A stretch of DNA of 44,799 nucleotides, taken from the NCBI GenBank assembly GCA_013911465.1, contig JACETE010000003.1, positions 1-44,799 on the forward strand, given 5' to 3'. The DNA comes from Candidatus Poseidoniales archaeon (GTDB lineage Archaea > Thermoplasmatota > Poseidoniia > Poseidoniales > Poseidoniaceae). Position numbers and translations under genes: made by a program. Under the pieces are notes generated by a model, which was given only the letters and a program-made list of their open reading frames with translations, searched no databases and was not told where the DNA came from. Shown piece after piece: positions 1-44,799 of the stretch (its first letter is position 1; each line of letters begins with the position of its first letter).

Positions 1-1142
1 AAAAGGCATACTTTGTTTCTGGGCAAATCCTTGGGGATTCTCAATGGTCGACTGAGTTCTCTTGTGGAGCCCAGGTTTGCGAGGGTATTCTGGATCCTGA
101 CGAATCGATTTCTCTTGACCTCAACTTTGTCCATGAGAACACAACATATCAACCAACATTCATTGATTATCAGGTAGAAATCATCTTCGATCAGTCCGAT
201 TCACACAAAGAGTTTGGTCGAATTGTCCCCGACTTGGAAGCATCCGTCGGCGCAGAATGGTATCATGTTCGAAACGGTGAAGCAGTACTGAGTTGCCTTG
301 ACATCCAGGTTGAAGAATCTACAGCATCGAATATCTCGTTCCCGAATCTAAGCGAGGCTTGGTTGCCTTTCTTGTGGTTGGATGGCCAGGCAGGTCTGAC
401 TCAATCGCTCACTTCAGAGGACACGGCTGTGTGCTTGAACGGTGTTGATCAAGCGCTTCCTGCGAATTCTCAAACATTATTGCGGCATGTTGTGTTGGAC
501 AACCACTCGTTTGAGGTTGGATTTGACCCGACCTGGCCACACATTGTCTCTTCGTCCAATGACGGTTGGGTTATTGATGAAACACATCCATGGGGCGCTC
601 CATTTGACCAAGGCGGTACGCTGTATCAAGAAAATTCATCTTCCTGCACAGGTAGTGAATTCTTGAGCACACCTCGTCGCTCAAATTCATCAAACTGGAC
701 TTGGGATTTGAGCATCTGGCCCAGCCAAGCACTTCCATCGGTAGAGCAAGGCGAACGTCTTCAACTCAAGTTGGCGACAGACACCTATGTTCATTGTGAC
801 CAAGAGCAGGTTGCTGCGACCAAATTTACAGTGCAAGATGGGCCGAACTTGATCCTACATACCAACAATCAAACAATCCGACTTTGGGACGCTCCAATGA
901 CAGCAACCTCTTCTCAGCTCGAATTTGCCATCTACAACAGCGAGGCAGATGAGATTGTTTTACGACACGCCTCATTTGGAGATGTTGCATGGGACCTTAG
1001 TCCCCTTCCTTCGACACTTTCATCGGGATGGAACAACTTTACTCTCGATGTCCCTTCTTCGGAAATCAATACCTATCAACTCAATCACCAAGATGGAGCA
1101 ATTCTTCTCACTTTCGGGGCATACTTGGAGGCTGAGTCTTGA
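1..1142 (+). CDS. C-terminal part of a large, probably secreted/surface protein (5'-truncated by window edge)
   Basis: Frame is open from position 3 (KAYFVSGQILGDSQW...) through the listed 234..1142 ORF. Ser/Thr/Asp/Trp-rich beta-type composition. Stop overlaps the panE TTG start. Confidence 0.6.
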   Translation, partial: KAYFVSGQILGDSQWSTEFSCGAQVCEGILDPDESISLDLNFVHENTTYQPTFIDYQVEIIFDQSDSHKEFGRIVPDLEASVGAEWYHVRNGEAVLSCLDIQVEESTASNISFPNLSEAWLPFLWLDGQAGLTQSLTSEDTAVCLNGVDQALPANSQTLLRHVVLDNHSFEVGFDPTWPHIVSSSNDGWVIDETHPWGAPFDQGGTLYQENSSSCTGSEFLSTPRRSNSSNWTWDLSIWPSQALPSVEQGERLQLKLATDTYVHCDQEQVAATKFTVQDGPNLILHTNNQTIRLWDAPMTATSSQLEFAIYNSEADEIVLRHASFGDVAWDLSPLPSTLSSGWNNFTLDVPSSEINTYQLNHQDGAILLTFGAYLEAES

Positions 1143-2065
1143 GAATTGGCATTGTGGGTGCAGGTTCGATTGGCTCCCTCGTCGCCGGATGTCTCTCATC
1201 AACAACATGTGACCTTCTTCTCTATGGGCGAGGATTACATGGGGCACATCTTACCGTAGATGGACTGAGTATTGAAGGCGTTGAAACTAGAGTTATCTCT
1301 TCACAGAGATGGGAGGTTCTCCCGGCTGAACAGCCTTTACCGGAGTCTGTCACATCATGCTGTGATGTCGTTTTGTTAACTGGAAAATCCACAGCATTTG
1401 AGGAACATCTCAACGTTGCAAAACACCTACTTCATCCAGACGGCGTTGTCTGTACATTTGCCAACGGTTTGGGCCATGAAGAACGTCTCGTTCATGCTTT
1501 TGGAGCACATCGTGTTCTAGCCGCAACAACAACACATGGGGCATATCGCTCTCAACCCGGAAGAGTTGTTTGGGCTGGCAAAGGTAATGTTTCGATCGGT
1601 TCTTTTCTTCATCATCATTCTGCAGATGATGTTTCAGAACTCATGAATTGTCTCTCAGATGCTGGACTTGAACCTGTTTGGAATCTGAATGGACGTGTAC
1701 TGCTTTGGAACAAGATGTTACTCAACATTGCAATCAATCCTATTGCAGGCTTGTTGGGCAAAGAGAACGGAGCATTGCTTGAACCCTCATTGTTTGAATC
1801 CTCAGTATCTGTTATGCTCGAGGGGGCAAGAATTGCTCGGGCTGAAGGCGTTTCTCTTGATGATGATGAGCAATTAGTGGACCGTTTGCGCCACGTTCTT
1901 GTCCAAACAACCGACAACTACTGCTCAATGTTGCAAGATATACGTGCTGGTCGAGGGACAGAAATCAACTCGCTGAACGTGGAAATCTGTCGTCGCGGAG
2001 AAATGTTGGGGATTCCAACCCCCTTGAATCAACAGCTTTCATCCCTTATTCAGAATCTTCAATGA
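1139..2065 (+). CDS. panE: 2-dehydropantoate 2-reductase (ketopantoate reductase)
   Basis: Rossmann GAGSIG, NGLG, WNKMLLNIAINP, SMLQD...TEINSLN motifs of the PanE/ApbA family. TTG start. Confidence 0.9.
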   Translation: MRIGIVGAGSIGSLVAGCLSSTTCDLLLYGRGLHGAHLTVDGLSIEGVETRVISSQRWEVLPAEQPLPESVTSCCDVVLLTGKSTAFEEHLNVAKHLLHPDGVVCTFANGLGHEERLVHAFGAHRVLAATTTHGAYRSQPGRVVWAGKGNVSIGSFLHHHSADDVSELMNCLSDAGLEPVWNLNGRVLLWNKMLLNIAINPIAGLLGKENGALLEPSLFESSVSVMLEGARIARAEGVSLDDDEQLVDRLRHVLVQTTDNYCSMLQDIRAGRGTEINSLNVEICRRGEMLGIPTPLNQQLSSLIQNLQ

Positions 2066-3650
2066 GATCTTTATTGTAATGCAAACCTCTGTTTTCTTGT
2101 CGAACATTTGCATCTTCTGCAACGAGAATCCCCACCAGAATCATGTTTCTCAATTCAACGATTTCACGCGATGGTAGGCTTGATTTCCAAATAACATCAA
2201 TCTCTTTCTCAAGAAGTTGAAGTCTTCGAATGGCTCTTTGCAATCGAGAGAAGCGTCTCGATACGCCGACTTCAAACCGCATTGTTTGGTTGAGTGTTGC
2301 ACGATCATGGGCGACTGGCCCGTGCTCTTTGAGTTCATCAAGACCGTCTGAGCGCCAAGATGGAGGGGATGCATCAACCTCAGATATACCCTGTTCAATG
2401 AGATGAGATGAACAACGATGAGCAAAGACAACCGCTTCCAGCAAACTGTTTGAAGCCAGTCTGTTCGCACCATGCATTCCGGTGCAAGCGACCTCTCCGA
2501 TAGCGAACAAACCAGGTATTGGTTGTTGAGACGCTTCGAGGAGGGCACATCCCACCTCGTCAACACTGATGCCTCCTACGATGTAATGTGCTGCAGGTGC
2601 AACAGGGAGAGGGTCAATTCCCAGTTCAAGACCAAACTTCTTGAGTCGGTTTGAGATCATTGGAAAGCGCTTATTCAGATGTTGCTTATCGAGGTGCTCA
2701 GTCACCAGGAAAACGTGTGAAGCCCCAGATTCAGCACAACGTTGGTCGATCGCTCGAGCGACAACATCTCGTGTTGCCATCGAACCTAATGGGGATGCTT
2801 TGAGAGTGAACGAAAATGATGCGGGATCGGCTTCATCACTTGATTTCCATAACTGATAACCCTCCTGATCGAGGAGAACAGCACCTTCTCCTCGTAATGC
2901 TTCAGTTATCAAAAATGGACGCTCACCTTCGACAACAAGTGCAGTAGGATGGAACTGGACAAATGCCATGTTGACGATTGAAGCCCCTGTTCTATAGGCC
3001 ATGGCAATCCCGTCGCCTGTCGAAACTGAGGGGTTTGTTGTTTTCTCCCATAACTGTCCTGCGCCGCCAGTTGCTAAGATGACTGCATCACCACGGATGG
3101 TCATGACTTGATTACTGGTCTGATCCAATGCCCAAACGCCACATACACCCCTTTCTGGTGACTTGTGTTCACGTTGAATGAGGTCGATTGCAAGCGTGTT
3201 TGGCCTCATTTTGATGTTTTTATGTGTACGGGCTGCAGTGGTTAATGCCCGTTCAATTTCTCTACCTGTTGCATCTTTGGCGTGAAGGATTCGTCGTGAA
3301 GAGTGCCCTCCTTCTTGTGCAAGTTCAAAACGACCCTCTTGATTTCGTTCAAACTCAACACCGATGGAGAGCAAATCCATGATTCGTTCGCCAGCTTCTT
3401 CAACGACCATTCGTACAACCGATTCATCGCAAATGCCATCTCCAGCATTGAGTGTATCGTTGATGTGCCCTTCAATTTCCTCCAAGTTTGTCTTGTCGAG
3501 AATGGCTGCAATACCTCCTTGAGCCCAGTTGGTTGAGGAGTCCTTTGGCCTTTGCTTGGTGATAATTTCAACTTCGAACCCTTCGTTTGCAAGACGTAGG
3601 GCTGCAAAGAGGCCAGCAATGCCTGTCCCGATGATGAGAACACGAGGCAT
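2046..3650 (-). CDS. nadB: L-aspartate oxidase
   Basis: IIGTGIAG FAD motif, STNWAQGGIAA, EGGHSSRRILH, QFHPT, LITEALRGEGA, GMHGANRLASNSLLE, ENRGLHY. Confidence 0.93.
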   Translation of the reverse strand: MPRVLIIGTGIAGLFAALRLANEGFEVEIITKQRPKDSSTNWAQGGIAAILDKTNLEEIEGHINDTLNAGDGICDESVVRMVVEEAGERIMDLLSIGVEFERNQEGRFELAQEGGHSSRRILHAKDATGREIERALTTAARTHKNIKMRPNTLAIDLIQREHKSPERGVCGVWALDQTSNQVMTIRGDAVILATGGAGQLWEKTTNPSVSTGDGIAMAYRTGASIVNMAFVQFHPTALVVEGERPFLITEALRGEGAVLLDQEGYQLWKSSDEADPASFSFTLKASPLGSMATRDVVARAIDQRCAESGASHVFLVTEHLDKQHLNKRFPMISNRLKKFGLELGIDPLPVAPAAHYIVGGISVDEVGCALLEASQQPIPGLFAIGEVACTGMHGANRLASNSLLEAVVFAHRCSSHLIEQGISEVDASPPSWRSDGLDELKEHGPVAHDRATLNQTMRFEVGVSRRFSRLQRAIRRLQLLEKEIDVIWKSSLPSREIVELRNMILVGILVAEDANVRQENRGLHYNKDLIEDSE

Positions 3651-3732
3651 GGTCGATGCTGGGGTTGATTGTTCTTGATGACATCGGTTCGTCCAGCGAT
3701 AGGCCTATTTGTTGGGGATTCTAGCAAGCATC

Positions 3733-4491
3733 ATGTTGCGGAACCTCATCGGTCTACTGGGTTTAGCAACAATCGTTTTTGTCATTGCCAATGTCCACTT
3801 TGGATTGGTTGCTGAAAATGTCGTTGAAGGGGCAGGAACAGCTCGCCTCGATGTCCTTCGTTTGGCAGATCCTGGTTGTACAATACCTGAAATGGAAAAA
3901 GAAATTCAGGAAACTGGAACTGCATTCTGTCTTAGTGAAAAAGGGACATGGGGCACAGCAGATATTCTTCTCTTGTTTTGGGGTATCCTCATTATCACTG
4001 CCGGACGATTCCGCATGCCTTCAGATCCACGACTTGCAAAGCGAATTCGTCGAGTAATGTTCACATCCGGGGCCGTTCTCTTCGGTCTTGCAGTACTCGA
4101 CCGTCTTGAGTTACTGCCAACTTCTGCAAATTCAGGAAGCATTGCCGATATCATTCCTTTGCCTCTTGACCCTTGGGCAGTACAGATCATCTTTGCAGTC
4201 ATTGGGGCATTGCTGATGAGGGGGCCAAAATATGAAGTTTCTGAGTTTGAACAAAATTATCGAGCCCTTGAGAACCATAGGGACAAGGAACGAAGAGTAC
4301 AGGAGGTATTCAACGAAAAAGCCCGTTCAATGTCTGCCTCCAGGGAAGGCCTTGCTCGACGTAGCCGCCTCATCGATCGTGACGCACATCTGGTTCCTTT
4401 CCGTACTCGCAATTCACCAAAAGTTCGAGCAACGTGCCCTTACTGCAAAGGCGGTGGTTGCAAAGAGTGCGGTATGAGTGGTGTTGTTTGA
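3733..4491 (+). CDS. Hypothetical multi-pass membrane protein with C-terminal Cys4 zinc motif
   Basis: About four hydrophobic segments and a C-terminal CPYCKGGGCKECGMSG. ATG at 3733 preferred over TTG at 3709. Confidence 0.65.
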   Translation: MLRNLIGLLGLATIVFVIANVHFGLVAENVVEGAGTARLDVLRLADPGCTIPEMEKEIQETGTAFCLSEKGTWGTADILLLFWGILIITAGRFRMPSDPRLAKRIRRVMFTSGAVLFGLAVLDRLELLPTSANSGSIADIIPLPLDPWAVQIIFAVIGALLMRGPKYEVSEFEQNYRALENHRDKERRVQEVFNEKARSMSASREGLARRSRLIDRDAHLVPFRTRNSPKVRATCPYCKGGGCKECGMSGVV

Positions 4492-4615
4492 ACAAAACGG
4501 CACAATTTTTCAACCCCAAAAACGATATGCGCCGACGCATAATCAACCGATTGTTTAAATCCCCTCGATGTACGGTGTTCGACCTAAGGTCAATCTTGAC
4601 CGTCAGGGGATTGGG

Positions 4616-7600
4616 ATGTTTCTAAAAGCGTTGGAGATGGAGAACTTCAAATCATTCCGCGGGGAAGTCGTCATCCCTCTTGACCGAGGCTTCTCGGCAA
4701 TCACTGGTCCAAACGGCTCAGGGAAATCCAATTGTGGTGATGCAATACAGTTCGTTTTAGGTCCTAAATCGACTCGAACAATCCGTGCTCAGAACACAAA
4801 GCAACTCATGTTTAACGGGGCTGAAGGCTACAAACCTGCCCGCAATTGCACCGTTACACTTGTGTTTGGAAATCCAGTGCTGTCGAACGGTCGTCGCCGA
4901 CTGCCTATTGAAAACGACGAGGTTCGAATGACTCGATCCATTCGTCTAACTGCTTCGGATAATGTAGTATCTGCCTATTTGCTTGATGGGGAAGAATCAT
5001 CTCAAAAGTCATTCCATCGTCTATTGAATGCAGCCAATGCTCGACCTGACGGGTACAATATCGTCCTTCAAGGAGATGTGACAGGACTTGCAAGAATGAC
5101 ACCCATTGAACGAAGAAAGGTTCTGGATGGTGTTGCCGGAGTCACATCATATGACGATGAAATCCGAAAAGCAAAGAAGCAAAAGGACAGCGTTGATTCC
5201 TATATCGAACGAATTGGCATGTTGCAAGAAGAGCAACAAGTCCGCCTTAAGGAACTTGAACAAGAACGTAAGGTTGCAATGAAAGCGCAATCCGTCGCCG
5301 ATGAACTCACAACCTCACGTTCACAACGTTACCAAGCAATGTTTGCAAGCCTTGGGATGGAATTGGAACACCAAATTGCGGAGCAATTACGCTTTGCTGA
5401 GGAAGCCTCAACTCTTGAAGACGAGGTCAAAGCAGGAAGCAGGAAGTTGGTTGAACTGGATGACCGCATTGGTGAAATCCAGAAGCAAATCGATGCGCTT
5501 CTTGGCGAAGAAGGTGACGGCCTGTCCCAAGCAATACATGATTTACGGGTTCAAATCGACCGAGACAAGGATCGCATTGAGGACTCATTGCAATCCAACA
5601 TTGACGATGCTGAAGAGCGTGAACAGGTCCTGGAACGCTATCAAGAAGCAGAATCGGCTTTGAGCGCACTCCTTGAAGAAGCCAAAACAAGTCATGCTCA
5701 GATGGAAGAAGCCCAGCGTATGCTGGATGAAGCACAATCTGAAGAAGACAAGGTCCGTTCACTTCTCGAAGGGTCTGGAAAGAATCATGCTGAACTCAAT
5801 CGGGCGCTCAGTGAAGCAATCAGCACACTTGAACTTGCAAAGAAAGGTGTCGCATCAGCCCAATCTGAAGTTGACCGAACAGCAGCCCAAGCAGAACTGG
5901 TTGAATCGAACTTATCCAAAGCCCAAGAACGTGCAGAAGAATCGCGTCTTGAACTTGAAGAAAAAGAAGCCGAATTCAAAGAAGCATCGGGTGGAAAGAA
6001 AATCGATCGCTCATCATTGACCAAGAACATTCTCGAGGCAGAACGAGCTGAATCTCGTCTTCTTGAGGAAGCAGGCGCTGTAGAACGAAAGATGACTGAA
6101 ACAGAACGTCAACTTCGTTCTGCTCGTGCTGAATTGGAGAACAAATCGAATTCCAAAGGTATGGCAGGTGGGGCAGCAGCAGTCTTGGGCGCTCGAGACC
6201 GTGGTGAAATCAGAGGCATCATTGGAACTATTGCAGAATTGTGTGCTCCGATTGATTCTGAACATGAAACAGCGCTCGCGACTGCATTTGGTGGCGCAAT
6301 GACCTCGGTTGTCGTTGATTCGGATGAGGTTGCTGCTGAAGCGATTCGTTGGTTGGCCCAACGAAAGGCCGGAAGGGCAACCTTCCTTCCACTCAACAAA
6401 CTCGCAACAAGCCGTGCAGGTGGAAAGGCCATGATGGTTGCTCGGAAGCCTGGTGTCATTGGTTTTGCATACGAATTACTGGAGTATGACCCTCGAATTG
6501 ATACTGCAATTAAATTTGCACTTCGTAACACGCTGATTGTACAAAACATGGACATTGCCCGGCAGAATATGGGTGGAGTGCGACTTGTTACAATGCGTGG
6601 TGATGTCACCGAAGCAGGGGGTGCAATGGTTGGAGGTTCGCGTCAACGAATGTCCGTTAGCTTTGGTGGAGGAATCGCTGGAGCGAAGGAAGTTGAGAGA
6701 TTAAGTTCTGAAATTGAACGCCTTCGTTTGATGTCCGATACGGTTGCAGCTGCACTCGCAGATGTGCGTACGGAGCAGAAAAACCTCCGGCAGCAGATCA
6801 ATGAACTGGCCAATGAAGAAGGTGCAATACGAAGGGAAACCTTACGAGCAGAGGTTGCAACGTTCAAGAAAACACATTCAACAAATATTGGAACGGTCCA
6901 GTCCTTGAAGCAAGATCTTCAACGTCTCGAAGGTATGGCAAGTGAACAACTGGAATCACTCGACGAAGCAGAGTCAAAGGTTGCTGATGCAGAAATTCTC
7001 CGAAACTCTGCTCAAACTGCACTGGAAGATGCCAGCCCTCAGCATCTCAAGGATCGCTTGCATGAATGTACTGTGAAGCGAACTCAAGCAGAAGGAATTC
7101 GTTCGAATGCCGAGGTGTCAATCCGCTCAATCGACGAACGTAAGTCATTGCTTACATCCTCTGTATCCGGCGAAAAACAACGCCTCAAGCAAATCGATGC
7201 TGACATTGCTGAACGTACTGAGAATGCAACTCTGTTGAAGACAAGCGTCGATCAAAATGGGGCGATTCTTGCTGAGAAAGAAGCCGAAAGAGCACAGTAT
7301 CTCGAAGAAAACAAAGGTCTTGAGGATGAACGTCTCGAGTTGGTTGAAGAACGAGCAAGTCTGAACTCAACCCTTACTCAAAAAGCCACTCAGGCCCGCA
7401 GTCATCGAAATCTATCCACGGAATTGGAGCGGACTATCCAAGCAAAACGCAAGGAATTGTTCGATGTTGAGATGGAAATGGGTGCAGTCGGAATAGAAGC
7501 TGCTGAAGAAGGAATCGTCCTCGATTCTGTTGCAGAAATCGATCGTCGAATCCGTCGACTTGAACGACGTCTTGAAGAATTTGGAGCCGTCAATATGCGG

Positions 7601-8488
7601 GCTATCGAGCAATATGATGCAGTTGAGCAACGTCTTGAAGAAATGGAAGGTGATTTCAAGAAGTTACAAGACCGAAAGAAGCATCTTATCGATGTTGCAG
7701 AACGACTTGAAGAGCAACGTAAGGTGCGCCTCATTGATGTCCTTGAGAAGGTGAATGAGAATTTCAAGAAGGTCTACAAGTCAGTTAGCAATGGTGGTCG
7801 TGGAGAACTCTACCTTGAGAACAAAGAGGAGCCGTTCAAGGGTGGGCTCGAATTATGGGCTCAGCCAAAAGGCAAGTCTTCGAATGTTACTCGCCACCAA
7901 CTCTCTGGTGGTGAGCAATCCGTTGCTGCTCTTGCCCTCATCTTCGCCATTCAAGATTACGACCCAAGTCCGTTCTATTACTTCGATGAAGTCGATCAGA
8001 ACCTTGACAGCGTGAATGCAGAATGCATCGCAAAGATGTGCAGAGAACGCAGTAAGGCTGCACAATTCATCATGGTGACATTGCGAAAAGTTTCACTTCA
8101 ACTCGCTGACCATCACATCGGAATTACTCACGGTGGAGATGGATGCAGTCGTCGCATCATCGACTTCGACCAGGAGCAAGCCATCGCTCTAGGTGAGCAA
8201 GCTCTCAAAGAAGCTGAATCGGCCGCTGCAAAGAATGCCCAGCGTGCAAAGGAGGAACAAGAAACCCTTGCTGAAATGCCTCTTGTTCCTGAAGCATTGC
8301 CTGCGCCAAGAAGCCTCGGTGGTTTGCTGAAGCATATGCAAGATGATGAAAGCATTGCTTCCCTTGCAGAGCGGACTGCTGAAACCAATGAAGATATTGA
8401 GGAGCGTTCAACTCTTGCTGAAGCAATTTCCGAACTTGAAGCCGAGGAACAAATCGATGTAGAAGACGCTATCGAACTTGATGAGTGA
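4616..8488 (+). CDS. smc: Chromosome segregation protein SMC
   Basis: MFLKALEMENFKSF start, Walker A GPNGSGKSN, Q-loop IVLQGDV, coiled coils, hinge GRATFLPL and RLVTMRGD...GGAMVGG, signature LSGGEQ, Walker B YYFDEVD. Start refined to ATG 4616. Confidence 0.96.
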   Translation: MFLKALEMENFKSFRGEVVIPLDRGFSAITGPNGSGKSNCGDAIQFVLGPKSTRTIRAQNTKQLMFNGAEGYKPARNCTVTLVFGNPVLSNGRRRLPIENDEVRMTRSIRLTASDNVVSAYLLDGEESSQKSFHRLLNAANARPDGYNIVLQGDVTGLARMTPIERRKVLDGVAGVTSYDDEIRKAKKQKDSVDSYIERIGMLQEEQQVRLKELEQERKVAMKAQSVADELTTSRSQRYQAMFASLGMELEHQIAEQLRFAEEASTLEDEVKAGSRKLVELDDRIGEIQKQIDALLGEEGDGLSQAIHDLRVQIDRDKDRIEDSLQSNIDDAEEREQVLERYQEAESALSALLEEAKTSHAQMEEAQRMLDEAQSEEDKVRSLLEGSGKNHAELNRALSEAISTLELAKKGVASAQSEVDRTAAQAELVESNLSKAQERAEESRLELEEKEAEFKEASGGKKIDRSSLTKNILEAERAESRLLEEAGAVERKMTETERQLRSARAELENKSNSKGMAGGAAAVLGARDRGEIRGIIGTIAELCAPIDSEHETALATAFGGAMTSVVVDSDEVAAEAIRWLAQRKAGRATFLPLNKLATSRAGGKAMMVARKPGVIGFAYELLEYDPRIDTAIKFALRNTLIVQNMDIARQNMGGVRLVTMRGDVTEAGGAMVGGSRQRMSVSFGGGIAGAKEVERLSSEIERLRLMSDTVAAALADVRTEQKNLRQQINELANEEGAIRRETLRAEVATFKKTHSTNIGTVQSLKQDLQRLEGMASEQLESLDEAESKVADAEILRNSAQTALEDASPQHLKDRLHECTVKRTQAEGIRSNAEVSIRSIDERKSLLTSSVSGEKQRLKQIDADIAERTENATLLKTSVDQNGAILAEKEAERAQYLEENKGLEDERLELVEERASLNSTLTQKATQARSHRNLSTELERTIQAKRKELFDVEMEMGAVGIEAAEEGIVLDSVAEIDRRIRRLERRLEEFGAVNMRAIEQYDAVEQRLEEMEGDFKKLQDRKKHLIDVAERLEEQRKVRLIDVLEKVNENFKKVYKSVSNGGRGELYLENKEEPFKGGLELWAQPKGKSSNVTRHQLSGGEQSVAALALIFAIQDYDPSPFYYFDEVDQNLDSVNAECIAKMCRERSKAAQFIMVTLRKVSLQLADHHIGITHGGDGCSRRIIDFDQEQAIALGEQALKEAESAAAKNAQRAKEEQETLAEMPLVPEALPAPRSLGGLLKHMQDDESIASLAERTAETNEDIEERSTLAEAISELEAEEQIDVEDAIELDE

Positions 8489-8498
8489 GGTGAAATCA

Positions 8499-9671
8499 AT
8501 GATGCAACAAGGTCTTGACCAGTGGTTTTTGCGTCAAGATGTTATCGATCAACTCTTGCAAAGCGGCGATGATGACTTGGAAGGCATCAATGCTTACGCA
8601 GACAGAATTCTGATGATTGCTCAAACAGAAGAAGCTGAGCATCAAACGCTTGATGACCCCTTTGACAGAAGTGTGGCTCTTGTCCTTTCCCTAGTTAGTA
8701 GCGAGGGATTGGATGCATGGAATATCGATCTCACTTCCTTCTTACGTCAATTCACCAAGCGTGTAAAATCTCAAGCAAACAGTCTGGACCTACCTGCCTG
8801 TGGTCGACTGATTCGAATGGCTTGGGAGGTTCTCCATCATCAGGCTGCGCATCTGTTTGATCGTATTCAGTATCAAGATTCTGAAGACGATTGGGATGCA
8901 GGCTTCGATTTTGGTTGGGAGGCAGAATACGATGACCAGGAATTCCACTTTACCAATACCGTTTTGCAAGGTAATGCAGACGATGTCCTTGAGAATCTGT
9001 TTGATGAAAGGGTGCGTAGAGAAGAAGGCCGGCCAGTTACACTTGGTGAACTGCTCTCAGCACTGAAGGATGCCGCAGATGATGCGGACGCAATGAAACT
9101 GCGAGAAAAGAACCGAGCAGCTCATGCCATTGAAGTTGAGGAAATGATTTCCAACGTTGGTGGTCGTATGCACAATGAAGATCTTGATGGTGATATCGAG
9201 CGTTGTTGGAATGCTTTGCGCCAAACCACTCAGGCTACTGGTGAAAAGAATGTTCCACTCAAATCGGTCATCGAGGCATTGATTCCAATTCTAGAATCTG
9301 CATTCGGTTCAATCCCAGAAGGTTATGGCGAGGATGCACGTGTGAGTTCATTCATTGCAGGACTTTTCCTGACTCATAAGGGCATGGCATCAATCACTCA
9401 AGGAAACGATTTGGGGGATGTGATCATGATTGAAGATTTGTGGCCAAACTTGTCTTCGTTCGAAGATGTGCTTGCTGCAACACTGGAAGCAGATGAAGAA
9501 GCACAAGTTGCTCGTGAAGAGTCCAAAACGGGTTCAGTGCTCCATGCTGAACGACTTCATGAACGAGCTGAAAAAGCACGTCTTGCTGAAGAGAAGGCCA
9601 AACAGAAACTCGAGAAAGAACAGGAGCAAGCAACTCCAGAATTCGAAGCACATGAATGGCTGGTTGAGTAG
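8499..9671 (+). CDS. scpA: Kleisin, segregation and condensation protein A
   Basis: LDAWNIDL...F, LDLPACGRLI, RPVTLGELLSALKDA and F.A.LFL...G...ITQ motifs of archaeal ScpA. Lies between smc and scpB. GAGGTGA SD at 8487-8493 favours ATG 8499. Confidence 0.8.
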   Translation: MMQQGLDQWFLRQDVIDQLLQSGDDDLEGINAYADRILMIAQTEEAEHQTLDDPFDRSVALVLSLVSSEGLDAWNIDLTSFLRQFTKRVKSQANSLDLPACGRLIRMAWEVLHHQAAHLFDRIQYQDSEDDWDAGFDFGWEAEYDDQEFHFTNTVLQGNADDVLENLFDERVRREEGRPVTLGELLSALKDAADDADAMKLREKNRAAHAIEVEEMISNVGGRMHNEDLDGDIERCWNALRQTTQATGEKNVPLKSVIEALIPILESAFGSIPEGYGEDARVSSFIAGLFLTHKGMASITQGNDLGDVIMIEDLWPNLSSFEDVLAATLEADEEAQVAREESKTGSVLHAERLHERAEKARLAEEKAKQKLEKEQEQATPEFEAHEWLVE

Positions 9672-9679
9672 GTGGTACA

Positions 9680-10279
9680 ATGTCTGAACTTGCACTAGAA
9701 ACACTCCTCGAAGCCACACTTTTTGGTTCAGGTAAATCACTCGCAGTCAAGGAACTTTCCGAGGCACTTGGATACGAGGAAGAAGAAATTTCAGAAGCAC
9801 TTGCTTCGCTCCAAGGGACGTTAAAGCGGCGTAGAGGCGGTGCTTTACGCATTGTAGAGATTGGGGGGAAATGGGCTATGGAAGTCCGTTCTGATGTTGC
9901 AGATCATCTCCCAAAGGAAACGAAAACCGAAATGCCCAAGAAATTGCTCAAGGCTGCTGCTCTGATTGCATATCATCAACCAATGCCACAATCAAGACTC
10001 GTTGAATTGCTAGGCCAGAAAGCTTACGATTACGTACGTGAATTATCGCAACATGGTATGATTATGCGCCGACGTGATGGAAACACGAGGCGCTTGACCA
10101 CCACAAGACGATTTTCAGAAGCATTTGGGTGTCCTCATACTGATCTTCGAAAGGTACGGAAATGGTTCAGGGAGCAGGTCACTGAGGCTGGTCTCTTTGA
10201 TGGAATGGAGTCTGAAGCGTTGAAAGATGTTGGCGAGGATGGGCTCATTCAAGCCACATTGCCAATTGAAGAAGAGTGA
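9680..10279 (+). CDS. scpB: Kite subunit, segregation and condensation protein B
   Basis: LEATLF, AALIAYHQP...S.L, TT..F...FG motifs of ScpB. Operon with smc and scpA. Confidence 0.9.
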   Translation: MSELALETLLEATLFGSGKSLAVKELSEALGYEEEEISEALASLQGTLKRRRGGALRIVEIGGKWAMEVRSDVADHLPKETKTEMPKKLLKAAALIAYHQPMPQSRLVELLGQKAYDYVRELSQHGMIMRRRDGNTRRLTTTRRFSEAFGCPHTDLRKVRKWFREQVTEAGLFDGMESEALKDVGEDGLIQATLPIEEE

Positions 10280-11575
10280 TTACTTACGAATCTCTTCTAG
10301 AATTTCAGCAACTCTTGTCTGGGTCTTGTGCCCTTCTTCGGAGATTAACAATTGTGCGACCTTCTCAATCTCATCACCAACGGCGCCTGCGCTTACGGCC
10401 ATGTTCTTCGCATGAAGGCGCATATGGCCTTTCTGGATGCCACTGGTGGCAAGGGCTCGCAGGGCACCTAGATTCTGGGCTAGTCCTGCTGCAGCCATCA
10501 CAGAGGCTAATTCCTGGGCTGATTCTACGCCGAGTATCTCGAGATTCGTCCGAGCCACTGGATGGACCTTGGATGCGCCTCCTACGATGCCTACAGCCAT
10601 CGGTGTTTCGATGGTTCCAACCAAATTGCCCTCAGAGTCTTTTTCCCAGTGCGTAATCGAACCATATCGGCCTTGATGGTGAGCGACGTAAGCGTGACAT
10701 CCTGCTTCAACAGCCCTCCAATCTTGGCCACAGGCCACTGCGACTGCAGAAATACCGTTCATGACTCCTTTGTTGTGCGTAGCGGCCCTGTAGGCATCTG
10801 CCATTGCAAAATGATGTGCTTGAAGAATGCCTTCAATGATGGATGCGCCTTCATCGTGATCGCCACTATTGCTCATTTCTTTAGGTGTGAAGGTTGCAGA
10901 AACTCGTGCGAGTCGTTGTGTGGCTAAATTCGAGAGGATTCTCAACAATGAGCGTCCTTGACTGATGGTTTCAAGTTCAGGTGCGAGAAGTTCAGCCATG
11001 GTATTGACTGCATTTGCCCCCATAGCATCTCTACAATCGACATGGATGTGGACGATAAGCATCGGCCCAGAAAGAGTCTCTATTGACCGAGTTGAGATGT
11101 TCTTACACCCTCCACCCAGACGAATCATAGTGGATGGAAGGCTGTTTGCCAGAGCCATGAGTTTAGTTTTTTCTTCCTCAATACGGACCATCGCATGATC
11201 ATGGTCAATCACATCAAGAAGTTGAATTTGCGCAATCATCATCGGTTTGTCGTTGTTGGATACAAATCCTCCGTTTGCATGGCAACGTTTGGCCATGTTG
11301 GATGCAGCAGCAACAACACTTGATTCTTCGAGGCAAAATGGCACGACGTAATGCTTTCCGTCGATGATGAAATTGGTTGCAACACCAACAGGTAGGGACA
11401 TTGTTCCGATGACATTCTCGATCATGCGATCGGCAGCAGCATCGTCCAACTCTCCATTTGCTGCTAGAGCGGCAACCTGCTCTTCAGTAAGTCCAGCAAG
11501 CTCTGCGATCCTTTGCCTGCGTTCTTCGACATCAAGTTTGTAGAAGCCTTTGAGGCGGCTATTGTCCACTGGCAT
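10280..11575 (-). CDS. mvaA: HMG-CoA reductase, class II (bacterial/degradative type)
   Basis: MIENVIG, EESSVVAAAS, DAMGANAVN, ATHNKGVMNG, GQDWRAVEAG, GIQKGHMRLHA. Start refined to ATG 11575 (GAGGAGA SD upstream). Confidence 0.93.
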   Translation of the reverse strand: MPVDNSRLKGFYKLDVEERRQRIAELAGLTEEQVAALAANGELDDAAADRMIENVIGTMSLPVGVATNFIIDGKHYVVPFCLEESSVVAAASNMAKRCHANGGFVSNNDKPMMIAQIQLLDVIDHDHAMVRIEEEKTKLMALANSLPSTMIRLGGGCKNISTRSIETLSGPMLIVHIHVDCRDAMGANAVNTMAELLAPELETISQGRSLLRILSNLATQRLARVSATFTPKEMSNSGDHDEGASIIEGILQAHHFAMADAYRAATHNKGVMNGISAVAVACGQDWRAVEAGCHAYVAHHQGRYGSITHWEKDSEGNLVGTIETPMAVGIVGGASKVHPVARTNLEILGVESAQELASVMAAAGLAQNLGALRALATSGIQKGHMRLHAKNMAVSAGAVGDEIEKVAQLLISEEGHKTQTRVAEILEEIRK

Positions 11576-11630
11576 GGTGTTCTCCTCGTTCCTTGCGAAG
11601 AGAGCAAGATGCATGAACCAATCGGAAGAA

Positions 11631-11723
11631 ATTAACGGGTTTAACGCTTAAATTAACGCGTTATATTTGCGTTAATCATGCGTTAATACGGCTAATTTAC
11701 TTGCTCCCGCATCCCGATTAACG
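11631..11723. repeat. Array of short ATTAACGC-like direct and inverted repeats in a divergent intergenic region (probable protein-binding sites)
   Basis: TTAACG at 11632, 11641, 11653 and 11718. GCGTTAAT at 11669 and 11680, degenerate CGGCTAAT at 11689. Core perfect IR ATTAACGC-N9-GCGTTAAT at 11652-11676. Confidence 0.8.
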
Positions 11724-11792
11724 TTTCATAACACGTCTGTTCAAGCCTCCTTTCTTGTGAAATGTCATATACTTGGTTGAAGTTGCTCGGGC

Positions 11793-13511
11793 ATGCATGG
11801 AAATACCATTGATTTCGGTTTCCCTACATTGAGTAAAGATCCATTCTCATCAAGTCCACTCGACAAAGATGAGTTTGATCTCTTGGTTGGACGCCATATG
11901 TTGTTTGATGAACTTGAGCGAAAGATTACCTTCAAATCCGCAGACCGCATCCTTTTGGTTGGCGAATTCGGGTCCGGAAAGACTTCCTTCATGCAATGCC
12001 TAGGTTCCCGGACCAATCTGCATATCAATCTGGACAGGATTTCTATTTCAGAACCTGGAATCGAGTTGCTAAAAGAGATGTATGCTCAGTTGATTGATGC
12101 CTCTCCTCCCAATGATTATCAGAAACTGAGTCGTGACTTGCAACGAATGTTGCATGATTCACGACAAATGTTACCGCTCATCACCGTTGATGCTGAAATG
12201 GCTAATTTTTCATCACTGGAAGCCTGCCTTCGCTCCTCTCTTCCGTTTTTCGAGCGTCTGCCCGTGTTGTTTGTGATTGCCATCAATCCTCAACAGCAAT
12301 CGCTCATTTCAGAACAATTGTTACAACGATTTGAAGTGAGGACGATGAAAAGTTTGGACGTTGATGGTGTGAAGGCGCTTGTTGAACGACGAATTGCAAA
12401 AGCCTCCACTCAACCTTATGCGATGGCAACAGAAGATGCACATCGATTACTTCAGCTCAGTCAAAGTGGCCAACCCGGTCATCTTATCCGAACACTTCGG
12501 AATGTAGTTTCAGGACAATTCGTAGCTCCAAGTCCAGCACCTCCTCCTTTGGAGGAATTGAACCCTGAACCTCAATCATTGGTTGAGGTCCGACCTGCGC
12601 CAATTGAAACAGATGTTCATGTTCCCGATGACGAGGTTGTTGAAGACAATCCCGAAGATGAATCCGGTCTTGAAGAATGGGAGGAGACTCCTGGAATGAC
12701 GCAAGCATCAGGTTTTGATCTCGACTTCGGAATCCTTGACAAACCAGTGGAAGAGCCTACTGTTGAAGTGCCTCAAGAAGTTGAGATCGAAGAAGAGGGT
12801 GAAGAATCTGATGATTCCTATGTAACAGAAGATAGCCTTCCATTCGTTGGAGTTTTTGGTGGTTTAAGAAACAGGAGAAAAATAGTCAACAATGACCTTG
12901 ATGCTTCCTTGGATGCTCAGTTTAAGCCCACTGAAAAGGGGACTGCGTTCTGGAGTGCAGAAAAGAACGCTCATGTTGATGAACCGAGGGAGATTATCGA
13001 TGATGAGGTCAAGGATGTAATCTCAGAGCCTGAGGAATTTATCGATCATGAAGTTGAACCAATCGATTTGCAAAATATTGGTTTTCCTGAGGAAGCTTCA
13101 TTGGACTCAAATGCAATTGAAACGTTTACTCGTCTCTTAGCTCAAGTTCTCCACCCGGCTTCGGGTCGATTGAATGGAGAAGAGGACCTCATCGAGCGAT
13201 TACAGGCACTCTCTCGGCCCAAATTTACTGAAAAGGAAGAACATATTCTCAGCGTTGCAGTCCTGAGTTCTCTAACAGCCTCGGAATCGATCGTTGTGGC
13301 GGAGGCGAAGGGAAGAAACATTTCTCCTTCCGACAAGGCACTACTTTCTCGATTATCGATAAAGCGTGCACGTCTTTCTCAGATTTGCAACCGATTGCAT
13401 AAAGCAGGAATCCTTCATGTTCGAATGGTGGGACGATCTCGCATGTTCGGGCTAACAAGAACTGCGCTGGCACAATTGATTGCTTGGGGCATCGTTGGAG
13501 GTGATGAGTGA
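11793..13511 (+). CDS. P-loop (AAA+/STAND-like) ATPase with acidic linker and C-terminal winged-helix domain
   Basis: DPF..P...LVGR N-terminal motif, Walker A GEFGSGKT, degenerate Walker B (LITVDAE), GQP motif, long Glu/Asp/Pro-rich linker, C-terminal RLSIKRARLSQICNRLHKAGILHVRMVGRSRMFGLT (wHTH-like). Confidence 0.7.
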   Translation: MHGNTIDFGFPTLSKDPFSSSPLDKDEFDLLVGRHMLFDELERKITFKSADRILLVGEFGSGKTSFMQCLGSRTNLHINLDRISISEPGIELLKEMYAQLIDASPPNDYQKLSRDLQRMLHDSRQMLPLITVDAEMANFSSLEACLRSSLPFFERLPVLFVIAINPQQQSLISEQLLQRFEVRTMKSLDVDGVKALVERRIAKASTQPYAMATEDAHRLLQLSQSGQPGHLIRTLRNVVSGQFVAPSPAPPPLEELNPEPQSLVEVRPAPIETDVHVPDDEVVEDNPEDESGLEEWEETPGMTQASGFDLDFGILDKPVEEPTVEVPQEVEIEEEGEESDDSYVTEDSLPFVGVFGGLRNRRKIVNNDLDASLDAQFKPTEKGTAFWSAEKNAHVDEPREIIDDEVKDVISEPEEFIDHEVEPIDLQNIGFPEEASLDSNAIETFTRLLAQVLHPASGRLNGEEDLIERLQALSRPKFTEKEEHILSVAVLSSLTASESIVVAEAKGRNISPSDKALLSRLSIKRARLSQICNRLHKAGILHVRMVGRSRMFGLTRTALAQLIAWGIVGGDE

Positions 13512-14560
13512 TGGATTGGTCTGTAACGTGGTCTTGGCAAGCACCATCGCGCATTAGTGCGGTCGAATCCGTCAATGGCCATCTGTGCGTTGCTTTTGGT
13601 CTTGAATTGGTATTGTTCAACGATGATAATGAAGTTCGATGGCAACGAAGTATGCCCTTCAAAGTGCACGCAATTTGCAATGCAGATGGACGAATAGGGG
13701 TTCTTGCTGCACATGCGTTCTATTTGCTTAATACCGTTGATGGCTCTATGGTTCATGAGGGTCGTTCGAGCCCTGGAGGGTTTATCCACCTCCTGAATCG
13801 CCCTGGAGGGGGTTGGGTGTTGTCAGGTAGGGATGGTAACTTGCATCTCTTTGATGCGAATGGAATCGGCATCCGACGCATTCAGTCAGGTGTTGTCCGC
13901 CGTCTTGTTGGATGGTTGGATCGAGAACATTTGCTCTGGCAGGATGCCAATGGTGTTGTCTATTGTGGCCAAATAGCCCAGCAAGATAAGCGAAGAGTTG
14001 TTGATACGACGGTTTGGAGTTGGGTTTCAACACTCACCGATGGTCGTATCCTTCTTCAGTCTGCAGATGGGAAACTCTGGGATGGAATACCCCATCCATA
14101 CGGCTGGGATTCCCTTGAGCGGGTTGAAATCGAATCTCTTGAACCTCTGATGGCAACTCGTACAGGAGATGGCTGGTGGGTATTAGGAATCGAAGGACAC
14201 CTGGATCATATGAGTTCTGAAGACGGTGAGGTACGAATCGGCGAGGGAATGAATCTTGGCGACCTCTTGATTCGACTTGGAAAGAATTCGATGGTGACTT
14301 CCCGTCGAGATGGATTAGTGCGCCGATGGGTCGCTCCGCATCTCGCTGAGGAACAGCGTCGACACCGCCATAGAGAGGCTGCAGATGCGAAATTAGCACG
14401 TTCCTGGGATGAACGAAGACAATTGTTCCAACGAGCTCAGGCTGCTGAAGATGAAGGCCGTCTTTCACGTGCAGTCGAACTATACGAAGCGTTGGGCAGG
14501 AAAGAAGACGTTCAGCGATTGTTGCGCAGGCAAAAGGGAGGTGAGGGGTCTGAATCCTGA
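13511..14560 (+). CDS. Beta-propeller (WD40/PQQ-like) protein with C-terminal helical TPR-like segment
   Basis: Repeated blade-like motifs (LSGRDGNLHLFD, LQSADGKLWD, TSRRDGLVRRW) and a C-terminal AQAAEDEGRLSRAVELYEALG. TGATG overlap with the upstream ATPase stop, GGAGGTGA SD at 13497. Confidence 0.6.
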   Translation: MDWSVTWSWQAPSRISAVESVNGHLCVAFGLELVLFNDDNEVRWQRSMPFKVHAICNADGRIGVLAAHAFYLLNTVDGSMVHEGRSSPGGFIHLLNRPGGGWVLSGRDGNLHLFDANGIGIRRIQSGVVRRLVGWLDREHLLWQDANGVVYCGQIAQQDKRRVVDTTVWSWVSTLTDGRILLQSADGKLWDGIPHPYGWDSLERVEIESLEPLMATRTGDGWWVLGIEGHLDHMSSEDGEVRIGEGMNLGDLLIRLGKNSMVTSRRDGLVRRWVAPHLAEEQRRHRHREAADAKLARSWDERRQLFQRAQAAEDEGRLSRAVELYEALGRKEDVQRLLRRQKGGEGSES

Positions 14561-14843
14561 TGAAACTCTAACAGTAGATCGTGTCAAGCACTATCTTTCC
14601 ATCACTGAAAAGGCACGCTCGAAGGCAACATCCCTTGCCTCAACGGCTGAAGAGGAATCCATGGTCACTACGTTACTCTCAATGGCTGATGACTATGCAA
14701 GTGATGCGCAGTATTTCCTCAAACAAGGTGATCTCATTCGAGCTTTCGGAGCGATCAACTATGCACACGCTTGGATTGATGCAGGAGTAAAGTTACGCTT
14801 ACTCGACGGACACGGTGATGACGTTCTCTTCACGCTGCCGTGA
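14541..14843 (+). CDS. DUF357 family archaeal protein
   Basis: MA.DY.SDA.YF...GD...AFGAINYAHAWIDAG...L pattern typical of DUF357. Start uncertain (GTG 14541 or CTG 14550); the 14409 start in the ORF track overlaps the previous gene and is unlikely. Confidence 0.8.
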   Translation: MRGLNPDETLTVDRVKHYLSITEKARSKATSLASTAEEESMVTTLLSMADDYASDAQYFLKQGDLIRAFGAINYAHAWIDAGVKLRLLDGHGDDVLFTLP

Positions 14844-15234
14844 ATGCGTTCATTTGCTTTGATTCTAAACTATTTACCAATTCTCGTACGGATTCAATAT
14901 CATCCAAAATCTCTTTTGCTCTCTTTTTTGCAAGATTTACGAATGGTTGAATGGATTGCTCAAGACTCATTCTTAATCTGTAAATGTGTGCAGGGCGTCC
15001 ACGTGATGACTCTGATTTTGGAGAGAAATGAACGAGATTCATCTCTCGAAGTTCTGAAATCGCCATACTCACATCAGGTTGTCGGATGTTGCAATAGTCT
15101 TGAAGATCCTTTGATGATGCCGCACCATGGTGATGCAAACAAAGGAGTACACTTGCTGTATTCTCATTCGCTCCCAATTGAATGAGTTTTTGTCGAAGTG
15201 AGAGTTGTATTGCATTCTTTGCTTCTGGCTGCAT
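14830..15234 (-). CDS. Euryarchaeal wHTH transcriptional regulator (COG4738/AF1396-like)
   Basis: IRQPDVSMAISELRE...RGRPAHIYRL matches the LRQPEVS.A...GRP...Y.L family pattern. Confidence 0.75.
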   Translation of the reverse strand: MQPEAKNAIQLSLRQKLIQLGANENTASVLLCLHHHGAASSKDLQDYCNIRQPDVSMAISELREMNLVHFSPKSESSRGRPAHIYRLRMSLEQSIQPFVNLAKKRAKEILDDIESVRELVNSLESKQMNAFTAA

Positions 15235-15255
15235 GCTCTTATTACAAAAGTGAGG

Positions 15256-15263
15256 ATATATAA
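15256..15263 (-). promoter_or_regulatory. Putative TATA box for the wHTH regulator (likely leaderless mRNA)
   Basis: TTATATAT on the minus strand centred about 25-26 nt upstream of ATG 15234. No obvious SD. Confidence 0.5.
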
Positions 15264-15320
15264 TAGCATCACCGACGTTTTATTGAGAATTATATATTTT
15301 ATTAATTTAGGAGAGAGAAA

Positions 15321-15341
15321 TTATTGTCAAACCGACAATAA
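15321..15341. promoter_or_regulatory. Perfect 8-bp inverted repeat (operator or terminator hairpin)
   Basis: TTATTGTC-AAACC-GACAATAA just downstream of the PIN gene stop and upstream of the regulator promoter. Confidence 0.45.
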
Positions 15342-15348
15342 ATTTCAT

Positions 15349-15723
15349 CTATAGACCATTGATCAATCTGATGTTTTTACCCTGCAAAACTTCGATGATT
15401 CCAATTCCGTTCTCGAAGGACTGGCGCTTGAGTTGAGAATCAACTGTAAGGATTGGTATGTTGAGAGAACTGGCTACTTCAAGCAGAGCATTGTCCGTAT
15501 GCATTGTGGGATGTTCGATTTGAGTTGAGCGTTGGAGCAAGAGATCCAGCATCAATTTCTTTCCACGAGGACGCTCGGATTCTATCCCTTCCAGTTCTTC
15601 AAGGACCAAGTCAAGCAGAATGAAATGGGGCGGTCCAACAATCTGGGAAAGGGCCGTATCAATGTTGAACTCGCCATCAATAAGTGCGACCCATCCGCAA
15701 GCATCAATGAGCACGTCGCCCAT
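15349..15723 (-). CDS. PIN-domain protein (Fcf1/Utp24-like, COG1412)
   Basis: VLIDAC, VLEEL, HTDNALL, ILTVDSQLK acidic PIN motifs. Typical archaeal position downstream of rps6e-eif2g. Confidence 0.8.
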   Translation of the reverse strand: MGDVLIDACGWVALIDGEFNIDTALSQIVGPPHFILLDLVLEELEGIESERPRGKKLMLDLLLQRSTQIEHPTMHTDNALLEVASSLNIPILTVDSQLKRQSFENGIGIIEVLQGKNIRLINGL

Positions 15724-15732
15724 CTTTTCACC

Positions 15733-16971
15733 TCAAAGAATGGTCCCGTGACCAATGAGTCTCCATCGTGCTCCAACTCGACGAGAGAGGGACACACGTT
15801 GACCATGATCTGCACATATTGGAAGGCGAAGTTGGAGATTTGCTTTCCCCTTTTCAACGCCCTTAACGATGCCAACTGAGGTTGATGTTGCTACATTGAC
15901 CATCAACATCTCATTGTTTCGTAGAGGATAGATAGTTTCAGGTTGTTCTCCTTCGCCTGCAACCATGTTCTTCATCAAATGAATTTCAATTGAACATTCA
16001 GTCCGTACTTCTGGCAATTCGCCTTTCTTAGCGAGTACTTGGCCTGATAAGTTGTCGGCAGTCGTGATGGATGGATCAAGGAGAGTCCCAAATCCACATA
16101 GCCCACCAGCAGTCATTTGGTCGCGCTTTCCGCCACCACCTTGCATACTCGTGATGGTGGTTTCAATGGGTTCCCAATGGGATTTGTTTCCATTTTCGAT
16201 TTTACGGCCTGGTCCAATGATGATTTCATCACCCTCGCGAAAGATTCCTTCAACGATGGAACCTCCAATGACTCCACCAGTCAGCTTGGTAGGTCTGGTT
16301 CCGGGTCGGTTGACATCAAATGAACGTGCAATATGCATTACAGCTCGATCATCGGAATCACGGTCAGGAGTAGGGATTGTCTTCTCAATTGCTTCGATTA
16401 AGATGTCCAAGTTCACGTCATGATGAGCTGAGACTGGAATAATTGGTGCTTCTTCTGCAATCGTTCCTTTGAGGAACGTTTTGATCTCATTGTAAGATTC
16501 CATTGCTCGATCTCTGGAGACCAAATCGATTTTGTTTTGAACAATCACGATGTTCTTGATTCCTGCAATTTCCAATGCCATCAAGTGTTCACGCGTTTGT
16601 GGCTGAGGGCAACTCTCGTTTGCGGCTACCATAAGCATGGCGCCATCCATAATTGAAGCACCCGTGATCATGATTGCCATCAACGTCTCGTGACCAGGTG
16701 CATCAACAAAGGAAACAACACGCTGAAGTTCAGAATCGACATCCTTTCCACCTTCTGGATGACGTCCTGTTGCGTAATATTGGCCAGAACCAGTTTTGTA
16801 AAATGCAGTATCTGCATAACCGAGTTTAATCGAAATACCTCGACGTCGTTCCTCTGAATGAGTATCGGTCCAAACACCAGAAAGAGCTTGTGTCAATGTT
16901 GTCTTGCCATGGTCAACGTGACCAACAAGTCCGATATTGACTTCAGGTTGGGTTGGAAGCGTTCGTCCCAT
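15733..16971 (-). CDS. eif2g: Translation initiation factor 2 subunit gamma
   Basis: QPEVNIGLVGHVDHGKTT, RGISIKLGY, DAPGHE, PQPQTREH, NKID, RWRLIG. Confidence 0.97.
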   Translation of the reverse strand: MGRTLPTQPEVNIGLVGHVDHGKTTLTQALSGVWTDTHSEERRRGISIKLGYADTAFYKTGSGQYYATGRHPEGGKDVDSELQRVVSFVDAPGHETLMAIMITGASIMDGAMLMVAANESCPQPQTREHLMALEIAGIKNIVIVQNKIDLVSRDRAMESYNEIKTFLKGTIAEEAPIIPVSAHHDVNLDILIEAIEKTIPTPDRDSDDRAVMHIARSFDVNRPGTRPTKLTGGVIGGSIVEGIFREGDEIIIGPGRKIENGNKSHWEPIETTITSMQGGGGKRDQMTAGGLCGFGTLLDPSITTADNLSGQVLAKKGELPEVRTECSIEIHLMKNMVAGEGEQPETIYPLRNNEMLMVNVATSTSVGIVKGVEKGKANLQLRLPICADHGQRVSLSRRVGARWRLIGHGTIL

Positions 16972-17013
16972 GCTTCCAATCCTCCTTGTTCACCGATTCA
17001 ACCCTCTCGGGTT

Positions 17014-17529
17014 TCACTCCGCTGCAGCTTCTTCCTCACCGAGCAACTTGTCAAGGCCGATGTTTCCGGCATCAACAACTTTGAGATTGATTTGTCGCGT
17101 ATCTTGTGTGATTGTGTTTCCACGGAAGACACGTCGCTTTCGCATACCTTCTGGCTTGTATCGGAATCGCTTCTTTTCACCCTTCTTGGTCTTGGAAACG
17201 AGGCTGTGTCCTTTGAAACCTGTCGATGCAGTGACGAGAATGGCTTGTCGAGAACCTCCCTCGAGATCTCGACGCATTGGTGTCCCTGTCTTGTCAGATC
17301 CACCTGTTATTTCGAGTTTGTAACCGGTCAAGGTTGATTCACCTTCTCCGACGAAGATTCCATCGATGACATCACCGATCTTCTTTCCGAGCAATTGAGC
17401 ATGATTATTTCCAGAAATAACAGTCTTGAAGGAAGGTGAATAGGTCTTCTCCTTACCGTTCTTGGTGGTACGGGTCAACTTGGTAGTGGTGTCGTTGACC
17501 ACTGCAACAAATGAATTTCCATCAGCCAT
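17014..17529 (-). CDS. rps6e: 30S ribosomal protein S6e
   Basis: LLGKKIGD.IDG, GYKLEITGGSDKTG.PMR.D, G.RKRR..RGNTI...QINLKVV. Start refined to ATG 17529. Confidence 0.93.
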   Translation of the reverse strand: MADGNSFVAVVNDTTTKLTRTTKNGKEKTYSPSFKTVISGNNHAQLLGKKIGDVIDGIFVGEGESTLTGYKLEITGGSDKTGTPMRRDLEGGSRQAILVTASTGFKGHSLVSKTKKGEKKRFRYKPEGMRKRRVFRGNTITQDTRQINLKVVDAGNIGLDKLLGEEEAAAE

Positions 17530-17593
17530 GGTGCATTCCTCTAGCAACCTAGCGACAAACGACCCCTATTTAGCCTCACCGCATGCTATTTGT

Positions 17594-18781
17594 TCATTTG
17601 CGTTTGAGTTTTCGTGCGACACGACCTTCAATTCGTGCAGCCACATCAACTGGGAGGGCATGTGGCATCGAAATATGGGTCGTTCTTCCCCGGCCCTCGC
17701 CAACGGTGTCAACTCGAGTGGCGATGATGCTCAATCCCTCGATTTGTTTGAGGAACTTCCAGACCGTAGTGTGACTTCGGGGTTTAACTTCGTATTCTTC
17801 ACAAATGACAGCATAAATTGATTCAACATCTTTGCTCGTCATGAATTCTGCTTTTCGTAAGCGACGACAGATGCCAAGCAAGACCAACATTGAATGTCCC
17901 GATAGTTCGTCGAGAACGTCCTCAGGCATGACTTGTGGAACCTCTCTCGCTTTGGTTTGAACATGCTCAGCCATGAGTTGCTTCATCCCTTCAGATTCGG
18001 CATGCTCCACAGCAGCTCCCAGCAATTCAATCACTTGTCGTGCATCACCCGAGGGTGCGGCTGAGGTTGCAATCAATTTCAAGATTTCATCATCCCATGA
18101 TTTTGGATTCAAGGCAGCCTCTGCACGTTGCTGAGCAATGGCCTGGAGACCTTTCATATCGTAAGGAGGGATTGGTAAATGATTGGTGTGCCCAAACCGA
18201 GAAATAACAGCGTTTTCAAGAACATCAAGAACTTGTTCCTGGCTGATGAGGATGAGGGAGAGTGTGCCACTACCTTCCTGATCTTCATCGATTCGAAGCA
18301 ATTGATAGATGAGATCATTCCCTGATTTGCGCAGTAAATGATCGACTTCATCCAAGACGATGATCAGATGTCGGCCGTTGTTTCTTAGCAATTTTCTGAG
18401 ACTGCTTAGCAACTCGCCCATTGAAAGCCCTCTGTCAGGATGGCCAGGATCCAATGACTGGACAATTCGTTGCGCTACACGAACATTGGTCGTCGCATTC
18501 CGACAATTGATGTGGACGCTTCTCAACGGTCGTTTGTTTCGGAGGTGGTGGCGTATATCCCGGCAAAAGGTGCGGGCAAGAAGCGTCTTCCCGCTTCCTA
18601 CTGGACCGGTAATGACCACGTTAGCGCTTCCATTTGGATGGGCAATGGAATGGAATTTCCCTGCAAGATTCTGCTGAATACTCTCTCGTCCTACCATCTC
18701 TTCTGGAATGTAGTCAAAGTCCAGAGGATCAGGATTCAGAAGGATGAATCCTGAACCAATTCGGTCGAGGTAGTCGCTCAT
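17594..18781 (-). CDS. cdc6: Orc1/Cdc6 family replication initiator
   Basis: LDFDYIPEEMVGRE, Walker A GPVGSGKT, HINC, Walker B IIVLDEVD, PPY, sensor GDAR, C-terminal wHTH GRGRTT. Start refined to ATG 18781. Confidence 0.93.
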   Translation of the reverse strand: MSDYLDRIGSGFILLNPDPLDFDYIPEEMVGRESIQQNLAGKFHSIAHPNGSANVVITGPVGSGKTLLARTFCRDIRHHLRNKRPLRSVHINCRNATTNVRVAQRIVQSLDPGHPDRGLSMGELLSSLRKLLRNNGRHLIIVLDEVDHLLRKSGNDLIYQLLRIDEDQEGSGTLSLILISQEQVLDVLENAVISRFGHTNHLPIPPYDMKGLQAIAQQRAEAALNPKSWDDEILKLIATSAAPSGDARQVIELLGAAVEHAESEGMKQLMAEHVQTKAREVPQVMPEDVLDELSGHSMLVLLGICRRLRKAEFMTSKDVESIYAVICEEYEVKPRSHTTVWKFLKQIEGLSIIATRVDTVGEGRGRTTHISMPHALPVDVAARIEGRVARKLKRK

Positions 18782-18849
18782 GTTGATTGCATCTTGATGC
18801 CAACCGTTCTTGAACACTCGCTCTTTCTCAGAGGAAAAAAGACCGAAGT

Positions 18850-19959
18850 TCAAGGAATCTCATCGAATTGATACCCAAGTTCCCATTTCTTCTCACCAAG
18901 AGCCACTTCAAGCTCAAACGGTGTAATGAGAGGTTTTGCATACTTTACAGCATCATCAATCGCTATTCTCGGGCAAGCCGTATTGACGAAAGCATCAACT
19001 GGATAGAAATCAATCAATTCCGGACCGACGTGCTCAAGGGCGAGAAGATATCCTTTCTTCCCATGCTTCTCAAGCAAACGCTTCATTCGAAGGGCGAGTG
19101 TTCTTCGCATCTGACCAGGTTTTTCACCGATCAAAATTCCAAACTTCTGTGCATCCATCGAGGACATAATCAAGCCGAATCGCTGGCGAAGGATTCGGTC
19201 AATTCGTTCGAACGACATTTCGATAGCATCACCAGAGTACGGATCAAGCATAGCCAGAGGCTTTCCCGTATGGAGGACAAGACCGATTGGATGAAAGTCA
19301 CCGCTTCCGAGGAAGAGGTAGTGTCCTATCGTGTCGTCATCGCCTGAATAGTTGCAACCAAGAACTTGGCCAGGGAACGTAAGACGAGCCCCGCCCATCG
19401 GTATTGTAACATCGAAACCTGCTTTTTCAAGTCGGTCATGGAACTGAGGCAAGAGGTGAAGATGTTGGATGCTTCCAACAAGGCCGAGTTTGGTATCCTT
19501 GAGTGGCGTCATCCTTCCTACTGCATCCATGAAACGCTCCTGTGCTTCCTCTTCGCTCATTTCAGGCGCAGTGGCTTGTTCGGCCATCCTATTCTTGGCG
19601 ATTTGAAGATGAGCATTGAGCATAGGGATGACCGGAGCGAGTTCTGGATCCCCGTCGTAGGTCACATCGATGAATTGTGTAGGCATCCCAGAATCGATGT
19701 TCATTTGTGAATGGCCCATGTGAGCCACAAGTTCAACTCCCATCATTTTCATCTTGTCGTGAACAAGATCGCATGCACCGTAACAAGGGTCTGCGGCGAG
19801 GACAACCTTGGCCCCTGAGCCAGATTCGATTTCATCCATCATTTCGAGGGCTTGCATCTTCAAACCTTCAGGGACTTGGAGTGCAACCAAACGATTGTCG
19901 TTCTTTTGAATCCGTTCAATTAATTCTTCCAATTGGAAATCGTGTCGGTCTAAATCCAT
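18850..19959 (-). CDS. dph2: Diphthamide biosynthesis enzyme Dph2
   Basis: LQVPEGLK, CYGACD, HMGHS, GQVLGCN, G.FHP, K.GQ, TACPRIAIDD (three Fe-S cysteines retained). Confidence 0.95.
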   Translation of the reverse strand: MDLDRHDFQLEELIERIQKNDNRLVALQVPEGLKMQALEMMDEIESGSGAKVVLAADPCYGACDLVHDKMKMMGVELVAHMGHSQMNIDSGMPTQFIDVTYDGDPELAPVIPMLNAHLQIAKNRMAEQATAPEMSEEEAQERFMDAVGRMTPLKDTKLGLVGSIQHLHLLPQFHDRLEKAGFDVTIPMGGARLTFPGQVLGCNYSGDDDTIGHYLFLGSGDFHPIGLVLHTGKPLAMLDPYSGDAIEMSFERIDRILRQRFGLIMSSMDAQKFGILIGEKPGQMRRTLALRMKRLLEKHGKKGYLLALEHVGPELIDFYPVDAFVNTACPRIAIDDAVKYAKPLITPFELEVALGEKKWELGYQFDEIP

Positions 19960-20541
19960 TCAAATCACCTCGCCGAGAAGAACAACCTTCCCTCCATCCA
20001 TATCAAGGCGAACAATGGATGAAATTTGAATGTGAGGATATTTTTCTTGCAATTGTTGGAGTCCAGGGCCTTTCTCGACAACAACGATGACGGATTCGAT
20101 GATTGCTCCTAGTGATTCAACACCTTTGATGATAGCATCGAGAGTTCCACCTGTAGAGAGAACATCATCGACGATGAGGATTCGTTCGCCTTCTTGGATG
20201 TCATTCAGATACATCGAACCCTTCGAATATCCAGTCGACTGATCAATAGCAAGTTCTCCTTCAAGACCATAGGATCGTTTTCGAACAACCACCTGAGGTC
20301 GATTGTTCCGCATCGACAAGGGACTTGTAAGTGGAAGTCCCATTGCTTCAATTCCCAGAATGAGATCGACTGAATCCCAATCTATTGCGGCCTCAATTAA
20401 CTCAACGACTGCAGTTAGGACAGAAGGGTCCAGTCTCGGAACACCATCGGTTAATGGATGGATGAAATAGGGGTAATCGCCCTTCCAAATAATCGGCGCA
20501 GCGAGGAGTGACTCCTTTAGACGCTGCAATGAATCGGACAT
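19960..20541 (-). CDS. hpt: Archaeal hypoxanthine/guanine (purine) phosphoribosyltransferase
   Basis: Y.YFIHPLTDGVP, EAMGLP, RKRSYGL.GE, TGYSKG, PRPP loop IVDDVLSTGGT. Confidence 0.88.
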   Translation of the reverse strand: MSDSLQRLKESLLAAPIIWKGDYPYFIHPLTDGVPRLDPSVLTAVVELIEAAIDWDSVDLILGIEAMGLPLTSPLSMRNNRPQVVVRKRSYGLEGELAIDQSTGYSKGSMYLNDIQEGERILIVDDVLSTGGTLDAIIKGVESLGAIIESVIVVVEKGPGLQQLQEKYPHIQISSIVRLDMDGGKVVLLGEVI

Positions 20542-20554
20542 AATTCCACTTCAT

Positions 20555-20959
20555 TCAGAGTTCGGAGAGATACTCAACGTATTCATCGGGTTCGAGGAGA
20601 TTCTCCATGTCGAACTGGAACGGTTGAAGGACCAAAATCCAACCAAGGTCATAGGCGGACTCATTGACCAAATCCGGGTTGATTTCTACTTCTCCATTGA
20701 CCTCTGTGATTGTTCCTGAAAAGGGAGCTGTAAAGGCAATTTTTTCGTCAGCAGTCCATAATGAGAACATGTCTTGACCTTCATCAACGACAGTTTCTGC
20801 TTGAGGTAGAATGACTCGGAGAACCTCTCCGATTTCTACGCCCATGAACTCACTGATGCCGACCATGATCTTCTCGTCGTCTTTCTCTTGGTACCATAGA
20901 TGGTCAATCGAGTACTTTCGGTTGTGTGCGATGTTAAATTCCACGACTTCTTCATCCAA
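20555..20959 (-). CDS. Glycine cleavage H-protein-like (GcvH fold), lipoyl lysine apparently absent
   Basis: Y...HLW, VGIS.F....G.V....LP, APFSG.I.EVN, P.LVN.S.Y..GW, LL...EY. Canonical ESVK is replaced by WTAD. TTG start. Confidence 0.8.
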   Translation of the reverse strand: MDEEVVEFNIAHNRKYSIDHLWYQEKDDEKIMVGISEFMGVEIGEVLRVILPQAETVVDEGQDMFSLWTADEKIAFTAPFSGTITEVNGEVEINPDLVNESAYDLGWILVLQPFQFDMENLLEPDEYVEYLSEL

Positions 20960-21041
20960 GTCATATCACCTATACGCGCCTCAAACATCTCCTATTTGAA
21001 CCATCGCTATTATTGCAGTGATACGGCCATAGCACATTCAT

Positions 21042-21060
21042 TAAGTGAAGACCTCACTTA
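21042..21060. promoter_or_regulatory. Palindromic operator-like site upstream of acyl-CoA dehydrogenase
   Basis: TAAGTGA-AGACC-TCACTTA perfect 7-bp IR ending 18 nt before ATG 21079. Confidence 0.5.
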
Positions 21061-21078
21061 GCGTGTACTGGTGAGGAT

Positions 21079-22248
21079 ATGGACTTCAAAGCAACCGATG
21101 AACAAGACATGATTCGAGAGATGGTTCGTGATTTCGCAGAAACAGTTCTCGCACCTACGGTAGAGCATCGGGATCAAACACAAACTCCTCCCTCAGAGGA
21201 ATGGCAACAGTTCCTGGAACTCGGACTGCAAGGCGTTACCGTCCCTGAAGCCTACGGCGGAATGCCCGTCGACGACATCTCTGAGTCAATCATTGTCGAA
21301 GAACTTGCTCGAGTCGATCCATCCTTCTCTGTGATGTATTGTGTTCATGTTGGATTGTGTGCAAAAACCATTTCGCTTCATGGTGACGATTACCAGAGAG
21401 AAACCTACCTTCCTCGCCTTGCAAACGGCGAAGTAGGCGCATACTCACTTTCTGAAGCCGGGGCAGGAACTGATGCTGCTGCCATGTCATGCAAAGCGAA
21501 GTTGTCCGATGACGGAACCCATTACATCCTCAACGGAGAAAAGATGTGGGTCACGAACGGTGCTCAAGCCAAGATCATTGTGCTCTTCGCCAAAGATGTC
21601 GATCACCCTGATTATGGTGTCAAAAGGCACGGCGGCACAACAGCTTTCATTGTCGACTCATCGTTCGAAGGGTTCTCAGTTGGTAAAAAAGAGGACAAAC
21701 TTGGTATTCGATCTTCGGACACGTGCACTCTCGTTTTGGAGGACTGCAAGGTTCCCGTTGAAAACATCATCAAAGGCGCTGGAAATGGATTCCCAATTGC
21801 AATGAATGCACTCGACAACTCACGAATTGGAATAGCTGCGCAAGCCCTTGGCATTGCTCAAGGAGCGTACGAAGCATCTCTCAAGTACGCACATGAACGG
21901 GAAGCATTTGGAAAACCAATTGCACATCATCAGATGATCATGGGGTATCTTGCTGACATGGCAACACGTATTGATGCTGCCCGCCTCTTGGTGTACAAGG
22001 CATCATGGGCAAAGCAACAACATTACGAACACGGAGGTCCACGCCATACGAAAGAAGCGAGTATGGCAAAACTCTACGCTGGAGATACCGCAATGTGGGT
22101 TTCAGAACGTGCAATTCAGGTCCATGGCGGCTATGGATACACCAAAGAATTCCCAGTGGAGCGATTTTTCAGAGATGCGAAGATCACGCAAATTTACGAA
22201 GGAACTCAAGAAGTCCAGCGCATTGTCGTTGCACGTAGCCTTCTATAG
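21079..22248 (+). CDS. Acyl-CoA dehydrogenase (short/branched-chain type)
   Basis: YSLSEAGAGTDA, LNGEKMWVTNG, KLGIRSSDT, RIGIAAQALG, QVHGGYGY, IYEGTQEVQR. Confidence 0.93.
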   Translation: MDFKATDEQDMIREMVRDFAETVLAPTVEHRDQTQTPPSEEWQQFLELGLQGVTVPEAYGGMPVDDISESIIVEELARVDPSFSVMYCVHVGLCAKTISLHGDDYQRETYLPRLANGEVGAYSLSEAGAGTDAAAMSCKAKLSDDGTHYILNGEKMWVTNGAQAKIIVLFAKDVDHPDYGVKRHGGTTAFIVDSSFEGFSVGKKEDKLGIRSSDTCTLVLEDCKVPVENIIKGAGNGFPIAMNALDNSRIGIAAQALGIAQGAYEASLKYAHEREAFGKPIAHHQMIMGYLADMATRIDAARLLVYKASWAKQQHYEHGGPRHTKEASMAKLYAGDTAMWVSERAIQVHGGYGYTKEFPVERFFRDAKITQIYEGTQEVQRIVVARSLL

Positions 22249-23160
22249 GTACTGAAACTCTGTCGCGTCCAGAACTGCTCGTTGTCGGCCGAGGTTCCAA
22301 TCGCAGATTGTTGCCTCAGCTTCGATGTTGTGATTCGTCTGGAATGCCATGACTTGTTCTGTTGCATCAATTGGAAGCCTTAGTTCAACTTCGAAATTCA
22401 TGTCGTCGACCAGAGTACCGATGATCGTCATACCGTTTTTCATCGTTCCTTGTCCGACGAGTGTCTTTTCCACCGTCATGATCTGGATTTTGCATGGTTG
22501 AGTTGGCGATTGTTCAATCACATTTCGTCGTTCACTGTTCAGTTTCAGTGAACCAAGAAGTTCGATAAATCGACCGTGAGTTAGAGGTGCGCCATCATCG
22601 TCAAAGACGATGGGCTTTGGTTTTGCTTTTTCAGCCTCCTCTTGTTTTGCTTGTTCTTCGGCTAGGCGTTCAGCAGCCTCTCTTGCAAGTTCTTCTTCCA
22701 ACAAGCGTTGTTTTTCAGCCTCTTGTTGGCGAATAATTTCCTCAGCCTGTCTTCTGGCCTCTTCTTCAATTTCCTTATCCAGTTCTTCAAATTCATCAGC
22801 CTCAGGTTCAGGAGTCTCCTCAATTCCGCTTGGTAAACCAATTGCTTCGAAGTAGGTATGCAAATCTGCGACGGTGACGTTACCGTCCTTGTCCATGTCC
22901 AGAACAGACATGAGGCCGTTGATGACCCATCCAGGTGGCTGAGTTCCAGTTGTCTCTTGGAGAGCGTTGGAAAGTTCTTCTGATTGTATGACTGCATCCA
23001 TATTCGAATCAATCATTTTGATGATCTCGGCGCCGGTAAGCCCTGAACCAAGAAGCCAACTTGTGAATTGAGTGTTCAATTGCCCGATCATTGGGTTGGT
23101 AGCTACCATTTCGTTGATGTGCTGTTCCATTCTTGCTTTGAGCGCTTCTTTGACAGACAT
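22243..23160 (-). CDS. EF-hand pair protein with acidic coiled-coil linker and C-terminal beta domain
   Basis: Loops DSNMDAVIQSEE (aa 51-62) and DMDKDGNVTVAD (aa 88-99), then an E/A/R/K-rich helix. Confidence 0.65.
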   Translation of the reverse strand: MSVKEALKARMEQHINEMVATNPMIGQLNTQFTSWLLGSGLTGAEIIKMIDSNMDAVIQSEELSNALQETTGTQPPGWVINGLMSVLDMDKDGNVTVADLHTYFEAIGLPSGIEETPEPEADEFEELDKEIEEEARRQAEEIIRQQEAEKQRLLEEELAREAAERLAEEQAKQEEAEKAKPKPIVFDDDGAPLTHGRFIELLGSLKLNSERRNVIEQSPTQPCKIQIMTVEKTLVGQGTMKNGMTIIGTLVDDMNFEVELRLPIDATEQVMAFQTNHNIEAEATICDWNLGRQRAVLDATEFQYL

Positions 23161-23203
23161 TCATTCACGTCCTACCTTGGTTGGGTATGTTGGGACTACT
23201 CTG

Positions 23204-24529
23204 TTAGGGGAATTGAAGTTTTGGCCAACGCGTGGTATCCTCCGATTGCCACGCCAATGTACAAAGAAGCGTGTCCATCTCTTCTAACGTTGATAAATTC
23301 CTTGCGATTTGCTCGTAAAAAAGCCATGCCTTCAAAGCACCAAGTTTGGGTCCCTGTGGTACGTTTGTTCTCTGCATGATGAACTCTCCATTCGCCAGAG
23401 GCTCTGCGTCAAAATTGATTCGAAGTTCATTAAGTCGAGCAATACGTTGGTCCACATCTTGTTCAGAATATGAGCGAGATTGATCGGAACGTTGAGTGAA
23501 GAGTTTCTCAATTTTGAGGTGTTGATAGCACCACGGGCCAAGTGCGACTGCATAAATCCGAAGAGCAGAATCCATGTCTGCAGGAAGGTTGCCCATTTTT
23601 GAATGCCGAAACAGGAGTTTTTTCTTTTCATTTCCACTCAAACGAAGTAAAGATGACACTGATTCACAATCTTTCGTTTCGAAATCGTTGAACAAAACAA
23701 CCAACCTATCGATGACATCGTCTCCCTCCAAGTCATTGAGAAGTTGAATCCGTGAATCTGATTGCAACCAATCTCTTGCAAAGAGTTGCTTCAAAATACC
23801 ATCATCTGCCATGCGCTGTACGATTTCGGAGGCATGTTTGCCAAGGAGGATGCGTTTGAATTCCGCCCAGATTCGTTCAGGTGCAATTCGATGAAGCATT
23901 GATTTTGTAGTCCGTAGAGCCTCTGCAAGTCGTTGTTCAGGCCACCATATGCCCGCATTCCCTTGGTCCATGAACCGATACGAGCGCATGATTCGCAACG
24001 CATCTTCAGACAATCGCTTGGTTGCATCCCCTACTGACCTGATTCGTTGCTGTTGCAAATCTCCGTACCCATCGAACGGGTCGTAGTAGCTTTGCTTTGA
24101 AACATCGACAGCAATGGAGTTCATCGTTAGGTCGCGGCGTGAGAGATCGACGAGCAGGGAATCGCCCCATTGAACTTCATCTGGCCTTCTGCCATCGTTG
24201 TAGCCATGCTCGGTTCGGAGTGTTGTAATTTCAAAACAATCTCCTTTGTTTCGAAAGGTGATTGTACCATAACGTTCCCCTGTGGGAATCGTATCGGGAT
24301 ATTCCTTCATCTCATCAGGAGTCATTGTGGATGCAAGGTCGTATTCGTTAATCTCCGTCCCAAGTATGGCATTTCTGTTTGCTCCGCCAACAATCCAAAC
24401 ATGCGCATTTTTGGAATCGAACCAATCGAGAATCTCGATAAGGCTTGATGGAAGGGCGTGAACCATCTTCACAAGTGCTGGAAGAAGCGGTAATTCCGTC
24501 ATTCCGCGAGTTGGGTGCATGCTCGACAT
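23204..24529 (-). CDS. Class II (bacterial-type) CCA-adding/poly(A) polymerase family nucleotidyltransferase
   Basis: IVGGANR..., YGT, FEITTLR.E...DGRRP, DLSRRDLTMNS, DPFDG..D, EDALRIMR..RF, ERIW.EF. Start uncertain (24529/24520/24502). Confidence 0.85.
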   Translation of the reverse strand: MSSMHPTRGMTELPLLPALVKMVHALPSSLIEILDWFDSKNAHVWIVGGANRNAILGTEINEYDLASTMTPDEMKEYPDTIPTGERYGTITFRNKGDCFEITTLRTEHGYNDGRRPDEVQWGDSLLVDLSRRDLTMNSIAVDVSKQSYYDPFDGYGDLQQQRIRSVGDATKRLSEDALRIMRSYRFMDQGNAGIWWPEQRLAEALRTTKSMLHRIAPERIWAEFKRILLGKHASEIVQRMADDGILKQLFARDWLQSDSRIQLLNDLEGDDVIDRLVVLFNDFETKDCESVSSLLRLSGNEKKKLLFRHSKMGNLPADMDSALRIYAVALGPWCYQHLKIEKLFTQRSDQSRSYSEQDVDQRIARLNELRINFDAEPLANGEFIMQRTNVPQGPKLGALKAWLFYEQIARNLSTLEEMDTLLCTLAWQSEDTTRWPKLQFP

Positions 24530-24588
24530 TCATTCTCCCGTGTTCATGTAAGACAAAGCATTATCCCGTCAATTCCATTGGAAGAGCC

Positions 24589-25035
24589 ATGTCTTGGGAC
24601 GAAAGCGATGTACGGTTGGTTCCTGTTGAGTGGCTCAAAGCACATGAAGAAATCAAACAGAAGAACATGGAGAAATTGCTCCAAATGACGCTCAAGTGGG
24701 ATGGCTTTACCAAACCATTGATCGCAGACAAAGCAACTGGAACCATTCTCGACGGGCATCATCGATATGCAGTGGCCAAACGCCTAGAACTTGCCCGAAT
24801 TCCTGTCGTATGCATTGATTACCTCCATGATGAATCAGTAGAGTTGGAACTTTGGCCGGCTTCTCAATTGGACTCTATTTCAAAACAGGAAGTCATTGAT
24901 ATGGCTCTTTCATCAAAATTGTATCCGCCAAAGACGACACGACATCGAATCTCGGACCACTTGCCGCCGATTCATGTTTCATTGCATCGGCTTTCGTTGC
25001 TTACTCCGAGTCAGCCTGGCGAGACCGAATCGTAG
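24589..25035 (+). CDS. ParB/Srx-fold protein, SerK/SbnI-like (short form)
   Basis: LKAHEE, KPLI, ILDGHHRY, DY, W.P, SKQEV, YPPKTTRH. Start refined to ATG 24589 to avoid overlap with the divergent gene. Confidence 0.75.
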   Translation: MSWDESDVRLVPVEWLKAHEEIKQKNMEKLLQMTLKWDGFTKPLIADKATGTILDGHHRYAVAKRLELARIPVVCIDYLHDESVELELWPASQLDSISKQEVIDMALSSKLYPPKTTRHRISDHLPPIHVSLHRLSLLTPSQPGETES

Positions 25036-26842
25036 ATTTCCACAAACGATTCCCATCACTCGTTGTTACTGTAGGGTAATTCGGTTCAAGAGAGACATCG
25101 AGGACGACGTTCTGTAGGACGGAATTTCGAGCATAAATGACACGAACTGAGGTTTCGACCTTACCTTTGAGGCTGGTTTTCAATTGTTCAGCATTGACAA
25201 CACGTATCCCGTCGATTGCAATGATTTCATCACCAACTTGTAATTGTTCACGGGCAGGAGAATGTTGCATGTGGCTTGTAACCTTCAATTTGTTTCCTTG
25301 GGTTCGGACATGAACACCGAGCCAACCTTGAGCAAAATCCTTCCATACGACGCGTTCTGTGCCTTCTTTTCGCTCCGGTTCATCGGATGGTTTGTAATTT
25401 AATGCAAAAGTCGAAAAAGCCTTGTTGAGGTCAAGATTTCCAGCTTCTTTTGTTATACGATCAAGGAAAGTGCCGAGACGTCGCCCTCCCTTCAAGGAAG
25501 TGAGAGCTTTTCGAATGTCGTTGTACTGGACCCCTCGCATCGTCTTGTCCTCGACGTGAATATTGTGCCGTTCGTACAATGCAAGCATCAGATCACAAAC
25601 CCCAGTTTCTCCCTTGGACCTCTTTCGTAATTCGGCATCCAATGCAAACATTGTGAGTTCACCTTCAAGGTAGTATGAAATCTGAGTTTCCCTTGAGTGG
25701 GAATGGCTTCTATAGAGGTGTATCCATGCCTCATGACTCGCTTCACACAGTGCTTGACAGGTTGAACCACTTCGGGTGTGGTGTCGCTTCAGTTTTCGCT
25801 TCATGTCTGCGAAGTAGTCCTCGGAACTCCAAGCACCAGAACGTAGACACATGATGTCACCAATCCATGATGTGGCACCTTCAAACCACCAAAGGAGGTC
25901 AGTATTGACTTCGCGCTGAAGATCATAATCGAGAAATCGCTTCGGTCGCAACCGCTTAACATTCCACTGGTGAACGTATTCGTGGCTAAATAAACTCACA
26001 AGGTCACGGTAATCTTCGACATTGCCTGGTTGGAGTGAAGTCCTTGGAACCATGGATGTTTGAGAATTGGTATGTTCAAGTCCCCCTCTGCCGCCATCTG
26101 TAAGGTGAAGGATTGTGTGGTATGACTCGTTAAGAGGTCCAAACAAGGCGTGATGCTCTGCGATGATGTTTTTCATGTCCTGAATGAAACGTCGCAACAT
26201 GATCTCGTTTGGTGCATGGCCTCCTGCATCCCAGTAGTGCAGTGCATGTTGGCGATTGCCAACCTTGAATCGATGAATCTCATTGGAATTGCATTCAGCT
26301 ATGCCATCAAGTAAAGCATCTCGATGCTCTGCAGAAAAGACATGGACTTGATGCCCATCCTTTTTGTCCGTCGATTCAAGGTTCAATTGAGTTGAAACGT
26401 TCCATGTCGACGGTAACGTAAATTCAATTCGGTGTCTTTGGTCCATGCGATGAGAATCGATTCCAGACGTTGGAAGGAACCATGTGAACGGGGGCATAAG
26501 ATGCAAGTGGGTCTCATCGAAATGATTGGAGCGGACGGTATTATCAACACAAAGTAGATTGTAGGAGATACGGACACTTTCAACAGATTGGATATCTCTG
26601 ATAACGATTGAATCAACATCTTTTCGAGTTACCTTCAGGCGGTTACCATTCTCATCTTGAGCCTCCAAATGGGAGACGTGTTGGATTGGTTCTCGTAGGA
26701 AGTACGATCCCGGAACCCATCGAGGAAAAGAAAGTTTGAGTGAAGGTGATGTAAAGGGGGCGCGAACTTCGATCTGAACGGCTAGGCGTTGGTCACCAGC
26801 ATCGGTTGCGTTGATTCGAAACACGACATTTGAATCTGTCAT
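25001..26842 (-). CDS. M61 family (glycyl) aminopeptidase with C-terminal PDZ domain
   Basis: P.WVPGSY, GGLEH.NS, SHEYVHQWNVKRLRP, LLWWFEG.T, ISYY..G, PDZ SPA...L..GDEIIAIDG. Confidence 0.92.
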   Translation of the reverse strand: MTDSNVVFRINATDAGDQRLAVQIEVRAPFTSPSLKLSFPRWVPGSYFLREPIQHVSHLEAQDENGNRLKVTRKDVDSIVIRDIQSVESVRISYNLLCVDNTVRSNHFDETHLHLMPPFTWFLPTSGIDSHRMDQRHRIEFTLPSTWNVSTQLNLESTDKKDGHQVHVFSAEHRDALLDGIAECNSNEIHRFKVGNRQHALHYWDAGGHAPNEIMLRRFIQDMKNIIAEHHALFGPLNESYHTILHLTDGGRGGLEHTNSQTSMVPRTSLQPGNVEDYRDLVSLFSHEYVHQWNVKRLRPKRFLDYDLQREVNTDLLWWFEGATSWIGDIMCLRSGAWSSEDYFADMKRKLKRHHTRSGSTCQALCEASHEAWIHLYRSHSHSRETQISYYLEGELTMFALDAELRKRSKGETGVCDLMLALYERHNIHVEDKTMRGVQYNDIRKALTSLKGGRRLGTFLDRITKEAGNLDLNKAFSTFALNYKPSDEPERKEGTERVVWKDFAQGWLGVHVRTQGNKLKVTSHMQHSPAREQLQVGDEIIAIDGIRVVNAEQLKTSLKGKVETSVRVIYARNSVLQNVVLDVSLEPNYPTVTTSDGNRLWKSTIRSRQADSE

Positions 26843-26856
26843 GAATAAGGGTTAGT

Positions 26857-27846
26857 CTATGCAGTGTATAGGTTCTGTGCTGCACTCAAGATGAGTTCGT
26901 CTGTTGATTCTGAGAGTAATTTCTCTGCGAGTTCTTGGATTACATCCTCGCCTTGTCGGTGCAGCAACCGTTCAAGAAGCCTCGATTTATCGATGCTATC
27001 AACTCGTTCATCGAACAAGAGTTCGTGTCGCAATTCATCGGATTTCACATCATTTCTGCCTACGAGCCATCGAGCGACAATGGATGTACAGTTTCCATCA
27101 ATGAGAGTTCGTAAACGAGGATCATCTGCTTCCTTTACGACCTGTTTGAGCGACTCGACAAGGAAACGTCGTTGGTTGTTGCCTTTCGCATTCATCAACT
27201 CTGCTAAATTTGGACGTGCCTGTTCTAAAGCGATAGGAACAGCGAACTTCCACAGAGCATCGTCGTTTTCGATCGAATGCTGCAATGTTTTGTTCTGTTC
27301 AGTTTTCAATTCAAGAAGGAGCAAGGTCGAGGCTGCTTGACGTCGAACTTCAGGGTGCTGATCTTCCAAATTGTTGAGCAATTCAACCGGATCATCATTG
27401 ACAGCAGTTGCATAGGTTCGTACAACGTGGTCTTTTGATGACTGAAATACGGTTAACTCAACTTCCGTGTATTCCTTTGATGAAATCAGTTGATGAACTG
27501 CCCTGCGAATCACAACATCGTCCTCGCTCTTGAGTAGCAGGCGAGATAGTTTTGCTGCGAATTTGGAATCGTGTATTGTTTCGAGAACTGTTGCAACACA
27601 ACGTTGGCCATCGAGTTGGCCTTGTTCTGCAAGGCTTTCCAGCAAGTGGGGGGCATTCTGAGGTGCCCAGCGACGATAAGCCTCAATGGCTTTGTTTCGG
27701 AACCATACATCGTCATCTTCAAGAAAAATAGAGAAGGCTTCAACACTTTCATACGCATCGGAATCGAAAAGAATACGCACTGCTCGACGTCGCTGTCGAA
27801 CATCTTTATGCTTCAGTTTTGCAATGGCAGATTGTATTCCAGCCAT
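26857..27846 (-). CDS. HEAT-repeat protein
   Basis: L..DD.WFR..A, L.SED.VV...A, LEDQHPEVRRQAA repeats. Confidence 0.7.
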   Translation of the reverse strand: MAGIQSAIAKLKHKDVRQRRRAVRILFDSDAYESVEAFSIFLEDDDVWFRNKAIEAYRRWAPQNAPHLLESLAEQGQLDGQRCVATVLETIHDSKFAAKLSRLLLKSEDDVVIRRAVHQLISSKEYTEVELTVFQSSKDHVVRTYATAVNDDPVELLNNLEDQHPEVRRQAASTLLLLELKTEQNKTLQHSIENDDALWKFAVPIALEQARPNLAELMNAKGNNQRRFLVESLKQVVKEADDPRLRTLIDGNCTSIVARWLVGRNDVKSDELRHELLFDERVDSIDKSRLLERLLHRQGEDVIQELAEKLLSESTDELILSAAQNLYTA

Positions 27847-27855
27847 GGTTTCACC

Positions 27856-28824
27856 TCAGGGTTTGAATTCATCGAAATGAAAACCAGGGTCATCATCCTG
27901 CTGAACATCACCTGGTCTGGCAAGAGTTGGCGCAAACATCAGTTGAATCATCGGCCATAACTCGACAAAATGTTGCATATTTTCTGTGATGAATGCCTCG
28001 ACATCACCCTCATCAGCATCCTGCATTGTTCTCAGGTCATCGGCAATAATCCCAAGCTGTTGAAGTTCTTCTGCTCCGCAAAGTTCCATTTCATGACATG
28101 TCTCAATCAAGGTTTCAATCAGGTCAGCGATTTCTATTGCCGAAAGCGGTTGAGGTTCACTCTCGAGAATATTTACGGGGCCAAACGATACAGGGCCAAG
28201 GGAAGTCGGTTCTAGATGGTCGAATTGGCGTTCTATTTTCATCAGTTCTTGGCTGTGATGATCTCCAATTGGTGCGATGACAAAACCACCTTCAGCGATA
28301 CGTTCTTCCATCCAATTTGGAACAGCATCAACACTACCAGTAATCAACACCCTGTTGAGTTCACCTGGTAGCTCGATTGGTGCAACCTCGATGGATTCAA
28401 CGTGTCGAATGTCCACTGTTGGCCATCCAGCGAGAGCGTTTGCAGTATGACGTACGATTTCAAGAGAAGGATCGATAACAACCACCCGCCCATTTTCTCC
28501 AAGAATTGTAGCAATGAGTGCGGCCAAATATCCTCCTTTGGATCCAACGATGAGAACCTCTTGCTCTTCCTTGAGTTCGAGATTGTGGAGTAAAGTAACA
28601 ATCATGTGAGGTGCTGAAATGGTTTTGACTCCTCCGTTTTCAGTTTCCATGAATACGACTGGGCGATCATGAAAGAACCCATCAAAATCGTAGGTTGTAA
28701 ACTGTTCAAGATGAAGCGTATACATTGCATTCCGAACAGATTCAGGAACTTCGATTCCGGAGTTTGAAATCCGGTCCAGAAGTTCTTTCATCTCCTCCAT
28801 AAGATTCTGACTGCGCAGTCTCAT
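27856..28824 (-). CDS. Protein-L-isoaspartate O-methyltransferase-like protein with acidic C-terminal extension
   Basis: TISAPHM...L..L.L, VL.VG..GGY.AA, VP......GG.VIAPIG, V.F.P. SAM motif I is atypical. Confidence 0.7.
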   Translation of the reverse strand: MRLRSQNLMEEMKELLDRISNSGIEVPESVRNAMYTLHLEQFTTYDFDGFFHDRPVVFMETENGGVKTISAPHMIVTLLHNLELKEEQEVLIVGSKGGYLAALIATILGENGRVVVIDPSLEIVRHTANALAGWPTVDIRHVESIEVAPIELPGELNRVLITGSVDAVPNWMEERIAEGGFVIAPIGDHHSQELMKIERQFDHLEPTSLGPVSFGPVNILESEPQPLSAIEIADLIETLIETCHEMELCGAEELQQLGIIADDLRTMQDADEGDVEAFITENMQHFVELWPMIQLMFAPTLARPGDVQQDDDPGFHFDEFKP

Positions 28825-28839
28825 AAAAACATGAGCGAA

Positions 28840-29709
28840 CTAAGAGATGTCCTCTTGGATGCGTTTGAGGATCTCCTCGGGATTATCGCTAATGTCAAGT
28901 TCCGGCGCACTTTCCAACTCTTCTGGTTGTTCTGAAGCGATGTTCTCTTTGATACGATTTAAGAGTCCAGCGAACGATTCTGTTTGATATGCTTCTGTTT
29001 GATCCATGTCAACTTCCATGGTATCGACAATCGCTCGAGCCTGTTCTGCGGATAACCGAACATCGGTCATTGATGAGAACATATCATCCATCAAAATCCC
29101 CTCAATCTTCGTCAAATGCTCGGAAATTGTCGCTCTCGCAAGTCCAAGTTGTTCTGCCAGTTCTGTGATTTTAATCCGTTTTGGCAAGTCATAATATCCT
29201 CGATCATAAGCGAATTTGGCAAGTTTGAGTTGCTTTTCAGTCAGGACCGAGTCGTGATTTTGAGGAGTTAACTTGAGCGTGCGAGCACTTGTTCGATCGG
29301 GTTTAGCCATAAGTCGTAGCACTCCGGACAAGAGGCGCAACTTGATGGAAGAACCTTGGAGGATGTAGGTCAGACCCTCCTCATCGAGTTTTGATCCTGC
29401 GACTGCGTACGTACCATTCGTCCGAGCATTGAGGATTGGAAGCGGATGGATCACCCTGCAAATCACGAGGTTCCCTTCCTCGGGGTTTTCTGATGTTTGA
29501 ACGACTTCCAGGACCTCCAAGGATTCGATTCTTTCGAGGTCATCAAGAGTCATGTTTTCATGGAGATGAATTTTGAACAGGCATCGAATATCTTTCGGAA
29601 CCCGTTTAATGTAAGATAGAAATTCGATTCGCTTTGCAATGTTCGATACAGAACTGATGCCAATGGCGTCCAAACGGTCGTATTTCCAAAAAAAGGCTAC
29701 CTCCCGCAT
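28840..29709 (-). CDS. HTH_10 (bacterio-opsin activator-type) transcriptional regulator
   Basis: LTEKQ...A..AYDRGYYDLPKRI...ELA..LG....T.SEHL..IE. Confidence 0.85.
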   Translation of the reverse strand: MREVAFFWKYDRLDAIGISSVSNIAKRIEFLSYIKRVPKDIRCLFKIHLHENMTLDDLERIESLEVLEVVQTSENPEEGNLVICRVIHPLPILNARTNGTYAVAGSKLDEEGLTYILQGSSIKLRLLSGVLRLMAKPDRTSARTLKLTPQNHDSVLTEKQLKLAKFAYDRGYYDLPKRIKITELAEQLGLARATISEHLTKIEGILMDDMFSSMTDVRLSAEQARAIVDTMEVDMDQTEAYQTESFAGLLNRIKENIASEQPEELESAPELDISDNPEEILKRIQEDIS

Positions 29710-29754
29710 GGTTTGGACTCCATGTTCATCGAAATAAGTGAATCGACCTAGCGT

Positions 29755-30387
29755 TTATCTCATCTCAAGCCATCCAAGGAAGGTTGCAATGGGTAGAAAA
29801 ACAGCCAGGAGCATGTTGATTCGTTTTCGTTGATTACGCAAACGTTCGGGCAACTCAGGCGAAATTTCAATTGCTGAAGTATACCTTGATTGTCTTGTTT
29901 TCGGAAATTGGTTATCCAAAATAGAGAGGACATTTGCACGAAGATCGGGTTCTCTGCTGCCACTAACGCCACGTCCAACCATATATCGAACAGGGAATTC
30001 TTCGGCAAGAGGTGTCGTAGCATTGAGGATTTCATGGACCCGACTCGAATCATGGAGGTCGATTCGAACGGTCCTTCCATCGCTTCGTACGTGACTGAGA
30101 ACCCTCCACTTTCCTTGGCCTTCATCCATCCCTTCCAAGGCTTCCATGGTACGTTGAATCGGGGGCGTACTTGAAATCACGGGACGTTCTCTTCTCGCCA
30201 AGAATGGGCCAAGGAGAATCCCACCGACCATTGGGAACAAGGTGATGAGGTATACGATTCTCAGCAATTCTTCAGGACTGGTTAAAGCCGATACGAGAGC
30301 CAGACTGAATCCGAAGTACAGGCCAAGAAAGGCTCCAGCTTGAATCCCAAGCCACAAGCCTACGGGTTCGGTTGAGCCCTCTGCCAT
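29755..30387 (-). CDS. Membrane protein with putative Smr-like soluble domain
   Basis: Two N-terminal and one C-terminal hydrophobic helices flank RIDLHD...RYMVGRG...LRANVLSIL. Start ATG 30387 or TTG 30432. Confidence 0.55.
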   Translation of the reverse strand: MAEGSTEPVGLWLGIQAGAFLGLYFGFSLALVSALTSPEELLRIVYLITLFPMVGGILLGPFLARRERPVISSTPPIQRTMEALEGMDEGQGKWRVLSHVRSDGRTVRIDLHDSSRVHEILNATTPLAEEFPVRYMVGRGVSGSREPDLRANVLSILDNQFPKTRQSRYTSAIEISPELPERLRNQRKRINMLLAVFLPIATFLGWLEMR

Positions 30388-30457
30388 GTGAACTCCAAAC
30401 CACTGGATGAAAAGAAACCGTCGATGCGTCAAGGATTAAATGATTCAATCTTGAGGC

Positions 30458-31162
30458 ATGTTCATGCAACGAAACGGCCTCGAATCGAGAACAAGGGACC
30501 GGAAAGTCGGTCGTTGGATTGGTGGAATCAGTTTCTTCTTTCTCGTATCCTTCTTCCTTGCTCCCGCGCTAGCCGATTCTGGTACGATTGTTGAACTCTC
30601 TGGTAGAGCCAATATGTTGGATTACCACAATTCAGACAATGATGCAAATTTCACGTGGACTGAATTGAATTTTTACAGTGCATCGATTTATGCATTTGGT
30701 GATCTCAATTGCCACAACAAGCATGAACGTTCTTGGACAATTAATGGAAATCAAATGCCAGTTTGCGTTCGAGACGTTGGAATTTTTGCCGGTCTTGCAC
30801 TTGGAGGATTTGTCTATTCACGACGAGGTGTCAATCGATGGACTGTACGTGATACATTTCTCTCAATTTTGCCAGATGAAACCTTGCAACCAATCTATAC
30901 ATCAAATCGAAGAACGCTCGTTTTCGTCGCAATAGGGCTTCTTTGCGTAGTCCCTTTGGCATTGGATGGGTTCACACAACTCCTCACCGACCGTGAATCG
31001 ACCGCCTTTCTTCGACTGGTTACAGGCATTCCTTTTGGTCTTGGGTTGGGATTATTTTTCGCTGCTGCTTACAGCGCTCGTCCTGCCAAATTCAACGGTC
31101 CTGGACAAGTTCGATTACCAGGAAACGTTCGATTTCAACGTCCTCCTCAAGAAGAAGAGTGA
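30458..31162 (+). CDS. DUF2085 family membrane protein
   Basis: CHN..ERS....G.QMPVC.RD.GIF.G and P.ALDG.TQ......S...LR..TG...G. Confidence 0.8.
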   Translation: MFMQRNGLESRTRDRKVGRWIGGISFFFLVSFFLAPALADSGTIVELSGRANMLDYHNSDNDANFTWTELNFYSASIYAFGDLNCHNKHERSWTINGNQMPVCVRDVGIFAGLALGGFVYSRRGVNRWTVRDTFLSILPDETLQPIYTSNRRTLVFVAIGLLCVVPLALDGFTQLLTDRESTAFLRLVTGIPFGLGLGLFFAAAYSARPAKFNGPGQVRLPGNVRFQRPPQEEE

Positions 31163-32499
31163 TCCGGAGGGGGCATTGACCACCAGACAATGAGTTGTTC
31201 TGAATTTTCAGGAACCGGACAATGCTCATGCCCGCTCGTCAGAATGTGAAGTCTCTCGATGGTATTCTCCACTGCTTTGTTGAGTTGAGCATTGTTTTGA
31301 TCAAGAACCTGCTCAAGGGCCTTTTCCCAAGGTAGGTCCGGGTTGTTCTTTCTCCAGGTGGATAAAGCGACACGAAATGGCCACATCGCCAGTGTCAGTC
31401 GAGCGAATCCAATCCATGTGTCTCGAAGTTTGAACACCTGCCCTTCTGCGAAGGGGATGTGATTTTGTTGGCGATGTATCCAATTGGCTTCTTCCAACCA
31501 TTTCACCAGTCGCTGAGTGTGGCGTTGTGTTACCATTCGATGAGGGCCCAGAGATTTGTGAAGCCGAGGTATTTCACAAGAACCTGCCATGAGAGATAAT
31601 GTCCCAAGAATCGACCAACTTGATCGTGCAAGCGGATTGCTTGGAACATCTGACTGTCGCGCTTGGCTAGAATCCCATTCATTTTCTGCACTATGCATCC
31701 ATTGTGCAGGGGATCTTCCACTCAACCAGCCGATGTGAACCGATGTGCGTTCCATAGGCGCTCCTGGCAATCGTGTTTGCTTCTGAACATCATGGGCCAG
31801 TTTGTTGAGTAAGTACCGGTCTACTTTATCTGGGTCGACATTGAGTGGTATCGGTCTTCGGTTGAAAAACGAACGCAATTCTCGGCGTAATTTTTGTCGT
31901 AATTCATCCAAGCCTCCTTCGTTGAGGATTGGCCCAACAATGCAACATTTGTCAAACGGAGAGGATACCTGAATGGCTCCTGTAAAAAGGTCATTGAATC
32001 CTTGTCGAATTGTCTTTTGAATCTCAGGTGTCTCAAAATACTCCTGTTTGTCGCTACTCATACGCAGGGTTGCGTGCTTGATGCGTTCAATTGCTCTGTC
32101 AGGGTCGCAATCAATCCAAACAACAAGGTCGGGTATCATTGAGGCTGAGTTGACTTGACAGACAGTATCGATTCCAAGTTCCCCAACTACGCCCTGATAG
32201 ATTATCGAAGAGTGTATGTTTCGATCGGAAACAACAACTTCTCCACGTTCCAGTCGAGGCTTGATCCATGTGTGAGAGTGGTCAAGTCGATCTGCTGCAA
32301 AGAGACCAGCCTCTTGGAGAGGGGTTTTGTCTCCGACTTTGACGGCTTCCAAAGCGAGCCGACCAAGGTCGCTATGGCGTCGTGGCTCATGGGTTTGATG
32401 AACTTCACTGAATGGGTATTGCGCTAAAAGCTCAGTAAGGATTCGGACGGCTTCGCCTTTTCCAGATCCGTCTCCACCTTCAACGGTGATGAGATACAT
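31147..32499 (-). CDS. tmk: Thymidylate kinase with long C-terminal extension
   Basis: ITVEGGDGSGK, T.EP, LFAADR..H, VVSDR...SS..YQG, PDLVVWID. About 240 extra residues follow the kinase domain. Confidence 0.85.
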   Translation of the reverse strand: MYLITVEGGDGSGKGEAVRILTELLAQYPFSEVHQTHEPRRHSDLGRLALEAVKVGDKTPLQEAGLFAADRLDHSHTWIKPRLERGEVVVSDRNIHSSIIYQGVVGELGIDTVCQVNSASMIPDLVVWIDCDPDRAIERIKHATLRMSSDKQEYFETPEIQKTIRQGFNDLFTGAIQVSSPFDKCCIVGPILNEGGLDELRQKLRRELRSFFNRRPIPLNVDPDKVDRYLLNKLAHDVQKQTRLPGAPMERTSVHIGWLSGRSPAQWMHSAENEWDSSQARQSDVPSNPLARSSWSILGTLSLMAGSCEIPRLHKSLGPHRMVTQRHTQRLVKWLEEANWIHRQQNHIPFAEGQVFKLRDTWIGFARLTLAMWPFRVALSTWRKNNPDLPWEKALEQVLDQNNAQLNKAVENTIERLHILTSGHEHCPVPENSEQLIVWWSMPPPDHSSS

Positions 32500-33320
32500 T
32501 ACTCCACCTCAACATCCTGAAATTCATTGCGTGCTAAGATCATCAAGCCCATTCCGCATAGAATCAAAAATGGTCCGAATACAATGAATCCACGACTAAA
32601 CAAGGAGAAGCCAGCGAGGTATTGTGTCCGCCTGTATTTTGTCCCTCGCCTTGCGTTAACTGCTGCATTAAGGCCAACAATACCTGCGATAATTGTAGCC
32701 AATGCAATCCCTGTTGATAGCGCAATTGCATTTTCAAGTGACCAGCCAGAACTCTCTTTTGTGAAATCTTCTTTCAGAACTTCATTCCCCTCTACGAGAG
32801 TAAACGGTGTTTGCGTAGCACTTGAAGGCGAGAAGGTCCGCTCAACGGTTGAATAGGATTCATAGGTAATTCTGAGAATATGGGGTTTTGTGATCACATT
32901 TTCAAGTTGATAATAGCCGTACGAATTGGTTTCTGTTGTTTGGAGAACATTGTTGGTCTCTCTATCGATGAGTTCGATCAAAACTCCTTCAATTGAATCT
33001 CCCGATTCTGCTTCAATGACTACCCCGTAAATGTCAACCGTTGATTCCTGATTGAGAGAGCCATCCAACAATTCTGCTGGGTTTCCTTGAAGCAAAAGGA
33101 GTCCAGTAATGATTCCAAGCACACTTCCAACGAAAATGAGAGAGGATGCTAGGGCAAGCAATCCATTTGTTTCTTCGATCATAAGGAGGTCTTGCCCTTC
33201 AGTCGTCGATTCAATAATTTCAGTGTCTTGTACAACGAGCTCTTCTTCTTCAGGTTCATTGCCAGAAAGCTTCTGCTGTACACGAGCGCGTAATGCATCA
33301 CGTCGCTCGTTTATGTCCAT
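32499..33320 (-). CDS. Membrane protein with carboxypeptidase-regulatory-like (prealbumin-fold) extracytoplasmic domain
   Basis: TM helix, then GVVI..ESG..IEGV.I.L.......T.TN..GYY.L, then 2-3 C-terminal TM helices. Confidence 0.65.
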   Translation of the reverse strand: MDINERRDALRARVQQKLSGNEPEEEELVVQDTEIIESTTEGQDLLMIEETNGLLALASSLIFVGSVLGIITGLLLLQGNPAELLDGSLNQESTVDIYGVVIEAESGDSIEGVLIELIDRETNNVLQTTETNSYGYYQLENVITKPHILRITYESYSTVERTFSPSSATQTPFTLVEGNEVLKEDFTKESSGWSLENAIALSTGIALATIIAGIVGLNAAVNARRGTKYRRTQYLAGFSLFSRGFIVFGPFLILCGMGLMILARNEFQDVEVE

Positions 33321-33340
33321 GTTGTATCCCCTGAATGGAG

Positions 33341-33384
33341 GTTGTGCGCGAAAAGCGAACGCCCCCAGTATATCCGCGCACGAC
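33341..33384. other. GC-rich intergenic stem-loop
   Basis: GTTGTGCGCG (33341-33350) pairs with CGCGCACGAC (33375-33384), one mismatch/wobble, 24-nt loop. Lies just after the M28 stop. Confidence 0.4.
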
Positions 33385-33387
33385 GGC

Positions 33388-34527
33388 CTACCGTTTCAAA
33401 CGCACGCTTTGATGAAGGACGACAAATCCAACGAAAATCAAGCCTGTGAGTCCAAACACCACTCCTGCAACGACGGGTCCAAAGGTAGAGGAATCGATTT
33501 CAATGGGCTGTGAGGTTGATTCGTTTTCAACTTCTATTTCTTTCAACCAAGAACCCTCCAGTAAACCCAGTTCCAGTAAGCGGCCTATATGTGCCAAAGA
33601 TTCAGCAGAGACCTTGTCGGGTGTGTCATCGTGCGTATGCCAATACCCTCCCCATGCACTAGCATTTTCTCCGTATCGAATGTCTATGAAATCAATGGCG
33701 GGAATGCCTACATTCAACATTGGCACGTGATCATCGTTGACGCCATCGGTTTTTGAGAAATTGACAATATCTTGGCCTGGATTCCCGTCGCACCCAGTAA
33801 CGTTGTCTACCAATCCGAGAGGTTGAGATAGGGATTCCACCGAATCCCACAAACGGTCTCCTTCAGGGTCGCCGAGGTAGGGTGGGTATGTGCGATGAAT
33901 CTTCAAGTCTGCATCACCGATCATATCGACGAGGAGAAAAGAATCTATTCGTGCAATGTCTTCATCAGTTCGATTTTCTGCCCATGCTGCAGCACCTAGC
34001 ATTGATGGCGTTGGGCCCTGATCTTCAGCATCGGTGAGCAAAATCCAAACTTCATGATCAAGGTTCATCTCAGGAAGGATTCGAGCAAGTTCCCACAACA
34101 CTGCGACTCCGCTTGCCCCATCGTTAGCGCCTTGAATTGGAAGATCGGTCATGTTTGGGTCTTGGTCACGCTCAGCTCTGTCTCTTGAGTCATAGTGTGC
34201 AGCGAGGACGACGACAGGCCCGAACTCAGAGGCATCTTCTGGAATCAGGCGCCCCTCAAGATTCGTTAAGTTGTAACCACCTCGTTGGTGAGGGTCCAGT
34301 TGCCATTCGAACGCTCCTCTGGTCTCCATGAACCAATTTCGAAGTTCCATTGATGCGTTGCTTCCAGGGGTGCGGTATCCGAAATCAACTTGAGTTGTAA
34401 TGCTTTGATTTGCCTTCACTCCATCGAATTGTAATTCTTCAACAGTATCGCAAACCTCAGTTGCTGATACGGCTGGTGCAGCCAAAGAAGCGGCCAAAAG
34501 AGTGGCCAAAAGCATCATTGTTCTCAA
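33388..34527 (-). CDS. M28 family metallopeptidase / glutaminyl cyclase-like, secreted and membrane anchored
   Basis: Signal peptide, R.PGS, AHYDSR, GANDGASGVA, DAED, DMIGD, DDHVP, YWHT..DT, C-terminal TM helix. Confidence 0.85.
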   Translation of the reverse strand: MRTMMLLATLLAASLAAPAVSATEVCDTVEELQFDGVKANQSITTQVDFGYRTPGSNASMELRNWFMETRGAFEWQLDPHQRGGYNLTNLEGRLIPEDASEFGPVVVLAAHYDSRDRAERDQDPNMTDLPIQGANDGASGVAVLWELARILPEMNLDHEVWILLTDAEDQGPTPSMLGAAAWAENRTDEDIARIDSFLLVDMIGDADLKIHRTYPPYLGDPEGDRLWDSVESLSQPLGLVDNVTGCDGNPGQDIVNFSKTDGVNDDHVPMLNVGIPAIDFIDIRYGENASAWGGYWHTHDDTPDKVSAESLAHIGRLLELGLLEGSWLKEIEVENESTSQPIEIDSSTFGPVVAGVVFGLTGLIFVGFVVLHQSVRLKR

Positions 34528-34564
34528 CCGCTGACCCTCCTATTTGATGATGCTACAGACGCGG

Positions 34565-34613
34565 GGTATTAAATACCTCATTTCGATACATCGAATTGTG
34601 ATACCGTATCACA
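34565..34613. promoter_or_regulatory. Three tandem palindromes in a divergent promoter
   Basis: GGTATT-A-AATACC (34565-34577), TTCGAT-AC-ATCGAA (34582-34595), TGTGATAC-C-GTATCACA (34597-34613). Confidence 0.6.
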
Positions 34614-34631
34614 TTTTATTGAGGATTTCAT

Positions 34632-37600
34632 ATGTCTGAACGACGCTCCACTCAAGCCTTATTCCTCGTCTTTCTGATGTTGTCATCTGTTGTTGCTCAT
34701 GCCGCAGCGAATGAAACCGAACACGAGGTCGAAGATATTGAGGAGGAGATTGGTGTTGTATACGGCGATTTGTCCCAATTTAATGTCGAGACTGGTTCGC
34801 AATATCTTCTCATCGATGAGGATCAGCCAGTCGTTTCAGCAACCTCCTTCATCAAACAAGCATGGGTTGACGAAGGCCGTCCCGGAGTCAACGATATTCG
34901 ATATCAGCCTTCAATGGCGAGAGCAACATGCTCTCAGCATGTTGTCGGGGACACGCTCACCGTCCCAATTTCGGGCGGTTCAACCAGCGTCTATGTTGCG
35001 AAAACAACAGCATCCGTGGCCTTCTTGGTCCAATCTGGGCGAACCCTGTCTTCGACAGTTCTCCAAAATCTTGCCTCAACATGGGATCAGACCATCTATC
35101 CGACAATGACAACATACTTCGGCAAAGATTACCAAGACGGGCGAGGACTTGCTCCACCTGACAACGACAACAACTGTCAAGTTGAAATTGTGATTTACGA
35201 CATTGACGGTGCTTTCAACATCGGAGGATATTTTTCTCCTGGGACGGCAGCAACCCGTGAAGTCGTGTATGTTGATTTTGCAGACATTACATTGGCTTGG
35301 GGTAAGTCCATCATTGCTCACGAATTGCAACACTTGCTCCACAATGCGCAGGACCCGTACGAAAATCTCTGGTTGGATGAAGGGAATGCAGACGTTGCAA
35401 TCTATCTCTGCTTTGGCGCTGATGGGACCCTAGCTGGACACCTTAACGGCTGGACACAGCAATCTGATCTGAGTGTTCGATGGTGGAATCAAAGAAATGC
35501 TGACTACGGGGCAGGATTCATTTTTACAATGTATTTAGCGGACCATTTAGGCGGAGGTCCTGCTGTTCGGCAACTTGTTCAAGATTCAGCAACAGGTGGG
35601 CTTGGCGTAGAAAATCTAGCACTTTCTCCTGTGTCAGGACAATCCGGAAAGATCGGGAGAACCATGGGCGAGATTTTTGCCAATTTCTCCATTGCTGCTA
35701 CCATTGATTCCGATCAAGGAATTTACGGATTTTCCAATCTTGACCTGAATCCTTCATGCGGAGGGTCAACGTTCTGTCGGATCACCCCTGCGGATACCAA
35801 TTCAGATTGGTCCACTCCATGGAGCTCAACTGGGCATACCATGGAGGGTTGGGGCATCCGCTCGTTCAAGTTCACCCCCGGTTCTGCGTCCCCTGCACCG
35901 CTAACTCTCCGAGTTACATCGGACGTTTCGAATTTTGATGGCGTTCTTGTTTACAAATCAACAGCCGATGGACTTTGGTCGACCCAAGATTTAGATTTCA
36001 ACAACAACGTAGCAACCGGATTGATTCAAGGATTTGGCAATCTCACCGATGAAGTGTATGCTATCGTATGGTATGCAAGTACTGTCGCAGATTGCGATTA
36101 CACCTCTTGCGGCCCTTCGTATCCACAAGGAACAATTGACATCGAAGCCGCTCGAATCACCTCTCCCGCAACCATGATGCTGAACGGAACGACCCTCGGA
36201 GATAGAGATGGTGATGGGTCTGCAGATACTGTACAAGTCAATTATTCCATTCTCTCCAATGCATTCTTTGAAGACTTGGATGTTGATGTCCTTGTTCGTG
36301 ACAGTAACGGCACCGTCGTAGATACGATTTCCACTCGTGTACAAGCCGGGGGAGGTGTTCACGTGCCGGACAGTGTCTACTTTACTGCAAACAAAAACGA
36401 TCAGTACACGATCGCATTCACCATGAAGAACATGCTCGGAGCAGTACTCGATACAGAAACCACCTCGCCTCAGGCTCTATCCAACATGGCTCCAGTCGCC
36501 AATGCTTCGGTTTCGACCAACACCAGTCAGACGTATGAGAAAATCCAGTTCACGGGAGACGGATTTGATGCTTGGGGTCTTTCTCTTGATAACAACACGC
36601 TCCCTTACTTTGACCAGCCAATAGCGTATGCGTGGGATTTCGATGACAACATGACTTCAGGATTACGTTCCCCGTTACGATCCTTCTCCCAAGCAGGTGT
36701 CTACAATACGACTCTCAGGATCATGGATGTTGGAGGTACTTGGTCTGATGTAAGTATCAATCAACTCAACATCACTGATACCTCTGAGCCCATTCCAATC
36801 ATCACAGTGAACAACAACATCGTTGCAGATCGAATTGAGATTTTTACCAATCAGCGCATCATTTTCTCTGCTTATCAAACAGCGGATAACGTTCCTCTGG
36901 AATATCTCGACTTTACATGGAATTGGGGCGATGGTTCTGCAGAATCTTCCGGTCAGGGCATGTACACTGCAAACCATGAATGGGGTGACGTCGTTGGCCC
37001 GAACCAGACCTACACACTCACGCTTTCAGTTTCTGATGGCATCAACGTTGGTCAGAAAACCATCGAGGTCATTGTCAACAATCGCCAGCCATACCAAATC
37101 TTCTCTGACATTCTGAACACATACACTTACACTCCCTTGTTGATGCCAGATGTCTTTACCGACGATGACGGAGAGAATCTCTCCCTCAGTTGGGCATTTG
37201 AGGATGGTGTCAATCTTGATGGCGTTGAAGTGGACCGAACCGATGACTTCTCTTCGACCTCCTCTGCAGCCTTCTATCCAGCACCCGCTTGGAACACTCC
37301 AGGGACAAAGAACATCACCGTTACAGTCACGGATGAAGATGGTGCAGTTTCAATTGCAGAACTTCGTGTCAATGTCATCAACCAACTCCCTGTAGCGAAT
37401 TACATCGTCAAGGAATCAGGTGCAACGGGCGCACCTCAGGTGAATTTCTTGGTCGATGATGCTCAGGTGAATGTGCCTTACACGTTCGATGGACGAACCA
37501 GCTTCGATATTGACGGAACAACCGGTACGTACAATGATTTGACATTCAATTGGTCCTTCCCTGATGGCACCTTTAGCAACAAAACACTCCCTGCTTACTC

Positions 37601-38810
37601 ATTCTCGGAACCAGGAGAACAAATCATCCAACTTGTCGTAACAGATGAAAGTGGAGAACAAAGCAGTCCAAAGGTCATTGTTGTCGTCGTTGCAAATCCT
37701 TTGCCGATCATCCAATTGCAAATTCTGGATGCTTGGGTGGATGGTGAACTGCTCATGGACAGTGATGTATTCCCCGAGAATGGATTACCTGATCAGTGGT
37801 CGAGAACCTTTGATGAAAACGGTGTCAACGTGGCAATACCTGGTGCTATGTTGTATTTCGATTCAAGCGGCACACGAGATGGTGATCAAAAATTCGAGGG
37901 CAAATATGTACCTCTTGAAGTTGAATCGCCTGATTGGAACGGTTTGTTGGAGTACACATGGGACTTTGGAGATGCGACTCCAATCGTTCACGAACCAATG
38001 CCATGGCATTCGTACGAACGTCCTGGATTGTACACGGTTAAACTCACCGTACGTGACGCCTTCGGAACAGGAGATGTCACTCGTGCGGAATTCAATGTCC
38101 ACGTCGATTCTCCTCCAGAAATCGCAGATATAGACCTGCCAGACGAAATCTTTGAGGACTTTTCCTCAGCAGTCTTCGTGAATGTATCCGATGCGGAATC
38201 ACTCGCAGATCTTGTCTTCTATAGAGATCTCGATGTTCTGGATGGTTCAAATTCTGACCGAGATGAAACCATCAGCAACGATCTTACCGTTGAATGGGAA
38301 CAAGACATTCTCGATGATGCGGACGGGGATGGTATTCTCGACAACGATTGGTTTGTTTCAAGCAACAACATTGTCACACTGGCGACAGTGGTCTGGGATG
38401 ATCCAACAGATGCTATTCTTCGAGTGAAAGTTTGTGATGGAATGGGGCTTTGCGATGTTGCTCAAACCGATGTTACCGTTCTGCCAGAACAAGTTGCAGA
38501 CCCGTCACTTTCCGACTTCAGCTGGGATGAATGGAAATCCTGGATGTCCGATGCAGGAAGTGATGCACTTGGCTTCATTGCACTCATTTTAGCTGCACTC
38601 ATTCTCGGTTGGCTTGTTATGCGCCAACCAAACGACATCGAGGAGGAAGCGAAACAAAATGCGGAAACCTATGATGTTGAACACGCTGATGATGGTGGCT
38701 TGCTCGGAATGGATCACCACAACCCTCCTCCGGCGCCCAAGATTCTCTCTAAACAAGAACGAAGGAACGATGAGAGCGGTTACATCCGTCCACTACGACG
38801 ACGTGAGTGA
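34632..38810 (+). CDS. Large surface-anchored gluzincin metallopeptidase with multiple PKD domains
   Basis: Signal peptide, IIAHELQHLLH...WLDEG.A, PKD motifs (YAWDFDD, WNWGDG, WSFPDG, YTWDFGD...H.Y..PG.Y.V.LTV.D), DxDxDG loops, C-terminal TM helix. Confidence 0.85.
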   Translation: MSERRSTQALFLVFLMLSSVVAHAAANETEHEVEDIEEEIGVVYGDLSQFNVETGSQYLLIDEDQPVVSATSFIKQAWVDEGRPGVNDIRYQPSMARATCSQHVVGDTLTVPISGGSTSVYVAKTTASVAFLVQSGRTLSSTVLQNLASTWDQTIYPTMTTYFGKDYQDGRGLAPPDNDNNCQVEIVIYDIDGAFNIGGYFSPGTAATREVVYVDFADITLAWGKSIIAHELQHLLHNAQDPYENLWLDEGNADVAIYLCFGADGTLAGHLNGWTQQSDLSVRWWNQRNADYGAGFIFTMYLADHLGGGPAVRQLVQDSATGGLGVENLALSPVSGQSGKIGRTMGEIFANFSIAATIDSDQGIYGFSNLDLNPSCGGSTFCRITPADTNSDWSTPWSSTGHTMEGWGIRSFKFTPGSASPAPLTLRVTSDVSNFDGVLVYKSTADGLWSTQDLDFNNNVATGLIQGFGNLTDEVYAIVWYASTVADCDYTSCGPSYPQGTIDIEAARITSPATMMLNGTTLGDRDGDGSADTVQVNYSILSNAFFEDLDVDVLVRDSNGTVVDTISTRVQAGGGVHVPDSVYFTANKNDQYTIAFTMKNMLGAVLDTETTSPQALSNMAPVANASVSTNTSQTYEKIQFTGDGFDAWGLSLDNNTLPYFDQPIAYAWDFDDNMTSGLRSPLRSFSQAGVYNTTLRIMDVGGTWSDVSINQLNITDTSEPIPIITVNNNIVADRIEIFTNQRIIFSAYQTADNVPLEYLDFTWNWGDGSAESSGQGMYTANHEWGDVVGPNQTYTLTLSVSDGINVGQKTIEVIVNNRQPYQIFSDILNTYTYTPLLMPDVFTDDDGENLSLSWAFEDGVNLDGVEVDRTDDFSSTSSAAFYPAPAWNTPGTKNITVTVTDEDGAVSIAELRVNVINQLPVANYIVKESGATGAPQVNFLVDDAQVNVPYTFDGRTSFDIDGTTGTYNDLTFNWSFPDGTFSNKTLPAYSFSEPGEQIIQLVVTDESGEQSSPKVIVVVVANPLPIIQLQILDAWVDGELLMDSDVFPENGLPDQWSRTFDENGVNVAIPGAMLYFDSSGTRDGDQKFEGKYVPLEVESPDWNGLLEYTWDFGDATPIVHEPMPWHSYERPGLYTVKLTVRDAFGTGDVTRAEFNVHVDSPPEIADIDLPDEIFEDFSSAVFVNVSDAESLADLVFYRDLDVLDGSNSDRDETISNDLTVEWEQDILDDADGDGILDNDWFVSSNNIVTLATVVWDDPTDAILRVKVCDGMGLCDVAQTDVTVLPEQVADPSLSDFSWDEWKSWMSDAGSDALGFIALILAALILGWLVMRQPNDIEEEAKQNAETYDVEHADDGGLLGMDHHNPPPAPKILSKQERRNDESGYIRPLRRRE

Positions 38811-38860
38811 ACGAATGTCTCAAGAACCTCGTCGTCAACCTTGGGCTGAGGGGTGAGTCG

Positions 38861-39898
38861 ATGATGCAAAGGCGAGCATTTGTTTTGCTGTCAATTCTTC
38901 TTGTCCCTCTGTTGAGTGGAATCTTCACTCCAAACTCTGGGCTTGCTTCTGCCGCTATCGATGACTGTCAAGGTGATCTGTCTCCAATTGTGTGGAATGA
39001 AACTATTTCTCACCATGCTCTTGTGCCTCATCACAGCAAATGGATGTCATACTATGACGCCTATGATGACGATTGGGGTGATGACGGCCGTGAAGGTGGC
39101 AAAAATTCAGAGTCTTCGACCGAATCAAGTGCAAATTCATATGACCCAGCACTTGCCCCTGAAGAAGAATGGATGTATCAGAACCACCATTCTCCTGAGC
39201 CTGTGGAAACCTTGACGACCAATGTTGCGGCAACGATGTTGGTTGGAAACGACAGCGTGGGTGCTCTTCGACTCAATCTATCTAGTGCACATCGAACAAC
39301 GATATGTGTTGAAATTCAAGGTGTTGTCGGTGATATGACTGTGCCTGCTAAAGCAGATGTCTATCTCATGACGACCTCCCAATACGAGACCTACAGTTGG
39401 TCTTATGATCGAATGCACAGTGAAGATTTTGATTTCTGGTTTGAGCGAGAGAGCTTGAGTGATGATGAATTTGTAACTGAGGTATACCCTGAATGGGCTG
39501 CATTCGATGTGACGGGATGGAAAACCTATCGCGATGTTCATGTCTATGAAAATACAGATTCTGTGGTCATGAGTGTATCATTAGATGGTCCAGAAGTGTA
39601 CTCCTCTCTGTTCTCAGGTGCTACCTATCAGGAATTTTTTGTCGTTATTGACACTTGGGATAATTCCCGGAGAGGTGATGCAGGCGTGCAAAACAACATC
39701 GTTGCAGCAGATGTTGCGATCTCGACAGTAGAACGTTCGATCGTTCTTCCGAATTGGACTGTTTCGATAACATTCTTTGTCTTCTTCATGTCAATCATGT
39801 TGGCACCAGTCATCATCAATCGACGTTACATGAATGCGGGCCTTGAGCCGCAAATGGAACACGAAAAGCAACTGATGCCATCACTAAATCAACAATAA
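38861..39898 (+). CDS. Hypothetical secreted, C-terminally membrane-anchored protein
   Basis: Signal peptide after ATG 38861 (GGGGTGAG SD), acidic ectodomain, C-terminal TM followed by NRRY. Confidence 0.65.
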   Translation: MMQRRAFVLLSILLVPLLSGIFTPNSGLASAAIDDCQGDLSPIVWNETISHHALVPHHSKWMSYYDAYDDDWGDDGREGGKNSESSTESSANSYDPALAPEEEWMYQNHHSPEPVETLTTNVAATMLVGNDSVGALRLNLSSAHRTTICVEIQGVVGDMTVPAKADVYLMTTSQYETYSWSYDRMHSEDFDFWFERESLSDDEFVTEVYPEWAAFDVTGWKTYRDVHVYENTDSVVMSVSLDGPEVYSSLFSGATYQEFFVVIDTWDNSRRGDAGVQNNIVAADVAISTVERSIVLPNWTVSITFFVFFMSIMLAPVIINRRYMNAGLEPQMEHEKQLMPSLNQQ

Positions 39899-39907
39899 AT
39901 ATTGATT

Positions 39908-40705
39908 TCAGTACTCGAGAAGAGTCCAAGCATCTCGCAGGTCTCGAACGTTGATGAGGCCCTTATCGCTGATGCGATGTTCCATTGAGAGCGTTGCGTA
40001 AACCATCGAGACACCGAGAACTGGGGCATGAATGCGAGCCCAATCTCCACCGCTGTTGACCGCCATGAGGCTGTAATCCACGCCCTCGCCCTTGAGTTCA
40101 ATCGCTGCATCTACGATCTGCAGAGCGTCGAGATGGGAATGAGCAGTGGAACAGAATTTCACAAGGTCTGCCTTTTCGCCGTTATCTCGGACAAAGGATG
40201 CGATGTCTTCTGAGTTTGGGGTTCCATTGATGTCGTGACTTGAGTATACGATTTTACATCCATTTTCCTTTGCAGAACCCATCAAACCAACAAGTGCCTT
40301 CTCTTCGATGGAGGATTCCATATCGATCCATGTAACTCCGGAGTCGATAGCGAGTTGAATGATGGCAACTCGTTCTTCTTCAGTTCCGGGGAAAAATCCG
40401 CCTTCACGAGGGGGTCGAACTGTGAAAATGACTGGTACAGCAATTGAGTCCTTTAATTTCTGAATCGTTTCCTTTGCATCAACTGTCGATGCATCCGAAA
40501 TTGGCCATTCCGCTTCTGGCGGCATGACGCTCTTTGGCTCTCCTTCTTCCTGTTCAACCAAAACTGGCTCAGGTTTGGTCAGGTAGAGGCGGTCAAAGCG
40601 AACTTCGACAAGGTCAGCGCCTGCGGTCGATGCACGGGCTGCTTCATCTACCATGTCATCCACGTTCGTTGAGTCTAGCGCTACGCAAATGGTCGGTTCA
40701 GGCAT
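39908..40705 (-). CDS. aroD: Type I 3-dehydroquinate dehydratase
   Basis: ADLVEVRFD, IFTVR...EGG, IDME, S.HD...TP, DLVKF (Schiff-base Lys). Confidence 0.85.
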   Translation of the reverse strand: MPEPTICVALDSTNVDDMVDEAARASTAGADLVEVRFDRLYLTKPEPVLVEQEEGEPKSVMPPEAEWPISDASTVDAKETIQKLKDSIAVPVIFTVRPPREGGFFPGTEEERVAIIQLAIDSGVTWIDMESSIEEKALVGLMGSAKENGCKIVYSSHDINGTPNSEDIASFVRDNGEKADLVKFCSTAHSHLDALQIVDAAIELKGEGVDYSLMAVNSGGDWARIHAPVLGVSMVYATLSMEHRISDKGLINVRDLRDAWTLLEY

Positions 40706-40866
40706 ATCTCAACCGACCTTTGTCTTCTTCTTAACGCTCACGGAAGATACTCATGGTTTTCAGAAGGGTGAAAACTGAATTTTGGGGTGTCATTTTTCAT
40801 CGAAAAAACGTATCACACAAGACTGCTCAAGGGGTACATTTACATACCCTCGTCGACCATGTTTAA

Positions 40867-44799
<3,933 letters not shown>

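Follow-up and report, generated by a model that had tools for sequence, protein, structure and literature searches.

In the plasmid centromeres parC of R1 and tubC of pBtoxis, bound by ParR and by the winged-helix protein TubR respectively, short repeats spaced by about 11 bp are grouped in two clusters, which form part of the promoter of the binder's own operon or adjoin it. The binding is cooperative, and it also autoregulates the operon. Archaeal replication origins carry ORB or mini-ORB elements beside orc1/cdc6 genes, and oriC of E. coli contains opposed arrays of DnaA boxes. The operators of ArsR/SmtB-type repressors are inverted repeats that overlap promoters. In the surface ocean, few archaea are as abundant as the Poseidoniales (Marine Group II). 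They have not been cultured and, to our knowledge, almost nothing is known about their gene regulation and chromosome biology. Orc1-2 of Saccharolobus islandicus is described in two reports (PMC6061795, PMC9738581) as an Orc1/Cdc6 paralogue acting as a transcription regulator.

Here we describe an array of short, helically phased boxes from a Poseidoniales genome. It was found in a 44.8-kb stretch of DNA, the whole of which is called the window below, in the gap between hmgA and a divergent gene coding for an ATPase-like protein with a winged helix (wHTH). A full-text literature search returned no paper describing this array or locus. The genes around the array are the following:

4568 to 8488: smc, upstream of the array
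Near smc and scpB: probable scpA, upstream of the array
9680 to 10279: scpB, upstream of the array (smc-scpAB lies 1.4 kb from the array)
10280 to 11575, minus strand: hmgA, HMG-CoA reductase (HMGR), divergent from the ATPase gene; its open reading frame extends to 11614
11793 to 13511, plus strand: gene of the 572-aa protein P0001, the putative box binder; Cdc6-like AAA domain, acidic linker and ArsR-like winged helix according to profile comparisons
13508 to 14560, plus strand: gene of the 350-aa protein P0002, listed as co-operonic; its start overlaps the stop of the ATPase gene; no Pfam family
14830 to 15234: MreA-like gene, the other wHTH gene nearby
17594 to 18853, minus strand: cdc6 (cdc6-1), 5.9 kb downstream of the array

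Translation of hmgA probably starts at the ATG at 11575, since the sequence MPVDNSRLKGFY (MPV(D/E)NSRLKGFY) is conserved across the order and is preceded by GAGGAG 7 nt upstream. P0002 seems to be co-operonic with the ATPase gene, which it adjoins in 26 of 30 loci, two of them from the other family; the remaining four may lack the downstream flank. Its resemblance to WD40 proteins is a weak lead. Between hmgA and the ATPase gene, the following elements can be distinguished by their sequence and by comparison with relatives:

11618 to 11628, no strand assigned: CCAATCGGAAG, conserved in the genus, between hmgA and F1
11631 to 11638, plus strand: ATTAACGG, distal forward box F1; in 24 loci of the same genus its TAACG core is conserved to at least 90%
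11640 to 11647, plus strand: distal forward box F2, TTTAACGC; assigned from sequence and same-genus conservation
11652 to 11659, plus strand: ATTAACGC, distal forward box F3, which supplies the first element of the core pattern shared across the order
11654 to 11663, no strand assigned: palindrome TAACGCGTTA, formed by F3 and the overlapping R1; invariant in the genus
11658 to 11663, minus strand: reverse box R1, GCGTTA, overlapping F3
11669 to 11676, minus strand: distal reverse box R2, GCGTTAAT on the plus strand; part of the order-wide core pattern
11680 to 11687, minus strand: distal reverse box R3, GCGTTAAT on the plus strand, 11 bp after R2
11689 to 11696, no strand assigned: GGCTAATT, previously taken for a degenerate copy; columns not conserved in 24 same-genus loci
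11717 to 11724, plus strand: proximal box P1, ATTAACGT, conserved as GATTAACGT in the genus
11727 to 11735, plus strand: proximal box P2, CATAACACG, with the conserved TAACA core at 11729 to 11733, 10 bp after P1
11757 to 11772, plus strand: BRE/TATA-like element GTGAAATGTCATATAC, near-invariant in the genus, 21 bp before the ATG at 11793

Start-to-start spacings of the boxes are 9, 12 and 11 bp. The copies that the preliminary description had listed at 11631, 11640 and 11652 (forward), 11669 and 11680 (reverse) and 11717 (forward) are all present at these positions. Its degenerate copy at 11689 did not hold up: judged by the absence of conservation in its columns, the segment is probably not a box of the element. 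Conversely, R1, which became visible on comparison with relatives, and P2, which is kept in the genus, were missing from that list. The centre of symmetry had been placed near 11664; this agrees with the middle of the order-wide 9-bp spacer (11660-11668), to which a second symmetry point at 11658/59 has to be added in the genus. The conserved CCAATCGGAAG in front of F1 may belong to the hmgA promoter or leader.

Two other interpretations of the symmetric layout were considered and rejected. A hairpin or structured RNA does not fit, as mirror complementarity is limited to the boxes, the spacers are not complementary and Rfam gave no match in the window. A central TATA box does not fit either: the spacer 11660-11668 is A/T-rich in the genus of the window and not in other genera (GTTAGGGGT, GTTAGCCAT).

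The array is unique in its genome. Six of the 15 TTAACG words of the window, and likewise six of its 24 one-mismatch matches to ATTAACGC, fall within 92 bp (11632-11723). A genome-wide count of TTAACG clusters, proposed together with the first listing, bore this out: the whole assembly (1,423,440 bp in 99 contigs) contains 360 TTAACG words, six of them in the array, which is the only cluster with at least five words per 100 bp. By a Poisson estimate, about 2e-8 such clusters are expected per genome. Two smaller clusters (on contigs C35 and C78) are located inside long open reading frames, and each counts one CGTTAACG palindrome twice. The assembly has a single copy of the palindrome TAACGCGTTA. 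In G039, a complete genome of 1.6 Mb, positions 614,391-614,444 are the sole cluster with at least three TAACGC words per 100 bp. A regulon search with the palindrome, phased box pairs and dyads returned essentially only this locus in genomes G000 and G039. Single TTAACGC words elsewhere in G000 (15 non-coding, 46 coding) are attributed to composition. One other convergent box pair was seen in G000, at position 8838 of contig C6.

Conservation was followed first among close relatives, which source names place in Candidatus Poseidoniaceae. In 24 same-genus loci with full upstream flank there are no indels over the 165 bp before the ATPase ATG; box positions are conserved to 90% or more, and spacer sequence is free to vary. 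In the same comparison, identity of the ATPase-wHTH protein falls to 46%, that of HMGR is at least 79%. The core shared across the order is TAACGC-N9-GCGTTA-N5-GCGTTA. It is exactly matched in 144 of 401 genomes of the order, most of which have one site each, and the reversed control pattern has no match in any genome. With up to one mismatch, the core was found in 46 of 63 genomes of the order in addition to G000, in none of eight genomes of the sister order and in none of 229 further genomes from the phylum. Forward and reverse matches overlap with an 11-bp offset in the second large family, where the element is the symmetric TAACGC-N5-TAACGC-N9-GCGTTA-N5-GCGTTA. The comparison of the orthologous intergenic region across Poseidoniales that had been called for finds the array conserved across the order.

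Position and orientation are fixed as well. Of the loci retrieved with nothing but the DNA pattern, all 30 have the core between the genes of HMGR and the ATPase-wHTH protein, and the double reverse boxes face the ATPase gene. Loci found through the protein give the same picture, with HMGR adjacent in 29 of 30 (the exception lacks the upstream flank). Box clusters upstream of the ATPase-wHTH orthologue were present in nine of nine further genomes inspected, including both of a third family. A match to P0001 was found in 41 of 41 genomes of the order that were searched, and its profile had no match in five of five sister-order genomes (91-97% complete). The P0001 family and the array thus end at the same taxonomic boundary.

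Distances within the gap were measured in 52 loci of the window's family, of which 39 yielded a value for each distance. P1 follows R3 at 38 bp in 33 loci and at 48-49 bp in six, the search pattern remaining unmatched in 13. F3 precedes the TATA-like element by 109-111 bp in 31 loci and by 121-122 bp in eight; 12 loci were unmatched and one false match was dropped. The only shifts in distance within this family thus amount to roughly one helical turn, in spite of the unconstrained sequence in between. Most loci have 139-141 or 150-151 bp between the array and the ATPase ATG; where 110 was obtained, the start had been mis-called within the promoter. The start of hmgA, on the other hand, is 46 to 133 bp away within the window's family and approximately 170-200 bp away in G039, as estimated from coordinates. 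Steady distances on the ATPase side together with a variable one on the hmgA side indicate that the array is tied stereospecifically to the region of the presumed ATPase promoter and not to hmgA. The element GTGAAATGTCATATAC, to judge from its sequence and place, would be the core promoter of the ATPase-wHTH gene. The locus thus combines what characterizes an operator array: conserved boxes between free spacers (a phylogenetic footprint), a fixed helical register to a putative core promoter, and an adjacent gene of a DNA-binding protein with the same taxonomic range as the site.

These measurements also bear on the notion that the boxes are operators of a different, unlinked factor, such as one regulating hmgA and the synthesis of isoprenoid lipids, with the ATPase-wHTH gene as a co-regulated neighbour only. 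The constant divergent neighbourhood of hmgA in the 29 of 30 and 30 of 30 loci speaks for such a factor, as do the forward boxes that abut the hmgA leader or promoter region in the window's genus. The variable distance to hmgA, set against the fixed register to the ATPase promoter, speaks against it, and so do the common taxonomic range of array and ATPase-wHTH protein and the search of G000 and G039, in which no second target site was found. The MreA-like regulator nearby had no match in G039 at E below 1e-8, which is a point for P0001 as the putative binder. We regard an unlinked factor as unlikely.

Sequences from RNA libraries touch the same region. At most 8% of sampled words were found in the runs and nine short contigs matched; these cover hmgA (10800-11494) and the 5' end of the ATPase gene. 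One contig of 157 nt, 100% identical, spans 11757-11913. It starts upstream of the proposed TATA-like element and, if truly RNA, would conflict with the placement of the promoter. One contig spans the array itself; its library was counted as RNA by guess only.

P0001 resembles Cdc6 only when profiles are compared. Its sole Pfam match is AAA_22 with 24.9 bits, below the cut-off of 27. Among 20 orthologues, sub-threshold matches were obtained to AAA_16 (20), AAA_22 (19), Cdc6_C (17) and MarR_2 (17); neither the Cdc6 lid nor Cdc6_C reaches the Pfam thresholds, Cdc6_C having a best E of 0.014 in the 20 orthologues. When the family profile was compared by hhalign with the window's own Cdc6, the match had a probability of 75% and E 2.5e-5 over 226 columns covering the AAA base and lid. 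In a profile search of 1.84 billion representatives, the 66 clusters at E of 1e-30 or lower represent the P0001 family itself. The next tier comprises giant multi-AAA proteins, which match the P-loop only, and proteins of about 400 aa with an AAA domain (AAA_16, ATPase_2 (PF01637), AAA_22 or KAP) and a MarR-like wHTH. One cluster of the latter, from Bathyarchaeia, carries the JGI name "Cdc6-like AAA superfamily ATPase". With these proteins, picked for comparison from matches of the same P0001 profile, the N-terminal domain aligns at 99.7% (E 9e-27, 224 columns) and the C-terminal wHTH at 97.6% (E 3.4e-12, 76 columns) in hhalign. We know of no function assigned to this wider family. Against solved structures, the C-terminal domain matches ArsR-family proteins (3f6v, E 5.9e-4; 3pqj, E 1.2e-3), and the N-terminal profile finds P-loop stretches only (midasin and others; a Cdc6 chain has E 0.19). 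Judged by these profile matches, P0001 couples a diverged Cdc6-like AAA domain with an ArsR-like winged helix.

Between the two domains, the Poseidoniales proteins contain an acidic linker of about 200 aa with conserved short motifs. In the wHTH, 20 residues are invariant across families, in parallel with the invariance of the TAACGC core of the boxes. As the box motif itself never varies, it affords no covariation test of which protein reads it. The Walker motifs are GSGKT and DAE or DAD in the window's family; five of five orthologues from the other family have GSGRT and D-[YFH]-[PA] instead, which means that the Walker A lysine is replaced by arginine and the Walker B glutamate is lost. An ATP-driven step therefore cannot be a general part of the conserved function.

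We propose, as the reading that we hold to be probable though well short of certain, that the array serves the adjacent Cdc6-like/wHTH protein as a cooperative, iteron-like set of operators, situated within the promoter of that protein's own gene and possibly affecting hmgA. Several copies of P0001 would bind the helically phased boxes cooperatively, the sites being the three forward and three reverse boxes that face each other and, in addition, the proximal pair. The resulting stereospecific protein-DNA complex would be physically coupled to the BRE/TATA-like promoter of the P0001 gene and would control transcription of the ATPase-wHTH/WD40-like operon, which would amount to autoregulation. 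It may modulate HMG-CoA reductase too, given that the forward boxes adjoin or overlie the divergent hmgA promoter region. The sign of the regulation, like any effect on hmgA, is something that we infer and do not observe. P0001 appears to have a single target locus, and the absence of a regulon in G000 and G039 counts for this reading. The earlier idea of a loading platform for the adjacent ATPase-wHTH protein gains indirect support from the constant adjacency, the shared range and the near-invariant wHTH and box core.

A single-copy set of opposed, phased boxes beside an initiator-like gene is, at the same time, what an origin or a centromere looks like, and this counts against the operator reading. 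Were the array the chromosomal replication origin, or one of several, its boxes would correspond to ORB elements or DnaA boxes and be read by P0001 or Cdc6-1. Its occurrence as one copy per genome, its two opposed sets of phased boxes and its adjoining gene of a Cdc6-like AAA+wHTH protein would suit this role; the gene is, however, Cdc6-like at profile level only, and the true cdc6-1 is 5.9 kb away. The array has 31% GC over 70 bp, compared with 47% for the window, which likewise suits an origin; the low GC is due to the boxes themselves. Cdc6-1 is encoded 4-7 kb from the array in five of five genomes and is tightly flanked, with no non-coding DNA beside it (the gene of ribosomal protein S6e follows 47 nt downstream, a diphthamide-synthesis gene overlaps the start).

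The interior of the gap argues against an origin. The opposed boxes are only 9 bp apart, the spacer is not A/T-rich in other genera, and boxes and promoter elements fill the whole gap of 178-217 bp, which has no other A/T tract, so that an unwinding element is missing. The helical quantisation of the distances to the presumed ATPase promoter points the same way. Strand bias was inspected for an inversion, as had been suggested. In G039, the array is located at 614 kb, and the extremes are at 186 and 941 kb for cumulative gene orientation, 264 and 988 kb for AT3 and 449 and 1311 kb for GC3 (AT3 and GC3 being strand-corrected third-codon skews); none of the three has an extreme within 165 kb of the array, but this evidence is weak, as the measures disagree by up to 260 kb and plain nucleotide skews are noisy. 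In G198, from the window's family, gene-orientation bias runs steadily through the locus over 400 kb centred on the array. No switch was thus seen at the locus in either genome, the signals being weak. The Cdc6 domains of P0001 do not reach their Pfam thresholds, and its orthologues in the other family lack Walker residues. More canonical-looking origin features exist near cdc6-2: in G039 a unique triple GGAAATG cluster, tentatively ORB-like, and in G000 an A/T tract with G/C strings on both sides. Tentatively, the repeat search of G039 for an origin points to the ORB-like cluster near cdc6-2 only. We consider an origin at the array quite unlikely.

A further reading is a centromere-like or SMC-loading site, at which P0001 and its WD40-like partner would mark the chromosome or load Smc-ScpAB, with autoregulation as a by-product. 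Phased repeats inside the promoter of the operon encoding the putative binder are the layout of plasmid centromeres, and the repeat array does lie upstream of the operon of its candidate binder. The order smc-scpA-scpB-hmgA-array-ATPase is collinear in both large families. It belongs, however, to a collinear stretch of about 20 kb and more than 15 genes, and nearness to smc-scpAB, like that to cdc6, though kept in both families, is for this reason not specific; moreover, hmgA intervenes between smc-scpAB and the array. The operon encodes only P0001 and a protein without Pfam family, and no motor of the ParA, ParM or TubZ type; there is one site only, with no sign of spreading sites in G000 and G039. 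One article (PMC11840125) treats the loading mode of archaeal Smc-ScpAB as an open question and describes the Thermococcus kodakarensis homologue of ParB as a serine kinase. Nothing at the locus points specifically to an SMC-related role, which we consider a conceivable but very unlikely account of the array. The preliminary description had named the array a candidate oriC or SMC-loading element, and this gained no support from the missing unwinding element, the promoter register, the steady strand bias and the non-specific synteny.

In a broader form, the array, P0001 and the WD40-like partner would constitute a Poseidoniales-specific chromosome-marking complex, either a non-canonical origin specified by a diverged initiator or, the lineage having no ParB-parS, a site that acts as centromere or loads Smc-ScpAB; promoter autoregulation would be secondary. 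Such a complex seems to us rather unlikely. If it existed, it would bear on the question of what marks an archaeal chromosome for replication, segregation or SMC loading. If the operator reading is true, the locus would be a first order-specific regulatory module, placed beside the gene of the key enzyme of archaeal lipid synthesis, and an example of an initiator-like AAA+/wHTH protein serving as local regulator. In any case, the locus joins a single-copy DNA element of sharp definition to a putative binder whose protein family is uncharacterised; since the order has kept both, their pairing lends itself to direct study in vitro without culture.

Compared with the systems introduced at the outset, the locus shares some traits with each. 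ArsR/SmtB repressors supply the best solved-structure matches of the P0001 C-terminal domain; they are small stand-alone dimers acting on a single dyad operator, whereas the wHTH of P0001 is tethered to an AAA-like domain and faces six to eight boxes. With ORB origins and oriC, the array has in common opposed sets of short boxes, helical spacing, single-copy occurrence and a place beside an AAA+/wHTH gene. Unlike them, it has neither an unwinding element nor a strand-bias switch and keeps a promoter register, and its box sequence is unrelated to the ORB core. Orc1-2, as presented in the reports cited, is likewise a protein of initiator lineage with AAA+ and winged-helix domains for which promoter control rather than origin firing is proposed. 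It is, however, a true member of Orc1/Cdc6 whose regulon is genome-wide; P0001 falls below the Pfam thresholds for Cdc6, has the acidic insert of about 200 aa and has an apparent single target locus. To the archaeal Cdc6-like AAA + wHTH proteins of about 400 aa, P0001 is homologous in both domains, and it differs by the acidic linker that Poseidoniales add and, in one family, by degenerate Walker motifs. In architecture, the array most resembles the centromere/operator arrays parC and tubC, with which it shares short phased repeats in two clusters at the promoter of the putative binder's operon. It departs from them in being chromosomal and order-wide, in having no cytomotive NTPase encoded alongside, in boxes that face each other instead of pointing one way, and in a candidate binder that fuses wHTH and P-loop domain in one chain. 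By analogy with parC and tubC, a dual role, structural as well as regulatory, is possible for the Poseidoniales array.

Five orthologues of the Cdc6-like winged-helix protein (P0001 in the window) were examined from the second family, the other large family of the order (L026-L030). In all five, Walker A reads GSGRT, with arginine in place of the lysine; the acidic pair of Walker B is gone and the sensor-1 asparagine is changed to threonine. These proteins retain the winged-helix domain, and their loci the box array, despite the altered Walker motifs. They are probably pseudo-ATPases. Promoter-proximal boxes of the second family are represented by a variant pair, GCGTGA-N5-GCGTGA (L145-L150, and C1:614,520-614,580 in G039, the complete genome of a relative). 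Since this pair immediately adjoins a TATA-like element, ATATTA, it occupies the BRE position of the presumed promoter of the ATPase gene.

The acidic, fast-evolving linker of P0001 spans residues ~250-440 (window 12540-13110). In the alignment, three motifs are kept within the genus of the window: W-E-x-T-P-G-M-T-E-A-S-G-F-D-L-D-F, L-P-F-x-G-x-F-G-G-L-R-x-R and G-T-A-F-W-S. Only single motif residues, namely W296, F355, L358 and R361, are invariant in the two sequences from the other family included in the linker alignment. The motifs resemble docking sites for another protein; the WD40-like product of the same operon may be that partner.

Several other elements of the window deserve mention. 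The segment CCAATCGGAAG (11618-11628), flanked by the hmgA leader on one side and the first box on the other, is invariant in the genus; it is not itself a box and may be part of the promoter or initiator region of hmgA. At 85% A/T, 15288-15327 has the highest A/T content of any 40-mer in the window; it is situated in a 115-bp gap between the genes for a MreA-like regulator and a PIN-domain protein, and is probably promoter DNA. An apparent 470-bp gap, 13 kb from the array, contains an open reading frame:

24589-25035, + strand, 148-aa ORF

It bears a DGHHR motif, and its match to the ParB N-terminal domain is sub-threshold (E 0.0026; 18.2 bits versus a cut-off of 26.3). The predicted product is a ParB/Srx-like protein without HTH.

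In G039, a 3.4-kb stretch without ORFs (C1:1,060,792-1,064,217) carries ~20 copies of GATCGTTA. It gave no match to Rfam at gathering thresholds and may be a repeat array.

Origin-like features are present in non-coding DNA near cdc6-2, the second cdc6 paralogue, both in the assembly of the window's own organism (G000, C25:2480-2760) and in G039 (C1:518,345-518,560 and 524,589-524,993). The former region contains an 80%-A/T tract located between C- and G-strings. In G039, the sole cluster of three GGAAATG words in the whole genome, including GTGGAAATGAAAC, lies 5 kb from cdc6-2. Measured against the ORB consensus, the origin-like DNA near cdc6-2 shows a tentative resemblance to ORB elements.
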